DNA from: an uncultured delta proteobacterium
GTDB taxonomy: Bacteria; Myxococcota_A; Polyangia; Polyangiales; Polyangiaceae
Reading direction: 5' to 3'
DNA length: 64,000 nt
Assembly: GCA_963716725.1 (NCBI GenBank)
Contig: CAVQUB010000005.1
Coordinates: 416,001 to 480,000 of the forward strand
Shown: positions 1-64,000 of the stretch, in pieces
Numbering within the stretch: position 1 is the stretch's first letter
Layout of the letters: each line of letters starts with the position of its first letter
Notes under the pieces: model-generated
What the model was told of the DNA's origin: nothing
What the model saw: only the letters and a program-made list of their open reading frames with translations
Database searches by the model: none
Translations under genes and position numbers: made by a program

Positions 1-92
1 ATGCCGCCACGCCCGATGACACGCTCGACGCGATACTTGCCCGCAAACTCATATCCAGGAGTGAGCTCGCGCTGCATGAGCGCTCAGACTAG
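1..92 (+). CDS. possible 3' end of an upstream CDS (partial)
   Basis: Open frame from position 3 reads AATPDDTLDAILARKLISRSELALHERSD and ends at TAG 90-92; protein-like but too short to identify. Confidence 0.3.
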   Translation, partial: AATPDDTLDAILARKLISRSELALHERSD

Positions 93-477
93 CAAGCTCG
101 CGTGTCCGACGACATGATTGACATCAGGATTGAGGTTTTCGCGCGCGCGACCGTTCACCGGGTACAAGCGGGCTTTTGTCGCTAGCCACTCATAGGCGCA
201 TGGGTGGGCCAAACGGGAGCACAGGTGGAGAGGTGCCCGGCTGAACGCTGAATCCGCCCACGGTCCCCGTCGCGGGCAGTATCGGGCACACGTCTGCCCT
301 GTGCCCGACCCGGCGCGACCCGCGCGCGCGGTGTCAAGCCGAGGATCCCCCTGCGAGGACCACGAAGCGCGTCGGGCAGAGTGCACGCGACGATCATGCC
401 AGAAATACCTCGTGCACGGCGCCAGCGCGCGGCGATCTCGACGCGGTCGTCCAGTTGCATCAAGGTGCGAGCCGAGG

Positions 478-936
478 ATGACCGGAAGCAAGTACTCGCA
501 CGCCGACGAACGTGAGCAGACGTTCCGCGACGGCGAACTCATCGTGGAGGAAGGCGACCACTCTCGCGATATGTTCGTGATCCAGTCGGGGAGCGTTCGG
601 ATCACCAAGCACGCAGGCGACCAGAGAGTGGAACTGGCGCGCTTGGAGCGAGGCGATTTCTTCGGGGAGATGTCGCTGCTAGAGTCGCTTCCGCGTGACG
701 CCAGCGCGCACGCGGTTGGAGAGACGCGGCTCTTGGTGATCGGCGCGAGCGCGCTCCTTGTCAGAGTGCGACGCGACCCGACCTTCGCCTTCGAGATGCT
801 GCGACGCCTGAGCGGTCGGGTTCGACAGCTGAACGCGCGCTGGATCCAGGTCCTAGAGGAGAGCGGTGCTCCCAGGTCCGTCTCCAGCATGCTCTACGCC
901 GCCAGCTCCGATCGCGACGACCAAGGCTCGTCGTGA
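478..936 (+). CDS. stand-alone cyclic-nucleotide-binding domain protein
   Basis: cNMP-binding motifs 'IVEEGDHSRDMFVIQSGSVRI' and 'GDFFGEMSLLESLPRDASAHA'; no C-terminal HTH; ATG at 478 after GAGG. Confidence 0.85.
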   Translation: MTGSKYSHADEREQTFRDGELIVEEGDHSRDMFVIQSGSVRITKHAGDQRVELARLERGDFFGEMSLLESLPRDASAHAVGETRLLVIGASALLVRVRRDPTFAFEMLRRLSGRVRQLNARWIQVLEESGAPRSVSSMLYAASSDRDDQGSS

Positions 937-1658
937 TCATCGACGCGACGCTCGACCGCGTCCTGGTGGTCTCCGACTTGCACATCGGCAACCCGTTCTC
1001 CGAGGCGAGCCGGTCCTTCGGCAGGTTCCTCGACCACGCTGAGCGCGAACGCTTCCACGTCTGCATCAACGGCGATGGTCTCGAGATCCTGCAGACGAGC
1101 TTCGCGAACCTCGCCAACGACGCCTCCGAAGTGATCCGTCGAGTCCGCTCGCTGCTCGCGCGGGGCCTGTCCGTCTACTATGTGGTCGGTAACCACGACA
1201 TCGTGCTCGAGCACTACCTGGAGAGCTGGGCGGAGATCCGCATCTGCCCTTTCCTCAACCTGCGCTCGGGCGACCGGCGCATCCGCGTCGAGCACGGACA
1301 CCTGTATGACCCGTTCTTCGTCGGCCATCCGCGGCTGTACGAGGCGCTCACGCGGGCCGCCGGCCCGCTCTTGCGAGTCTACCCCGACGTGTACAAGCTC
1401 TGGTCCGCCTTCGAGAATCTGAAGGATCGGAGGGCGCGGCATACCGATGGCGCCGAGCAGTCCGCGTACCACGCAGCCGCAGAAATGCTCTTGCGAAGGG
1501 GTTTCGACGCAGTGGTCTTCGGTCACACGCACCGCGCGGAGCAAGTGGAGATCGCGCCCGGTCAGCTCTACGTGAACTCGGGCAACTGGATGCACGGCGG
1601 CACGTACGTCGAGATCGTCGAGGGGAACGTGGAGCTGCGGACCTGGCTGAACGGCTGA
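933..1658 (+). CDS. calcineurin-like metallophosphoesterase, LpxH/UDP-2,3-diacylglucosamine diphosphatase-like
   Basis: SDLHIG, GD, GNHD, HGH and FGHTH motifs plus 'YVNSGNW'; GTGA overlap with the upstream gene. Confidence 0.85.
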   Translation: MIIDATLDRVLVVSDLHIGNPFSEASRSFGRFLDHAERERFHVCINGDGLEILQTSFANLANDASEVIRRVRSLLARGLSVYYVVGNHDIVLEHYLESWAEIRICPFLNLRSGDRRIRVEHGHLYDPFFVGHPRLYEALTRAAGPLLRVYPDVYKLWSAFENLKDRRARHTDGAEQSAYHAAAEMLLRRGFDAVVFGHTHRAEQVEIAPGQLYVNSGNWMHGGTYVEIVEGNVELRTWLNG

Positions 1659-1729
1659 AGAACACTGCTAGATCGACGTCAGCTGCGCCCCCGGCTTCTG
1701 CAGCGCAACGACGAATACATACGGGCGCC

Positions 1730-2653
<924 letters not shown>

Positions 2654-2782
2654 GGTGCCGAGACGCTACACTGGAAGCCGCGCTCCTCGCTTGCGCTCAT
2701 CCGGGGGTGGGCACGGGTGGGCAGGGGTTTGCCCGTCTCGTCGACCAGAAACGCGATCTGCTCGCGTCGCTCCGGGGGTTGC

Positions 2783-3487
2783 TCAGACGCCGCGAAGCCG
2801 CTTGCTGAGTCGGCCCATCGCGCGGGTGTGAAGGCGACTTGCCCAGCTCTTGCTGAGCCCCAGCTCCTGCGCCACCCGATCGAATCGCTCACCTTCGAGG
2901 TAGTGGCGGCGAACGAGCTCCGCTTCTTCCTTGGGCAGGCCGCTGATGGTGTCCCGCACGATCGCCATGATCTCGGCGCGAGCCGTGGCTTCTTCCGGTC
3001 CGTCGCCTTGGTCGATGGCTGCCGCTTCGCCTTCTTCGCCGTGACCGGTGGTGGCGATCAGGCCCATCGCGACGGCGGTCGCCATGCCCGCGAGGTGGTC
3101 CGCGAGGGCGGCATCGGCGTCGGCTCGGGTCGTGCCCGGGGCCGGCGGCGCCGAGAGGTCGTCGAGCGCGCCCTCACTGTGGCGCGACCCTGCGGCGAGG
3201 CCCTCGAGCCGAGCGTGAATGCGCCGCGGTAGACGGGCCATGCCGCGAACGCCGTCCAAGATCGAGCCCTTCACCCGGAAGTTGGCGTACGAGCGAAAGG
3301 GGACCCCGCGCTCCGGATCGTAGCGGCGTGCCGCGTCGAGCAGACCCTCGCGACCGAAGCTCACCAGCTCTCCCAGCTCCGCGTTGGACCCGACGGTCCG
3401 GAGAACCTGCTTCGCCAGGATCTCGACCAGCTCCAGCTCGCCCTGAAAACGGGCCAGAACCTCCGGCGGATCGTCCGTCTTTTTCAC
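2783..3487 (-). CDS. RNA polymerase sigma-70 factor, FliA/WhiG family
   Basis: Region 2 'GLLDAARRYDPERGVPFRSYANFRVKGSILDG' and region 4 'VAQELGLSKSWASRLHTRAM'. Confidence 0.9.
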   Translation of the reverse strand: MKKTDDPPEVLARFQGELELVEILAKQVLRTVGSNAELGELVSFGREGLLDAARRYDPERGVPFRSYANFRVKGSILDGVRGMARLPRRIHARLEGLAAGSRHSEGALDDLSAPPAPGTTRADADAALADHLAGMATAVAMGLIATTGHGEEGEAAAIDQGDGPEEATARAEIMAIVRDTISGLPKEEAELVRRHYLEGERFDRVAQELGLSKSWASRLHTRAMGRLSKRLRGV

Positions 3488-3578
3488 CCGGCGCCCAGCG
3501 TAGCAACAAACCGCCGGCCCCCGGTAGGCGTACGCGCTGCCCGGTGCCCTTCTGCTGAAGCTGTGGCATAGTCCCGGC

Positions 3579-4166
3579 GTGTCGCGTTGGGGCCAATTCG
3601 CGCTCGCCTACGCCTTCCTCGGGGTCTTGGCCGCGGTGATGGCGGTGGTCTTGCGTGCTGGGTCACCCTTCACGCATCCGGCGCCGCTGTTGACCCTGGC
3701 CGAGCCGGCTCGCCACTCCTACAGCGTGATGATGGGACTCACCGTCGGCGCCCTGATCGTGGTGTCGACGAGGCTCAGCGTCGCCCGCTTCGAGTGGGCG
3801 AGGCGCTTGCACCGCGAGCTGCGCCCGGTCGCGAGCGTGATGAGCACCCAGGGCATCATCGCCCTCGCTTTGCTGAGCGCCGTCGGCGAAGAGCTGTTGT
3901 TCCGCGGGCTGCTGCAACCGTGGGTGGGCATCCTTCCCCAAGCCGTCCTGTTCGGGTTCTTGCATCAGATCCGCGGCAGCAGTCGCTACGTGTGGATGGC
4001 CTGGGCGACCGCCGTCGGTCTGGTGCTCGGGGCGATCTTTCACGTCACCGGATCGCTGCTCGGGCCCATCGCGGCCCATGCGCTGGTGAACGGGCTCAAT
4101 CTCGCGTACCTCCGGCGCCACGATCCGACCCCCGCCCGTCGAGCGCTCGGCGGCCTGCTCGGCTGA
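3579..4166 (+). CDS. CPBP (CAAX protease/Rce1-like) intramembrane glutamic endopeptidase
   Basis: EELLFRG, FGFLH and 'AHALVN' motifs with multiple TM segments. Confidence 0.9.
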   Translation: MSRWGQFALAYAFLGVLAAVMAVVLRAGSPFTHPAPLLTLAEPARHSYSVMMGLTVGALIVVSTRLSVARFEWARRLHRELRPVASVMSTQGIIALALLSAVGEELLFRGLLQPWVGILPQAVLFGFLHQIRGSSRYVWMAWATAVGLVLGAIFHVTGSLLGPIAAHALVNGLNLAYLRRHDPTPARRALGGLLG

Positions 4167-4179
4167 GAACGAACGGGTC

Positions 4180-5997
4180 ATGCGCGCTCTGTGCACGCAC
4201 GCAGATCGCTGCGTCGGGTGTCCGCTCATCACGCTGGACTACGCCGATCAGCTCGCGCGCAAGGCGACGCTGCTCGTCGCCTCGGTGTCGCTCTACCCGT
4301 CACTGGCACGGGTTCCAATCGAGAGCGTCGCCGCGGCCGATCCCATCACCGGCTATCGGGTGAGGGCCAAGCTCGTGGTGGGGGCGGGTGGTGCCGTTGG
4401 CCTGTTCGGATCCGACGATCACCAGGTGATCGATCTTCCCGAGTGTCGCGTGCTCACGGCGGAGGTGGCCGCCACTGTCGCGGTGCTCCGCGAGTTGATT
4501 CGAAACCCGCCCCCGGGCAGCGGAGCCACGCTGATCCCGCGGGCCGACGGCGGCGCGCTCGTCGCCATCGACGTCCGCGAAGCCCGCGTCGGGCACGCCC
4601 GAACTCTGGTGTCGCTGATCGTCGATGCGCGGCGCGGCGGCTCCGAGGCCCAGGCGCTCGCGGCCGCCGAGGCCGTCGTCGCCGCGGACCCGTCCGTGGT
4701 GGCGGTTGCGCTCAGCAAGCACGCCCAGGGCCCCCGAGTGCTTGGCGGGGCGCCGCGCCTTTTGCTCGGCCAAGGCGAGGTCGAAGACGAAATCGGGGGC
4801 GTCGCTCACTTCGCGGCGCCCGGGGCCTTCGTTCAGACCCACCGCGGGCAGGCGGCGGCGCTGCACCGCGAGATCTGCGCGGCGCTGGGCTCCACCCTGG
4901 GGCGCTTGGACGGAAAGAAAGTCTACGATCTCTACGGCGGCTCCGGGGCCATCGGTCTTGCGTTGGCGAAGGCGGGCGCGAGCGTGACCGTGGTCGAGTC
5001 CTACGCTCCGGCGGCGCGCCTGGCGAAGCTCGCGGGTCTCGACGTGAGTCTGGACGACGCCGCGATCTTCAACGCGTCGGGCAGCGTGGATGGGATCGTC
5101 GTCGACCCGCCGCGTCGGGGCCTGTGCGCGCGAGTGCGCGCAGCCGTTGCCAGGGCGCGTCCTCGGGCCATCGTCTACGTGTCCTGCGACGCCGACACGC
5201 TCAGCCGCGATCTGGATGCATTCGTGCTGCTCGGATACGCGCCCACGCGCCTCCGACCCTTCGACATGATCCCACTCTCGGAACACGTCGAGATCATGGC
5301 GCTGCTCGAACCTGCTGTGCGCCCGGCGCCCAGCGTACTCTTCGAGAACGACGAAATCGTGGTCATCGACAAGCCGGCGCACGAACCCACTACCCCCCAA
5401 GGCGAGCATGCGTCGAGCTTGCTCGAACGTGTCCGCGCGCTCCCAGGGTGCGAGGGCGCCGCGCCGCTGCATCGCCTCGACTTGGAGACCAGCGGGGTCA
5501 ACGTGTTCGCGAAATCAGGTGAGAGTGCGGCTCGCTGGCAACGAGCGTTCGCGAGCACTCGCAAGCGATACTTCGCTCTGGTCCGGGGCGTCACTCGGCC
5601 GAAGGGCGCGGTGAATCGTCCACTCGTGGACGCGGGGCGACAGCGTCCCGCACACACCCGCTACCATCGTCTCGAAGTGGCCGGTGGGCACAGCCTGCTC
5701 GAGGTCGAGCCGCGTGAGGGCAAGAAGCATCAGATCCGGCGCCACTTGGCTGGCCTCGGGCATCCCGTCGTCGGTGACGGCCGCTACGGGCACTCCCCGA
5801 CGAACCGGCACTTCGCGGAGAAACACGGCCTCGACCGCCAGCTCTTGCACCTCGGGAGGTTGGAGCTCGCGGCGCCTTCCGGCGCCTCGCCGATCGTCAT
5901 TTCGAGCCCGCTTCCGGGCGCCTTCATTGCAGTCCTGCAACGCTTGTCTTTCCGAAGTGTGCCCTCCGGCGGCGCTTCGAAGGACGAGGAACTCTAG
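4180..5997 (+). CDS. fusion: RlmD/TrmA-type RNA m5U methyltransferase + RluA-family pseudouridine synthase
   Basis: N-terminal C..H...CxGC Fe-S motif, 'FVQ', 'DLYGGSG', 'DPPRRGL', 'YVSC', 'FDMIPLSEHVE'; then 'VIDKPA', 'HRLDLETSG', 'GKKHQIRRHL..GHPVVGDGRYG', 'QLLH'. Confidence 0.9.
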   Translation: MRALCTHADRCVGCPLITLDYADQLARKATLLVASVSLYPSLARVPIESVAAADPITGYRVRAKLVVGAGGAVGLFGSDDHQVIDLPECRVLTAEVAATVAVLRELIRNPPPGSGATLIPRADGGALVAIDVREARVGHARTLVSLIVDARRGGSEAQALAAAEAVVAADPSVVAVALSKHAQGPRVLGGAPRLLLGQGEVEDEIGGVAHFAAPGAFVQTHRGQAAALHREICAALGSTLGRLDGKKVYDLYGGSGAIGLALAKAGASVTVVESYAPAARLAKLAGLDVSLDDAAIFNASGSVDGIVVDPPRRGLCARVRAAVARARPRAIVYVSCDADTLSRDLDAFVLLGYAPTRLRPFDMIPLSEHVEIMALLEPAVRPAPSVLFENDEIVVIDKPAHEPTTPQGEHASSLLERVRALPGCEGAAPLHRLDLETSGVNVFAKSGESAARWQRAFASTRKRYFALVRGVTRPKGAVNRPLVDAGRQRPAHTRYHRLEVAGGHSLLEVEPREGKKHQIRRHLAGLGHPVVGDGRYGHSPTNRHFAEKHGLDRQLLHLGRLELAAPSGASPIVISSPLPGAFIAVLQRLSFRSVPSGGASKDEEL

Positions 5998-6035
5998 CGG
6001 CGATATTCTGTTACTCTACGAGTCCGTTCACGGCG

Positions 6036-7562
6036 ATGACACAGATCGATCTCGGACCGCTCGACGAACGACCGCGAGTGCTCGTCGTCGACGACGAAAA
6101 GTTCATTCGCGACATCCTGGCTGACTTCCTGGGAATGGAGGGCTACATCGTGCGCACGGCAGAGGACGGCTCCGCCGCCGTGGCCGAGCTGTCGCGAGCG
6201 AGCTACGACATCGTCATCAGCGATCTGAAGATGCCGCGCATGGGTGGGCTCGAGCTTTTGAAGGAGCTCTCGCACGCACACCCGGACACCATCGCGGTGA
6301 TCATGACCGGATTCGGCACCGTCGAAACCGCGATCGACGCCATGAAGCGCGGCGCTTACGACTACATTCTCAAGCCCTTCAAGGTCGAGGAGATTATCCA
6401 CATCGTGCAGCGTGGCCTCGAGAAGCGGCGTCTCGCGGCCGAGAACCTGCGCCTTCGGGAGGCCCTGTCGCTGTACAAGGTGAGCGAGGCCATCGCCGCC
6501 AGCCTGTCGATGGACGAGGTCATCGCCACCATCACCGACAGCAGCCTGCACGAGCTGCGCGCCGACGTCGTCTCGACCTGGCTCGATGATGGTGAAGGCA
6601 GCTTCTTCGAGCGCAGTAACAACCGCAGCTCGCAGCTGCCCAGCGGCGAGTCCATCGGCCACTTCATGCCCGACGCCGTGGTGGCGCGTCTCGAGCAAGG
6701 CGGCCCCATCGTAGAGCACGAAGCTCGGGCCGCAGAGCTGTTTGCGGAGCTGCCGAGTCGCCCGGTTTCCAGCGTGGCCGTCGTGCCGATGAAGACGACC
6801 CGGGGCAGCCCCCAGGGTGGAATGCGCGAGCGCTTGATCGGCTGGGTTGGCGTGGTGTCACTGACCTCGAGCCGTCGTTTCGACGAAGGCCAGCGCAAGC
6901 TGCTCAGCATCTTGGCGTCGCGCGCGGCTGCGGCCATCGAGAACGCCCGCCTGTACGAGGATCTGCAAGCGACCTTCAAGCAGACCATCAAGAGCCTTGC
7001 CCGAACCATCGACAAGATGGACCGCTACACTGCCGGGCACTCGGAGCGTGTGGCGCTCTACGCTGTGGCTCTCGCGCGTTGGTTGGGCCTGGGCGAAGAC
7101 AAAATCGAGGTGGTGCGGCACTCCGCGCTGATGCACGACATCGGCAAGGTCGGCTGCGTGATGAACCTCAACAAACCTGGGAAGCTCACCCAAGACGAGT
7201 ACGAGATCTTCAAGAAGCACCCGGTGTACGGCCGCGAGATCCTGGACCCGATCAAGTTCCTCGAGCCCGTCATCCCCGGCGTCTACCTGCACCACGAGCG
7301 CTGGGACGGCCGCGGCTATCCGATCGGGCTCGCGGGCAACGACATCCCGCTGGTCGCGCGCATCATTTCCATCGCCGATACCTACGACGCGATGACCAGC
7401 GATCGCGCTTACCGCCGGGCGTTGCCCCACGAGGTCACCGTCAACGAGATCACTCGCTGCTCGGGATCGCAGTTCGATCCCGATCTCACCGGGACCTTCA
7501 CGGAGAAGATAGAGGTCCTGCGCGAAGAGATGCAGGACTCCGGCGAGAACATCCCGGAATGA
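6036..7562 (+). CDS. response regulator with REC-GAF-HD-GYP domains (cyclic dinucleotide phosphodiesterase)
   Basis: REC 'VLVVDD..DLKMP..KPF'; GAF ending 'AAAIENARLYE'; 'HSERV', 'HDIGK', 'HHERWDGRGYP'. Confidence 0.93.
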   Translation: MTQIDLGPLDERPRVLVVDDEKFIRDILADFLGMEGYIVRTAEDGSAAVAELSRASYDIVISDLKMPRMGGLELLKELSHAHPDTIAVIMTGFGTVETAIDAMKRGAYDYILKPFKVEEIIHIVQRGLEKRRLAAENLRLREALSLYKVSEAIAASLSMDEVIATITDSSLHELRADVVSTWLDDGEGSFFERSNNRSSQLPSGESIGHFMPDAVVARLEQGGPIVEHEARAAELFAELPSRPVSSVAVVPMKTTRGSPQGGMRERLIGWVGVVSLTSSRRFDEGQRKLLSILASRAAAAIENARLYEDLQATFKQTIKSLARTIDKMDRYTAGHSERVALYAVALARWLGLGEDKIEVVRHSALMHDIGKVGCVMNLNKPGKLTQDEYEIFKKHPVYGREILDPIKFLEPVIPGVYLHHERWDGRGYPIGLAGNDIPLVARIISIADTYDAMTSDRAYRRALPHEVTVNEITRCSGSQFDPDLTGTFTEKIEVLREEMQDSGENIPE

Positions 7563-8290
7563 CCCGGCGTCGGCAGCTCCATGGGCGTTGGCTCGGACGC
7601 CGGCGCTACGAGGAAGTGCACGAGCTCCAACAGCGGCTGCACGCGGCGCGACAGGCCGACGAGATCCCCGACACCGTGCTCTTGCTCGAGCACGATCCGG
7701 TCATCACGCTCGGGCGCGGCGCCAAGGCCGAGAACGTGCTTGCACCCCGGGAGCTGCTCGAGGCCGCGGGGGTGGATCTGGTCGAGACGGCGCGCGGCGG
7801 TGACGTGACCCTGCACGCTCCGGGACAGCTCGTGGTCTACCCGATCCTGAGCTTGTCGCCGGATCGGCAGGACGTGCGCCGCTACGTCCGCGACTTGGCC
7901 GAGACCATGCGGCGCCTGGCCGCGCGTCACGAGATCGACGCCGGCCCAGTCGAGGGCCTGATCGGGGTCTGGGTCGACAAGAAGTCGCCGCGGGAGTTTC
8001 GAGGCCCCAGCCACGCGCTCTCCCTGGCGAAGCTCGGGGCCATCGGGGTGCGCATCTCGCGCTGGGTTACGATGCACGGCTTCGCCTTCAACCTCACCAC
8101 CAACCTGGAGCTCTTCGGGATGATCGTGCCCTGTGGCATTGCCGCGCATGGTGTGACGAGTGTTCAAGACCTGACCGGGAGATCCCCAGCGGCGGCCGAC
8201 GAAGCCGAGCACGCGCTCGAAATCCTGGCTGCGGTGCTCGACGCCGACGTGGCCAGCTACGAGGATCACGCTGGCGAGCCGCTGGGTTGA
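7559..8290 (+). CDS. lipB: lipoyl(octanoyl) transferase
   Basis: 'LLEHDPVITLGR', 'RGGDVTLHAPGQLVVYPI', 'KLGAIGVRISRWVTMHGFAFN'; ATGA overlap with the upstream gene. Confidence 0.93.
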   Translation: MTRRRQLHGRWLGRRRYEEVHELQQRLHAARQADEIPDTVLLLEHDPVITLGRGAKAENVLAPRELLEAAGVDLVETARGGDVTLHAPGQLVVYPILSLSPDRQDVRRYVRDLAETMRRLAARHEIDAGPVEGLIGVWVDKKSPREFRGPSHALSLAKLGAIGVRISRWVTMHGFAFNLTTNLELFGMIVPCGIAAHGVTSVQDLTGRSPAAADEAEHALEILAAVLDADVASYEDHAGEPLG

Positions 8291-10072
8291 CTACTTCTTG
8301 TTGCACTTGCCGAGCCAACAGGGCACCCCGATCGGGCACTTGACCCCGCACATGCCGCAGTTGTTGTAGTCGACCTGCGTGTTCACGCAGCTGCCCTTGC
8401 AGAACGCGCGCCCTGCCTGCGCGTTGCAATCCGTACAGCTGCCGTGCAAGCACATGTGACCCACCGGGCAAGCATTGCCGCACTTCCCGCAGTGCGCGCT
8501 GGCGAGCGACAGGTTGAAGCACCCCTGGCCGCACTGCGCCTGCCCCTCGTGGCAGGCGCAGACTCCCCCGGTGCAGGCGAAGTTTCCTGAGCAATCGGTC
8601 TCGACAGTGCACTTGGCGCCGAGGCCGACCGGCGGGATCACGACCGGCGTTTCGGATTTCGCCGTGGGTTCGGCGGGTGCAGTCGCCGACGGTGCCGGCG
8701 CGGGTGCTGCGTCGGAGTCGGTGGCGCGCTGTGGCCTGGCGGTGCCGGACTTGGCAACTCCGCTTGCGACAGCGATGGGCTCGCCGACCTCCACCGCGGT
8801 CGCGCTCGCGGTTGGATCGCTACCAGGCGCGCCGCCGTCTCGGGATTCGACCTTGGCTTGCTCGTCGAACATGCCGCTCTGGAACGCGAAGTAGCCGCCG
8901 GCGCCGAGCGCCAAGGCCAGCCCGCCGATCAGGCCGAGCGCGAGCAAGACCAGGAGCAGCTTCGAACCCCTGCGCCGCGGTTGATTGGCGGGGCCGGGCT
9001 GGGGGATGAAGGCCGTGGGCGCCGGGCCGGCGAACGTAGGCGGGTAGCCCAGCGATGCCGGCGCTTGGGACACTGGCGGGTAGCCCAGCGATGCCGGCGC
9101 TTGGGACACTGGCGGGTAGCCCAGCGATGCCGGCGCTTGGGACACTGGCGGGTGGTCCAGCGACGCGGGCGCGAGCGGCATCACCGCCGACGGGGCCGGG
9201 GCGACGGCGACCGCCGAGGTCGCGAGCCAGTGGTCCAGCGCGCGCCCCATTTCTTCGGCGCTGGCGAAGCGCTGATCTCGATTCGGCGCCATGCCTCGGG
9301 CGATGATCTGCACGAGGCCCGGGTGCAAATCAGGGCGCTGCGAGTCGAGGGGAATGACGGCGCCGGACAGGATTGCTTCGAGCAAGGCGTCGGCGGTGGT
9401 CGCCGCGAACGGGCTCTTGCCGGTGAGCGCGCGGTACAGCGTCACGGCGGTCGAGTACAGGTCGGCGCGCCCGTCGAGGTCGCCGCCGGTGGCCTGCTCG
9501 GGAGACATGTAGAGCGCAGTGCCGATCACCATGCCCGCTTGGGTGATCTGCCGTCCCGACGCGAGCTTCGCGATGCCGAAGTCGAGGACCTTGGCGATCT
9601 CGCCGAGAGTCGGCGATGTCGTGAGAAACACATTCCCGGGTTTGATGTCCCGATGCAGGATGCCCGCCTGGTGGGCCGCGGCGAGGGCCGAGAGCACGTG
9701 CACGCCGATGCGTGCTGCACGCGCGGCTGCCAGCGGGCCGTCGCGTTTCAGCGTGGCCGCGAGCGTCTCTCCGGACAGGAGCTCCATCACCAAGAACGGC
9801 GGCTCGCCTGCGGGCGCTTGGAAGTCGAAGATCTGGATGATGTGCGGGTTGCCGAGGGCGGCGGCCGAGCGAGCTTCACGCTCGAAGCGCGCGAGGGCCT
9901 CGGCGCGGGCATCCGGCGCGAGATCGCTGTGCACCAGCTTGATGGCGACCCGGCGCCCGAGGTCTTCCTGGTGGGCCTCGAGCACCACGCCCATGCCCCC
10001 GCGACCGAGCAGCCGTCCGAGCCGGTAGCGCCCCCCGAGCAGGCGTCCTTCGAGGTCAGCGGGGCCCGTCAT
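8291..10072 (-). CDS. membrane Ser/Thr protein kinase with Pro-rich linker, TM helix and Cys-rich extracytoplasmic domain
   Basis: GRGGMGVV, VAIK, HRDIKPGN, DFGIAK, YMSPEQ; TM 'LLLVLLALGLIGGLALAL'; C-terminal 'HCGKCGNAC'/'NCGMCGVKC' repeats. Confidence 0.95.
   Translation of the reverse strand: MTGPADLEGRLLGGRYRLGRLLGRGGMGVVLEAHQEDLGRRVAIKLVHSDLAPDARAEALARFEREARSAAALGNPHIIQIFDFQAPAGEPPFLVMELLSGETLAATLKRDGPLAAARAARIGVHVLSALAAAHQAGILHRDIKPGNVFLTTSPTLGEIAKVLDFGIAKLASGRQITQAGMVIGTALYMSPEQATGGDLDGRADLYSTAVTLYRALTGKSPFAATTADALLEAILSGAVIPLDSQRPDLHPGLVQIIARGMAPNRDQRFASAEEMGRALDHWLATSAVAVAPAPSAVMPLAPASLDHPPVSQAPASLGYPPVSQAPASLGYPPVSQAPASLGYPPTFAGPAPTAFIPQPGPANQPRRRGSKLLLVLLALGLIGGLALALGAGGYFAFQSGMFDEQAKVESRDGGAPGSDPTASATAVEVGEPIAVASGVAKSGTARPQRATDSDAAPAPAPSATAPAEPTAKSETPVVIPPVGLGAKCTVETDCSGNFACTGGVCACHEGQAQCGQGCFNLSLASAHCGKCGNACPVGHMCLHGSCTDCNAQAGRAFCKGSCVNTQVDYNNCGMCGVKCPIGVPCWLGKCNKK
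9039..9170. repeat. 36-bp coding tandem repeat (3 perfect copies + 1 degenerate partial)
   Basis: Unit ggcgggtagcccagcgatgccggcgcttgggacact at 9039, 9075 and 9111; encodes PASLGYPPVSQA in the kinase linker. Confidence 0.95.
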
Positions 10073-10082
10073 TCGACCTATC

Positions 10083-11147
10083 CTAAGCTTTGTCCGCGAT
10101 CAGCAGGTAGTTCGGTGACGGCTTGTCGTCGGGGTGGGGAACGAGCCGGGGCGAGAGACCCAGGGCCTCGAGATCGGCCGAGAGCCGGGCGGGATCGACC
10201 CAGTCGCAAACTGCTCCCCGGTTCATGCCTACGCGCGAGCCGACCCGCTCTGCCCATTGGGCGATGCGGCTCCGCAGCCCGCGCTTCGGATCGAGCTCGC
10301 GGAGCACGAGGCGGCCGCCGGGTCTCAGGGCAGCGGCCGCGCGCTCGAGCAGCGCCCGCTGCTCTTCACGCGGCAAGTAGTGCAGTACGTCGATGATCAG
10401 CACCGTGTCGGCGGGCGCCAGCTCCGCTCGGGTCGCGTCGGCGACGATGGCGCGGCCGTCTTCGCCCGCTGCGACCTGGCACACTTCGACCTTGCGCCGG
10501 TCCCAGTCGAGTCCGGTGAAGCTCGTCGCGAGGCCGAGCTCCACCAGCAGGATGGACAGCTGGCCGCGTCCGCACGCAACATCGAGCACCTCACCCAAGG
10601 GTGGCTCGAGTCGCGCGAGCTGTTGCACCACCGGATCGCTGTGAAGCTTGGCAGTCAGGTAGATGCGATCGCCACGGGGCGCCCCCAGGTAGCGCAGCAG
10701 GGTGCGGTCGATGGCGCTGTCCAATGCGTCGTCCCAGGCCGGCGGGTCCCGTCGCACGACCGCCGCCGTGATCGCGGCTCCCGCGAGGGCCATGGCCGTG
10801 CCCATCGCCAGCGCGCCCACCGCGGCTTGAGCGACGAAGCCCGTGACTCCCGTCGATCGCGCCTGCTCGATGGTGAAGGGCACGAAGTGCCCCTCGAGGA
10901 TCAGGGCGCCGACCTGAACCTCAGCCGCGACGAGGAAGGGCGCGAAGAGCGGATTCGAGATGTTGGCCGCCACGTAGGCGGTGACCAGGTCGAGGGAGAG
11001 CGGGACACAGAGCGCCGCGCAGAGCGGGAAATGCAGGCCATAGAGCGGTAGCGCGCCGATGAAAAGCCCAACCGCCACCGATCCGGCGGCGCGCCGACGC
11101 GTGAGCTGGCCTCCACGCAGCCGCCGCCAGAGCCTCTTCCACTTCAT
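10083..11147 (-). CDS. DUF2062-family membrane domain fused to a class I SAM methyltransferase
   Basis: 'AAGSVAVGLFIGALPLYGLH..ANISNPLFAPFL' (DUF2062-like) followed by 'VLDVACGRG', 'IDVLHYL', 'LRPGGRLV'. Confidence 0.8.
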   Translation of the reverse strand: MKWKRLWRRLRGGQLTRRRAAGSVAVGLFIGALPLYGLHFPLCAALCVPLSLDLVTAYVAANISNPLFAPFLVAAEVQVGALILEGHFVPFTIEQARSTGVTGFVAQAAVGALAMGTAMALAGAAITAAVVRRDPPAWDDALDSAIDRTLLRYLGAPRGDRIYLTAKLHSDPVVQQLARLEPPLGEVLDVACGRGQLSILLVELGLATSFTGLDWDRRKVEVCQVAAGEDGRAIVADATRAELAPADTVLIIDVLHYLPREEQRALLERAAAALRPGGRLVLRELDPKRGLRSRIAQWAERVGSRVGMNRGAVCDWVDPARLSADLEALGLSPRLVPHPDDKPSPNYLLIADKA

Positions 11148-11173
11148 CGCGCTGGGCGAAGCGGAGCGTGGTC

Positions 11174-11908
11174 TCAGCCGTCCGCTGCGGGCGGGGTTTC
11201 GCTCTTCTTGGGATTCTTGGCGATGCGCAGGTAGGTCTGCGCGCTCTTGTTCTCCGGATCTTGTGTCACCACCGTATCGAACTCGGTGACGGCAGCCTCG
11301 TTTTCGCCCGCCGTCAGCAGCAGCACGCCGAGCATGAGGCGGGCTTGCACGTACTTTGGATTGGCCGCCTTGGCGGCTTCGAATTTCTCGCGTGCGCGCG
11401 TCGTGTCGCCGCTGTCGCGGTACATGACTCCGAGTCGCGTCAGCAGATCCGCAAAGGTCGGGCACAAGACAGTCGCCTTCTCGAGCTCGCGGATGGCGTC
11501 GACGGTCATGCCCACGTCTTGGTAAGCCTGGGACAGCTCGGCGTGCATGTTGGCGATCTTGCCCTTGGCGAAGGGATCGAGCTCGCGTCCCTTCTCCTGA
11601 CCGCGGCTGCGCATCTGCGAGTACAGCACCCTCGCCTCGTCGTACTTCCCGAGGTCGTTGTAGGTGACCATCAGGTTGAGCTGCGCTTCGGTGTAGTTCG
11701 GGTTGATTTCGACGGCGCGTTCGAAGTGTCGCTCGGCTTCGACGAAGTCGCCGCGGCTGTGCACGATGACCCCGAGCATGTGATGCACGTCCGCGAACTT
11801 GTCAGCCCGATCGGCTACTTGACGGAGCAGGGGCTCGGCCCGCTCGTACTCACGCTTTTGGTAGTGCTCGCGGCCGAGCAGCAGAAGCTGCTTCAGGTGG
11901 TCGTCCAT
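11174..11908 (-). CDS. tetratricopeptide repeat protein
   Basis: Several TPR units, e.g. 'ADVHHMLGVIVHSRGDFVEAERHFERAVEINPNY'. Confidence 0.9.
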   Translation of the reverse strand: MDDHLKQLLLLGREHYQKREYERAEPLLRQVADRADKFADVHHMLGVIVHSRGDFVEAERHFERAVEINPNYTEAQLNLMVTYNDLGKYDEARVLYSQMRSRGQEKGRELDPFAKGKIANMHAELSQAYQDVGMTVDAIRELEKATVLCPTFADLLTRLGVMYRDSGDTTRAREKFEAAKAANPKYVQARLMLGVLLLTAGENEAAVTEFDTVVTQDPENKSAQTYLRIAKNPKKSETPPAADG

Positions 11909-12009
11909 TTCGCTCAGCGGTCTCCGGGAATGAGGGGCTCTCGCCCTTCTCCTCTATCACTGCTTCCGGCCGGCTTGCTCCGTCAACGCGCCCCTGCTAG
12001 GCCCTGCCC

Positions 12010-14019
12010 GTGGCGGCTTCAGGGACGCGCCATGTCGGCCGGGTCACTGATCCACTGGTGCGCGACGATGGCGAGACGGAGCCCGAGCTGGAGCTCGAGG
12101 CCAATGGTTCTTCCGGGGAACCTGCGTCCGGCTCGAGCTCCGGTGCCGGAGCAGTGACCGAAAGCATCGGAATTCAAGAGGAATCTCTGCCTGCCGGGGA
12201 CGAACTCCCTCCCTCCGATCCAGGGCTCGACGGCGTGCACCCGGTGAGGGCACGACTGCTCGCACGCGCAGCAGGTCTCCGCGGGAGGGCGCCGCAGGTG
12301 CTCGCGGACGAGGGGCCCCGATTTGGTCGGCCGGGCGAGGTCGCCGAGCGCTCCAGGGACCGGCTGGGCGACCTGGACGCGCTCGGGGCGCCCCACGGGG
12401 GGCCACCCTCCGCCCCCGTCGCGGGGGGCGCGCTGCCGCCCAGGCCCCGCGCCCCTCTGTCGCCGAACATGATCGCGCTGTTCGGAACGCTGATCGGGCT
12501 GGCGACGGTGGCGTCGATCATCGCGTTGGTGATGCGCATCGGTCCGACTGCCTTCCCGACCCCGAGCCCGGCGACCAGCACCGGCGCGCCCGACGCGCCT
12601 CGGCCCGAGCCGAGCGCAGTCGCCAAACGCCAGCGCGCCAAGCTGCCGGGGCCCTGGCGCATCGCAGATGCTCGCAGCGACACCGGGGTCCGGGTGGTCG
12701 AAGGCAAGGTCGGCAAGAACTCGTTCCTCAAGGCCGTCGAGGAGGCAGGGGTCGACAAGAAGGAGGCCTATCGGGTCTTCAACACGCTCAAAGACCTACG
12801 CAACCTCGACAAGTGCGATCGGAACGACAGCTTCCTCGCCCTGGTCGACCGCGCGAGCTCCCGTGTGAAGGCCTTCGAGTACGTCGTCACCAAGGAAGAG
12901 GTCTATCAGTCCCGCGAAGGGCAGAACGGCGAGCTCGCGACCCAGCGGCTCGACTTCAAGATCGAGCGCGCCCGGGTCTCCGGCGCCTTGGTCGTGGAGG
13001 GTGACGTCGATGATGCGGCGGAGAGGGGTGGCCTCGAACGCGGGCTCGGCTCCGCGCTGGCCCGTGCCCTCGACGGGCACATGAGCCTGGACCAGCTCGA
13101 GCGCGGCGACGTGGTTCGCGTCGTGGCACAGGAGGTGACGGTGCTCGGAGAGTTCTCGCGATATTCGGGGATCGAGGCCGTGGAGATCCGCCGCAAAGAC
13201 GGGCAAGAAAAGCCGTTTCGCCTCTACTACCACCGGGGAAAGAGCGAGCGCGGCTACTACGACGACAAGGGCCGCTCGCCCTACGAGGGCGGCTGGCGCA
13301 AGCCCGTCAAGGACGCTCCCATCACCTCGCGCTTCAACCCCAAGCGCATGCACCCGGTGCTCAAGAAGGTGATGCCCCACAACGGGACCGATTTCGGCGC
13401 GCCCACCGGCGCTCAAGTGGGAGCGTCTTCCTACGGCACGGTGAGCTTCATCGGCCCCGCGGGGCCGAGTGGAAACCTGGTGAAGCTCGATCACCCGGGC
13501 GGCGTCGAGACGGGATACGCGCACCTGTCGCGCTTCGCCGAGGGGCTCAAAGTGGGCGACAAGGTCAAGCGCCTGCAGCTGGTTGGCTATGTTGGATCGA
13601 CGGGACGATCCACCGGACCGCACCTGCACTTCACCGCCAAGAAGAACGGCGAGTTCTTCGACGCCGAGTCTCTCAACCTCGACGGCATGCGCGTCATCGG
13701 CAAAGAAGAGCGAGACGCCTTCGCCAGGAGCCGGCAAGGCTACGACGAGCTCATCGACGCCATCGCGCTTCCCCTGCCATTGCCGGAGAAGCCTGAGATC
13801 GCGGCGGCGCCCAGCGCCGACCAGCCCACGAAGCCCTCGACGGCCGATGCCGACGAGTTCGCCAGCGGCGGACCGGAGGCGCCGGTCGCGCCGGCAGCGC
13901 CGGCGCCGGCCGGACCTGCTGGCAAGACGGCGCCCAAGGCTGGGAGTCCGGTGCACCTGACCGACAAAGATTTGCTCGAGTCCCAGGGCACGACCGACGA
14001 CGGAGAAGTCGACGAGTGA
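12010..14019 (+). CDS. membrane-anchored M23 family metallopeptidase (MepM/Csd-like)
   Basis: 'ITSRFNPKRMHPV..HNGTDFGAP', 'YAHLS', 'GRSTGPHLHF'; single TM helix. Confidence 0.92.
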   Translation: MAASGTRHVGRVTDPLVRDDGETEPELELEANGSSGEPASGSSSGAGAVTESIGIQEESLPAGDELPPSDPGLDGVHPVRARLLARAAGLRGRAPQVLADEGPRFGRPGEVAERSRDRLGDLDALGAPHGGPPSAPVAGGALPPRPRAPLSPNMIALFGTLIGLATVASIIALVMRIGPTAFPTPSPATSTGAPDAPRPEPSAVAKRQRAKLPGPWRIADARSDTGVRVVEGKVGKNSFLKAVEEAGVDKKEAYRVFNTLKDLRNLDKCDRNDSFLALVDRASSRVKAFEYVVTKEEVYQSREGQNGELATQRLDFKIERARVSGALVVEGDVDDAAERGGLERGLGSALARALDGHMSLDQLERGDVVRVVAQEVTVLGEFSRYSGIEAVEIRRKDGQEKPFRLYYHRGKSERGYYDDKGRSPYEGGWRKPVKDAPITSRFNPKRMHPVLKKVMPHNGTDFGAPTGAQVGASSYGTVSFIGPAGPSGNLVKLDHPGGVETGYAHLSRFAEGLKVGDKVKRLQLVGYVGSTGRSTGPHLHFTAKKNGEFFDAESLNLDGMRVIGKEERDAFARSRQGYDELIDAIALPLPLPEKPEIAAAPSADQPTKPSTADADEFASGGPEAPVAPAAPAPAGPAGKTAPKAGSPVHLTDKDLLESQGTTDDGEVDE

Positions 14020-14023
14020 CCCG

Positions 14024-15127
14024 TCACCTGCCGGGGTGAATCACGCAGCCGCCGGTGACCTCGCCCGACCATTTGGCGCGCATCGCATCGTGGATCGCGC
14101 TGAGCGCGAAGCGGTGGGAGACGTGTGGGCGAATCAACCCTTGCTCGGCCCAGTCCAGGATCTTCGCCAGGCGCGGGGGCCGAATCGACGGATCGCGCAG
14201 CGTCGCGATCACAGTCGGGCAGCCGAGCACGTCCAGGCTCTTCATGATGATCAGGTTCGTCGGGAGCTGATTCACGTTGGGTGCGCCGCGTCCACCCTTG
14301 CCCTTGGCCACGAAGGGGGTCGACGCCCAGCCGACGATCAAGAACCGCGCACCGTAGGCGGTGGCGCGCAACGCCTCGGCGGAGAGCGCGCCGCCGACGC
14401 CGTCGTAGACGACATCGACACCCCGGCCGCCGGTCAGTGACTTCACTTCGTCTTTGAACGAGCCCTCGCCGGTCACGATCACGTGATCGGCGCCGTGTTC
14501 GCTGACAAGCGCGAGCTTCTCAGCCGAGCGCCCCGTCGCGATCACGGTCGCTCCGCTGAGCTTGGCGATCTGCACGGCGGCGAGGCCGGTCGCGCCGGAG
14601 GCGCCCAGGATCAGCACCGACTCCCCCGCCGACAGGCGTGCCCGCGCGATCAGGCAGTGGTACGCCGTCTCGTAGTTGCCGAGCAGGTTGCAGCCCTCGT
14701 CGAAGGAGAGCGCGCCGGGTATGCGCAGCAGCGCCTCGGACGGCGCGACGGCCCAGCTCGCCCAACCACCCCAAGCGCGATGCGCGCCCAGCGATCGCGG
14801 ACCGGTGAGCGCGCCGTCCGCGATCACTGCGTCGCCCACCTCGACATGGTTCCCGACGGCGCTGCCCTTCCAGCTCACGACGCCCGCGTACTCGAGACCC
14901 GGCGTGTAGGGCGGCGTCGGCACGTGTTGGTACTGCCCGCTGGACATGATCAGATCGACCCAACCCACCGAGGCGCTCTTGACTTCGACGATCACATCCG
15001 TGGCCGCCAACGCCGTTGGATCGGGCCGTGGTTGTTCCACCAGGCTCACGTAGCGTTCAATGGCCTCGAGAGGCGTCTCAGCGAGCTCGGAGACGACGAC
15101 GCGGTGACCGGGGGCGAGGGACGGCAT
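14024..15127 (-). CDS. NADPH:quinone oxidoreductase (MDR/zeta-crystallin family)
   Basis: 'PYTPGLEYAGVV', 'LILGASGATGLAAVQ', 'GVDVVYDGVGG'. Confidence 0.9.
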   Translation of the reverse strand: MPSLAPGHRVVVSELAETPLEAIERYVSLVEQPRPDPTALAATDVIVEVKSASVGWVDLIMSSGQYQHVPTPPYTPGLEYAGVVSWKGSAVGNHVEVGDAVIADGALTGPRSLGAHRAWGGWASWAVAPSEALLRIPGALSFDEGCNLLGNYETAYHCLIARARLSAGESVLILGASGATGLAAVQIAKLSGATVIATGRSAEKLALVSEHGADHVIVTGEGSFKDEVKSLTGGRGVDVVYDGVGGALSAEALRATAYGARFLIVGWASTPFVAKGKGGRGAPNVNQLPTNLIIMKSLDVLGCPTVIATLRDPSIRPPRLAKILDWAEQGLIRPHVSHRFALSAIHDAMRAKWSGEVTGGCVIHPGR

Positions 15128-15181
15128 GGCTCGCACAGACTACTTCTAGACGGAGCGGCGCGGGCGTAACATGCCGAGGTC

Positions 15182-16822
15182 ATGGCCGCTCGCGCGTATC
15201 TCGGGGTGGACGTCGGTACCGGTAGCGTGCGGGCCGGGCTCTTCGACGGCGCCGGCGGCAGACTCGGGATCGGCGTCGAACCCATCGAGACCTTTCGCCC
15301 CGAGGAGGACTTCGTCGAGCAGTCCTCCGACGACATCTGGCGCGCGGTGCGCGTCGCTGTGCACCAGGCGATGACCGGGGCAGCGCTCGAACCGAGCGAC
15401 GTCGCCGGCATCGGCTTCGACGCGACCTGCTCGCTGGTTGCGCTCGACGGCGAGGGCAGCCCCGTCAGCGTCAGCCCCACCGGAGCCGAACGGCAGAACG
15501 TCATCGTCTGGATGGACCATCGCGCGACCGAGCAGGCGCTCCGCATCAACGCGCTGGGGCACGAGGTCTTGCGCTACGTCGGCGGCGTCATCTCGCCGGA
15601 GATGCAGACACCGAAGCTGCTCTGGCTCGCCGAGCGACACGCGACGGCGTGGCAGAAGACCAAACTCTTCTTCGACCTGCCCGATTTCTTGGTCTGGCGG
15701 GCGACGGGCAGCGACGTGCGCTCGCTCTGCACCACGGTCTGCAAGTGGACCTACCTCGGTCACGAAGACGGCGGACGCTTCCGCGAGGACTACTTTCGCC
15801 AGATCGGACTCGGGGCCCTGGCGGACGAAGGCTGGGCGCGCATCGGGACCCGGGTGCGTCCGATGGGCGAGCGCGCGGGCGGGCTCACCGAAGCCGCGGC
15901 TACGGAGCTCGGTCTCGCGGCGGGCACGCCCGTCGGCGTGTCGATCATCGACGCGCACGCAGGAGGGCTCGGTCTGCTCGGCGCGCGCCTCGACGGCCGG
16001 GCGCCGGACGCCGAGACGCTCGAGCAACGCGTCGCTTTGATCGGCGGCACCTCGAGCTGCCAGATGGCGGTGAGTCGCGAGCCCAAGTTCGTGCCGGGGA
16101 TCTGGGGACCGTACTACTCGGCGATGATCCCCGGGCTGTGGCTCACCGAGGGCGGCCAGAGCGCGACGGGGGCCTTGATCGATCACGTGATCGAGAGCCA
16201 CGCGCGCGGTCCCGAGCTCGCCGCGGAGGCCCGACGGCGGGGCACGAGCGTGTACGCGCTGCTCAACGAGCGCCTCGAGGTGTTGGCGCAAGGCGCGCCC
16301 TTCCCTGCGGCGCTCGCCCGCGAGCTGCACGTCTTGCCCGACCATCACGGCAATCGCTCGCCCCGGGCCGACCCCTCGCTGCGGGGCATGATCAGCGGGC
16401 TCAAGCTCGGCGACGGCGTCGACTCGCTGGCCCTGCTCTACCTGGCGACCATTCAAGCCATCGCCCACGGCACGAGGCACATTCTCGACACCATGAACGC
16501 AAACGGCTACCGAGTCGACACCATGATGGCCTGCGGGGGCGACACCAAGAACCCGATCTTCTTCGAGAGCACGCCGACGTGACGGGCTGCCGCATCGTGC
16601 TTTCGAAGGAGCCCGAAGCGGTGCTGCTCGGCTCGGCCATGCTCGGCGCCGTCGGCATCCGGCGATCATTCGAGCGTGCTCGACGCCATGGCCGCGATGA
16701 ACACGGCCGGTCGCGTGGTCGAGCCGGCCGGGGGCGCCGTCGCCAGCTTCCACCAGCAGAAGCACGCGGTGTTTCAGCGTATGCACGCCGATCAGCTGGC
16801 GTATCGCCAGCTGATGCGCTGA
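15182..16822 (+). CDS. FGGY-family pentulose (ribulo)kinase, frameshifted twice near the 3' end
   Basis: '[12 protein letters not shown]', '[10 protein letters not shown]', 'VWMDHRA', 'IDAHAG', 'EGGQSATG', 'GNRSPRADP'; C-terminus continues in other frames ('[22 protein letters not shown]', then '[12 protein letters not shown]'). Confidence 0.9.
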
Positions 16823-16840
16823 AGTCCGGGGCTGATCTCG

Positions 16841-17572
16841 CTACTGGTACCGTGCGATGTCATCGGTGAACGAGCTGATCTTGCTGTCGTAGCCGCCGCA
16901 TGCTTTCGGCACACCGGGTTCCGTGCTGCTGCGCTGGTACAAACACTGAACCAAGAGCGCCTTCTTGTTCCCGACCCGTGACTCGGTCGCGCCCCCGCCT
17001 TTCTTCAGGCTCTCGATGGTCTTGTAGCCATCGTCGCGCCCCGAGACGTCGAGGAGCAGCACCTTGTAGATGTGTACCTCACCGTAGGGTCCCTTCTTCC
17101 CGAGGCTCACGGTGGCTGACCAGCCGACGGAGTTCGATTGCTCGCCGCTGATGTCGTAGCCGTAGTGCATGTACGCGGAGGAAATCTTGCTGCGAACGTC
17201 CGAGGACGAGAGCGAGTCGACGGGATAGGTCTTGGTCGCGTCGTCGTCGTCACTCTTCGACGCGGACGCGCTGGCGCCCTTGCAGCCCGACGCGCAAGTG
17301 ACGAAAGAGGCCGAGTCCTTCGCGTCCCCGACGCATTTCGTGGTGCATTCGTAGCGTTCGGGCTCGTCGCTCTTCATCTTTTCGAGACTGGCGACGCAGC
17401 CGGCCATCTTCGTCTCCGACGACTCGGGCGACTTGCCCTCCGACTCCTCGGCTCCCGCGAACTTCATCGCCTTTTCGCAGAGCTTCTTGGGCGAGGGCTT
17501 CAGCAGCTTGCAGGCGAAGAGCGTGCAGCAGATCACGACAAGCGGGCCGAGTGCAGAGCGAGGTGTGGTCAT
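16841..17572 (-). CDS. hypothetical Cys-containing lipoprotein
   Basis: Hydrophobic N-terminus ending LFAC; Cys-rich N-domain; GC3-biased codons. Confidence 0.7.
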
Positions 17573-17663
17573 CGTTGCCTTGGGTGTGGCGCCGTGCAGA
17601 ATGCCCGCCGACTACTACGAACCTAGAATGCGCGGGCCCGGGTCGCAAGCAGCTTCGCGGCGC

Positions 17664-18618
17664 TCAGACCTTCCTCTTTTCTCGGAGCCGGTCGAGGCCC
17701 ATCGCCACCAAGATGATGGCGCCGGTCAAGAATCTCTTGCACCCAGTTCGGAAGGCCGACGTGGGTCGAGCCGGTCTTGATCTCGGTGAGCAAGACCGCG
17801 CCGAGCAGCGCGCCGGCGATGGACCCTCGCCCGCCTGCGAGGGAGCCACCGCCGATCACCACCGCGGCGATCACCTCCAGCTCGAGACCGATGGAGTCGG
17901 TGGGATCGCCCACCGTCAGCGTCGAGAACTCCATCACCCCCGCCAGGCCCGCCAGGGCGCCTGCCAGCACGTAGACCATGACCGTGACCCGGCCCACGGG
18001 CACGCCGCAGAGGCGCGCGGTCTGCACGTTTGAGCCCACCGCCACCACGTGGCGCCCGGCGCGCGTGAACGCGACGAAGGCCGCGAAGGCGATGGCCAAC
18101 CCGAGCGCGATCCAGACGCCCGTCGGCAAGAGCAAGCCGCCATGAGCGCCGCCGGGCAGCGACATCAGGCCGTCGAGCCCCTTCGGATCGGCGTCCACCT
18201 TCTGCTCGTTTGCGAGCCCTTTGGCCGCGCCTCGCAAGGCGCTCATGGTGCCGAGGGTGACGATGAAGGGCACCAGCCCCAGGCCCGAGACCAAGAGCCC
18301 GTTGATGGCGCCGACGCAGGCTCCCAGCGCGACGCCGCTGGCCGCGGCGCTCCAAGGGCCCGCGCCGCCGTCGAGCGCCTGCGCGACGATGACCGTCGTC
18401 AGCGCCACGGTGGACCCCACCGACAGATCGATGCCGCCTTGGATCATCACCAGCGTCATGCCCACCGCCGCGATGGCGACCACGACGGTCTGGCGCGCCA
18501 TCGTGAGCACGTTCGCCGATCGCGGAAAGGTGTCCGGCGCGAGCAGTGCAAAGAGCGCGTAGACCGCGACGACGGCCAGCAGCGGACCGAACCACGGCGC
18601 GCGGAGCACCTGCCTCAA
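17664..18618 (-). CDS. ribose-family sugar ABC transporter permease (frameshift near 17733)
   Basis: 'GGIDLSVGS', 'PFIVTLGT', 'LELEVIAAVVIGGGSLAGGRG'; true end 'LTGAIILVAMGLDRLREKRKV' lies in the adjacent frame. Confidence 0.9.
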
Positions 18619-20096
18619 AGCGCCCCCGCGGCGTCGAGGGCCAGCCGATGTTCGTCGAGCTCGGCGACGGGAGTCGCGCTGCCGAGCCTACCGCGGCGCA
18701 TGACGGCGATGCGGTCACACACCGCCAGCAGCTCCGAGAATTGACTCGAGACGACCAGCACGGCTTTGCCGCTCCGCGCCAGATCGTCGATGATCGCATA
18801 CACCTCCGCTCGGCTCGTCACGTCGATGCCTCGCGTTGGCTCGTCGAGCAGCGCGACGTCCACGTCGTGGTGCAGGAGGCGCGCGAGGGCGACCTTCTGC
18901 TGATTGCCGCCCGACAAGTCACGCACCGGTTGGTCGGGGCCCGAGGTGCGGATGCCGAGTCGGTCGATGAAGCGCCGCGCCGCGGCGCGGCGGCGAGCCG
19001 GCAGCACCAGCCACGGGAGCTTCGAGAGCGTAAGATTCTCCGCGAGTGAGAGGTTCTCCGCGAGTCCTTCCCGCTTGCGGTCCTCACTGAGAAAACCCAC
19101 GCCTTCGGCGAGGCGGCGGGTCGGCGACGCGGGTCCGACCTGCGCGCGTACTCGCAGCTCGCCGCTCTTCACGCGGTCGAGCCCGAAGATCGTCCGCAAG
19201 AGCTCGCTGCGACCCGAGCCGACGAGGCCCGCGATGCCCAGCACCTCGCCCTGGCGCAGCTCGAAGCTCGCGCTGATCGGCAGCCGCGCGCCGGCGAGTT
19301 CACGCGCCGACAGCACGACCTGCCCGCCGGTACGAGCCTCGGCCCGTCGCCGTTCTTCGATGGCGTGTCCGGCCATCAGCTCGACCAGGGCGCTGGCGGT
19401 GGCGGCAGCGATCTCGCCGCTGCCGACCTGCCTTCCGTCCCGGAGCACGCTGTAGCGATCGGCGATCCGCAGCACCTCTTCCAAGAAATGCGAGATGTAC
19501 AAGACGGCGACGCCGCTCTCGGCGAGCCGTCGCACCACCGCGAACAGGCGCTCGACCTCCGGCGCCGCGAGGCTGGCGGTGGGCTCGTCGAGGATCAGCA
19601 GGCGGCAGTTTGCATGGGCGAGCGCCCGGGCCAAGGTCACCAGCTGCACGTCCGCGGGTCCGAGTTCGCTCATGGCCGCATCGGGCGAGAGCTCCGGTGC
19701 GACCCCTTCGAGGGCGCGTCTTGCTTCGTCCCGCAACCGCGGGCGGTCGACCCAGCCGAAACGCGCGGGCTCGCGCCCGAGCATGACGTTCTCGGCGACC
19801 GAGAGGTGCGGGCAGACCGCCGGCTCTTGGTGCACGATGGCGACACCCGCGCGGCGAGCCTCCGCGGGCGAGCGTGGCGAGAAGGGCTGACCGTCGAGGG
19901 CGAGGGTCCCTGCGTCAGCCCGCAGCACGCCTGACACGATCTTGGTCAGGGTGCTCTTGCCGGCGCCGTTCTCTCCGAGCAGCGCGTGGACCTCGCCAGG
20001 GCCGATGCTGAGATCGACCCCCGAGAGCGCAAGCGTGCCGCCGAAAGCCTTGCCGAGGCCGCGGATCTCCAGCCGCGGCGTGACTACTTCAACCAC
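18615..20096 (-). CDS. sugar ABC transporter ATP-binding protein (RbsA-type, duplicated ATPase)
   Basis: GENGAGKS, 'ILDEPTASL', 'LSGGNQQKV', 'DEPTRGID'. Confidence 0.95.
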   Translation of the reverse strand: MVEVVTPRLEIRGLGKAFGGTLALSGVDLSIGPGEVHALLGENGAGKSTLTKIVSGVLRADAGTLALDGQPFSPRSPAEARRAGVAIVHQEPAVCPHLSVAENVMLGREPARFGWVDRPRLRDEARRALEGVAPELSPDAAMSELGPADVQLVTLARALAHANCRLLILDEPTASLAAPEVERLFAVVRRLAESGVAVLYISHFLEEVLRIADRYSVLRDGRQVGSGEIAAATASALVELMAGHAIEERRRAEARTGGQVVLSARELAGARLPISASFELRQGEVLGIAGLVGSGRSELLRTIFGLDRVKSGELRVRAQVGPASPTRRLAEGVGFLSEDRKREGLAENLSLAENLTLSKLPWLVLPARRRAAARRFIDRLGIRTSGPDQPVRDLSGGNQQKVALARLLHHDVDVALLDEPTRGIDVTSRAEVYAIIDDLARSGKAVLVVSSQFSELLAVCDRIAVMRRGRLGSATPVAELDEHRLALDAAGAL

Positions 20097-21097
20097 TGAT
20101 CCAGCTCGGGCCTGAGCAACTGCTTCATCTGGGGCTCGCTCATGTTGACCTTGGTGACGAGCTTGCTCCCGGTGTCGATGCGCCGTTCGACCTTCTCGCC
20201 CTTCAAGTGCAGGACCATGGTCTTGACCGCGAGATAGCCCATGTTGAAGGGGTCTTGCAGCACCAACCCCGAGATCGCGCCGCTCTCGACTCCTGCCACC
20301 AGCTTCTCGGACGCGTCGAAGCCCACGAAGCCGAGCTTGCCCGCGAGGTTCGCCTTCTCGACGGCGCGCAGCATGCCGAAGGTGGTCGACTCGTTGGGAG
20401 TGAACACACCCGCGACCTTGCCGTCCGGCGCACCTTGGGCGAGCAAGAGGCTCTCGCTGGCTCTGTGCGCGGTCTCGGTGGTGGCTCCGCCGTACTGGTT
20501 GTCGGAGAGGATCTTCACCTCTGCTGCCCTCAGCGCGTCGAGGCAGCCTTCTTCGCGATGGTTCGTGCTTGCCGACCCTTCCTGGTAGCGGAGCACGATG
20601 GCGCCGCCCTTGCCGTTCACCTGCTTCGCCAGGTGATCGCAGCCGAGCTTGCCGGCGGCGCGGTTGTCTGTCGCGACGAAGCTCACGTGGTCCTCCGAGG
20701 CCAAATCGGAGTCGAAGATCACTACCGGGATCTTGGCCTGCGTGGCGCTCTTCACGCTCGAGACCAGCGCCTTGTCGTTGAGCGGCGCCAGCACGATGCC
20801 GGACACGCCTTGAGCCGTGAAGCTCTGCACGAGATCGATCTGCTGCTTGAGGTCGTCCTCCTTGAGCGGGCCTTTCCAGACGATCTCGACGCCGAGCTCC
20901 CGGGACGCCTTCACCGCGCCGGCGTGCACGCTCTTCCAGAATTCGTGGGTCGTGCCCTTCGGGATGACCGCGATGCGGATGGTCTTGGCGCCGGCTTCGG
21001 CGGTTGCGCCGGGCTGGGGTGTTTCACGTTTGCAGCCCGCGACCGCGACCGCCACCAGCCCCCACAGCACGAGCGCCTTGCCCACACCTCTCGACAT
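20084..21097 (-). CDS. sugar ABC transporter substrate-binding lipoprotein (RbsB-type)
   Basis: Lipobox VAGC; 'IAVIPKGTTHEFWKSVHAGA', 'VATDN', 'VGFD', 'QDPFNMGY'. Confidence 0.92.
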   Translation of the reverse strand: MSRGVGKALVLWGLVAVAVAGCKRETPQPGATAEAGAKTIRIAVIPKGTTHEFWKSVHAGAVKASRELGVEIVWKGPLKEDDLKQQIDLVQSFTAQGVSGIVLAPLNDKALVSSVKSATQAKIPVVIFDSDLASEDHVSFVATDNRAAGKLGCDHLAKQVNGKGGAIVLRYQEGSASTNHREEGCLDALRAAEVKILSDNQYGGATTETAHRASESLLLAQGAPDGKVAGVFTPNESTTFGMLRAVEKANLAGKLGFVGFDASEKLVAGVESGAISGLVLQDPFNMGYLAVKTMVLHLKGEKVERRIDTGSKLVTKVNMSEPQMKQLLRPELDQWLK

Positions 21098-21221
21098 CGG
21101 CGCGAGGGTACCCTCCAGCGTCGCGCTCGGCTAGCGAGCTTGCTCGGGAAAGAGCCCGCGAAAGCGGCATTCTCGCGCTGCCCCTTGATGTGTCGCCGGG
21201 GCGGCCACAGCTTCTCCGCTG

Positions 21222-21803
21222 ATGGAGCTGGGTGAGCTTTGGGCTTGGGTCACCGCGATCGCGCTCGGCGTCGGCTTGGCGGCGACGGCGGGGCTGCGCG
21301 CCTGGCTACCGCTACTGCTCGCCGGAGCGCTCGCGCGCTTCGACGTGGTGTCCCTCGGCGAGAGCTTCGGGTTTCTGTCGTCGACGCCGGCGCTGGTCCT
21401 GTTTGCCGTAGCGACCGTGGTCGAGATTGTCGCGGACAAGATCCCCGCCGTCGACCACGTGCTCGATCTCGTCTCCACGGTGGTGCGTCCCGCCGCCGGC
21501 GCGCTCTTGGCCGCCTCCGCGCTCTACCAGGTGAACGATCCCTTGATCGCGGTCGTGATCGGGATCTGCGTGGGAGCGCCCGTCGCTCTGGGCCCCCACG
21601 TCGCGAAGTCGGCGTTCCGCGCGGCGTCGTCGGCCACCACCGCTGGCATCGCCAATCCCATCGTCAGCTTCGTCGAAGACGGCCTGGCCATCGCGCTCTT
21701 CGTGCTGGCGGTGGTCCTGCCGATCTTGGCGGCGCTGATGGTCGCCGTGATCGCCTACCTGGTCATTCGACGACTCCGCCGCCCCGCGGTCGCGCCGGCG
21801 TGA
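21222..21803 (+). CDS. DUF4126-family membrane protein
   Basis: 'GLAATAGLRAWLPL', 'EIVADKIPAVDHVLD', 'NPIVSFVEDG'. Confidence 0.85.
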   Translation: MELGELWAWVTAIALGVGLAATAGLRAWLPLLLAGALARFDVVSLGESFGFLSSTPALVLFAVATVVEIVADKIPAVDHVLDLVSTVVRPAAGALLAASALYQVNDPLIAVVIGICVGAPVALGPHVAKSAFRAASSATTAGIANPIVSFVEDGLAIALFVLAVVLPILAALMVAVIAYLVIRRLRRPAVAPA

Positions 21804-21804
21804 G

Positions 21805-22062
21805 TCACTCGGGGAAGGTCTCCCAGAGCCCGATCGTTCGACGTCGGCGTGCTTTGGCCACCGAGAAGGCATCGAGCGCGACGATGGCCGACACGATGTA
21901 GCCGACCCCGCAGGAAGCGATCACCAACGCCATGATCACCAGGCCCTTGGCGACTTGACCGAGGATCACGTGGCCGAGCCCGGGGGCGAGCACGCTCAGC
22001 ACGATGGCCACGAGGTCGGTGCCGTCGAGCTGGCTGGTGGTCGGGGAGGGCAGTGCTTCCAT
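21805..22062 (-). CDS. small membrane protein of unknown function
   Basis: 'LSVLAPGLGHVILGQVAKGL' (PGxGH..GQ..KG motif) with hydrophobic helices. Confidence 0.75.
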   Translation of the reverse strand: MEALPSPTTSQLDGTDLVAIVLSVLAPGLGHVILGQVAKGLVIMALVIASCGVGYIVSAIVALDAFSVAKARRRRTIGLWETFPE

Positions 22063-22151
22063 GGTTTCGAACGCGTCCTTTCGAGGTGCCGGGGTCGATC
22101 GGCGCCGTCGAGGAGCTGTTCGTGGAGGCGGGGGCGATTATTTCGCGAGCG

Positions 22152-22601
22152 TCAGGGGCTGAACTGGAAGGTCCAGCTCGCCGCCGTGGCGTCCCGGGCC
22201 GCGTTGAACGAGATCGCGACGATGCCCTGGGTCAGACACGCGTGCAGGGCGCGATCGGCGAGGGGAACGCCTGGCAGGGTGATGCCCGGCGGCGGGACGT
22301 CGGTGGCTCGGACCACCTGACCCTGCTGCGCGATGTCGAAGAAAATCGTGGCCGTCCCGCTCTTGCCCAGCACGAACGACTCACTGCGCCGGTAGCAGTC
22401 GGAAAAGCGCGCGGTGTTCGCGGTGACTGCCGCAGAGATGTCCTCGCGGCTTCGCTCCGGCAGGTGCGCGACGGAGGGCGGTGCCCCTTGCGCCGGCCCG
22501 GGCTCGAAGGGTGGCGGGTAGCGCGGCGGAGGGCGAGCGGGAGCGCTGGATTCGCAGGCGATGAGCCCGACCGCAAACAGGGTGGGTACAACTCGTTGCA
22601 T
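22152..22601 (-). CDS. lipoprotein with AgmX/PglI (TonB C-terminal-like) domain
   Basis: GGAGG SD, lipobox LIAC, Pro-rich linker, 'FSDCYRR..SGTATIFFDI..G.V..LHACL..WTFQF'. Confidence 0.7.
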   Translation of the reverse strand: MQRVVPTLFAVGLIACESSAPARPPPRYPPPFEPGPAQGAPPSVAHLPERSREDISAAVTANTARFSDCYRRSESFVLGKSGTATIFFDIAQQGQVVRATDVPPPGITLPGVPLADRALHACLTQGIVAISFNAARDATAASWTFQFSP

Positions 22602-22702
22602 TTCGCCTCCGCCTATTTCGCCCATCGTGGAGTCGTCCGCCATCGATTTTCCGGCGGACTGGTTTGACGAGCCCCTGCGCCTCTGCAAAGACCTCCGAGT
22701 TC

Positions 22703-23941
22703 ATGGGCTCCCCGCTCCGCGTGTTGCTCGCAGCGCTGACGTTCAGCGCGCTGTTCGTGGCCACGCGGCCTGCGCACGCTTACACCTGGATGATCCGCCA
22801 CGGCTACGGCGGTTGCACCACCTGTCACACCGATCCATCCGGTGGCGAGACGCTCACCCGGTACGGACGCGCACAGAGCGACCTGCTCTTGCGCATGCGC
22901 TACGGCGGTGCCAGCGCATCGACCGCGGCGGGCGGCAGCGAACAACCGAGCGCTTCGTCGGGCTTCTTGTGGGGACTCTTCGAGCAGCCCGACTGGATGC
23001 TCTTTGGAGGCAGCCTGCGCAGTGCGGGCCAGCTCAGCGGCAGCAAGTTCCGTTACTTCCCGATGCAAGCGGACGTCTACGGCCAAGTCGCTTTCGGTCC
23101 TGTGCGGATCGGCGGCAGCCTGGGCGCCGCGAAAGTAAAGTCCGGTTCGCCCCACGCTCGCGCTGCGCAAGTGACCGCCAATCAAGGCGATGAGCTCAAT
23201 TTGATTTCGCGGACCCACTGGCTGGGCGTCGACTTCGGAGGCCCTGGTGATTTGCGCCTGCGAGCGGGGCGACTGAACCTGCCCTTCGGCATCCGCATGA
23301 GCGAGCACATCATGTGGGTTCGGGAGGCGACGCGCACCGACCGCGAGTCCGATCAGCACCACGGCGCCGCTATCGCGTTCAACGGCAGTCACCTGCGCGG
23401 CGAACTCATGGCCATCGCGGGCAACTACCAGGTCAGCCCCGACCGGTATCGCGAGCGCGGTTACAGCTTGTACCTCGAGGCGCTGGCGTCGCGCTCCGTC
23501 GCGGCAGGCGCGAGCAGCTTGCTCGCTTTCTCGAAGGCCGACCGGATCACGTTGGAGCAAGGCAGCACCGCTCGGGGCGCGCACGGAGCCTTTGCGCGCT
23601 TCGCGCCGGCGCCGCCCCTGGCCATCTTGGTGGAGGCCGACGCACTGCACCTGTCCCGGCGCGACCTGGGCTACGTGGGGTTCATCCAGGCGGACTACGA
23701 GCCCGTTCAAGGTCTGCACTTCAGCGCGACGGGGGAAGTGGCGGACCTTGGCTACCAGCGGCGGCCCGGCGACTCGCTCGGCATCGACCGACCGCGGCGG
23801 CCCGGCGCCGGCGAGCCGCGCTTCGGCGGCTGGCTCACCGCGGATTGGTTCTTTCTGCCGCATTGCGAGCTACGCGTCGACGCCATCGTTCGTCAGGACG
23901 ACCCCTTCACCCTGCTCAGCCAACTGCACGTCTTCCTGTGA
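22703..23941 (+). CDS. outer-membrane beta-barrel with N-terminal c-type heme motif (Cyc2-like cytochrome-porin)
   Basis: Signal peptide ending AHA; CTTCH at 22814-22828 followed by 'TLTRYGR'; amphipathic beta-strands ('LRLRAGRLNLPFG', 'GYVGFIQADYEP'); C-terminal 'QLHVFL'. Confidence 0.75.
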   Translation: MGSPLRVLLAALTFSALFVATRPAHAYTWMIRHGYGGCTTCHTDPSGGETLTRYGRAQSDLLLRMRYGGASASTAAGGSEQPSASSGFLWGLFEQPDWMLFGGSLRSAGQLSGSKFRYFPMQADVYGQVAFGPVRIGGSLGAAKVKSGSPHARAAQVTANQGDELNLISRTHWLGVDFGGPGDLRLRAGRLNLPFGIRMSEHIMWVREATRTDRESDQHHGAAIAFNGSHLRGELMAIAGNYQVSPDRYRERGYSLYLEALASRSVAAGASSLLAFSKADRITLEQGSTARGAHGAFARFAPAPPLAILVEADALHLSRRDLGYVGFIQADYEPVQGLHFSATGEVADLGYQRRPGDSLGIDRPRRPGAGEPRFGGWLTADWFFLPHCELRVDAIVRQDDPFTLLSQLHVFL

Positions 23942-23946
23942 CCGCC

Positions 23947-24444
23947 ATGATCTCCAAGCCCCCATCAACGCGAGGCCTCGGCACCACGGCATTGCTTCTG
24001 CTTTGGGCTGCGTCCGCGGTGGCCTCGCCGGAGTACCCGACCGCCGTGCAAGAGGCAGCGGGGTCGCCTTGTCCGCCTCCTTGCACGCTGTGCCACGAGA
24101 CCACCAACGGCGGCTTTGGCACGGTCACCAAGCCCTTTGCGGACGCCATGCTCAACGACGGGCTCGAGGGCGAGGACGTCTCACTGGTGGCGCCCGCTAT
24201 CGAAGCGCTGCGAGCCAATCAGATCGACAGTGACGACGATGGCGTCGGCGACATCGCGGAGCTGGCGAGCGGTCGGGACCCGAACCTCCCGGGCGGGGGC
24301 GACCTGTGCGGGCCCCAGTACGGTTGCGGCGCGCAGGTCGCATCGGCCCCGGCGGTCGGCGTCCACGCGCTCGCGCTCGCACTCGCGGGTGCGGCGTTGC
24401 TTGGCGCTCGCCTTCGTCGCCGTCGCAGCGCAGCGCGCGGGTGA
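23947..24444 (+). CDS. secreted monoheme cytochrome c with DxDxDG motif and MYXO-CTERM-type anchor
   Basis: Signal peptide; CTLCH at 24082-24096; 'DSDDDGVGDIAEL..GRDP'; tail 'YGCG..ALALALAGAALLGARLRRRR'. Confidence 0.75.
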   Translation: MISKPPSTRGLGTTALLLLWAASAVASPEYPTAVQEAAGSPCPPPCTLCHETTNGGFGTVTKPFADAMLNDGLEGEDVSLVAPAIEALRANQIDSDDDGVGDIAELASGRDPNLPGGGDLCGPQYGCGAQVASAPAVGVHALALALAGAALLGARLRRRRSAARG

Positions 24445-24451
24445 GCTCGAG

Positions 24452-24466
24452 CCCTGGACGCCAGGG
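24452..24466. other. short GC hairpin after the cytochrome gene
   Basis: ccctgg-acg-ccaggg; no U-tract. Confidence 0.3.
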
Positions 24467-24677
24467 ATCGCCAAGACCGCCACCCGTGGCGCCGCGTCGT
24501 CGGATTGGCGACCGCTGGCGCCCGTTCCGCCATTTTCTCGGTTTTCTGGGGTTGCGCTCGCGTCCTTCTTCGAAAATCCCGACAAATAAGGGCTGACGCG
24601 CCCTCGCCTGGGAGAGTACCCTCCGCCCCCGTTTCGGCCCCATCCCTGCCGTGCTCCGCAGGCCGAAAGCTCCGGTC

Positions 24678-25223
24678 ATGGACCCCATCGCATTTGGCAT
24701 CGTCGCGGCCTGCCTGCTGCTAGCAGCGCTGCTCGTGGTGACGAGCAAGAACCTGGTGCACGCGGTGCTGTGGCTTGCCGTGACGCTGGCGACCACCTCG
24801 GCGCTCTTCGTGCTGCTGCAGGCGCCGTTTCTGGCTGGCATTCAGGTCCTGCTCTACACCGGCGGCGTCATCACGCTGATGCTCTTCGGGGTGATGCTCA
24901 CCCGCCGTCACGAGCGAGTATTCATCGAGAACGAGACCTCAGCACGGCGGCGTTTCCCAGCGCTCCTCGCCGCCGGCGTCCTCTTCGGAGTCATCGCGTG
25001 GGCCACCGCCCGGACGCCCAACTTGCCGAACCGACCGGGTCGCTACGTTACCGCCGACGAGATCGGGAAGTCCTTCCTCGGGGAGCACCTGCTCGCCTTC
25101 GAGCTGCTCAGCATCTTGCTCCTGATCACCATGATCGGCGCCATCGTGCTGGCGCGAAAGGTCGATTTCGGCAAGCAGCAAGCGCGGGGCGTCCCAGTTC
25201 GCGGCGAGAGGGCGGCCCGATGA
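24678..25223 (+). CDS. nuoJ: NADH-quinone oxidoreductase subunit J
   Basis: 'KNLVHAVLWL', 'APFLAGIQVLLYTGGVITLMLFGVML', 'FELLSILLLITMIGAIVLAR'. Confidence 0.93.
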   Translation: MDPIAFGIVAACLLLAALLVVTSKNLVHAVLWLAVTLATTSALFVLLQAPFLAGIQVLLYTGGVITLMLFGVMLTRRHERVFIENETSARRRFPALLAAGVLFGVIAWATARTPNLPNRPGRYVTADEIGKSFLGEHLLAFELLSILLLITMIGAIVLARKVDFGKQQARGVPVRGERAAR

Positions 25224-25519
25224 CGATGCAGCCGCTCATATTGCTGTCTGCGGCGCTGTTTTGCGTCGGCATCTACGGCGTGGTGTCGCGCCGCAACGTG
25301 ATCGGCATCCTGCTCAGCGTCGAGCTGATGATGAACGCCGTGAACATCAACTTCGTGGCTTTCTCGCACCACCACGGCAGCCACGTCGGCCAGACCTTCG
25401 CCCTGTTTTCCATCGCGCTCACCGTGGCCGAAGTGGTGGTGGGGCTGGCGCTCGTGATTTTGCTCTACCGCTCGCGCAAGGACGTGGCGGTGGACGGCGC
25501 GCGGGCGCTCGGGGAGTGA
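25220..25519 (+). CDS. nuoK: NADH-quinone oxidoreductase subunit K
   Basis: 'GIYGVVSRRN..LLSVELMMNAVNINFVAF..AEVVVGLAL'. Confidence 0.93.
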   Translation: MTMQPLILLSAALFCVGIYGVVSRRNVIGILLSVELMMNAVNINFVAFSHHHGSHVGQTFALFSIALTVAEVVVGLALVILLYRSRKDVAVDGARALGE

Positions 25520-25523
25520 TGAG

Positions 25524-27351
25524 ATGATCCTTGGTCTCACCCCCGTGACTTGGGCGCTCGTGGCGCTTTTCGGGCCCGCCCTCGCGGCGCTGATCATCGG
25601 CGTGGCTGCGCCGCTGCGCAAGCAGGGCAAGCCAGCGGCCTACTTGGCGGTGGCGGCGGCCGCGCTGTCGCTGCTCGCGGCCGTCGCGCTCATGCTGCGC
25701 CAACTGGGCGCGCCGGCGGAGGCGCTGGTCACGACCACGCGCTGGTTGCCCTCCGCGGGCCAGACCATCGCCGAGATCGGCGTGCGCATCGACGGCATCA
25801 GCGTGCCCATGTTGCTGGTCGTGACGCTGGTGGCCACCTGCGTGCAGGTCTTCTCCCTCGGCTACATGGCCGACGAGCCGCCGCCGGCCTTCGGCCGCTA
25901 CTTTGGCTACCACTCGCTGTTCATCTTCAGCATGAACACCCTGGTGCTCGCACCCAACGTGCTCCAGCTCTTCGATTGGCTGGGAGCTGGTCGGGCTGAC
26001 CAGCTACCTGCTCATCGGCTTCTACTGGCAGAAGCCCAGCGCAGCGCGCGCGGCGGTGAAGGCCTTCTGGATCACCAAGCTCGCCGACATCGGCTTCGTC
26101 GCCGGCGTCGTGTTGCTCTTCGTTTCGACGGGAAGCTTCAGTTGGACGGCGCCATCGGATCCGACGCTGCACATGTGGATCGGCTTCTGCCTGTTCGTCG
26201 CCGTCATGGGCAAGAGCGCACAGTTCCCGCTGCACGTCTGGCTGCCCGACGCGATGGAAGGCCCGACGCCGGTGTCGGCGCTTGCTGCACGCCGCCACCA
26301 TGGTCGCCGCCGGTGTCTACCTGGTCGTGCGCGCAAATCCGCTCTTCGAGTCCGCTGCCGGTGCGCGAGCTCATGACCTGGCTCGGCGCGTTCACGGCGC
26401 TCTTCGCCGCCGTGCATCGCGGTGGTGCAGACCGACATCAAGAAGGTGCTCGCCTACTCGACCTGCTCGCAGCTCGGCTACATGGTCAGCGCGCTGGGCG
26501 CGGGCTCGCTCATGGGCGGCTACTTCCACCTGACCACCCACGCGTCGTTCAAGGCGCTGCTCTTCCTCGGGGCCGGCAGCGTGATCCACGCGGTGCACTC
26601 CAACGAGCTTTCGGACATGGGCGGGCTCTGGAAGCAGATGAAGCTGACGGGCGCCACCTTCGTCGTCGGCGCGCTGGCGCTGGCGGGCGTGCCGGGCCTG
26701 GCGGGCTTCTTCAGCAAGGATCTGATCCTCGAGGCTTTGTACGAGAAGCAGCAATTCGGTCCCCTCGGCATGCTGATGGTCGCGGCCTTCTTGACCGCCT
26801 TCTACATGGGACGCGTCGTCTTTCTGACCTTCTTCGGCAAACCCAGCAAGAAGGCGAAGCACGCCCATGAAGGCGGGCTCAGCATGCAGGCCCCGCTGGT
26901 GCTGCTCGCGGTGCTGGCGCTGGTGGCGGGTTACTTCGGCAACCAATTCGCCGCTCTCTATGGCACCAAGTATCACTTTCACCTGGGCGCGGTCGGCGGC
27001 ATTGCGACGGTGCTCGGCTTGGGCGGCATCCTGCTGGCCTATTTGATCTACGGCAGGCGCTCGGTGCCCGAGTCGACCTTCGCGTTCCTCGGGCCCGTCG
27101 GGCGGCTCGCGCGTTCGGGCGCAGTGGACCGCGCGTACCTGTTCGGTTTCCACAAGCTCGCGCTCGGCCTCGCCGGGGCCATCGGCTGGTTCGATCGCTA
27201 CGTGATCGACGGTCTGATCAACCTGTTGGGCTGGGCCACCATCATGGCTGGCCGGCGTGTGCGCAGGATCCAGACCGGCAACGCCGCTGACTACGTCTAC
27301 GCGGTCATCGCCGGCGCGGTCGTGCTCGCCACCTGGGGCGTCCTCCGATGA
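25524..27351 (+). CDS. nuoL: NADH-quinone oxidoreductase subunit L (about 4 frameshifts)
   Basis: Pieces in successive frames: 'SLGYMADE', 'WELVGLTSYLLIGFY', 'GKSAQFPLHVWLPDAMEGPTPVSA', 'HAATMVAAGVYL', 'QTDIKKVLAYSTCSQLGYM', 'THASFKALLFL'. Confidence 0.9.
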
Positions 27352-28932
27352 TGGGTCTGCCGCTGCTCAGCCTGATCGTGGCCGCGCCCTTCGTGGCCGC
27401 GCTGATCTTGTTCGTCGTGCCTGGCGCACAGCGCGGGCTGGTGCGCTGGATTTCGCTCCTGGGCGCGTCGGTGTCGCTGGCCGGCAGCGTGCAGGTCGCG
27501 CGCGTGTACGACCTGGGCCAGGGTGGCCTGCAGCTGCCGGAGCGTTATCCGCTGGTGCCGAGCCTCGGCATCGAACTCAACCTGGCGGTCGACGGCTGGG
27601 GCGTGTCGCTGCTCCTGCTCACCGGCATCATCATCTTCGCCGGGGTGCTCGCGAGCTGGACGCTGAAGGAGCGCGACAAGGAGTTCTTCATCTTCTTGCT
27701 GGTGCTCGTCACCGGCGTCTTCGGCGTCTTCGTCTCGCAGGACCTGTTCGTCTTCTTCCTGTTCTACGAGATCGCCGTCCTGCCGATGTACCTGCTGATC
27801 GGCATCTGGGGTTCGAGCCACGCGGTGACCGAGGCAGGGCCCTTCCGCTTCGTGTGGAAGCTACTCGACATCGGCGGCCAACGAGTACGCGGCGATGAAG
27901 CTGACGCTGATGCTGCTGGTCGGCTCGGCCTTCATCCTGGTCGCCATCTTCGCCATGTACGTCGAGGCGGGCGCGCGCACCTTCGACATGGCCGTGCTCG
28001 GTAGCCACCCTTACAGCCGCGGATCTGCAGCTGTGGGCGTTCCCGTTCCTCTGGCTCGGCTTCGGCTCGCTCGGCCGGCGTCTTTCCCTTCCACACCTGG
28101 TCGCCCGACGGCCACGCCTCGGCGCCGACCGCGGTGTCCATGCTGCACGCCGGCGTGCTGATGAAGCTCGGCGCCTTCGGCGTGATGCGAGTCGGCATGG
28201 TGATGCTGCCCGAGGGCGCTCAGGTCTGGGCACCCTGGGTCGGCGGCGTCGCCGTCATCAACATCGTCTACGGCGCGCTCTGCGCCATGAGCCAGAAGGA
28301 TCTCAAGTACATCATCGCGTACTCGTCGGTCAGCCACATGGGCATCGTCATGCTCGGGGCGGCGACGCTGACGCCCAACGGCTGGAACGGCGCCGTCTTC
28401 CAGATGTTCGCCCACGGCATCATGACCGGCCTGTTCTTCGCCCTGGTCGGCCTGGTCTACGAGCGCGCGCACTCACGCCACGTGCCCAGCATGGGCGGCT
28501 TCGCCAAGACCGATGCCGGCGGTCGCGGTGTTCTTCACGCTCGCCGGCCTGTCCTCGCTCGGCCTGCCGGGCACCGCCGGCTTCGTCGCCGAGATCCTGG
28601 TCTTCCTCGGCGCCTGGCAGAGCCCGCATTGGTGGTGGGCGATCCCGGGCATCGTCGGCGCGTTCATCACGGCGGTCTACGTGCTGCGTGCCGTGCGGCA
28701 GATCTTCTGGGGTCCCGGACCCAGCGAGAAGTTCCACGATCTCTCCGACGCCTCCAAGACCGAGTGGGGCGCGCCCATCGTGCTCGGGACCTGCATCGTG
28801 GTCTTCGGCGTCTACCCGGTGATCGTCCTGGACTACATCGACAAGGCGACGCCGATGTACCTGCAGCAGGCCAAGGGCACATCGCGCCTGGCTCGAGCAC
28901 CGGCAACAACGCAGCCGCGAGGTGAGCGGTGA
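27348..28932 (+). CDS. nuoM: NADH-quinone oxidoreductase subunit M (about 4 frameshifts)
   Basis: 'FFLFYEIAVLPMYLLIGIWG', 'EYAAMKLTLM', 'FPFHTWSPDGHASAPTAVSMLHAGVLMKLG', 'DLKYIIAYSSVSHMG', 'SLGLPGTAGFVAE'. Confidence 0.9.
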
Positions 28933-30392
28933 ACGTCTCCCTCGCCGATCTCCTGCCGCTGAGCCTCGATCTGGCGCTGTGCGCCGGCATCTTGCTCACC
29001 TTCGTTGCCGACCTGCTCTCGGGGCCAAAACCGAACCGCGCCATCGGCGTGATCCCGGCCGCCACTTTTGCCGGCGCGCTGATCGCGTCGTTCCAGATGG
29101 ATCTCGACGGCAGCGCCTTCGGTGGCGCGTATGTCGGCGATCATTGGTCGCTCTTCTTCAAACGCGCGTTCCTGGCGGCGGGTCTCTTGACCACGCTCGG
29201 CAGCATGGATCACGTGGCGGAGCGTCAACCCCACCGGCAGGGCGAGTACTACCTGCTCTTGATGTGCAGCGTGCTCGGCATGACGCTCCTGCCGGGCGCC
29301 CGAGATCTGGTGCTGCTGATCGTCGCCTTCGAGCTGATGGGGCTGCCGCTCTTCGTGCTGGCTGCCTTCGCCAAGACCGAAGATCCGAAGGGCGTCGGCA
29401 AGGACGGACCCGAGGCGGCGCTCAAGCTCTACCTGGTCGGCGCCGTGAGCGCGGCCCTCACGCTCTTTGGCATGTCCTTCGTCTACGGCATGACTGGCGC
29501 GACCCGCATCGAGGCCATCGCCCAGACCCCGGTGACGCCCCTCTTCGTCGTGGGCGTGATGCTGGTGCTCGCGGGCATGGCCTTCAAGATCGGCGTCGTG
29601 CCCTTCCACATGTGGGTGCCTGACACCTACCAGGGCGCGCCCACGCCCTTCGTGGCCTTCCTGTCAGTGGCCCCCAAACTCGCTGGTTTTGCCGCCCTCG
29701 CCACGCTGCTCATGCACGGCTTTGCCCAGGTGCGGAGCGAATGGCAGCCGATCCTGATGGCGCTCTCGCTGGTCAGCATGGTGCTCGGCAACCTGCTCGC
29801 GGTGGTGCAGACCAACGTGAAGCGCATGCTGGCGTACTCCGGCATCGGGCACGTCGGCTACATGCTGATGGCCTTCATCTCTGGTGCCGGTGGCACCACC
29901 ATGCTGCTGTTTTACTTCGTCGCCTACTTGGTCACCAATATCGGCGCATTCCAGGTCGTCGAGGCCGTCGAGCGCGAGAGTGGAGACTGCTCGCTGGCAG
30001 CATTTCGAGGCATGTGGAAGCGCTCGCCAATGCTCGCTTTTGCGATGCTGATCTTCCTGCTCTCGTTGGCGGGCATTCCCTTCGTGGTGGGCTTCTGGGC
30101 CAAGCTCTACGTGTTCATCGCCGCCTGGCAGAGCGGGCTCTACCTGCTGGTGATCTTGGGCGCCGTGCTGGCCGTGGTCGGGCTCTTCTACTACATGCAG
30201 GTGGCTCGCTCGATGTACATGACGCCGCCTGACCACGACCGCCCGTTCCGGGCCCCGCCTGCGCTCATGCTGTCCGTGGTGCTCTGCTTGGTAGGCGTGG
30301 TGGCCTTCGGCGCCTGGCCGCGGAGCGTGCTCGACGACGCGACCCGCGCGACGCAGCCCTTCGTGTCGGCGCGAGCGGCGCTGCTGCGCTGA
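28929..30392 (+). CDS. nuoN: NADH-quinone oxidoreductase subunit N
   Basis: 'EAALKLYLVG', 'FKIGVVPFHMWVPDTYQGAPTP', 'QTNVKRMLAYSGIGH', 'LSLAGIP'. Confidence 0.95.
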   Translation: MNVSLADLLPLSLDLALCAGILLTFVADLLSGPKPNRAIGVIPAATFAGALIASFQMDLDGSAFGGAYVGDHWSLFFKRAFLAAGLLTTLGSMDHVAERQPHRQGEYYLLLMCSVLGMTLLPGARDLVLLIVAFELMGLPLFVLAAFAKTEDPKGVGKDGPEAALKLYLVGAVSAALTLFGMSFVYGMTGATRIEAIAQTPVTPLFVVGVMLVLAGMAFKIGVVPFHMWVPDTYQGAPTPFVAFLSVAPKLAGFAALATLLMHGFAQVRSEWQPILMALSLVSMVLGNLLAVVQTNVKRMLAYSGIGHVGYMLMAFISGAGGTTMLLFYFVAYLVTNIGAFQVVEAVERESGDCSLAAFRGMWKRSPMLAFAMLIFLLSLAGIPFVVGFWAKLYVFIAAWQSGLYLLVILGAVLAVVGLFYYMQVARSMYMTPPDHDRPFRAPPALMLSVVLCLVGVVAFGAWPRSVLDDATRATQPFVSARAALLR

Positions 30393-30413
30393 ACGCCCAC
30401 GTGTTGGCGTTCA
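30390..30413. terminator. hairpin between convergent genes (possible bidirectional terminator)
   Basis: tgaacgcc-cacgtgtt-ggcgttca; the two opposing TGA stop codons form the stem ends; no U-tract. Confidence 0.45.
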
Positions 30414-30890
30414 CTGCCTGAGCTGCTCTGCGCTGAGTTCGGCCCGCGCGCGCTCCAGCACACGCAGGGCCGTCGCATGCCCGACAAGGTCGCGCTCCGT
30501 CATGATCGGAGGTACGTCGTCGATGGGGACCAAGCTCACCCAACGCGCTCGCTCGGAGCGACCAACGTGCTCCGGATGCGAGCGGAGGTGGTCCACGGCG
30601 ACGCGCGTCGCGACGGTGGTGAGCCAGGCCACGAACGCCGCCTCGCTCTTGCCGCCCGTTGACTGCAAGAAGGCCCGCAAGCGACGGAAGCCGCCCTCGC
30701 GCAGCTTGGCCATGACCCGCAGCACGATCTCGCGCCGGTCGTCGGCGCTCTTGCAGAGTGGACCGGTGAGTTGCCAACGGCCGCTCACGGACCAGATGCG
30801 GGGCTCCACCCGCTGCCACAGCGCGTGCCACGCGCTCGTGTCCCCCTCGAGGACCCGGGCCGCCAGCTCGGTCAAGTCGTCGCCGCTCAC
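30411..30890 (-). pseudogene. ECF-type sigma factor, region 2 only (region 4 absent)
   Basis: 'LAARVLEGDTSAWHALW', 'DDRREIV', 'FVAWLTTVATRVAVDHLRS'; stops at 'ELSAEQLRQ', where region 4 should begin. Confidence 0.65.
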
Positions 30891-31097
30891 TTCATGGATT
30901 GAACGGCGCTTGCGGGAAAACTGTCACGCGAGGAAATGCCGAATCTGAGTTCGGCGCCGAGGAGGCCGGCCGGCTGCCCCTGCCTTTCGACCGGCCGTGG
31001 GCGGTTCGCTGGGCCAGGTTTGAAAGAAGCTTCGCGCCCCAGGCGGACGACCCCCGAGTGATGCTGCCACCGGGTCCAGTGGTATGCTCCCGCCATC

Positions 31098-33550
31098 ATG
31101 TCGCGACGCTCGAGGTTGGTGCTGGGGATTTCGGTGGCGACGATCGCCCTCGCGCAGGCTTGCAGCTGTAGCGACGAGGGCGAAGAGGCATCGAACGTCC
31201 CGGGGACGGGCGGCCAAGGGACCGGGGGCAGCGCAGGTGACGCCAGTCAGGAGGGGCTCATCTTCCCGGATGGTAACCCCGGCGAGGTCAGCGTCACCTG
31301 TCCGGGTGGCTGCCCCGAGGGGCAGATCTGCATCAACGGGTTCTGCGTCACGCAGACCGCATGCACCGACGACAATGACTGCAAGAACGACACTTATTGC
31401 GAGCCCGGGACCGGGTGCGTTCCGTGGGGGCAACCGCCGGGAAAAGACTTCGATCCCACCTGCCAGGTTGGTTTGCCTCCCGGAAACTTCGCTCCGGCCA
31501 TCAAGTGCGAGTTCTCATCGGCTCCGGCGGGTGATCCCTTTCCGAACCACAAGGACGTGCAGGCGACGCCCGTCGTCGTGAACTTCAACAAGGCCGGGCA
31601 AGGCCCGCCGAGCATCGTCTCGCCCTTCACGGCGACCGTGGTCAGCTCCTACACCGAGAACCAGGGCGTCGTGCGCGTACTGCGTGGCGACAACTGCCAG
31701 CTCGAAGCCAATCTGGGCGGTGGTCAGAGCGGGCACGCGGGCTTCCTCATCTCCTCATCGTCGGTCGCAGCCGGCGATCTGGACGGCGATGGCACGGCGG
31801 AGATCGTCGCCAACGCCGCTGATGGATCCCTGGTCGCGTTCACGCGCAAGGCTGGAGTCTGGGGCAAGCTCTGGCAGTCGCCCACCGGACTGGGCGGCGG
31901 ACAGTGGGCCGGGCCGGCCATCCACGATCTCGACGACGACGGCGTGCCCGAGGTCATCCGGCAAGGTGCGGTCCTCGACGGCACGACCGGCGCGTTGAAG
32001 AGCGGGAATCCGCCGGGCTACGCCAGCTACAGCCAGGGTCTCGATCCCGTGCTGGCCAACCTCGATCAAGATCCCGGCGTCGAAATTACCAACGGGCAGT
32101 TCGTCTGGGAGTGGAAGGGCGGCGCGTGGGTGCAGGAGACCACCTTCCCCGGTGCGACGCCATCGGCGCCGGGCTTCGTGGCCGTGGCGGACTTCGGTGC
32201 CTACGGCGCGAGCGTGCCGGCGACGAACCCCGAGATCGCGGTGGTGCGCGGCGGCTACGCGATGATCTACGCCATCGACGGCGCCCTCGCGATGCCGGCC
32301 CTGAGCGTGCCCGGTGGCGGCGGCGGTCCGCCGACCGTCGCAGACTACGACGGCGACGGCCTGCCGGAGCTCGGCGTCGCGGGGCAGGCGTTCCTCACCG
32401 TCTTCGACATCGACTGCACGACGACGCCGCGTCCCAGCGGCACCTGTCAGAATACGAACGGCTGCGACGACGCGACCGGAACGGCTGGGCCCTGCACGAC
32501 GGGCATCCTGTGGTCCCGTCGCACTCAGGACATCTCGAGCAACATCACCGGATCGAGCGTGTTCGACTTCGAAGACGACGGCAAAGCCGAGGTCGTGTAC
32601 GCCGACGAGTGCTTCGTGCGCGTCTACGACGGCACCAATGGTCGCGCTCTCTTCAGCCAGTACCGTTCGTCGTGCACCTGGTACGAGAACCCGGTCGTAG
32701 CGGACACCGACGGCAACTTCCGCGCCGATCTGGTCACGCCCTCCAATCTCGCCTGCTCCGACGGCGTGAACGGAATTGCCTGCTCGATGCTGAACGCGGA
32801 CGGCGTCGATCCGCAGTTTGCTGGGGCGGGCTGCTCGTCAACAAGGACTGCGTCAGCAACGTCTGCGACAACGGATACTGCCGGTGCACCTCGACGGCGC
32901 AGTGCTGCGCCGCGGGCACCGACGCCGCCTGCCTCGATCAAGGCGTAAAGTGCGCGGCTCCGCCGGCGGGTCTGCCGGGCAGCGGCAATACCTGTCGCGC
33001 GAACCACCCGAAGGGTGTGTCGGGCATCCGCGTCTACCAAGACGCCACCGACCGCTGGGTGCGCTCCCGCACGATCTGGAATCAGCACGCCTACCACGTG
33101 ACGCACATCAACGAAGACGGCACCGTGCCGAAGACCAGCGCTTGGCAGAAGAACTGGACCGATCCCAAGCTGAACAACTTCCGCCAGAACGTGCCCGGTG
33201 ACGCCAGCGGCCAGGACATCCCAGACATGACGGCGGGAATTGCCGGGTTCAGCTGTGGCTCGGGCGGCGCGCTGCTCAACGCGCCCGTCTGTAACCGCGG
33301 CACCGCGCCCATCGGCTCCGGCGTCAAGGTTGGCTTCTACGACGGCACCACCAAGGTGTGCGAAACGCCCACCACCCAGGCGCTCGCTCCGGGCAAGTGC
33401 GAGACAGTGACCTGCCTCTGGGCCACGCCGCCGACCAGCACGCCGACGGACATCAAGGTCATCGCTGACGACGACGGCGCGAAGACCGAGTGCAAAGAGG
33501 GCAACAACGAGGGAACCGTGGTCGGCGTGAAGTGCAAGCCGCCGGCGTGA
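31098..33550 (+). CDS. large Cys-rich lipoprotein with FG-GAP/VCBS beta-propeller repeats and CARDB-like C-terminus (frameshift near 32828)
   Basis: Lipobox AQAC; 'GDLDGDGTAEIV', 'DLDDDGVPEVI', 'ADYDGDGLPELGV', 'FDFEDDGKAEVVYADE'; continues 'IWNQHAYHVT..NNFRQN..VCNRG..ECKEGNN'. Confidence 0.85.
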
Positions 33551-33563
33551 CGCGCGCGCCAAT

Positions 33564-34319
33564 TCAGCGCACGAAGATCATGCCCTGTTTCCCGTTCATG
33601 TCGGCGTTGTAGTTGCAGTCGGTGTCCTCCCCCATCTTCCAGCCGTCCGAGAGCAGGCCGAAGGCCTCGAGCTCCGTGGTGTCCCGCACGTAATAGGCAT
33701 TGTTCCGATCCGTGTAGCCGACGTGCGCCATCATGGAAACCGTGCCGGTCAGCGGGCAGTCGCCCACCACCACCTTCACCGCCGGCGTGAGCAGATACGG
33801 GAGCTGGGCATATGTCTTCAAGAACGCCAGTGGCACCTTGGCGACGAAGCCCTTGACGATCCCGTAACCGCTATCGCGCTGAGCCAACAGGATCTCGGTG
33901 AACACGAAGCCGTTGGCGCTCAGGTTGAGGGAGTAGGGCAGGCTCGGGTTGTCCGGTGCCCCGGTGCCGAAGCGCCAGCCGAAGGTGGCGTCGTCCGGAG
34001 CCGCCTCGACCGATCGCGCGACGAGCGTCCAGCCGCCGCCGGCGAGGCTCATTTCGCAATGAGCCAGGAATTGCTTGCCTCCCGCGGTCCTCAGCGTCTG
34101 CACCCCACTCTGGGTCGAGCCCGCTGCCCGGAGTGTCTCGCAAGTGACCGCGCCCAGGCCCCCGTCGGCGCCGCCCTTTCCGCCGACTCCGCCACTTCCA
34201 CCGCCACTTCCACCGCCGCTGCTGCCCGCGGCTCCGCCGGTCCCCGAGGACGAGAACTCTTCGCCGGAGCACGCGGCAAGCAGCGAGAGCAGCGTGAGCG
34301 CCAGACACGGCCGGACCAT
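33564..34319 (-). CDS. lipoprotein with fibrinogen-like (YCDxxxxGGGW-type) domain
   Basis: Lipobox LAAC, Gly-rich linker, 'TCETLR..SGV..AHCEMSLAGGGWTLVAR', ending 'MIFVR'. Confidence 0.75.
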   Translation of the reverse strand: MVRPCLALTLLSLLAACSGEEFSSSGTGGAAGSSGGGSGGGSGGVGGKGGADGGLGAVTCETLRAAGSTQSGVQTLRTAGGKQFLAHCEMSLAGGGWTLVARSVEAAPDDATFGWRFGTGAPDNPSLPYSLNLSANGFVFTEILLAQRDSGYGIVKGFVAKVPLAFLKTYAQLPYLLTPAVKVVVGDCPLTGTVSMMAHVGYTDRNNAYYVRDTTELEAFGLLSDGWKMGEDTDCNYNADMNGKQGMIFVR

Positions 34320-34365
34320 GGATCGAAGCGAAGCAGGCGCGGGGGCGAACGTCAATTCGGATCCG

Positions 34366-34995
34366 TCAGCTGCGCTCCGCCGTGGCGACGAGCACCCAGC
34401 CGAAGGCGATGGCTTCGAGGGTCGTGCGCTCCGCACTCACCCCTTCGAATAAGCGGCGCAAGCTCGCCGAATCGAGCTTGGAGGGGTGGAGCGCCTTGCG
34501 ACTGAAGCCTTGCGCGCGGGCGATGACCTCGAGCACCGTGCGCTCGAGCAGGATCAACGAGCGCGATGCGTAGTTGGGCGTCGTGAGGAAGACGCGACCG
34601 CCGGGTCGAACCACACGGAACGCTTCCGCCAACCAAGCCGCAGGGTCGGGTACATGCTCGATCACATCCATGGAGACCAAGCCATCGAAGTGCGCGTCGG
34701 GGTAGGGCAGCGGATCGCCGGCAACGATCACCTCCGCGCGCGCGATACGCTCGCCGTGAAGCGCGTTGGCCAAGCTCATCGCCCTTGGGTCGATGTCCGC
34801 GAGCGTGAATTCCTTGCCGACAGCATCGATCGACTCGAGGTCGAAGAAGGGACCCGAGCCGAGATTGAGGATGCGCGGCCCAGGCACTCGCCGGACGAAG
34901 TGATCGAGCGCTCGGACGATGGGCCCATGGTAGAGGCGCCAAGGGAATCGCAGCTTGAGCCGGTGATTCGAGAAATAGTCGACCGCCTCCGTCAC
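34366..34995 (-). CDS. class I SAM-dependent methyltransferase
   Basis: 'ILNLGSG', 'LPYPDAHFD..DVIEHV', 'RPGGRVFLTTPN'. Confidence 0.88.
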   Translation of the reverse strand: MTEAVDYFSNHRLKLRFPWRLYHGPIVRALDHFVRRVPGPRILNLGSGPFFDLESIDAVGKEFTLADIDPRAMSLANALHGERIARAEVIVAGDPLPYPDAHFDGLVSMDVIEHVPDPAAWLAEAFRVVRPGGRVFLTTPNYASRSLILLERTVLEVIARAQGFSRKALHPSKLDSASLRRLFEGVSAERTTLEAIAFGWVLVATAERS

Positions 34996-34999
34996 GCAG

Positions 35000-35845
35000 T
35001 CACTCCGGTCGCGAGCAGACCACCAACAACTCCGCGGTGGGTGCCGACTCCCCTTCCGCTTCCAGAGCAGCGCGCACCAACTCGTAGGCCGGCCGTGCTG
35101 CCCACCTCCGAAGCCGCGGAAAGTTCGTCCAGCGCGTGGTCATCTTCTTGTTCACCAGACCCAAGAGCGAGGGCAACAGCAAGAGCTCGAAGGTCACGGT
35201 CGTCGCAGTGCTCAGCACGGGGTCCACTCGCTCGACCACCAGGCCGGCCTTCTCGACGCGACGCCGCCACTCGGCCTCGTCGTACAAGTGGCGGTGCTTG
35301 AACACGCGGTCCACCGAGTCCTGCAGCGCCCGACCCGCTCCTTCGAGCCCCAGCGCCCGGAGCAAGCGCACGCTGGCGAACCAGCTCGCCCAGTCTCGGT
35401 TCGGCACGAACAGATACGCGCGGCCGCCCGGTTCCAGGCTTCCGCGGATGGTGGCGAGAGCTGCGTCGAGATCGGGAACGTGCTCCAAAGAACAGTTCGC
35501 GATGCAGGTCGCGAAGAACTCCTGGGGCAGCTTGGCGCGAGCGATGTCGCCCAGGATGATCTGCGTGTAGGCGCGGCTCGCGAGGGCCCATCCGCCTTCT
35601 TTTGCGTCGACGTCGATGCCCCAGATCTCTGCGTCCTTGAAGGCTATTCTGGCGAAGAGCCCGTCGCCGCAGCCGACGTCGAGGATGGGCCCGGGGCAGT
35701 CGTAGCGGCGGATCTCGGTCAGACGCGCGCACTCTTTCACGCACAGGGCGGCGGGCGCGAAGGGGAAGTACTTCGTGAAGTCGTCGAAGGATACCTCGTT
35801 CGGCGGGCGCATGGGCTGGTCGAGTCTAGCTCGAAGCGAGGGCAT
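35000..35845 (-). CDS. class I SAM-dependent methyltransferase
   Basis: 'ILDVGCGDGLF', 'NCSLEHVPDL', 'LEPGGRAYLFVP'. Confidence 0.88.
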   Translation of the reverse strand: MPSLRARLDQPMRPPNEVSFDDFTKYFPFAPAALCVKECARLTEIRRYDCPGPILDVGCGDGLFARIAFKDAEIWGIDVDAKEGGWALASRAYTQIILGDIARAKLPQEFFATCIANCSLEHVPDLDAALATIRGSLEPGGRAYLFVPNRDWASWFASVRLLRALGLEGAGRALQDSVDRVFKHRHLYDEAEWRRRVEKAGLVVERVDPVLSTATTVTFELLLLPSLLGLVNKKMTTRWTNFPRLRRWAARPAYELVRAALEAEGESAPTAELLVVCSRPE

Positions 35846-35854
35846 GGCGTCGTG

Positions 35855-36391
35855 TCATCCCGCGCGCAAGAGCAAGCGGACGACCTGCGCGAGCTTGGCT
35901 TCGCCGCGCTTCTTGCTCTCCGCCGAACCACGGGCCGCAGCGCGGACGAGATCACTCAAGTGGCGCCGATCGGCGGCAGGGTGTGCAGCCAAGAGCGCGT
36001 CGAGGGCGCGAGGTCCTTCGCCGACCAGCCGCACGGCCCACTGCCGCGCCGCTCCCTCCTCGGCGCTCGGCTCCGCACCTTCGGGTGGGGCCTCTCCGCG
36101 CGCCAGCAGCGCATCGAGGCGGGTGGCAATTGCTCCCCACTCTCCGCCGCGGAGCAAGCCGCGCACGACGCGTACCTGACGGTCGTGGGCCCGCGCGCTC
36201 TTGATGGCGCGAGCAGTCTGGATCGCGTCGACGAGCCGCTCGTCGAGTCCGAGGCGCGAGAGGGTGGCGCGGCTCACTGCGACCAGCTCTTTCGCCAAGC
36301 GAGTGAGCGCGTCTTCTCGTACGACACGCGCACGCTTCTTGTCGCTGCGCGAGACCAAATCGTCCGCGTCATCCGGGGCGCCGGCGCTCAT
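35855..36391 (-). CDS. yjgA: ribosome biogenesis factor YjgA/DarP (DUF615) family
   Basis: 'SRSDKKR..LAKELV..LDERLVDAI..AHDRQVRVVRGLLR', 'HPAADRRHLSDLVRAA'. Confidence 0.8.
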   Translation of the reverse strand: MSAGAPDDADDLVSRSDKKRARVVREDALTRLAKELVAVSRATLSRLGLDERLVDAIQTARAIKSARAHDRQVRVVRGLLRGGEWGAIATRLDALLARGEAPPEGAEPSAEEGAARQWAVRLVGEGPRALDALLAAHPAADRRHLSDLVRAAARGSAESKKRGEAKLAQVVRLLLRAG

Positions 36392-36400
36392 CGCGGGAAA

Positions 36401-37872
36401 CTAGCGAACCCGCGGGATTCGAGCAAGCAGCAGTCGGCGCAGGGCCTCGCGGAGCTCGGGCTCCGACAGGCTCGCGTACCCAAGGCGCAGAAAGGGCCGC
36501 GGCTTCCCGTCGAAGGCGAAGCGTCGCGCGCTGTGAATGGCCAGGCCGTGACTGGCCGCCCGCGCGCACCAGGCGTCCACGTTCACACCTCGAGCGCGGG
36601 TCCAGAGTGCCAGGCCCCCGGTCGGCACTCGGAACGAGAGCACCTCAGGCAGCTGGCGCGTGAGCGCCTCCACCAAGAAGTCCCGCCGTGCTTGGTAGAT
36701 GCGTCGCGCCTTCCGCGCGTGTCGCTGCAGGACGCCGTCCTCCAGCAACTCGGCCAGCGCCGCTTCGACGGGCAAGTCCCCCTGTTGGTCCACCTGCACG
36801 CGCAGACGCGCGAGCGCGTCGATCACCGGTCGCGGCGCGACCACCCAGCCTGCGCGCAAGCCGGGCGCAAAGATCTTGGAGAGCGTGCCGACGTAGATCA
36901 CGACGCCACCTGCGTCGGCGCTGGCGAGAGGCAGCACGGGTCGCCCTTCGTAGTGAAACTCATAGTCGTAGTCGTCCTCGATCAGGGCGAAACGGTGCCG
37001 ACGGGCCAGCTCGAGTAACGCGAGGCGACGAGGAGCGCTGAGCGTCGCCAGAGTTGGATACTGATGGTGAGGAGTGAGGTAGATCGCGCGCGGCGCCTTG
37101 CGCTCGCACAGGCGCGCGACCGCCTCGACGTCCAACCCCGCCGTGTCGGTAGGCAAGGCAACCAGCTCGACACCGCGCGAGGCGAACGCATCCCAAGCCG
37201 GACGGTATCCCAGCGCTTCGATCCCAACGACGTCGCCGGGTTCAAAGAGCGCGCGGGCGATCAGGTAAAGCGCCATTTGGCTGCCCCGGGTCACGAGCAC
37301 GTCGTCCGCGCCGACGGCCAACCCGCGGGTGGTCGAGAGCATTTCGGCGAGGGCGGCGCGCAGGCGTGGGTGGCCTCGCTCGTGCCCGTAGCCGAGCACG
37401 CGGGTCTTTTCTCGTCGGAGCGCGCGACGAATGGCGCGGGCGAGCTCGGTGCTCGGCGCGAGACGCACGTCTGGGATCCCCCCCGACATCGACAGTGTGC
37501 CTGGAGCGAGCACCGATGCGCCTGGCGCTGACGGCGATCGCAGCTCGAAGCCCGGGCGCAGTGCCAGCGCGGTGCGCCGCGCGAAGCGGCGTGGCGCCAC
37601 CTCGGGCAAATCCGTCGAGACGAAGGCGCCGCTGGCTGGCCGGGTCACGAGCCAGCCTTCGGCGGTCAGTTCGGCGTAGGCTGCGATCACCGTGTTGCGA
37701 TGCACGCCCAGCTGCTCGGCGAGCGTGCGCGAACCGGGCAGACGCTCGCCGCGTCGGAGGCGGCTCCGCCGGATGTCGTCGGAGACGGCCCGGGCGATTC
37801 TTGCGAACAGCGGGCTGTCGTCGCCGTCGTCGAGGGGGAGCGCGAGGCGCCACTCCCGTGCTGGTCTGTCAT
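36401..37872 (-). CDS. MocR/GabR-family PLP-dependent GntR regulator (start uncertain)
   Basis: wHTH 'LPGSRTLAEQLGVHRNTVIAAY'; aminotransferase-like 'TPHHQYPT', 'IEDDYDYEF', 'GTLSKIFAPGLRAGW'; no in-frame ATG near the expected start, ATG 37872 is one frame off. Confidence 0.9.
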
Positions 37873-37906
37873 AAATATCCAAACTGGACCTGCCAGAGGA
37901 TCCAGT
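37861..37906. promoter_or_regulatory. putative MocR operator in the divergent intergenic region
   Basis: Direct repeats CTGGTC (37861) and CTGGAC (37884) around an AT-rich spacer, plus inverted TCCAGT (37901). Confidence 0.6.
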
Positions 37907-37946
37907 AGGCGGGCACGGATGGCAGGTCAATTGCGAGGTCCGAACC

Positions 37947-38597
37947 ATGCGCCTGCTCGAGCCCACCTCCCGCACCACCCTCCGTCGCCGCAAGGAACGC
38001 GGCTCCTTCGACCGTGAGCTGATCGACTCGATCGTCGACGAAGCCCTGATCTGCCACGTGGCTTTTGTTCACGATGGCCACCCTTTCGTGCTCCCGACCA
38101 GCCACGTGCGCGTCGGGGACCGGCTGTACGTGCATGGCGCCCGTCGGAGCCGACTGCTCGAGGCCACCACCCAGGGCGCGCCGGCCTGCATCAGCATCAC
38201 CCTGCTCGATGGCCTGGTGCTGGGCCGATCCGCCATGCACCACTCGATGAACTACCGGTCGGTGGTGATCCTGGCGAGCGGACGCGAGGTCACGTCGCAG
38301 GAGGAGAAACTCCTTGCGCTCGAGGCCTTGGTCGATCGCGCAGTGCCCGGTCGATCGCGCGAGGTGCGACCACCGAGCGAAGCGGAACTGAAGGCCACGA
38401 GAGTGGTGGCGTTTGCCATCGAAGAGGCATCGGCCAAGGTGCGCCAGGGCCCGCCCGTGGACCTCGCCTCGGATCTGGACTCGCACTGCTTCGCGGGTGT
38501 CATTCCGCTGACGCTGGTCGCGTGCGCAGCGGTGCCTGACCCGCAGCTGGGCCCGCTGGCGGCGGCCGCGCCGGCGACGCGTGTGCCGGCTCGTTGA
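37947..38597 (+). CDS. pyridoxamine 5'-phosphate oxidase-like flavin-binding protein (NimA-like)
   Basis: 'RRRKERGSFD..ICHVAF..LYVHGA..SRL..LDGLVLGRSAMHHSMNYRSVV'. Confidence 0.9.
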   Translation: MRLLEPTSRTTLRRRKERGSFDRELIDSIVDEALICHVAFVHDGHPFVLPTSHVRVGDRLYVHGARRSRLLEATTQGAPACISITLLDGLVLGRSAMHHSMNYRSVVILASGREVTSQEEKLLALEALVDRAVPGRSREVRPPSEAELKATRVVAFAIEEASAKVRQGPPVDLASDLDSHCFAGVIPLTLVACAAVPDPQLGPLAAAAPATRVPAR

Positions 38598-38630
38598 GCG
38601 CTCCTGCAGGCGCGCGCCGGCGGCATCGAG

Positions 38631-39344
38631 CTAGTTCCGGCGCGCCTTCTTCGCCTCGTCGCCGACCTTCTCGAGCATGCGCGCGAGTTCCTGCATGGCC
38701 TCGGGGCTGGCTTTGTTCTTCGACGGCGTGGCGGGCCGCGCGGGCGGCGGATTCGACGGGGGCTTCTTTCCCGCGGCGCGCCAGCCGGACCAGGTGGGCG
38801 GCGGGCGCCAGGCCACCGCATCCACGCGTTCGGAGCCCGATGGACCTCGCTTTCGGCGCCCGCTGCGGGCCAGGTGGCCGATCAACTTCCACGCTTCGTG
38901 GCCGTCGAGGGGCGGAACCGGCAAGAGGTTCAACGCAATGAGCCAGAGGTTCGTGAAGGTGAACACGCTCACGAGCTCCGCAACGAAGGGTGTGCGAGGG
39001 TTTCCCAGGAGCGCGAGCCCTGCGAAGGTCCCGGCGAGCAGCAGCGCTTGAGCGACCACGCCTCCCCAGGCGATGAAGCCGCGCTCGGTGGCGGTGGCGC
39101 GCCCGGACCAGTGACACAGGCCCCCGAACCCCGTGATGTCGATGCCCTCGACGCGCAGTCGGAAGGCCCGGACCAATACCGCGTGACCCAGCTCGTGGAT
39201 CAGGACCAGCAGCAGGAATCCCGCCCAAAACCCCGGAGCGAAGCGGAAGCCGCCGAACACCAGGGCACCGATGGGCACGGTCCAGTGCAGGCGGATCGGG
39301 ATCCCTCGCAGGCGGGCGACGGTGAAAGAGCCGCGGTCGAGCAT
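38631..39344 (-). CDS. site-2 protease family (M50) membrane metalloprotease
   Basis: HELGH and 'NLLPVPPLDG' motifs. Confidence 0.9.
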   Translation of the reverse strand: MLDRGSFTVARLRGIPIRLHWTVPIGALVFGGFRFAPGFWAGFLLLVLIHELGHAVLVRAFRLRVEGIDITGFGGLCHWSGRATATERGFIAWGGVVAQALLLAGTFAGLALLGNPRTPFVAELVSVFTFTNLWLIALNLLPVPPLDGHEAWKLIGHLARSGRRKRGPSGSERVDAVAWRPPPTWSGWRAAGKKPPSNPPPARPATPSKNKASPEAMQELARMLEKVGDEAKKARRN

Positions 39345-39411
39345 CGTCAGAGCATCCTAATCACCGGAGGTCCACTGCCCAAGGGGTGTCCGGCCTGCTA
39401 GTGGGACCCGG

Positions 39412-39684
39412 ATGGAACCCAAGCTCTTTGCCACCGTGTTCCTCACGGTGTTTCTTGCCGAGCTCGGCGACAAGACCCAATTGGCCACCCTGCTCTATGC
39501 CTCGGACGGCAAAATCTCGAAGTGGACGGTGTTTTTCGCCGCGTCCGCGGCGCTCGTGCTCACCACCGCGCTGGGAGTCGCGGGCGGCGCGATCCTCTCG
39601 CGTTACGTGTCCGAAAAGGCGCTGCACTGGGTCGCCGGGCTGGGCTTCATCGCCGTCGGGGTCTGGACCTTGGTGAAAGCATAG
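39412..39684 (+). CDS. TMEM165/GDT1 (UPF0016) family single-domain protein
   Basis: 'VFLAELGDKTQLAT' signature. Confidence 0.93.
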   Translation: MEPKLFATVFLTVFLAELGDKTQLATLLYASDGKISKWTVFFAASAALVLTTALGVAGGAILSRYVSEKALHWVAGLGFIAVGVWTLVKA

Positions 39685-39699
39685 GAATAGGCTCGGCAG

Positions 39700-41025
39700 G
39701 TGGCTGCACGCTCACGCATTTTGGTGGCATTGCTCAGCGTAGGCTGCGCGCAGAGCGCGCCGCGCACCGGCGAACCCCAGCCCTCGGTCCCGAGCCCGGC
39801 ATTGAGCGTGCGCCCCGCACAGCCGCCCTCCGCCCAACCCTCGGCGTCCATCCCGACGCCGACGGCGCCGATTGACCTCGAAGCCAAGTCGAAGCAGCTC
39901 GCGCGGCGCTTCATCATCCTCGACGGTCACATCGACGTGCCCTACCGGCTCTGGGGATCCCGAGACAAGGCCGGGAAGATCACCGAAGACGTCACCCAGC
40001 GGACGGCAAAGGGTGACTTCGACTTCCCCCGCGCCAAGGCCGGAGGGCTCGATGCGCCCTTCATGAGCATCTACGTGCCCGCCAAGCTCGAGCGCGGCGG
40101 AGCCAAGAAGCTCGCCGATCAGCTGATCGACCTGGTGGAAGACATCGCGAAGAAGTCTGGCGACGCCTCGCGCGTCGCGCGCTCGCCCGCGGAAGTTCGG
40201 GAGAACTTTGCTCGAGGCAAGCTCTCGCTCCTGCTCGGCATGGAGAACGGGTCGCCGATCGAGAAGAAGCTCGAAAACCTGAAGCACTTTCACGGACGCG
40301 GTGTGCGCTACATCACGCTGGCTCACTCCAAGGACAACCACATCTCCGATTCGTCCTATGACGACCGCCACACGCACAAGGGGCTCAGCCCCTTCGGTGA
40401 GAAGGTCGTGGCCGAGATGAACCGTCTTGGGATCCTGGTCGACGTTTCACACCTCTCGGATGATGCGTTCTGGGACGTGATCGGCGCCAGCAAGGTCCCC
40501 GTCATCGCTTCCCACTCGTCGTGCCGCCACTTCACGCCGGGCTGGGCGCGCAACATGAGTGACGAGATGATCCAATCGCTGGCCAAGCAGGGCGGAGTCA
40601 TCCAGATCAACTTCGGGTCGGGCTTCATCGATCCGAAGATCCAGAAGTCCGAGAGCCAGCGGTGGAGGCGGCGCGCCGCATTCTTGAAAAAGCACAAGCT
40701 CGAGTCGAGCGACCCCAGCGCCAAACCTTTGCTCGAGCAGTTCGAGAAGGACAACCCAGCCAGCTTTGCCACCGTGGAGCAGGTCGCCGATCACGTCGAT
40801 CACGTGAAGAAGCTCGCGGGGGTGGATCATGTCGGTCTGGGCAGCGACTTTGACGGTGTGGGGGACTCGCTGCCCACCGGGCTCAAGGACGCGTCGCAGT
40901 ATCCGAACCTGATCAGGGTACTGCTCGAGCGCGGCTACAGCGAGGCCGAGATCGAGAAGATCTGTTCGGGCAACGTGCTGCGCGTGTGGGAAGCAGCGGA
41001 GCGCTTCGCGGCTGGCGTGCGCTAG
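39700..41025 (+). CDS. membrane dipeptidase (M19) lipoprotein
   Basis: 'DGHIDVP', 'GMENG', 'VDVSH', 'ASHSS', 'RNMSDE', 'GLGSDFDG'; lipobox SVGC. Confidence 0.93.
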   Translation: MAARSRILVALLSVGCAQSAPRTGEPQPSVPSPALSVRPAQPPSAQPSASIPTPTAPIDLEAKSKQLARRFIILDGHIDVPYRLWGSRDKAGKITEDVTQRTAKGDFDFPRAKAGGLDAPFMSIYVPAKLERGGAKKLADQLIDLVEDIAKKSGDASRVARSPAEVRENFARGKLSLLLGMENGSPIEKKLENLKHFHGRGVRYITLAHSKDNHISDSSYDDRHTHKGLSPFGEKVVAEMNRLGILVDVSHLSDDAFWDVIGASKVPVIASHSSCRHFTPGWARNMSDEMIQSLAKQGGVIQINFGSGFIDPKIQKSESQRWRRRAAFLKKHKLESSDPSAKPLLEQFEKDNPASFATVEQVADHVDHVKKLAGVDHVGLGSDFDGVGDSLPTGLKDASQYPNLIRVLLERGYSEAEIEKICSGNVLRVWEAAERFAAGVR

Positions 41026-41026
41026 C

Positions 41027-41581
41027 CTAAGCGCCGCGTTTCACCCACGGCACGTCGGGCACACCTGCCTCGTGATTGGCCCGTCGCGCCAGGACGAAGA
41101 GCAGATCACTCAGCCGGTTGAGGTAGACGATGAGCTCGTCGCGCACCGGAGACGCGCGCCGCAGCGCGACCACCGCGCGCTCGGCGCGCCGGCAGGTGGT
41201 CCGCGCGGCGTGCAGCTGCGCGGCGCCCGTCGTGCCGCCCGGCAGCACGAAGCTCGCGAGGGGCGTCATGCCTTCTTCGGCGCTGTCGATGGCGCGTTCG
41301 AGGCGCCCGATGTCGGCGCCGTCGACCAGCGCCATCTTCAAGCGCGACTCGTGGCCTGGCACGCAGGCCAGCTCAGCGCCCAGGGTGAACAGATCGCTCT
41401 GCACTTCCCTGAGCACTTCGTCGATGGCCGGCACCAGACCGGCTGCTCGCGCCGCGCCGATGGCCGCGTTCGTCTCGTCGACGGTGCCGTAGGTATTCAC
41501 CCGGGCATCGTCTTTGTCGACGCGCGCGCCGCCGAAGAGCCCGGTCGAGCCGGAGTCGCCGGTCTTCGTGTAGATCTTCAA
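41027..41581 (-). CDS. pduO: ATP:cob(I)alamin adenosyltransferase (PduO type)
   Basis: 'KIYTKTGDSGSTGL', 'YGTVDE', 'RTTCRRAER', 'YLNRLSDLLF'. Confidence 0.93.
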   Translation of the reverse strand: MKIYTKTGDSGSTGLFGGARVDKDDARVNTYGTVDETNAAIGAARAAGLVPAIDEVLREVQSDLFTLGAELACVPGHESRLKMALVDGADIGRLERAIDSAEEGMTPLASFVLPGGTTGAAQLHAARTTCRRAERAVVALRRASPVRDELIVYLNRLSDLLFVLARRANHEAGVPDVPWVKRGA

Positions 41582-42093
41582 GCAGAAAAGATCTCTTGGA
41601 TCTCACCTTCGATGCTGGCGGCGGTCACCTTCTTCGCCAGCGCGAGCTCCTGGATCAACAGCGATCGGGCCTGATCGAGCAAGCGTCGCTCGCCGAAGGA
41701 GAGATCTTTGTCGAACTTGAGCCGGTACATGTCGCGCAGCACCTTGGCGATCTCGGCGGGCAGCCCGCTCTTCAGCATCTCGGTATACGCACGGAAGCGT
41801 CGGTTCCAAGGCTGGACGTCCACTGCGACTTCCGGCGCACGCAAGATGTCCAGGATCTTTTCGGCTTCCTTCTTCTTCATGACCGCACGAAGTCCCACGC
41901 GGGACGCAGCCTCGGTGGGCACCATCACCTTCAGATCCGAATCGACGATCTTCAGGACGTAGCAAGTCGTGCGATGTCCTCCGAAGTCTTTTTCCTCGAG
42001 CTGAACAACTTCACCAACCCCGTGCGAAGGATGCACGGCCCGGTCACCAACTTTGAAACTGGGCGCGATCGAACCATTAACCTGCGACTGCAT
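41578..42093 (-). CDS. cdnL: CarD/CdnL family RNA polymerase-binding regulator
   Basis: 'FKVGDRAVHPSHGVG', 'KVMVP', 'WNRRFRAYTEMLKSG', 'LSFGERRLLDQAR'; no AT-hooks. Confidence 0.88.
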   Translation of the reverse strand: MQSQVNGSIAPSFKVGDRAVHPSHGVGEVVQLEEKDFGGHRTTCYVLKIVDSDLKVMVPTEAASRVGLRAVMKKKEAEKILDILRAPEVAVDVQPWNRRFRAYTEMLKSGLPAEIAKVLRDMYRLKFDKDLSFGERRLLDQARSLLIQELALAKKVTAASIEGEIQEIFSA

Positions 42094-42220
42094 GTCCACT
42101 CCTGCTCGGCTCGTCGGGGTCCCCCTGAACGACAAGTCGGTGGCGCTTACTACGAGCAGACTGCCCGGGTCAATCACGACGCGCCCTCGGCCGAGAAATG
42201 GGTCGGCAAAGCCAGCGGGA

Positions 42221-43243
42221 TCAAGGCAAGTCGGTGCTCTTCTCAGTCGGAGGCTTCAAGTCCAGGATTTCCCAGACTTCGGCCATCACCGCGGCTCGCA
42301 AGCCCTGCGCCAGGGGCAAAGCGTCCACCTCGACGCTCAGGCGCACGGAGTCTGGGGTCGCAACCACCGTGGGAGGCGCAGCCTGGTCGAGCCCCAGGAG
42401 CTTCCCGAGACCGCTCCGGCTCAGATCCTCCCAGGCTAGCCCCACCTGCGTCGTGGGATCGACTTCGGCTGAGCCAAAGCTGCCCGAGATGACCACCACC
42501 GCAGAGAGGCGACCGTCGGCGGCCGGGCGCACGGCGATGGCGACCGCTGTGGCTGCCACGAGCAGGCCGCGGGCACCCCGGGTCCACTCCCCGCTGAAAG
42601 GCCCCGGAGCATAGAAACGCACGGGCGCCGACTCGAGGTCTTTGATCGGAAGCGACGACAGGGCCGAGCCTCGAAGCGCAGACGGAGACTTGGTGAGCTT
42701 CTTGCGCGCATAGAGCTCGACGACTCGAGCGGGCAGCGCCGAGCCGACGGAGACCGCGACCAGCCGTTCATCGACGCGCACCATGGTCTCCGGGGTCTGA
42801 CCCACGACGCCCGACAGCCGATGGATGCGCGGGTGAGGGCGGGCAACGCGAACTCCAGCCAGCAGTCGCTCGGCGAAGCGCTCCTCGGCGAGCGTCGAGC
42901 GCGAGCGCGAGTCAGCGACGTAAAGCGTCGCGTGATCGAAACCGGCGACGAGCCCGGCGTCGAGCGTGCGCAGATCGACGCCGCTCGACTTCGAGAACGC
43001 GTCGAGGCGTTCTTTTGGCAGGAGCAGATCGATGGCCCGGGCCAGCGCGGGGTCCGACGCGATCTCTTTGGGGCGTCCCAAGACCATCCAGCGCAGCCCG
43101 GCCGATGGCACGTAGTCGCTGAGGGGCCCGTCGTGCAGCGGTGGTGCTTCGGAGGTTGCGCTCTTGGGCGGTGGGGGCGTCGCGCCGCCGCCGCAGCCGA
43201 GGGTGAGGACCGCAGCCAGGCACAGCGCGCCGAGCGCCTTCAC
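42221..43243 (-). CDS. hypothetical lipoprotein
   Basis: GTG start overlapping the tyrS stop; '[16 protein letters not shown]' lipobox. Confidence 0.75.
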
Positions 43244-44460
43244 GGGGCGACCCGGATCCGACAGAAGCGGCGGTTCTTGGAGCCGACCCGGACCAGGTAG
43301 CTGCCACCCGCGTCCAGGGCGTGCAGCCCGTCCTTCACGACGCTGCCGTCGACCTCCACGCCGCCGCCTTGAATCAAGCGTCGGCCCTCGCCGTTGGAGC
43401 TGGCCAGCCCCGCCTGGGCCAGCGCCTTGGCGAGCAGCAGCTTGCCGCCCTGCGACGGGAGCTCGGTCTCCGGCACTTCGTCCGGCACGCCGTCGCCCAG
43501 GTAGGTCGCTCGGAAGGTCGCTTCCGCGCTCGTCGCCGCTTCCGCGCTGTGGAAGCGCGAGACGACCTCGGTAGCGAAGGCCGCCTTGGCCGCGATCGGA
43601 TCGCCGCCCTCGCGCAGAGCCGCGATTTCCAGCGACGTGCGGGCCGACAAGAGCTCGAAGAAGCGCCAGATCACCTGGTCGCCAATCTGCATGCACTTGC
43701 GGAACATCGTGACCGGCGCCTCGGTGAGGCCCACGTAGTTGTCCGCGGACTTGCTCATCTTCTTGCCGACCACCCGGCCATCTTCGATGCGTGCGTCGAT
43801 GCCTTCGAGGATCGGCGTGGTCAGCACCAGCTGTGGCTTCTTGCCGTAGCGCTGCATCAGATCGCGGCCGACCATCAGGTTGAAGAGCTGATCGGTTCCT
43901 CCCAGCTCGACGTCGGATTCTAGCGCCACCGAGTCGTAGCCCTGCAGCAGCGGGTACAGCAGCTCGTGCAGGTAGATGTCCCTGTGCTGGTCGAGGCGCT
44001 CACGGAAGTCCCGTCGCTCGAGGGTTCTGGCGACCGTGCGCTTGGCAGCGAGCTCGACCAGTTTGTCGAGCGAAAGACCGGCGAGCCACTCGCTGTTGTA
44101 CCGAACCACCGTCTTGTCCGGGTCCAGCACTCTAAAGGCCTGTTCTTGATAGGTTTTCGCCGAGGCGAGGACCTCGTCGCGGGTCAGCTGCGGGCGCATC
44201 TCGTTCTGCCCCGTGGGATCACCGACCATCGCGGTGAAGTCGCCGATCAAGAACGTCACCTCGTGACCAAAGTCCTGGAACTGACGCATCTTCTGGAGCA
44301 AGACGGTGTGCCCGAGGTGCAGATCGGGACGGGTCGGATCGAACCCCGTCTTGATCTTCAGCGGTCGTCCTTCGCGCAGGCGATCGAGCAGCTCGTCTCG
44401 CTGGACGAGATCCACGACCCCACGGGTCAGCTCAGTGAACTGTTCTTCGGCGCTGGCCAT
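43240..44460 (-). CDS. tyrS: tyrosine--tRNA ligase
   Basis: '[13 protein letters not shown]', 'YPLLQGYD', 'ELGGTDQ', KMSKS; C-terminal S4 domain. Confidence 0.97.
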
Positions 44461-44538
44461 ACGAAAGCCTCCGGAAGGAGAGTGATTTCTCGCTCTCCTT
44501 GCCGCGTCCTCGCCGGGAAAGCTACTCGGGAAGCGCGC

Positions 44539-44865
44539 TCAATCGTCGTCGTCGTCGCTGTCGTCGCCGCCGCTGATCGCGGTGTGTCGGCTCGCGTTCA
44601 CGAGCTCTTTGAGTTCTTTGCCGACCTTGAAGAACGGCAAGCGCTTCGCCGGAACGGGAACCGGCTGGCCGGTGCGCGGGTTGCGGCCGTCGTAGGGTTT
44701 GTACGGGCGCACCGTGAAGCTCCCGAAGCCCCTGATTTCAATGCCTTCGCCTTTCTGCAAGGCCTCGGTCATCGCGTCGAAGACGCAATTGACGACCATC
44801 TCGGCGCGGGCCTTGGTGAGCTCCCCACGGGCTGCGATGGCTTCGATGAGCTCGCTCTTGGTCAT
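44539..44865 (-). CDS. ihfB: integration host factor/HU family DNA-binding protein (IHF beta-like)
   Basis: 'MTKSELIE', 'IEIRGFGSF', 'GRNPRTG', 'PFFKVGKELKE'; acidic tail. Confidence 0.85.
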   Translation of the reverse strand: MTKSELIEAIAARGELTKARAEMVVNCVFDAMTEALQKGEGIEIRGFGSFTVRPYKPYDGRNPRTGQPVPVPAKRLPFFKVGKELKELVNASRHTAISGGDDSDDDDD

Positions 44866-44941
44866 GCCCCTCGAGCCTCCTCCGGAAAGCCCGATGTTTT
44901 GCCCTAACGCCTCAATTGTCAACGCCTTTTCGTGGCGGAAC

Positions 44942-46906
44942 CTAGCGGGCCACGGGCCGGAGGGCCAGTTCGTCCAGGACCAGGAGGTCTCCGGCCGCGG
45001 CAATTCGCAGCCGGAAAGGCCCTTTGTCCAGCAGGATCGGGGGCCCGGACGCCTCGAAGCACTCGCCGGCCCGAGCGCCCCACCGAGCGGTCCAGGAGAC
45101 GCCCCCGGCGGCGAGGTCGGCGTTCGCGGGGCCGTCCCGAAGGGGTACCCAGCGGGACACGACCTGGTAGCTCCCGGCCCTGTCGGTCATCAGCTCGAGA
45201 TCGACGTCGGCGTTCACCAGCGCGAGGCCGTAGCCACCGCCGGCGCAGGTCGCCCCCGGGTAGGCGGGGTGCGCGTAGCCGCGCCGCACCGCGAGCGGCG
45301 GCCACTCGGCGCCGGCCTCGACCTCCCGGCTCTCATGGGGCAGGTAGGGTTCGAGCCGCGGCGGCGCCGCGCGGGGGCTGGCGTCGAAGATGTATCGGAA
45401 CGTCGGCGGACGGCCCAGTGCGTCGAAGAGAAGCCAGTCGTGCGCATCGTCGCGGAAGCGAGCGACCACCAGCCCGCGGGTGGCGTCCCGGGCGCCGGGC
45501 GCCAGGCCCAGGTTCAATCCGTGATCGGTGTTCACGAGCACGAGCCCACGGGTCACGCCGGCGTGCTGCAAGACCTTCGGCTCGAACATGGGTCGTCCAC
45601 CTTCGCGATCGCGCAGCGACTCGTGCATGCGGCTCGCGTGAACGCCGAACGCGATGCACATTGCTCCCGGTGCGAAGCGTGCGAGTCGCAGGCGCATGAG
45701 CCCCCACGCGACCAGCGCGTGCTCGACGGGCAAAGCCTCGGCGTAGAGTCGGGCTCCACCGCCGGGGTAGTTGCCATCGAAGTAGAACGGCGCGTAGGCC
45801 GCTATCACTGCCAGCAGCACCAAGCCGGAGAGACGAACAGCGCGCTCGCGGCGCCCGATGAAGAGCGAAACGGGGACCAGCGCGTAGAGCGGCCATGCGT
45901 TGAGCAGATCGCCGAAGTGCATCCAGAGTCGCCGCGACGTGGTCCCGAGCACGGACGCCAGGTCATGGCCCCGGGCAAGCCGCTCGCGCACGAAGTCGCC
46001 GTGCTCGAACACACAGCCGATGCCCTTGCCGAATCCATAGCGAAAGCAGCCCGGGGGGCCGTCGGCGAGGGCGTAGTACCGAAGCTGCGTCGAGGCGAGC
46101 CACGACCCGGTGGCGGCGTGCTGGTGCAAGGCGAGCAGCGCGAGTCCGGGCACTGCCCCGGCCGCGAGCAGCGCGAGGTCGACGCGACGACGCCGACCAC
46201 AGATCGAGGCGGCGAAGAGCGCAGCCACGACGCCCGTCACCGGTCGTGTCGCGATAAGCCAACCCAGCGCGAGCCCGGCGACGAGGGTCCAGCGCCTCCC
46301 CTTCAGCGATCCGAGCAGCGTCGCCGAAAACAGGATCGCTGCCCAGCCGTGGGACATGGTGTCGGCGGTGTGGTAGCGCAGCGCCGCGCAGAGCACTGAG
46401 AGCGTCGCGGCGAGCAGCGCGACGTCGTCTCTGCCGAAGAGTTCGCGCGCCAGCGCGTAGGTGACCCAGACCAAGAGTGCCGCGAGCACCGGACCGACCG
46501 CGAGGGGCGCGCCGACCAAGAACCCGATCGAGAGCAGGGCCGGGTAGCCCGGCGGGAAGAGCACCGTGAGCGTGGTCGCTTCGGGGGGAGTGAGCAGAAA
46601 CCGACCGCGGAACGAGCCTGAGGGATCCGGGACCGGAAAAGCGAAGTACCCTTCGGAGAGCGCCCGCGCCTCGAGAAAATAGCTCGTCGCGTCGATGATG
46701 CGTGGTCCACCCTTCAGGTAGTGGAGCAGGTAGCCCGTCGAGAGCAGCGTCGCTGTCAGCGCCAGCAGGCCGAGCGTGAGTCGAGGACGCGCGCGCACGA
46801 GCCTCGCGATGGGCTCTGCCCCCAGTCGTCCGGCGGCGACGGCGCCGAGACCCGCGAGCATGATCGCCCACGGAAGGCCTTCTCGCGGCAATCCGAAGGT
46901 GTCCAT
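44942..46906 (-). CDS. polytopic membrane protein, GT-C (ArnT/PMT-like) glycosyltransferase
   Basis: 'IIDATSYFLEA', 'FPPGYPALL', 'TYALARELF', 'TRPVTG'; many TM helices. Confidence 0.7.
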   Translation of the reverse strand: MDTFGLPREGLPWAIMLAGLGAVAAGRLGAEPIARLVRARPRLTLGLLALTATLLSTGYLLHYLKGGPRIIDATSYFLEARALSEGYFAFPVPDPSGSFRGRFLLTPPEATTLTVLFPPGYPALLSIGFLVGAPLAVGPVLAALLVWVTYALARELFGRDDVALLAATLSVLCAALRYHTADTMSHGWAAILFSATLLGSLKGRRWTLVAGLALGWLIATRPVTGVVAALFAASICGRRRRVDLALLAAGAVPGLALLALHQHAATGSWLASTQLRYYALADGPPGCFRYGFGKGIGCVFEHGDFVRERLARGHDLASVLGTTSRRLWMHFGDLLNAWPLYALVPVSLFIGRRERAVRLSGLVLLAVIAAYAPFYFDGNYPGGGARLYAEALPVEHALVAWGLMRLRLARFAPGAMCIAFGVHASRMHESLRDREGGRPMFEPKVLQHAGVTRGLVLVNTDHGLNLGLAPGARDATRGLVVARFRDDAHDWLLFDALGRPPTFRYIFDASPRAAPPRLEPYLPHESREVEAGAEWPPLAVRRGYAHPAYPGATCAGGGYGLALVNADVDLELMTDRAGSYQVVSRWVPLRDGPANADLAAGGVSWTARWGARAGECFEASGPPILLDKGPFRLRIAAAGDLLVLDELALRPVAR

Positions 46907-46910
46907 GACA

Positions 46911-49070
46911 TCAGCGTGGCTGAACCAGCCAGAGGTGATGGAGCGCGTGCTCGCCTTCGATGGCTTCCACCTCGACGGGCAGGCGCGCCTCGGCGAGGTC
47001 AGCGGGTAGCTCGAGGCCCAGCTCGATGAACCCATCGGCATGCTCGAAGGCGAGCTCACCCACAGGTCGATCGCCGATCTTCACCGCCAGCCGTCCGCGC
47101 CGTGGCGGAGCCATGCGCACGATGATCCGTGCCGAACGCCCCCTTTCGGGCCCGCGGAGGTCGAAACGTGCCCTGTGCCCCTGGGGAACGATCCGTCCGG
47201 CGTCGAACAAGTCGCGGTGCGGCTCCCGAGGGTGAGCCAAGCGCTTCATCTCGACGTGGGGGATCCCAATCGTGGTCGAGTAGGCATGCTCGCGCTCACT
47301 GACCACGTCGGCTAGATCGAGCTCGTCCACCACTGACTCGCGATCACCCAGGGAAAATGGCTTGTCGCTCCCGTCGAGGGCGCTCCAATCCGGTCGATAC
47401 AGGACCTTCGCCGCTCCGCCGCAGATCACGTTTCCGGTGACCGGGACCTCGCCTATCACCTGGCCGAACCAGAGCGGGAGCACGCCCCACCACGACGGGT
47501 AGAGGGCCATGATGTCCGGCCGCTCACCGGGCGGCATACGCTCGATGAGCTCGACCGCGGCGCCAACGCCCTGACGAGTGGCGCGGGCGAAGGGCAGTCC
47601 GTGCATGCCGCCGAGCCCGATGATGTCGAGGGCGGGTAGATCCGCGGCGTAGGGGATGGCGCCCGCGTCACCGAGCAGCACGCGGCGAGGAGGCGTGGGC
47701 CGCATGTCGCGCAGCAGTCGTCCGGTGCGGATGTGCTGGTCGCGGATGTTGCGCGATGCGCGGCCGAAGAACCAAACCTGATCCCGGAACTTGGGTCGGT
47801 GCAGGACCGCAAAGGTGCCCGCTGCGGACAACGCCAGCGAGGCCAGGACCACGCGCAGCACCACCCCGCGCCGGCCGAGAGCGAGCGTCTTCGTCACCGC
47901 CGCTCCCAGGCCGAGACAGGCGGCCAGGAGCACCCAGCTCAGAGCAGGCATCGTGTAGCGCTCGTTCTGCCAGCGCACCTGACCGTTCAGCGCCACCATC
48001 AGCACCCAGCAGATCGCGCTGGCCCAGAGCAGCAACGCCCAGCGACGAGTCTCACCAAAGGCGAGCGCGAGGGCGCCCAGCGCGAACGGCACGTAGCCCA
48101 CGGCGAAGGTGCCGCTGAGGTGGTACTCGGCGACCCGGCGTACCTGGTACTCGACGTGGAACTTCCAGGCGTTGTAGGCCTCAATGGCGCTCAGGTGCGG
48201 GTGGTGGAGTTCGAGCTTCACCAGGGCGCCGGCGGCAGTGGCGTCGCCCGTGAGGATCTTGTTCGCGAGGGTCTGCGCGACGAGGACGGCGGCGGCCGGA
48301 GCGCCGGCGATGATCGAAACCCAGAGCGCGCGTCGGGTCCCCAACGATCTTCTCACCGACCACCCCGCCGAGAGCGCGAAGACTGCGACGACCACCGCGG
48401 CCTCGGGCCGCGTCGCCACCAGCACGGCGCACCAGAAGCCGAGCAGCCCCGTCGCCAGCCACGGCCTCGCGGGCGCGCTCGAGCCCGGCACGCCGCGAGT
48501 GAGGTCGTCCCACGCGATCAGGGCCGCTCCCCAGACCGCCAAGAAGAACGCCACCTCCATGCCGCTGAACAAGCTCCACGCCAAGACGCCGATCCCCAGG
48601 AGCGCCGGCGGTACGAGGTAGCTCGTCGCGTTTGGCAGATCGCGGAACAGCCTGCGCGCAGCGAGCAAGAGCGCGAAGGTGGACACACACGCGATGACGC
48701 CTGCCCACACCATCAGCGAGAGCTTGCGGAAGCCGATCAGGTAGCCGAGCGACAGGACGAAGGGGTAGAGCAGGCTCGTGCCGCCGCTCGAGTAGCCGTT
48801 GCCCTCGGACCACTGAAAGGGATGGCCGCGGGCGCTGGCGCGGGCAAAGTCGAAGTGAATGAAGACGTCGTCCAGCGGACCGGACCAGTCGTTCGGGGAC
48901 GCCAAGGCTTGTCCCGAGGTGTAGAGGATCTGCTGGCGCATCGACCCATAGAACAGACACGCGACCCACAGCGTCGCCACGCCGGCCCACAAGGCATAGA
49001 CGGCGCGCTCTGCGCCTGCGCCGAGCCAGCGCGGAGCGTGACGGTCCCCGCTGGGTCGAGCCGCATCCAT
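46911..49070 (-). CDS. polytopic membrane protein, putative GT-C glycosyltransferase
   Basis: 'LDDVFIHFDFAR', 'GGTSLLYP', 'SGMEVA', 'TRPEA', 'ERYTMP', 'DAGAIPY..DIIGL'. Confidence 0.7.
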   Translation of the reverse strand: MDAARPSGDRHAPRWLGAGAERAVYALWAGVATLWVACLFYGSMRQQILYTSGQALASPNDWSGPLDDVFIHFDFARASARGHPFQWSEGNGYSSGGTSLLYPFVLSLGYLIGFRKLSLMVWAGVIACVSTFALLLAARRLFRDLPNATSYLVPPALLGIGVLAWSLFSGMEVAFFLAVWGAALIAWDDLTRGVPGSSAPARPWLATGLLGFWCAVLVATRPEAAVVVAVFALSAGWSVRRSLGTRRALWVSIIAGAPAAAVLVAQTLANKILTGDATAAGALVKLELHHPHLSAIEAYNAWKFHVEYQVRRVAEYHLSGTFAVGYVPFALGALALAFGETRRWALLLWASAICWVLMVALNGQVRWQNERYTMPALSWVLLAACLGLGAAVTKTLALGRRGVVLRVVLASLALSAAGTFAVLHRPKFRDQVWFFGRASRNIRDQHIRTGRLLRDMRPTPPRRVLLGDAGAIPYAADLPALDIIGLGGMHGLPFARATRQGVGAAVELIERMPPGERPDIMALYPSWWGVLPLWFGQVIGEVPVTGNVICGGAAKVLYRPDWSALDGSDKPFSLGDRESVVDELDLADVVSEREHAYSTTIGIPHVEMKRLAHPREPHRDLFDAGRIVPQGHRARFDLRGPERGRSARIIVRMAPPRRGRLAVKIGDRPVGELAFEHADGFIELGLELPADLAEARLPVEVEAIEGEHALHHLWLVQPR

Positions 49071-49228
49071 CGCGGCCGCTTCTAGCATTTGGGCTTGGAC
49101 GAAGGCCGTGGTGGCGGTTCTGGCTGAGAAATCGAGGCTTGCCCGGAGGCGACGGAGGCGCTCTACTACCTGCCTCCCCAAGCAATTCCTGCTTTGGACT
49201 GCACTTCCTCCACCCCCCGCTTCGCCGG

Positions 49229-51166
49229 ATGACGATGCGCTGGTTCATAGAGGTGTCTCGCCTCGGCGAGGACACACCTCTCGAAAAATACTGCCTCGAG
49301 GCCAAGCAGTGGCAAGCCGCGCTTCAAGAAGCGCGGAAGCGTCGCGGTGACACCGGGCCGCTCTCGAAGTTCTCCATCGAGCTGCTCGAGCACGGCTACC
49401 GCGCCGTCGATCCGAGCCAGAAGATCCGCTACCTCGTCAACAAAGCGCCGCCGGACGCCTCCCTTTCGCAGCCGCCGCCGCCTGGCCCCGGCCCCGCCGC
49501 CGCGCCGGGCTCGTTCCCCACGCCGACGGTCCTCAGCGAGCCGGTGATCAAGTCAACGGAGGACGTCGCGGCCTCCACCGATCCCATGGCGTCGCCGGCT
49601 CCTCACAGCGATCCCCTCGCGTCGGCGCCGAAGACCGATCCCATGGCCGCGCTGCCGCCGGAGTCCCACGCGCCGCGCACCGATCCACTGCCGCAGCCGC
49701 CGCCCATCCCGCCGGACGAAGTGCCGCCCATCGGCGCTGGCACGCCCTCGTCGACGACGCAGCCGATGTCCGCGCTGGGGTCGCCCTCGGAGCCGCCGCG
49801 GCCTGCCATCCACATGACCCAGCGCAGCATCGAGGCCGCGCGCGAGCCGGATTTCCAGGTCGTCAAGAAGCGTGAAGAAGAGCCGACCGATAAGACGCCG
49901 ATGCTCTATCGCGAGTACGCCTACGCGGTCAGGCCGGGCACCGAGCGCGCGAGCACCGAGGTCCTGCTGTGGCTTCGCTTCCGCGAGCTCCGCACGGCGC
50001 TCGAGCAGCGATCCGAGCGTAAGTTCATCCAGCTGGCCGTCTTCGACCACGTCTTCGAGAAGAAGCCCGCGCGCGCGCCCATCGCCACGCTGATGTGGAA
50101 GGACTGGCGGGGCGACGCGGTTGTCCAGTTCCCGGATCCGGACGGGCCCGTGATCTCAATGGCGCCGCCGGCGGTGACTGCGCCGCCACCGGCGGCGGAG
50201 GCCGCGGTGACGCTGCCGCCGACCAACGTCGTGTCGATAGAGCCCGCGCCGGTTGCTCTGACGGAGCCTGGGGCGCCGCCGACCATTCTGACCGCCCCGC
50301 AGCAGGACCCGGCGCCCGCCGTCTCGCAACCCTTCGCGCCCGCGCCCTCATCACCCACCGCGTCGCAGCGCCCGCTCGCGGAAGAGGTCCTGGGGTCCGC
50401 CTCCGTCGCACCGACCGCTCCAGGTGCCGAGCCCGCTCCCTCGGGTCCGGTCACGACTCCGCTCACACCCGGACCGGCCGCGGCGGCTCAGCCGGTCCCC
50501 GTGGAGGCTGCGAAGCCAGCGCCCACACCATCGGCGCCGCCACCGCCGTCGGAACCCGCGAAGCCCGCGCCCGCGCCCGCCGCTGCAGCGGAACCGCCCG
50601 CTCCGACCCCGGCCACCGCGCCGCTCAAGCGCCGCGCGGATGAAGATCTGATCGGCGAGCTCTTCGAGTCGATGCACGATCTGCATTTCATGCCGGACAT
50701 GATGAGCGGCGTGGAGTTCGTGCTCGGCATCCTGAACAAGACGCTGCCGAGCGAGGCCGTGCTGATCCACGTCTTCGACATCAATCTGCGCCAGTTCGTG
50801 GTGGTCCGCGCCTTCGGCGCGTCCCCGCAAGCCGTGACGCTGCATCGGACGCCAGACCGCGAACCAATGTTCCAGCGCGTGATGCGAGGCACCCGCTCGG
50901 TCGTCACGAAGAACGCCTCCAGCGAAGCGGCATACCGCGCCGAGCGCTGGGGGCTGCTGAACGTCCTGCCCGAGGTCGCCATCGTCGGGCCGGTTCAGCA
51001 GCAGGGTCGCTTCCTCGGAGCCATCGAGTTGGCCAACCCACTGGGCGGGGGCGCCTACACCGAGCACGAGTCCCACGCACTCGACTACATTTGCGAGCAG
51101 CTCGCCGACTTCTTGGCAGCGCGGCCCATCATCGTCGATGCCGACGTGGTGCTCGGCAAGCACTGA
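49229..51166 (+). CDS. Pro-rich multidomain protein with C-terminal GAF domain
   Basis: Two Pro/Ala-rich linkers; C-terminal 'IVGPVQQQGRFLGAIELAN..YTEHESHALDYICEQLA'. Confidence 0.8.
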   Translation: MTMRWFIEVSRLGEDTPLEKYCLEAKQWQAALQEARKRRGDTGPLSKFSIELLEHGYRAVDPSQKIRYLVNKAPPDASLSQPPPPGPGPAAAPGSFPTPTVLSEPVIKSTEDVAASTDPMASPAPHSDPLASAPKTDPMAALPPESHAPRTDPLPQPPPIPPDEVPPIGAGTPSSTTQPMSALGSPSEPPRPAIHMTQRSIEAAREPDFQVVKKREEEPTDKTPMLYREYAYAVRPGTERASTEVLLWLRFRELRTALEQRSERKFIQLAVFDHVFEKKPARAPIATLMWKDWRGDAVVQFPDPDGPVISMAPPAVTAPPPAAEAAVTLPPTNVVSIEPAPVALTEPGAPPTILTAPQQDPAPAVSQPFAPAPSSPTASQRPLAEEVLGSASVAPTAPGAEPAPSGPVTTPLTPGPAAAAQPVPVEAAKPAPTPSAPPPPSEPAKPAPAPAAAAEPPAPTPATAPLKRRADEDLIGELFESMHDLHFMPDMMSGVEFVLGILNKTLPSEAVLIHVFDINLRQFVVVRAFGASPQAVTLHRTPDREPMFQRVMRGTRSVVTKNASSEAAYRAERWGLLNVLPEVAIVGPVQQQGRFLGAIELANPLGGGAYTEHESHALDYICEQLADFLAARPIIVDADVVLGKH

Positions 51167-51184
51167 ATGTGTGTTTGAAGGGCC

Positions 51185-52778
51185 ATGGCCGTCCGGACCC
51201 GGCGCGAGCGTGTCCTCACGTTCTTCTTCGTTCCGGCGCTCGTCTTCGCCGTGATCGTCCTGCTCGGCGTCACCTTCAGGAACAGCTTTCAGCTCGAGAA
51301 GCTCCGCGAGCAGTCGGTCGTCGAGGCCACGCTGACGCTGGCCAACGAGAAGGCCGATCGGCTCGACAAGCGCATCATCGAACAGGACAACGCCGTTCTG
51401 TCGTTGGTGGACGTCACCGACCGCGACGGCTTTGGCCAGCAGTGGTTGAAGGTTGCGGCGCGACAGACGCCCACCATCAGCAACCTGTTTCTGGTCGACC
51501 TCGACTCGCCGGCGCAGGAGGTGGTCGCCTTCGCGACCCGCGTCCCCGCTGCAGGCCGAGGCGGAGCGCCGGGTCTTCGTCCGAGAACTCTTGCCCGAGC
51601 TGGAGCTGGGCGAACCACAGACGCAGCTCCGCCACCTGCACAAGACCGTCGACGGGCAGAGTCACCTGGTCAGTTATTGGCAGCGGGAAGCGCGTGGTCG
51701 GCGGCTCCTCTTGGCGGCCTGGCACGACGTGCCGCGAGTCGTGCACGACCTGTTTCCCGCGCTCTACTCCGAGCGTGATCAGAACACCCGCGTCAACGTG
51801 GTGGACGAGAGCTCCCGCGTGGTGTTCGGCCCGAGCCTGACCCGTGGCAGCTTCACGCTCGGTCGGCGCTTCGAGACCACGCTCTACAAATGGCGAGTCA
51901 ACGTCACCTTGGTCAGCGCTGCCGAACTCACCGAAGCGGTGGCCCGCCGCCGCACCCTCGAGCTGCTGTTGGTAGCCACGTCGTGGCTGGTCGTGCTCGT
52001 CGGGCTCACGGTCGTGCTCGTCGCCGTGGCACGAGAGCGCAAGCTCTCGAACCTGAAGAGCGACTTCGTCGCAAACGTCTCCCACGAGCTCAAGACGCCG
52101 CTCTCCTTGGTGCGAATGTTCGGTGAGCTCCTCCAGAGCGGGCGGGTCGAAAACGACGAGAAACGCGACCAATACCTCAAGATCATCGTGTCGGAGAGCG
52201 AGCGTCTGGGCTCGCTGATCGAGAACGTGCTCGACTTCGCCAAGGTCGAGCGAGGCAAGGCGGCGTACCATTTTGCGACGGCCGATGTGCGAGACGTCGT
52301 GACCCGAGCGGTGGAGGTCTGCCGTGTTCGGGCCCAACGCGAGCAGGTCGATCTGGTGCTGACGCATGCCGACGACCTCCCGCCCGCAGAGATTGACGAG
52401 CGCGCGCTGGAGATCGCCGTGATCAATCTGGTCGACAACGCGCTCAAGTACGCGCCAGACGGGCGTCGGGTTCTGGTCTCAACGCATCGCACCAATGACC
52501 ACGTCGAGATCCGGGTCGCGGACGAGGGCCCCGGAATCGCCCTGGAAGACCGCAAGCGGATCTTCGAGAGATTCGAGCGAGGACGCGGCGTGCAGTCCAA
52601 GCAGATCCGCGGCAGCGGCATCGGGCTGGCCTTGGTCAAGCACATCGCGGAGGCGCATGGGGGCCGGGCCTGGTGTGAGCCGGTGGACCCTCGGGGGAGC
52701 GCGTTTGCGCTCACCGTGAAGCTGGCCGAAAAGGGCGGACGCTCCCCGAGCATCGCGCCGCGCCCCTCCGTGGTCTGA
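51185..52778 (+). CDS. membrane sensor histidine kinase (frameshift near 51548)
   Basis: TM1 in ORF 51185; H-box 'FVANVSHELKTPL', 'NLVDNALKY', 'DEGPGI', 'GSGIGL' in ORF 51453. Confidence 0.92.
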
Positions 52779-52781
52779 GCG

Positions 52782-53561
52782 TCAGCGAACGCCTTCGTCT
52801 TGCTGCTGCGCGTGGTCCAGCACCAAGGCCGAGATCGCGGAGCGGATCTCGTCGGCGCCGCCCACGCGATCGAGGCTGAACTCGAACTGTCCGGCCTGCC
52901 AGTCCAGGATGGCGAGCAGTCCGTCCCGAGACGACAGCGCCGGGCCGTCGCCCTCCATCTCGACGCGAAGCGCGCGGCCCTCCCGCATGAACACCCGCGC
53001 GACGCGGTCGCTGACCACCAGCAAGATCCCGGTCTTGCGTTCTACCGCGAGAAACGACAGAAGCGAGGCTGCCGACACGTTGTCGAGATCGCCGCGCAGT
53101 GTCCCCGCCGTGTCACTCTCCTCCGCCTGCCGCCGTCGCCGCACGACTCGATGCACCCGCATCAGCAGCTCATCGGGGTGGAATGGCTTGGGAATGTAAG
53201 CGTCTACGCCGAGCTGGTAGCCCTTCAATCGCTCCTCGTCGCCGTTGAGCGAGGTCAAGAACACGACGGGCACGCCCCCTAGGTTCGGGCGGGCGCGGAT
53301 CATACGCAGGAGCTGCCAGCCGTCCATGCGCGGCATGTTCACGTCTGTCAGGACCACGTCCGGCGGATCGCTGACGCACATCGACAGCGCTTCGAGTCCG
53401 TCCGAGACCGTCCGGACGCGATCCCCGCGCCGCAAGAAGGGCTCCGCGGAGTACTCGCGCCAGCGCGGATCGTCATCGACGACCAGCACGTCCAGGACCT
53501 CTGGAGCACGCACCGACGCCGGAATGCTCTGCCGGGGGCGAGGGCCGGGTTCGTTGGGCAT
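52782..53561 (-). CDS. response regulator with DUF4388/PATAN domain
   Basis: REC 'VLVVDDD..DVNMPRMDG..KPF'; 'LRGDL..SLLSFLAVERKTGIL..ILDWQAGQFEF'. Confidence 0.9.
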   Translation of the reverse strand: MPNEPGPRPRQSIPASVRAPEVLDVLVVDDDPRWREYSAEPFLRRGDRVRTVSDGLEALSMCVSDPPDVVLTDVNMPRMDGWQLLRMIRARPNLGGVPVVFLTSLNGDEERLKGYQLGVDAYIPKPFHPDELLMRVHRVVRRRRQAEESDTAGTLRGDLDNVSAASLLSFLAVERKTGILLVVSDRVARVFMREGRALRVEMEGDGPALSSRDGLLAILDWQAGQFEFSLDRVGGADEIRSAISALVLDHAQQQDEGVR

Positions 53562-53605
53562 CTAAGGGTCGCCCATCTTAACCAAACTCGGGGCTGCTGC
53601 CGAAA

Positions 53606-55126
53606 TCATTGATTCGAGGTCAGGATCCTCAGCTTGAAGCCCAACTCTTGGCTGAGTGCGACCATCTCGCCGAAGACGTCGCCGTAGGCGACGGCCACGT
53701 GGTTCGACAAGAAATGCGCCATCAGATCGTCGCGGGAGACGCCGAGATCCGCTGCCATGAAGGGCCACTGACGCGTGGTGCCTTCCCACCAAGCGTCTCG
53801 CACGGCCGGCGGCAGTCGCACCACCTCACCACGGCCGACGTCCATGCACAGCTCGTTTGCTTTGAGATAGGCCCGGGCCCAGGTGATGACGCCGGGCAGG
53901 CTCTCGCCCGCGAAGGTGCCGCCCGGGACCGGGAAGTAGCCCGCGGGTTGTCGGTAGCTGTGAACGCCCGCGAGCGTGCTCGGGTCGTGATTGAAAGCGT
54001 ACGCGCCGCAGGAGCCGCTGTTGAGCAGCAGCCACAGAAAGCGGCCGTCGTGCTCGGCGCCCCAACGCAGGTCGTGGAACATGACCGCCTGGTGGAGACC
54101 CTTGGCCACCAGCAAGCGTTTCAACATTTCCATCGGCAGGGCGTTGCCCTGATCGGCCTCGGTCGCGCACGCCACGGTGTCACCGTTCGACTCCGGGCGA
54201 CAGGTCGAGTTGAAGAGACCCTCGGCGAAATCACTGGGGGGCCTGAGCGGCAAGAGGCCCAGTTGGTACTGCCAACCCAGGCAGTCGGCTTTGTATTCGG
54301 TGAGTAAGTCCAGCACCGCCAGGTAGTCGCGAAGCTGCTCGCGCGTGGCGTTTTCGTCGAAGTCGGCCGCATCGGCCTCTTTCCAATGAAAGGCCACACC
54401 TTTGTCCACGACGAAACGGAAGGCGTCGTCGATGCGGCGGGCGTCGATGCTCTTGCCGCGGTCGATGATCCACGCTTGATCGATCTTGTGTTCGGCGAAG
54501 CCGTGCTGCGCGAGCAGCCGGGGGCCGAAGTAGCCATTGATCATGCCCATGCTGGTGTCGCCCAGCATCATCAGCAGCGGGTGACGACCACGGATGTTCG
54601 CCGCCACCTCACAGGCCAGCGCCGCCGCCTCGGGGCTCACGGGAGCATGCCGGGCCAGCGCCGACTCGGAGTAGCTCACTTTGCCGGTGGTGCACCACTC
54701 GTCGAGGCGGTCCATGAACGTCGCGTCGCTGCCGAAGTCCTCGGCAGAGGACCAGATCCGGGAGTGCGGCCGCCCCATCGTCTCGAGACACGCTCCGGTG
54801 TTCAGGAGACCCACCAAACCAGGCCACTGGCCACTGAAATTGGAGGCCAGGAGCAGGGGGTTGTCTTTGCCCACGACGCCGTCGCAGGTGTGCGGCCCGT
54901 ACACCCAGTGCACGAACACGCCGATCATCGGATCGGAGATAGGTCCGAGCCTCTCGATGGACTCGTGCGGCTTGGTCAGAAATCCCGGCACTCGATAGGG
55001 CGCGCGTCCGAGCTTCTTCAGCGCGGACTCGAGCTTCTGCGTCGCCGCTTCAACGCTCGGAGCGGCCAGCTCGTTGGGGCGGGCTCGACCGTCACCCGGC
55101 CAGAAGACTGCGACCTGCTTCGCCAT
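53606..55126 (-). CDS. L-fucose/L-arabinose isomerase-like protein
   Basis: 'SNFSGQWPGLVGLLN', 'GDTSMGMIN', 'GWQYQLGL', 'EADQG', 'HDLRWG', C-terminal 'SNHVAVAY'. Confidence 0.7.
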   Translation of the reverse strand: MAKQVAVFWPGDGRARPNELAAPSVEAATQKLESALKKLGRAPYRVPGFLTKPHESIERLGPISDPMIGVFVHWVYGPHTCDGVVGKDNPLLLASNFSGQWPGLVGLLNTGACLETMGRPHSRIWSSAEDFGSDATFMDRLDEWCTTGKVSYSESALARHAPVSPEAAALACEVAANIRGRHPLLMMLGDTSMGMINGYFGPRLLAQHGFAEHKIDQAWIIDRGKSIDARRIDDAFRFVVDKGVAFHWKEADAADFDENATREQLRDYLAVLDLLTEYKADCLGWQYQLGLLPLRPPSDFAEGLFNSTCRPESNGDTVACATEADQGNALPMEMLKRLLVAKGLHQAVMFHDLRWGAEHDGRFLWLLLNSGSCGAYAFNHDPSTLAGVHSYRQPAGYFPVPGGTFAGESLPGVITWARAYLKANELCMDVGRGEVVRLPPAVRDAWWEGTTRQWPFMAADLGVSRDDLMAHFLSNHVAVAYGDVFGEMVALSQELGFKLRILTSNQ

Positions 55127-55141
55127 GCCCCGATCTGTAGC

Positions 55142-56209
55142 TCACTTGGGCGGAGGTGGAATCACCACCGCCTTGGTGGTCACGCCCGCACCGCTGAAGT
55201 CCGCGTTGGGGAAGGCAGTGAGCAGGCAGGCGGTCCCGTCCGAGGTGTCGATTTCGACCAGGTTCCCCTTGCGAGAGAAGCCGTAGACCTTGTCGGCCCA
55301 GGTCGTGATCCCGTACATGCTGCCGTAGGCCGTGTTGGCGGCGTCGGCGCAGCTCGGGTGCTTGACGATCTGCCCGCGCACGGCCTTGGTCACTGGCAAG
55401 ATCGACGCCTTGGCCAGCTTGATGACGTCGATCTCGATCAGCGTATCGGTGGTGTTGCAGTTGCTGGTCGCCGGCGGATTCGGGCAATCGCGTACGGTGG
55501 CGAAGCCGATGGGGTTGCCGTCGTTTTCCACGAAGACGATGTCGCCGGACAGCTCCCAGGCCTTGTTCTGGTGATTGCTCGGATAGACGTGACCGTTGCC
55601 GTCGCTCACCGGCACGTTGCCGAACACTCCGCGCTGGGACAAGCCGCCGTTTTGGTCGATGGCCCACAGTTCACCGGCGGTGTTCCCGGCCACCAGCACC
55701 TCTTCCGTCGCGGAGATCACGCCGACGGGTGCGAAGGTGAGGGCGTAGAACTTCACGTCCAGGGTGGCGCTCAGGGTGATGGATTTGGCGCAGTGCACCA
55801 CCTGGGTCGAGACGTCGAGCTGGTGAACCTGAGTGTGGCTGATGCCCCAGAGCTTGCCGTCTTTGTCCACCGCCACGTCGGTCATCGCCGGATCTTGTCC
55901 GCTCGCGCCCACGCAGTCGAAGTCGCCCAGCTGTTCGAGAGCGGGGGTCGCCGCGGTCGGATCGATGCGGAACAAGGTCGTGTCCGTGTGCACGTAGACG
56001 ATCGACGGGCTGCCTGCGGAACCGTCCCCGCCCGAGTCGATGACCAGCCCACCTGAGCCCCCGCCCGAGCCTCCGCCCGAGCCTCCGCCCGAGCCCCCGC
56101 TGCCCGCGTCCGGCCCCACACCCCCGCCCCCGCCTTCGCCTGCGGCGCAAGCTGCGAGCAACACTCCGAGCGCGAACGACGGCGAGAGCAGGGAAAACCA
56201 ACGACGCAT
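55142..56209 (-). CDS. Gly-rich lipoprotein with probable beta-propeller
   Basis: Lipobox LAAC; GGGS x3 linker; 'MTDVAVDKDGKLWGIS', ending 'FSGAGVTTKA'. Confidence 0.8.
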   Translation of the reverse strand: MRRWFSLLSPSFALGVLLAACAAGEGGGGGVGPDAGSGGSGGGSGGGSGGGSGGLVIDSGGDGSAGSPSIVYVHTDTTLFRIDPTAATPALEQLGDFDCVGASGQDPAMTDVAVDKDGKLWGISHTQVHQLDVSTQVVHCAKSITLSATLDVKFYALTFAPVGVISATEEVLVAGNTAGELWAIDQNGGLSQRGVFGNVPVSDGNGHVYPSNHQNKAWELSGDIVFVENDGNPIGFATVRDCPNPPATSNCNTTDTLIEIDVIKLAKASILPVTKAVRGQIVKHPSCADAANTAYGSMYGITTWADKVYGFSRKGNLVEIDTSDGTACLLTAFPNADFSGAGVTTKAVVIPPPPK

Positions 56210-56253
56210 GCCGCGAACCCTGGCAGCGAGCCGGCCGCGGTGCAAGGCGACTG

Positions 56254-57931
56254 TCAGCCCTCGTAGACTTCGTCTTGCTCGATGCGTGAGAGCACCCAGT
56301 CGAACTGGCCGGAGGTGAGCTTGACCTGGCAGTGCCCGCATTGGCCGGCTGCGTTGATGGCCAGGGGCGCGCCGCAACTTGGGCACGCCGCGTCAGTGCG
56401 GGCCGGGCCCTTGGCGCCGCTGGCCCGGATCAACGTCCAGTACTCGGTGTACTCGCGGTCCCGGTTGCGATCGCCGCCCACCACGACGCCGTCGGCGTCA
56501 CGGATGGTGTAGTCGCGCCCGGCCGCAAACAAGCGCACCGTGATCGCATCGAACCAGCGGTCACTGGTCAAGCGTGCGAACTCGAGCCGCCCGATGCGTG
56601 GGTTGTCCATCATGTTGCGCAGGCCGGACTTGCGGTAGGCGTCGATCCAGTAGGTCTGCGCCGTCCACAGGTTGTCGCTGAGGTAGGGCCGGGCTTGATC
56701 CCAGGCCAGTGACGACCACGCGACCTGCATGGTCTGGAACACGAGGCCGACCCGGGCCAAGAACGCGTTCTGATCGAAGCTGGGGTCGCGCTGTTGGAGT
56801 GCCGAGAGCGCGGCCGAGAGCCCCGCGTCGATGTGCGTCGGCAGATCGCTGCCTTGCTCTTCGGTCGTGCCCGTGAGCATGGGCGGTCGCGCTTCGCGCT
56901 CGAGCACCGAGATGTTGCTGACCACCCAGTCGAAGGCGCCCGTGTCCACCACCGCCTGGCAATAGCCGCAGGTCGAGCCCACGACGCGATCGAGGGGGCC
57001 GCCGCAGTTGGGACAGGAAAACACGCGCACCCGATCGGGAGGGCGGCTCTTGGCCTCGGCCTTTCGGGTCAGCACCCACGACTCGCGCAGCCACGAGCTC
57101 TGGGGCGCAGCCCCCGACGGCGTTTCGGTGAAGTTCGCCTCGAACTCGATCACGACCCGAGCCCCGTTCGCGCCCACCTGCACCGAGTCGTAGCGCATCG
57201 AACCGACCACGACGGTCGTGACCGGGATCTGCCCCAGTGCGGCCAGGGGCCTGCGCGCGCTCTCTTGCAGATAGGGCGCCAGAGTGTCCAGCTTGCCCGC
57301 GCCCCGTGCGGTGTGGGCTTCCGCGTACAGCGCGTACGCAAAGTCCTCGAAGCTCACGATGGAGAAATCCGGGTCGTTCGCCTTCAGAGCCTCGAGCTTC
57401 GAGCGTGCCGAGTCGACCGTCCGCGGGGGCGGCGGAGCTGGCAGTGCTCCAGCCCTTGGGCTTCCGCAGCCAACGCAGGAAGAGCACCCCTCCGAGACCG
57501 AACATGGCGGTGGCTATCACGCCAACAAAGCCCAGGAAGCTGAGGGCCACGATGCTGGCTTCGCGCTCGTTGTTGCCACGGATGCGGGTCGCCGCCGGTC
57601 GGGGTGGGACGCCGCCGTAGACCGACGGCGCACCGAGCGTCCAAGACGTGGCGCGCTCTTTCCCGCTGCCCACCCGGTACGTGTAGACCGGCTGCGCCGG
57701 CGCGCTAGGAGTCGAGCTGCCGCTCTTGGTCGAGGAGCCCGAGCTGGAGCTGCTGCGTGACGAGCTCGAGGAGGAGCGCGAGGACGAGGACGAGGACGAG
57801 GAAGACGAGCGCGATGACGAGGACGAGCTGCTCTTGAAGGTGCTGCCTCCTCCCGGCCGCGCCTCGGAGGAGCCCGAGGAGCTGCCGAGCACGAGCAAGA
57901 CGACCGCGGCACACACCGGGGCGCGCATCAC
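56254..57931 (-). CDS. Tim44-like domain protein with two zinc ribbons and Ser-rich N-terminus (frameshift near 57420)
   Basis: Signal peptide, 'ARPGGGSTF' + poly-Ser, TM helix; 'DPDFS'/'DPSFDQNAFL', 'EYWTLIR', CPNC..CGYC and CPSC..CGHC, 'FDWV'. Confidence 0.8.
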
Positions 57932-58554
57932 GACACCATCCCGTCGGGCAGCTCGTTCACGTCGTCGTCGGCGCGTGGCAGCTCCCGAGCCAAGGGGGCG
58001 GCCATCTGCAGCAGCCCCTGCTCGAGCTGCCGTATACCGTCACCCCGAATCGCCGCCGTCACCTCGACCACGGCCTTGCCAAACTCAACGCCGAGCTTCT
58101 TGGCGTCGACACCCACATCGGGCACCACCTCGACCATGCGCTCGAAGAGCGACACGTAGATCAAGATGCCGGTGCGGGCCGAGGTCCCGTCGATGCGCTG
58201 CTCGTGGAAGGCCGTCAGCGCCGCGCGGCGCACATTGTCGCGGAGCGTGCTGCCTCTGACGAACCTGCGCCGGAGGGCGGGCACCTGCGCGCAGAAGAAC
58301 GCCGCGCATGCGTAGAGCACGAGCAGGGCCGGGGGAACGGCGTCGTCGGCGAACTCGGCGGGGTGGTACACGTAGACGAAGAGGCCGAGCCCGGCGACGA
58401 GGGAAGCGAAGCTCAGATCGGCGGCCCGATAGTGCCCGGAGCTCTGCCGGACCGTGACCACCAGCTCCGCGGAGGTCTGCGCCTCGAGCGCGACCACGGC
58501 GCGCTCCACGCGCGTCTTCGCATCGTTACCCAACCAGTCGTGGTCGCCCGCCAT
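57928..58554 (-). CDS. TPM domain membrane protein
   Basis: 'ALEAQTSAELVV', 'RTGILIYVSLFERMVEVVPDVG', 'DDDVNELPD'. Confidence 0.88.
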   Translation of the reverse strand: MAGDHDWLGNDAKTRVERAVVALEAQTSAELVVTVRQSSGHYRAADLSFASLVAGLGLFVYVYHPAEFADDAVPPALLVLYACAAFFCAQVPALRRRFVRGSTLRDNVRRAALTAFHEQRIDGTSARTGILIYVSLFERMVEVVPDVGVDAKKLGVEFGKAVVEVTAAIRGDGIRQLEQGLLQMAAPLARELPRADDDVNELPDGMVS

Positions 58555-59285
58555 CAGCTCGGCCCTCCCTCGACTTTGACGTTGGGCATGTGTTGCTTGA
58601 AGCCGGCGGTCAGCGCCTTCTGCAGGTTCCACTGCAAATCGAACTCGACCTCGAAGGCGGTGGCGCCGTCGAGCTTCTCGTCGCTCTCAGCTTGTACGCG
58701 AAAGCCTCCTACGCGGCGCTTGTTCGCCAGATCGAAGGCGAGCACCTCGGCGTCGACGAATCCTCCGTCGAACTCCGGGCGCACCGCCCCGCTCCGACCC
58801 ACCGACGGGCGAGCGAACCCGCGAGTGCGGATCACGAACACGAAGTCGAGCTTCTCGCACAGGTCGAAGTACTTCGTGCCCGAGTACCCGGTCCCGGACG
58901 CCGGTGCCGCCTCGGGATGCCGCGGGTCCCACGGCTGCCGCTCGGTGTGCACCAAGGCCGAGCAGGTGTTGACGACGTCGCTGCCGGCGACGCGTGCGTA
59001 CACCAAGCCGAGCTCGTCGAGCTCCCTCAGATCCTCCACGTAGAGCAGCGCTGCGTTGGCGGCGCCCGGTGTGCCGGACTTCATGTAGATGGTGGCTCGG
59101 AGATCCACCGGCTCGTCCTTGTCGAGCAGCGGCGTCTTCGCGGTCTCTTCGGCCAAGCCCCGCACCAGGGCGAGCTTCTGCTCGACGCCTGGACCCCGTT
59201 CCTTCACGACCTCGTCGATGTACGGCCCGCAGCCGGCCGTCATCGCGCACCCTCCCCACAAAAGCAGAGTTTGGAGTCTCGTCAC
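58554..59285 (-). CDS. hypothetical lipoprotein
   Basis: GTG start overlapping the upstream stop; TAGC lipobox-like; coding-like composition. Confidence 0.65.
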   Translation of the reverse strand: MTRLQTLLLWGGCAMTAGCGPYIDEVVKERGPGVEQKLALVRGLAEETAKTPLLDKDEPVDLRATIYMKSGTPGAANAALLYVEDLRELDELGLVYARVAGSDVVNTCSALVHTERQPWDPRHPEAAPASGTGYSGTKYFDLCEKLDFVFVIRTRGFARPSVGRSGAVRPEFDGGFVDAEVLAFDLANKRRVGGFRVQAESDEKLDGATAFEVEFDLQWNLQKALTAGFKQHMPNVKVEGGPS

Positions 59286-60268
59286 GGAATGGCCTCGCCT
59301 CCGGTTCTTGCGTTGTCTTTGGTGAAGGCACGGGTTCCCAGCACTTGCTTCTTGGGCACGCTCTTGCCGCCGAGTAGCTGGAGCGCCGAGTCGATGGCCT
59401 CGGTGCCGCCGGTCGGATAGAGAAACGTTGCGTCGAGGAGGCCCTGCTTCACGTATTCGACGCCTTCGTGGGGGAGGGCGTCGATGCCGATCAGCTTCAT
59501 CTCCTTTTCGCGGTTCGCCGCCTTGGCTGCCAGGTACGCGCCGTGGGCGCCGGGATCGTTGTGGGCGTAGACCAGATCGATCTTCTTTTGGGTGGTGAGC
59601 GCCGACTCCATCTCTTTGCGGGCGTTCGGCTCGAGCCACTGCATGTCGGCCTCGAAGACCAGCTTCAGGTCCGGGTTCTTGTCGAGATCGAGCCCTTCGC
59701 GAAAGCCTTTGTTCCGGTCCTGCCCCGGGGTGCTGGTCATCAGCCCCTTGAGCTCCACGATCAGGCCCTTGCCGCCCAGGGCCTTCACTGCCCACTTGCC
59801 CGCTTCACGCCCGATCTTGAGGTTGTCGGCGCCGATGAAGGTCGTGTAGGCGTCGCCTTGAACCGCCCGGTCGAGCACGATCACGTGGATCTTCTGGTTG
59901 TAGGCCTCGGCCACGGGCTGAGTGAGCGGCGCCGCCTCCTTCGGGCTGATGATCAAGAGATCGATCTTCTGCGCGACGAGCTCTTCGACCTGGGCCCGCT
60001 GCCGGAGCGAGTCGTTCTGCGCGTCTTTGAACACGACCTTCAGGTTTGGGTGTTTCTCCGCCGCCTTCTTCACGTCCTCGTTCATCTGCACGCGCCAGGG
60101 CTCGCCCAGGTTGCACTGGCTCATGCCGATCAGCCACGGGCTCTCGGCGGTCCCACGCTTCGAAGCGGCGCTCGCGGCTGGTCCCGCGTCGCTCCTTGCC
60201 GGCTCTTTGCACGACGCCGCCACGAGTACGGCGGAAAGCGCGATGGCTGCCCTCGAGACTGCCGACAT
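59282..60268 (-). CDS. sugar ABC transporter substrate-binding lipoprotein (RbsB-like)
   Basis: Lipobox AASC; 'IGMSQCNLGEPWRVQMN', 'DLLIISPKE', 'FIGADN', 'VYAHNDP', 'IGIDAL'. Confidence 0.92.
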   Translation of the reverse strand: MSAVSRAAIALSAVLVAASCKEPARSDAGPAASAASKRGTAESPWLIGMSQCNLGEPWRVQMNEDVKKAAEKHPNLKVVFKDAQNDSLRQRAQVEELVAQKIDLLIISPKEAAPLTQPVAEAYNQKIHVIVLDRAVQGDAYTTFIGADNLKIGREAGKWAVKALGGKGLIVELKGLMTSTPGQDRNKGFREGLDLDKNPDLKLVFEADMQWLEPNARKEMESALTTQKKIDLVYAHNDPGAHGAYLAAKAANREKEMKLIGIDALPHEGVEYVKQGLLDATFLYPTGGTEAIDSALQLLGGKSVPKKQVLGTRAFTKDNARTGGEAIP

Positions 60269-60311
60269 GAAGGCGGACGCTAGCACGCAGCGATTCTGGT
60301 AGGATCTCGGG

Positions 60312-61784
60312 ATGTACCGCGTCCTCGCGCTCCTTTTCGTAGCTGGCGGGTTCACTGCATGTGGGGGCTCCGACGAGAGCAAATCGAGCGCTGGCGGAGG
60401 GACGGGCGGCACCGTCGCGACCGGCGGCACCGTCGCGACCGGCGGTTCCGGTGGGTCGGGGACGGGCGGCAGCTCGGGGGTTGGCGGAGACGCGGGCACC
60501 GACGCGGGGTGCACGCCCGCGAGTTGTGCCGCGCCCGGACACGCCTGCGTCGCCGGTGCTTGCGTCGAGGACTGCCGCGCCCCCGGCGCGAACGCTTGCG
60601 ATACGGGCAAGGTGTGTCACGTCGGGAGCGACAACCCAGGCAAGTGCGTGGCGACCGGCAGCGCCTGCGTGATCAGTTCTGTTCCGGCCGCATGCTCGGG
60701 GCCGAACGGGACCGTGACCTGCGGGCCGGGAACCCGTTGTGACGGCGAAGGCGTGTGTTATCCGGCGCTGCCCTGCGCGTCGATGCAATGCCAAGGCGGC
60801 GTCTGTCACGGCACCGAGTGCGAGTGCACGAGGCCCGCGCCAACCTGCACGCCCGCGCCTCTGGGCAAGCCGGGCGACGCCGGCACGCTCAACGACTTCA
60901 AGTTCTCGCGCTGCGGTTCGGTCTCGAGCTGCGACGGTGGCATCTTCGATCTCGACTTCGACCAGAAGTGCAACGCCTACGGCGTGACCATGATCTCGGG
61001 TACCGATTACTTGAGGAAGATCGCGCCCTCGGGGACGGTCACCGAGAATGCCGGCGTCACGAACCTCAACATGGGCGAGGTCGCTGCCATCCAGGGCAAG
61101 GGTGGCCTCTTCGGCGGCGGCCTCCAAGACGTGGCGCTGACCTACATCTGCTGCGCGACCTGCGGCTGCGTGCTCTCGGGATCCGGCGGCAACCCTCAGG
61201 GCGTCGCGTCGGTCGACACTTCGAACGGCTCGCTGCCGATGAAGATCCCGACCGTCAACTTCAGCTCTGGCGCGGGGCCCTTCGGCGATTCCCAGATCGA
61301 CACCGGGCCCTACGGCCTGACCTGGGGCCTCGATCAGGTGCTTTACGTGGGCAATGTCGACGCCAACGGCGACTACCACGCGCTGGACCTGAGCACGCAG
61401 ACCAAGAAGGTGGTCGCGACCTTTGCGAAGCGCGTGATCGCCAGCGCACCCTTCGACACGACGCGCATGATGGTGGGCCTCGAGGGTGGAGAGGTCCAGC
61501 TCGTCCCCGTGCTTGGCAAGACCGGCACGCCGAAGACGTTGATCAAGCTCGCGACCCACATGACCAGCCTGGTCCGCGATCCCTGGAGTGGCCGGATCTA
61601 CACCGAGCTCAGCGACAAGAGCATCGTGTCCTTCGCCGAAGACGGATCGGATCTGAAGCCTTTTCAGACCGCGCCTGCCCTCGGGCGGATCGCCATCGCG
61701 CCCGACGGACACGTCTATCACTTGACCCTCGGTTGGCCGACCAAGGCCGAGATCGTGCGCTGGCCGCTGCCGACCACGCTGTGA
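60312..61784 (+). CDS. Cys-rich lipoprotein with C-terminal beta-propeller-like domain
   Basis: Lipobox FTAC; GGTVAT x2 Gly linker; Cys-rich EGF-like region; 'GPYGLTWG..LYVG', 'IAIAPDGHVY'. Confidence 0.8.
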   Translation: MYRVLALLFVAGGFTACGGSDESKSSAGGGTGGTVATGGTVATGGSGGSGTGGSSGVGGDAGTDAGCTPASCAAPGHACVAGACVEDCRAPGANACDTGKVCHVGSDNPGKCVATGSACVISSVPAACSGPNGTVTCGPGTRCDGEGVCYPALPCASMQCQGGVCHGTECECTRPAPTCTPAPLGKPGDAGTLNDFKFSRCGSVSSCDGGIFDLDFDQKCNAYGVTMISGTDYLRKIAPSGTVTENAGVTNLNMGEVAAIQGKGGLFGGGLQDVALTYICCATCGCVLSGSGGNPQGVASVDTSNGSLPMKIPTVNFSSGAGPFGDSQIDTGPYGLTWGLDQVLYVGNVDANGDYHALDLSTQTKKVVATFAKRVIASAPFDTTRMMVGLEGGEVQLVPVLGKTGTPKTLIKLATHMTSLVRDPWSGRIYTELSDKSIVSFAEDGSDLKPFQTAPALGRIAIAPDGHVYHLTLGWPTKAEIVRWPLPTTL

Positions 61785-61849
61785 TCACCGCGCAGGCCGC
61801 GCGCTGCCACCCGGATCGGCGAGCGCACCCGTGCTACGCTCGCGGCGCG

Positions 61850-62419
61850 ATGGTGCTGCCCGCTCCGCTCCACAACTACTCCTACGCGGACTACACCGCT
61901 TTGGAAGAGCGCAGCCCGGTGCGGCACGAGTTCGTCTCCGGGGAAATCTACGCCATGGCCGGCGGCACACCGGAACACGCGGCGCTCGGAGCAGCGGTGC
62001 TCCGCCACCTGGGAAACCAGCTGCCGGCGGGCTGTCGCGCGTACACGTCCGACCTGCGCGTTCGCGTCGCCGCCAGCGACGTCACGACCTACCCGGATGG
62101 CGCGGTGGTTTGCGGGAAGACCATTCGCGCGGCCGACGATGCGATGGCGGTGACGAACCCCGTCGTGTTGATCGAGGTCACGAGCCCGTCGACCGAGGCC
62201 TACGACCAGGGCGCGAAACTGGAGTTCTACAAAACCCTCCCCAGTGTTCGAGAGGTCTTGATTCTGTCTCACCACGGTCCGCGCGCGACCTTGCACCGCC
62301 GGGGTCAGGATGGGGCGTGGACCGTCCACGAAGCGGTACAGGGCGGGGTCATCGAGGTCCAGTCCGTGGGCGCGTCGCTCGCGATGGACGAGGTCTACCG
62401 GGACTTCGCAGCGGATTGA
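61850..62419 (+). CDS. Uma2 family (DUF820) endonuclease-like protein
   Basis: 'RHEFVSGEIYAMAGGTPEH', 'YPDGAVVCG', 'NPVVLIEVTSPSTEAYDQGAK'. Confidence 0.93.
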   Translation: MVLPAPLHNYSYADYTALEERSPVRHEFVSGEIYAMAGGTPEHAALGAAVLRHLGNQLPAGCRAYTSDLRVRVAASDVTTYPDGAVVCGKTIRAADDAMAVTNPVVLIEVTSPSTEAYDQGAKLEFYKTLPSVREVLILSHHGPRATLHRRGQDGAWTVHEAVQGGVIEVQSVGASLAMDEVYRDFAAD

Positions 62420-62799
62420 GGCCGCGCGACCACCAGCACGTTCCCGTCGGGATCGGCGAAGTACGCGGCTTCGTCCCCCCAGGGGCGCGGCGCCAGGGCG
62501 GACAACTCGCGCGCACCCGCGCGCTTCAGTCGGTCCACGCAGGCCGGCACGTCGTCCGCGTAGAAGTACAGCTCCGTGGCCGCGAGCCGCCCCGCGGCGA
62601 CCAGCTCGGGCACCTGCCCCGTGTTGTGTCCGAAGGCGTTGCGCTCGTAGAGCCCGAGGCGCATGCCGCCGGGCAGCTCGTGCTCGACGTACACCGGCAC
62701 CTGCACGCTGCGCGGCCAGCCGAAGGCCTCGGCGTAGAAGCGCTTGGACCGCTCGAGATCGCTGACGGCGAGGATGGTGAGCACGTGGCGCGCGGTCAT
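62395..62799 (-). CDS. VOC/glyoxalase family protein
   Basis: 'ILAVSDLERSKRFY', 'PRPWGDEAAYFADPDGNVL'. Confidence 0.9.
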   Translation of the reverse strand: MTARHVLTILAVSDLERSKRFYAEAFGWPRSVQVPVYVEHELPGGMRLGLYERNAFGHNTGQVPELVAAGRLAATELYFYADDVPACVDRLKRAGARELSALAPRPWGDEAAYFADPDGNVLVVARPQSAAKSR

Positions 62800-62974
62800 G
62801 GCGCTGGCATAGCCCGAGCGGCGGCGCGGGTGAAGAGGCGCGCCCGGGCCCCGACACGTTGACCTGTTGGACTCGCGGCCGGATGCGGCTGCTCGTCCAC
62901 GGGGCCTTCGCGCTGCTCGCGCTGATCCAGTTGAGCGCCGGCTGCGGGACAGCGGGACCTTCACCCACCACCTT

Positions 62975-63976
62975 TCAATCCACCGCCCCTGAGCGCGTGC
63001 GCCACGGCCTCTGGAACAGCACCGCGAATACCAAGATGGCGCCGGTCAGCATCAGGCGGGCCTCGGTGCTGAAGGCGTTGAGGCTCAGGATCTTCTGCAG
63101 CATGCCCAGCGTCACCGCGCCGATCAGCGTGAGCCCGACGCCGCCGCGGCCGCCGGCGAGCGACGTGCCGCCGAGCACGACCATGGCGATCGCATCGAGC
63201 TCGTAGCCGGTGCCGGTCTCGGGATCGCCGTGGGTCTCTTGGGCGGCCTGGCAGATGCCCGCGATGGCGGCGAAAGCGCCGCACAGCGCGTAGGCGAGGG
63301 CCAGCGTGCGGCCCACGGGCACTCCGGACAAACGCGCGGCCTCGTAGCTGCCGCCGACGGCATAGAGGTAGCGCCCCGCGGTCAGCCGCGCGAGCACGAA
63401 CCAGGTGACCAGGGCGCAGGCGGCAAAGATCAGCGTGACGACGGACACGTTGTCGCCGAGCACCTTGCTGTCGATGGTACGGAACACCGAGGGCAGCTCC
63501 ACGGTGGTCGAGCTGCCGTCGGGCAGCACCACGTAGTTGGTGACCTTCTTGCCGCCCGCCAGGAGCTTGGCGAGGCCGCGCGCGAAGACCATCATCGCCA
63601 GCGTCACGATGAAGGGTTGCACCCGGAAGCGCGCGATCAGGGCGCCGGACGCGAGGCCGAGCAAGGTGCCTGCTGCGAGCACCAGGACAATGGTCGCGCC
63701 TGCGCCAAGACCCAGGGGCATGCTGAGGGTCGCGAACAGAACAGCGGCCACTGCCATCACGCTGCCGACGGACAGATCGATGCCGCCCGACACGATGACC
63801 AGCGTCATGCCGCAGGCCAGAATGCCGAGCACGCTGATCTCTCGCAGCATCGCCCGCTGGGTGCTCCACTCGAAGAAGGCACCGTTCTGGTTGAAGACGC
63901 AGCCGACGAGGATGACGATCAAGAGCGGCAAGAGCGCTCGCCCCGCGCTCGATCGCATCCAGCCGCCCGCCTTCAC
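62975..63976 (-). CDS. ribose-family sugar ABC transporter permease
   Basis: 'GGIDLSVGS', 'QPFIVTLA', 'EAARLSG', 'GYELDAIAMVVLGGTSLAGGRG'. Confidence 0.93.
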   Translation of the reverse strand: MKAGGWMRSSAGRALLPLLIVILVGCVFNQNGAFFEWSTQRAMLREISVLGILACGMTLVIVSGGIDLSVGSVMAVAAVLFATLSMPLGLGAGATIVLVLAAGTLLGLASGALIARFRVQPFIVTLAMMVFARGLAKLLAGGKKVTNYVVLPDGSSTTVELPSVFRTIDSKVLGDNVSVVTLIFAACALVTWFVLARLTAGRYLYAVGGSYEAARLSGVPVGRTLALAYALCGAFAAIAGICQAAQETHGDPETGTGYELDAIAMVVLGGTSLAGGRGGVGLTLIGAVTLGMLQKILSLNAFSTEARLMLTGAILVFAVLFQRPWRTRSGAVD

Positions 63977-64000
63977 GCCGCCGCTCCCTCGCCGCCCATG

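Follow-up and report, generated by a model that had tools for sequence, protein, structure and literature searches.

We describe an adjacent pair of myxobacterial genes that probably provides an electron route across the outer membrane, of a design not yet described. The first gene encodes a secreted porin with a single haem c attachment motif near its N terminus (P0001), and the second encodes a small monohaem protein with a sorting-type tail (P0002); this surface-sorted partner, together with its predicted docking on the outside of the barrel, is what is distinctive in the myxobacterial module. The pair was found in a window of 64,000 nt, the whole stretch of DNA that was analysed (CAVQUB010000005.1, positions 416,001–480,000 of the forward strand; assembly GCA_963716725.1, Polyangiaceae). 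Both open reading frames are intact, lie 5 nt apart and contain one CxxCH each (Table 1). A promoter scan of the locus gave no match, and terminator-like hairpins were no commoner than in shuffled sequence.

Table 1. Positions within the window of the two genes and of the features read or modelled in them.
Feature	Positions	Strand	Basis
P0001, porin with haem plug, 412 aa: signal peptide, monohaem c domain at the N terminus and 16-stranded OprO/OprP-like beta-barrel	22703..23941	+	Structure model, alignments
P0001, predicted Sec signal peptide, ending A-H-A	22703..22780	+	Read from sequence; Ala at -1 in 98% of cluster representatives
P0001, CxxCH haem c attachment motif (CTTCH), followed by family motif DPSGG..LT.YGR	22814..22828	+	Alignments
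P0001, loop L2 (residues 147-166), extracellular, in the predicted partner-docking surface	23141..23200	+	Complex model, strand topology
P0001, extracellular loop L4, residues 242-249, within conserved GNYQ..PD..RERG	23426..23449	+	Complex model, alignment
P0002, small secreted monohaem c protein with TSP3-like acidic loop and MYXO-CTERM-type tail, 165 aa	23947..24444	+	Alignments, model
P0002, CxxCH haem c attachment motif (CTLCH)	24082..24096	+	Alignment
P0002, DxDxDG TSP3-like putative Ca2+ loop	24226..24243	+	PF18884 at E ≤ 0.01 in 31/97 members; motif in 85/97
P0002, MYXO-CTERM-type sorting tail: YGC, linker, transmembrane helix, Arg cluster	24319..24426	+	Alignment; Gly-Cys invariant
Terminator-like hairpin 3' of gene 2, weak	24516..24542	+	2 found vs. 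shuffle mean 2.2

The signal-peptide junction of P0001 reads AHA-Y, and Cys38, the first residue of CTTCH (38–42), is the 12th residue of the mature protein, as the first-pass annotation had placed it. The motif is not a chance occurrence, because only about 0.0015 CxxCH would be expected per 412 aa at the composition of the protein's own genome. It is kept in 120 of 121 aligned family sequences (the one without it is a shorter protein of 360 aa) and in 97 of the 100 full-length representatives of clusters at 50% identity. The family is large: 1355 of the 8000 candidates scored matched at E ≤ 0.001, and among clusters at 50% identity there were 1706 matches, 297 of them at E ≤ 1e-30; the named members are hypothetical proteins of Polyangiaceae or Myxococcaceae. 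An AlphaFold2 model computed from 125 sequences (mean pLDDT 91.3, pTM 0.89) opens with a short helical domain and goes on to 16 barrel strands in which long loops alternate with short turns, and thus bears out the beta-strand-rich barrel, ending in QLHVFL, that had been read from the letters. The top structures found with VIA-align were OprO (Z 25.1) and OprP (Z 24.8), at an rmsd of 3.0 over about 296 aligned residues, and Foldseek with the same model likewise returned general porins. ESM Atlas neighbours were unnamed Myxococcota clusters, the nearest named one having Porin_O_P on 20% of its members. The Pfam and NCBIfam libraries gave no significant match to P0001, no precomputed Pfam domain was present on the 120 homologues listed, and a PDB sequence search gave no match. 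Many invariant Arg, Glu and His residues lie in the barrel.

P0002 begins, as annotated from the letters, 5 nt downstream and has 165 aa, with CTLCH at residues 46–50, DxDxDG at 94–99 and YGC at 125–127, followed by a hydrophobic helix and RRRR. Within an alignment of 97 family members (46 rows chosen by the CxxCH motif itself and 51 P-id rows that were not), CxxCH and Gly-Cys are each kept in 97/97 and DxDxDG in 85/97; a basic cluster lies past the Gly-Cys in 95/97, and hydropathy peaks at residue 136. An additional Cys pair co-varies (both present in 56 members, neither in 38 and one in 3), which suggests a disulfide that joins the anchor and the haem loop. Apart from the CxxCH, the 97 sequences conserve no His, Met or Lys. 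The partner N terminus aligns with the haem region of the barrel protein (probability 90.7%, 58 columns). The P0002 model (mean pLDDT 90.1) gave no fold match (best Foldseek E 6.5, best VIA Z 3.1), a result that shows neither a different nor a new fold. A likeness to temptin domains was considered and set aside, as no such Pfam match occurred among the 97 members, and the anammox Ca-binding cytochrome Kustd1711 was rejected as a relative, since it is described as having a classical His/Met fold. A homologue is present in a cultured species, Pendulispora albinea (WP_394829145.1).

The tail has the anatomy of MYXO-CTERM surface proteins such as TraA, namely an invariant Cys, a transmembrane helix and an Arg cluster, and to that extent the earlier MYXO-CTERM assignment of P0002 stands; the TIGR03901 model, in contrast, scored P0002 at 14.5 bits, under its cut-off of 20, and matched 17 of the 97 family members at E ≤ 0.01 (best 2.3e-5). 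The authors of that model state that membership of the family calls for curatorial review. MYXO-CTERM proteins are cut by the myxosortase MrtX and taken to the surface through type II secretion (T2SS), with lipidation proposed (PMC11980579). The source genome encodes a myxosortase core (NF040914, 150 bits), GspD (TIGR02517, 475 bits), more than 50 MYXO-CTERM tails, and CcmE together with cytochrome c assembly proteins. The word "cytochrome" was not found in the main text of the two MYXO-CTERM papers searched.

The gene pair is conserved, a point that the first-pass annotation had put forward as a check: the partner gene lies immediately downstream of the barrel gene in 58 of 71 loci. One of the 13 other loci stops at a contig edge; 10 of the 13 were followed up at genome level, and all 10 genomes encode the partner elsewhere, with the top match adjoining a second barrel paralogue in two. 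Across an even sample of 301 Myxococcota genomes, in a search that scores only a few candidates per genome, strong barrel matches (E ≤ 1e-80) occurred in 29 genomes and strong partner matches (E ≤ 1e-20) in the same 29, with the two genes adjacent in every case; both cut-offs were set at score gaps after inspection, and the carriers, which come from six families with 17 from a single one, are not independent. The sole apparent barrel-partner fusion, at locus L054, is a frameshift, and none was seen among the longer proteins searched, which is weak evidence. A tie to the NADH-dehydrogenase-like genes downstream in the window was dropped, because the other 71 loci do not keep that neighbourhood. 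Nor do the clustered neighbourhoods share an inner-membrane quinol oxidase or a periplasmic cytochrome, and regulators or signalling genes next to the module are not conserved either (TetR-family gene in 10/72 loci, sigma-factor gene in 8/72).

The first-pass annotation held the module to consist of two genes, which is right for the pair and incomplete for the module, as a third gene from a dedicated YceI clade usually accompanies it. When the neighbourhoods were clustered, 44 of 71 loci proved to contain a YceI-family gene, which in 34 of the 44 lies immediately upstream in the same orientation. At E ≤ 1e-30, 26 of the 29 carriers have a member of the clade and none of the 272 other Myxococcota genomes does; weak matches near 1e-22 occur in seven further genomes. 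Two representatives have a signal peptide and match PF04264 at 55 and 64 bits (cut-off 23.7), and the module YceI also matches solved YceI structures. Within limited flanks, the clade was not found beside 104 Cyc2-type or 20 sister-barrel loci. The source genome is without the cognate yceI: the matching stretch of its contig C21 is contiguous and lacks the gene, while both genomes of the same genus keep it at the ancestral site by rsmG, apart from the barrel-partner pair. By this comparison of gene order the gene has been lost, and the two YceI genes that the source genome retains are unrelated to the module clade. Two further carriers (G099 and G276) also lack a cognate YceI, and because it is absent from these three genomes, YceI would be dispensable or replaceable. 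Elsewhere YceI proteins have been isolated with ubiquinone-8 or isoprenoids and are partnered with cytochrome b561, in pairs that guard against lipid peroxidation (PMC9113575), and Cellvibrio Cbp2D joins YceI and c-type cytochromes in one fused protein (PMC10154616).

The mature barrel was co-folded with the partner up to its tail Cys and with two haems. The complex scored 0.74 (runs 0.81, 0.72 and 0.74) against 0.00 for each of three controls; of solved pairs 116 of 157 reach the score mark, and of mismatched pairs 2 of 215, figures that apply only roughly to the barrel-partner case. Agreement of the contacts was 82% or higher, and the pLDDT of the partner 76 or higher. The score expresses the confidence of a model and is no measured value. 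The barrel residues at the predicted interface (147–166, 242–249 and 279–286) form the loops after strands 3, 7 and 9, all of them long odd-to-even loops and hence extracellular by the usual topology rule. On the partner side the contacts involve P-Q-Y-G (123–126) and residues 42–47, and those between L4 and P-Q-Y-G are the tightest predicted; the second group is part of the haem-binding region and includes the first haem Cys. The partner is thus predicted to bind the outer face of the barrel, and since the interface loops are extracellular, the docking side agrees with the sorting tail. No solved complex resembling the barrel-partner pair was found. The model favours the earlier suggestion of a surface-displayed haem protein beside the barrel.

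The same annotation had likened P0001 to Cyc2, the architecture of which it indeed shares, and had guessed from a divergent motif that it might form a separate clade. Keffer et al. define Cyc2 by AXPXFAR[Q/K][T/Y] before CXXCH, PXL after it and a length of at least 365 aa, and report OprO and OprP as structural templates (PMC8406198). P0001 has a signal peptide (as read from its N terminus), a single N-terminal CXXCH, 412 aa and an OprO/OprP-like 16-strand barrel. The upstream motif, however, was found in 0 of 150 barrel-family cluster representatives, in which only the A, partly the P, the R/K and the spacing are kept, and PXL shortly after CXXCH in 0 of 100 full-length representatives. For profile alignment we used Cyc2 comparison sets defined by motif and not by named proteins: 80 metagenome loci fetched by the Cyc2 motif, from which 56 complete proteins were kept, and 23 AxPxFAR-type Myxococcota proteins. 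The barrel family aligned with the three resulting Cyc2-motif groups at probabilities of 24–82% over at most 71 columns, and the groups with one another at 98.7–99.8% over 331–356 columns; with CxxCH masked, the N-terminal matches came to 6–55% and 98.9–99.6%, respectively. In the P0001-family profile, likeness to Cyc2 covers only some 30 residues about the haem. The full-length test is weakened by the failure of certain Cyc2-motif groups to align with one another when the barrel alone is used (3.6–10.5%), and the barrel family and Cyc2 may have a remote common ancestry. Because both motifs are absent and the profile likeness extends only around the haem, the P0001 family is a sister family of Cyc2 design and not a member of Cyc2; assignment from layout alone did not hold, and the guess of a separate clade did. 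Separate Cyc2-type genes are present in 8 of the 29 carrier genomes, and genome surveys that report Cyc2 in Myxococcota may refer to such true Cyc2-type genes. An N-terminal CxxCH joined to a porin is not in itself evidence for iron oxidation.

Building on the computed folds, conservation, linkage and predicted docking, we infer haem attachment, surface display, electron transfer, a link to quinone and a direction of flow as follows. One covalent haem c per protein would be attached in the periplasm, as the motifs and the Ccm genes of the host suggest. The haem domain of P0001 would enter the lumen of the modelled 16-strand barrel from the periplasmic side, as proposed for Cyc2. By the MYXO-CTERM pathway the partner would be lipidated at its tail Cys, cut by myxosortase and exported by the T2SS, and would then dock on L2, L4 and L5 through P-Q-Y-G-C and its haem-binding loop, which would put the second haem above the pore mouth. 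Periplasmic YceI might link the inner-membrane pool to the plug haem by ferrying quinol and quinone, to judge from its co-occurrence with the pair and the known ligands of YceI proteins; where a cognate YceI is absent, another carrier would serve or the module would run without one. Electrons would most likely pass from quinol to the plug haem, the surface haem and an external oxidant (for instance a chelate of Fe(III) or Cu, a radical or an enzyme at the surface), in low-flux redox work at the envelope rather than lithotrophic Fe(II) oxidation. Myxobacteria use menaquinone. Outward flow is favoured because menaquinol is a low-potential donor (-60 mV; PMC7908018), the pore mouth is capped in the model and no respiratory partner is linked. 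We hold belief and doubt about equal for this overall reading, a low-flux two-haem relay across the outer membrane tied to YceI-borne quinone and running outward more probably than as Fe(II) lithotrophy. Against it, efficient electron tunnelling needs roughly ≤14 Å, and the plug haem may be too far from the surface haem for it.

A more specific version, in which a YceI quinol shuttle, the plug haem and a lipid-anchored monohaem cytochrome of new fold form a three-part wire with N-terminal amines as sixth haem ligands, is tentative, and we think it rather unlikely to hold in full. All three protein types start x-P-x-[F/Y/M] at the point of signal cleavage. Cytochrome f starts in the same way, and its N-terminal amine ligates its haem. 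EPR of a Cyc2 points to two axial haem ligands (PMC13692758) and AlphaFold 3 models of Cyc2 have one (PMC13741234); by analogy with cytochrome f, an N-terminal amine may supply the second axial ligand missing from these models. Alternative candidates for the sixth ligand in the barrel protein are Met30, His33 and His202. Conserved in the barrel are His202, Met236, His339 and His409, where a His/Met site might bridge the two haems.

Three other readings start from the same observations. The haems may be switches and not wires, in a channel with a lid that gates or senses small hydrophobic or anionic cargo, such as quinones or isoprenoids taken from prey, and passes it to YceI. Such a channel would account for the solute channels OprO and OprP as nearest solved folds, for a partner predicted over the pore mouth like a lid, for YceI as a lipid carrier and for the invariant Arg, Glu and His residues of the barrel, whose number looks high for a sheath that merely insulates. 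We nevertheless consider it unlikely: two invariant c-type haems on binding partners are the usual signature of electron transfer, and sister barrels pair with unrelated lipoprotein cytochromes, so that what stays constant is the haem of the partner and not a cargo-binding fold.

Quite unlikely, in our estimate, is a functional equivalent of Cyc2 that gains energy from extracellular Fe(II), Mn(II) or reduced humics by passing their electrons inward, by way of the surface haem, to the quinone pool. The architecture and the spacing from N terminus to CxxCH are as in Cyc2, and LT.YGR matches LTxFGR, but both defining motifs are absent, the hosts are Polyangiaceae and Myxococcaceae, groups not known for iron oxidation, and 8 of the 29 carriers own a Cyc2-type gene besides. 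For one Cyc2 a potential down to -130 mV has been reported, which could reduce a low-potential quinone, yet in the complex model the partner covers the pore mouth, in the same study the proposed Fe(II) entry of Cyc2 (PMC13692758). The third reading, which we regard as improbable, makes the haems a surface site where NO, O2 or peroxide is bound or detoxified, or a gauge of the redox state outside, with no net metabolic flux. The absence of a conserved sixth ligand (His, Met or Lys) outside CxxCH in the partner may leave its haem site open, and the protection from lipid peroxidation given by YceI-cytochrome b561 pairs (PMC9113575) fits such a role; against it, no conserved regulator or signalling gene adjoins the module, and an N-terminal amine could occupy the sixth site.

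The known outer-membrane electron routes are multihaem conduits or the single-protein Cyc2. To these the module would add a third and minimal one, in which a sorted cytochrome is displayed at the surface and a quinone shuttle may serve the inner side; its hosts are abundant soil and wastewater myxobacteria. It also offers a testable answer to how a plug haem connects with both sides of the membrane, a question equally relevant to Cyc2. No description of the barrel-partner module and no paper combining Cyc2 with YceI were found in the literature searched; subscription papers, supplements and the figshare Cyc2 alignments, outside that search, might include such sequences.

Cyc2 proteins (Acidithiobacillus ferrooxidans Cyc2, Mariprofundus Cyc2 PV-1, Ghiorsea Cyc2 TAG1 and Leptospirillum Cyt572) resemble P0001 in having a signal peptide and a single CxxCH, and share with its family a common register of A-x-P-x-F/M-x-R, Cys as the 12th mature residue and LT.[YF]GR after the motif. 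They differ in having AXPXFAR[Q/K][T/Y] where the P0001 family has AY[PAT]WMI[RK]HG, and PXL where it has DPSGG; the P0001 family, moreover, comes with a surface cytochrome partner and YceI, neither of which was found in the limited flanks of the 104 Cyc2-type loci. BcnA-LcoA (YceI with cytochrome b561) and Cellvibrio Cbp2D, like the module, tie a YceI of the quinone-binding type genetically to haem proteins, although the haem lies in the inner membrane in BcnA-LcoA and in a secreted enzyme in Cbp2D, whereas the module haems would lie in or on the outer membrane. MtrCAB of Shewanella and Pcc of Geobacter consist of an outer-membrane barrel, an internal haem carrier and a lipid-anchored surface cytochrome outside. 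The module has the same parts, a barrel with an internal haem and a cytochrome predicted to be lipid-anchored on its outer face, but no multihaem cytochrome that runs through a large porin of its own, each of its proteins having one CxxCH and the haem domain being fused to the barrel. Where MtrCAB and Pcc use large barrels and multihaem wires with N-terminal lipid anchors, the module has one fused haem in a 16-strand barrel and a monohaem partner with a predicted C-terminal anchor.

The partner is the small monohaem protein with a MYXO-CTERM-type tail, predicted to sit on the cell surface. Secreted two-CxxCH proteins of ~450-500 aa (L280-L284, L286, L287) carry a partner-type haem/TSP3 domain at the N-terminus, again with an x-P-x start directly past the signal peptide; they may be related to NF041762, which was weakly matched by 30 of the 97 aligned partner sequences. 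Partner genes were duplicated in tandem at four loci (L006, L063, L071 and L252), which suggests that the surface caps are interchangeable. In Myxococcaceae-labelled genomes (L244-L248), the partner gene lies apart from the barrel gene, immediately 3′ of a small-cytochrome-like gene in 4 of 5 cases, and loop L2 of the barrel is unlike the Polyangiaceae form.

Features around the pair and related genes elsewhere.
Feature	Location or loci	Strand	Remark
Divergent gene	window 22152-22688	-	weak AgmX/PglI C-terminal domain match (28 bits; cut-off 40)
NADH-dehydrogenase-like operon	window 24651-30392		after pair; subunit J by family-library match
Multihaem cytochrome genes	G000 C15:410620-414511, C13:333418-334803, C5:660799-669263		8 to 20 CxxCH
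Sister haem-plug barrels, monohaem	L221-L227, L241		other Myxococcota
Sister haem-plug barrels, dihaem (two-CxxCH form)	L228-L239		other Myxococcota
Cyc2-like genes, AxPxFAR[KRQ]Y-type	L255-L277		Myxococcota

The divergent gene adjoins the pair in just 3 of 72 loci, those of the closest relatives. Frame splits were apparent in the L-like and M-like genes of the operon, which has putative K/L/M/N subunits, and likewise in a sugar kinase gene near window 15182-16869; assembly indels are probably the source of all three. Several multihaem cytochromes are encoded away from the pair in the source genome (G000).

Homology of the sister haem-plug barrels to the barrel family was clear over the barrel by sequence alignment, and many of them are adjoined by small lipoprotein-type cytochromes in place of the MYXO-CTERM partner. 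The Cyc2 profile was matched in 35 of the 301 Myxococcota genomes, with the N-terminal part alone covered in nearly all.
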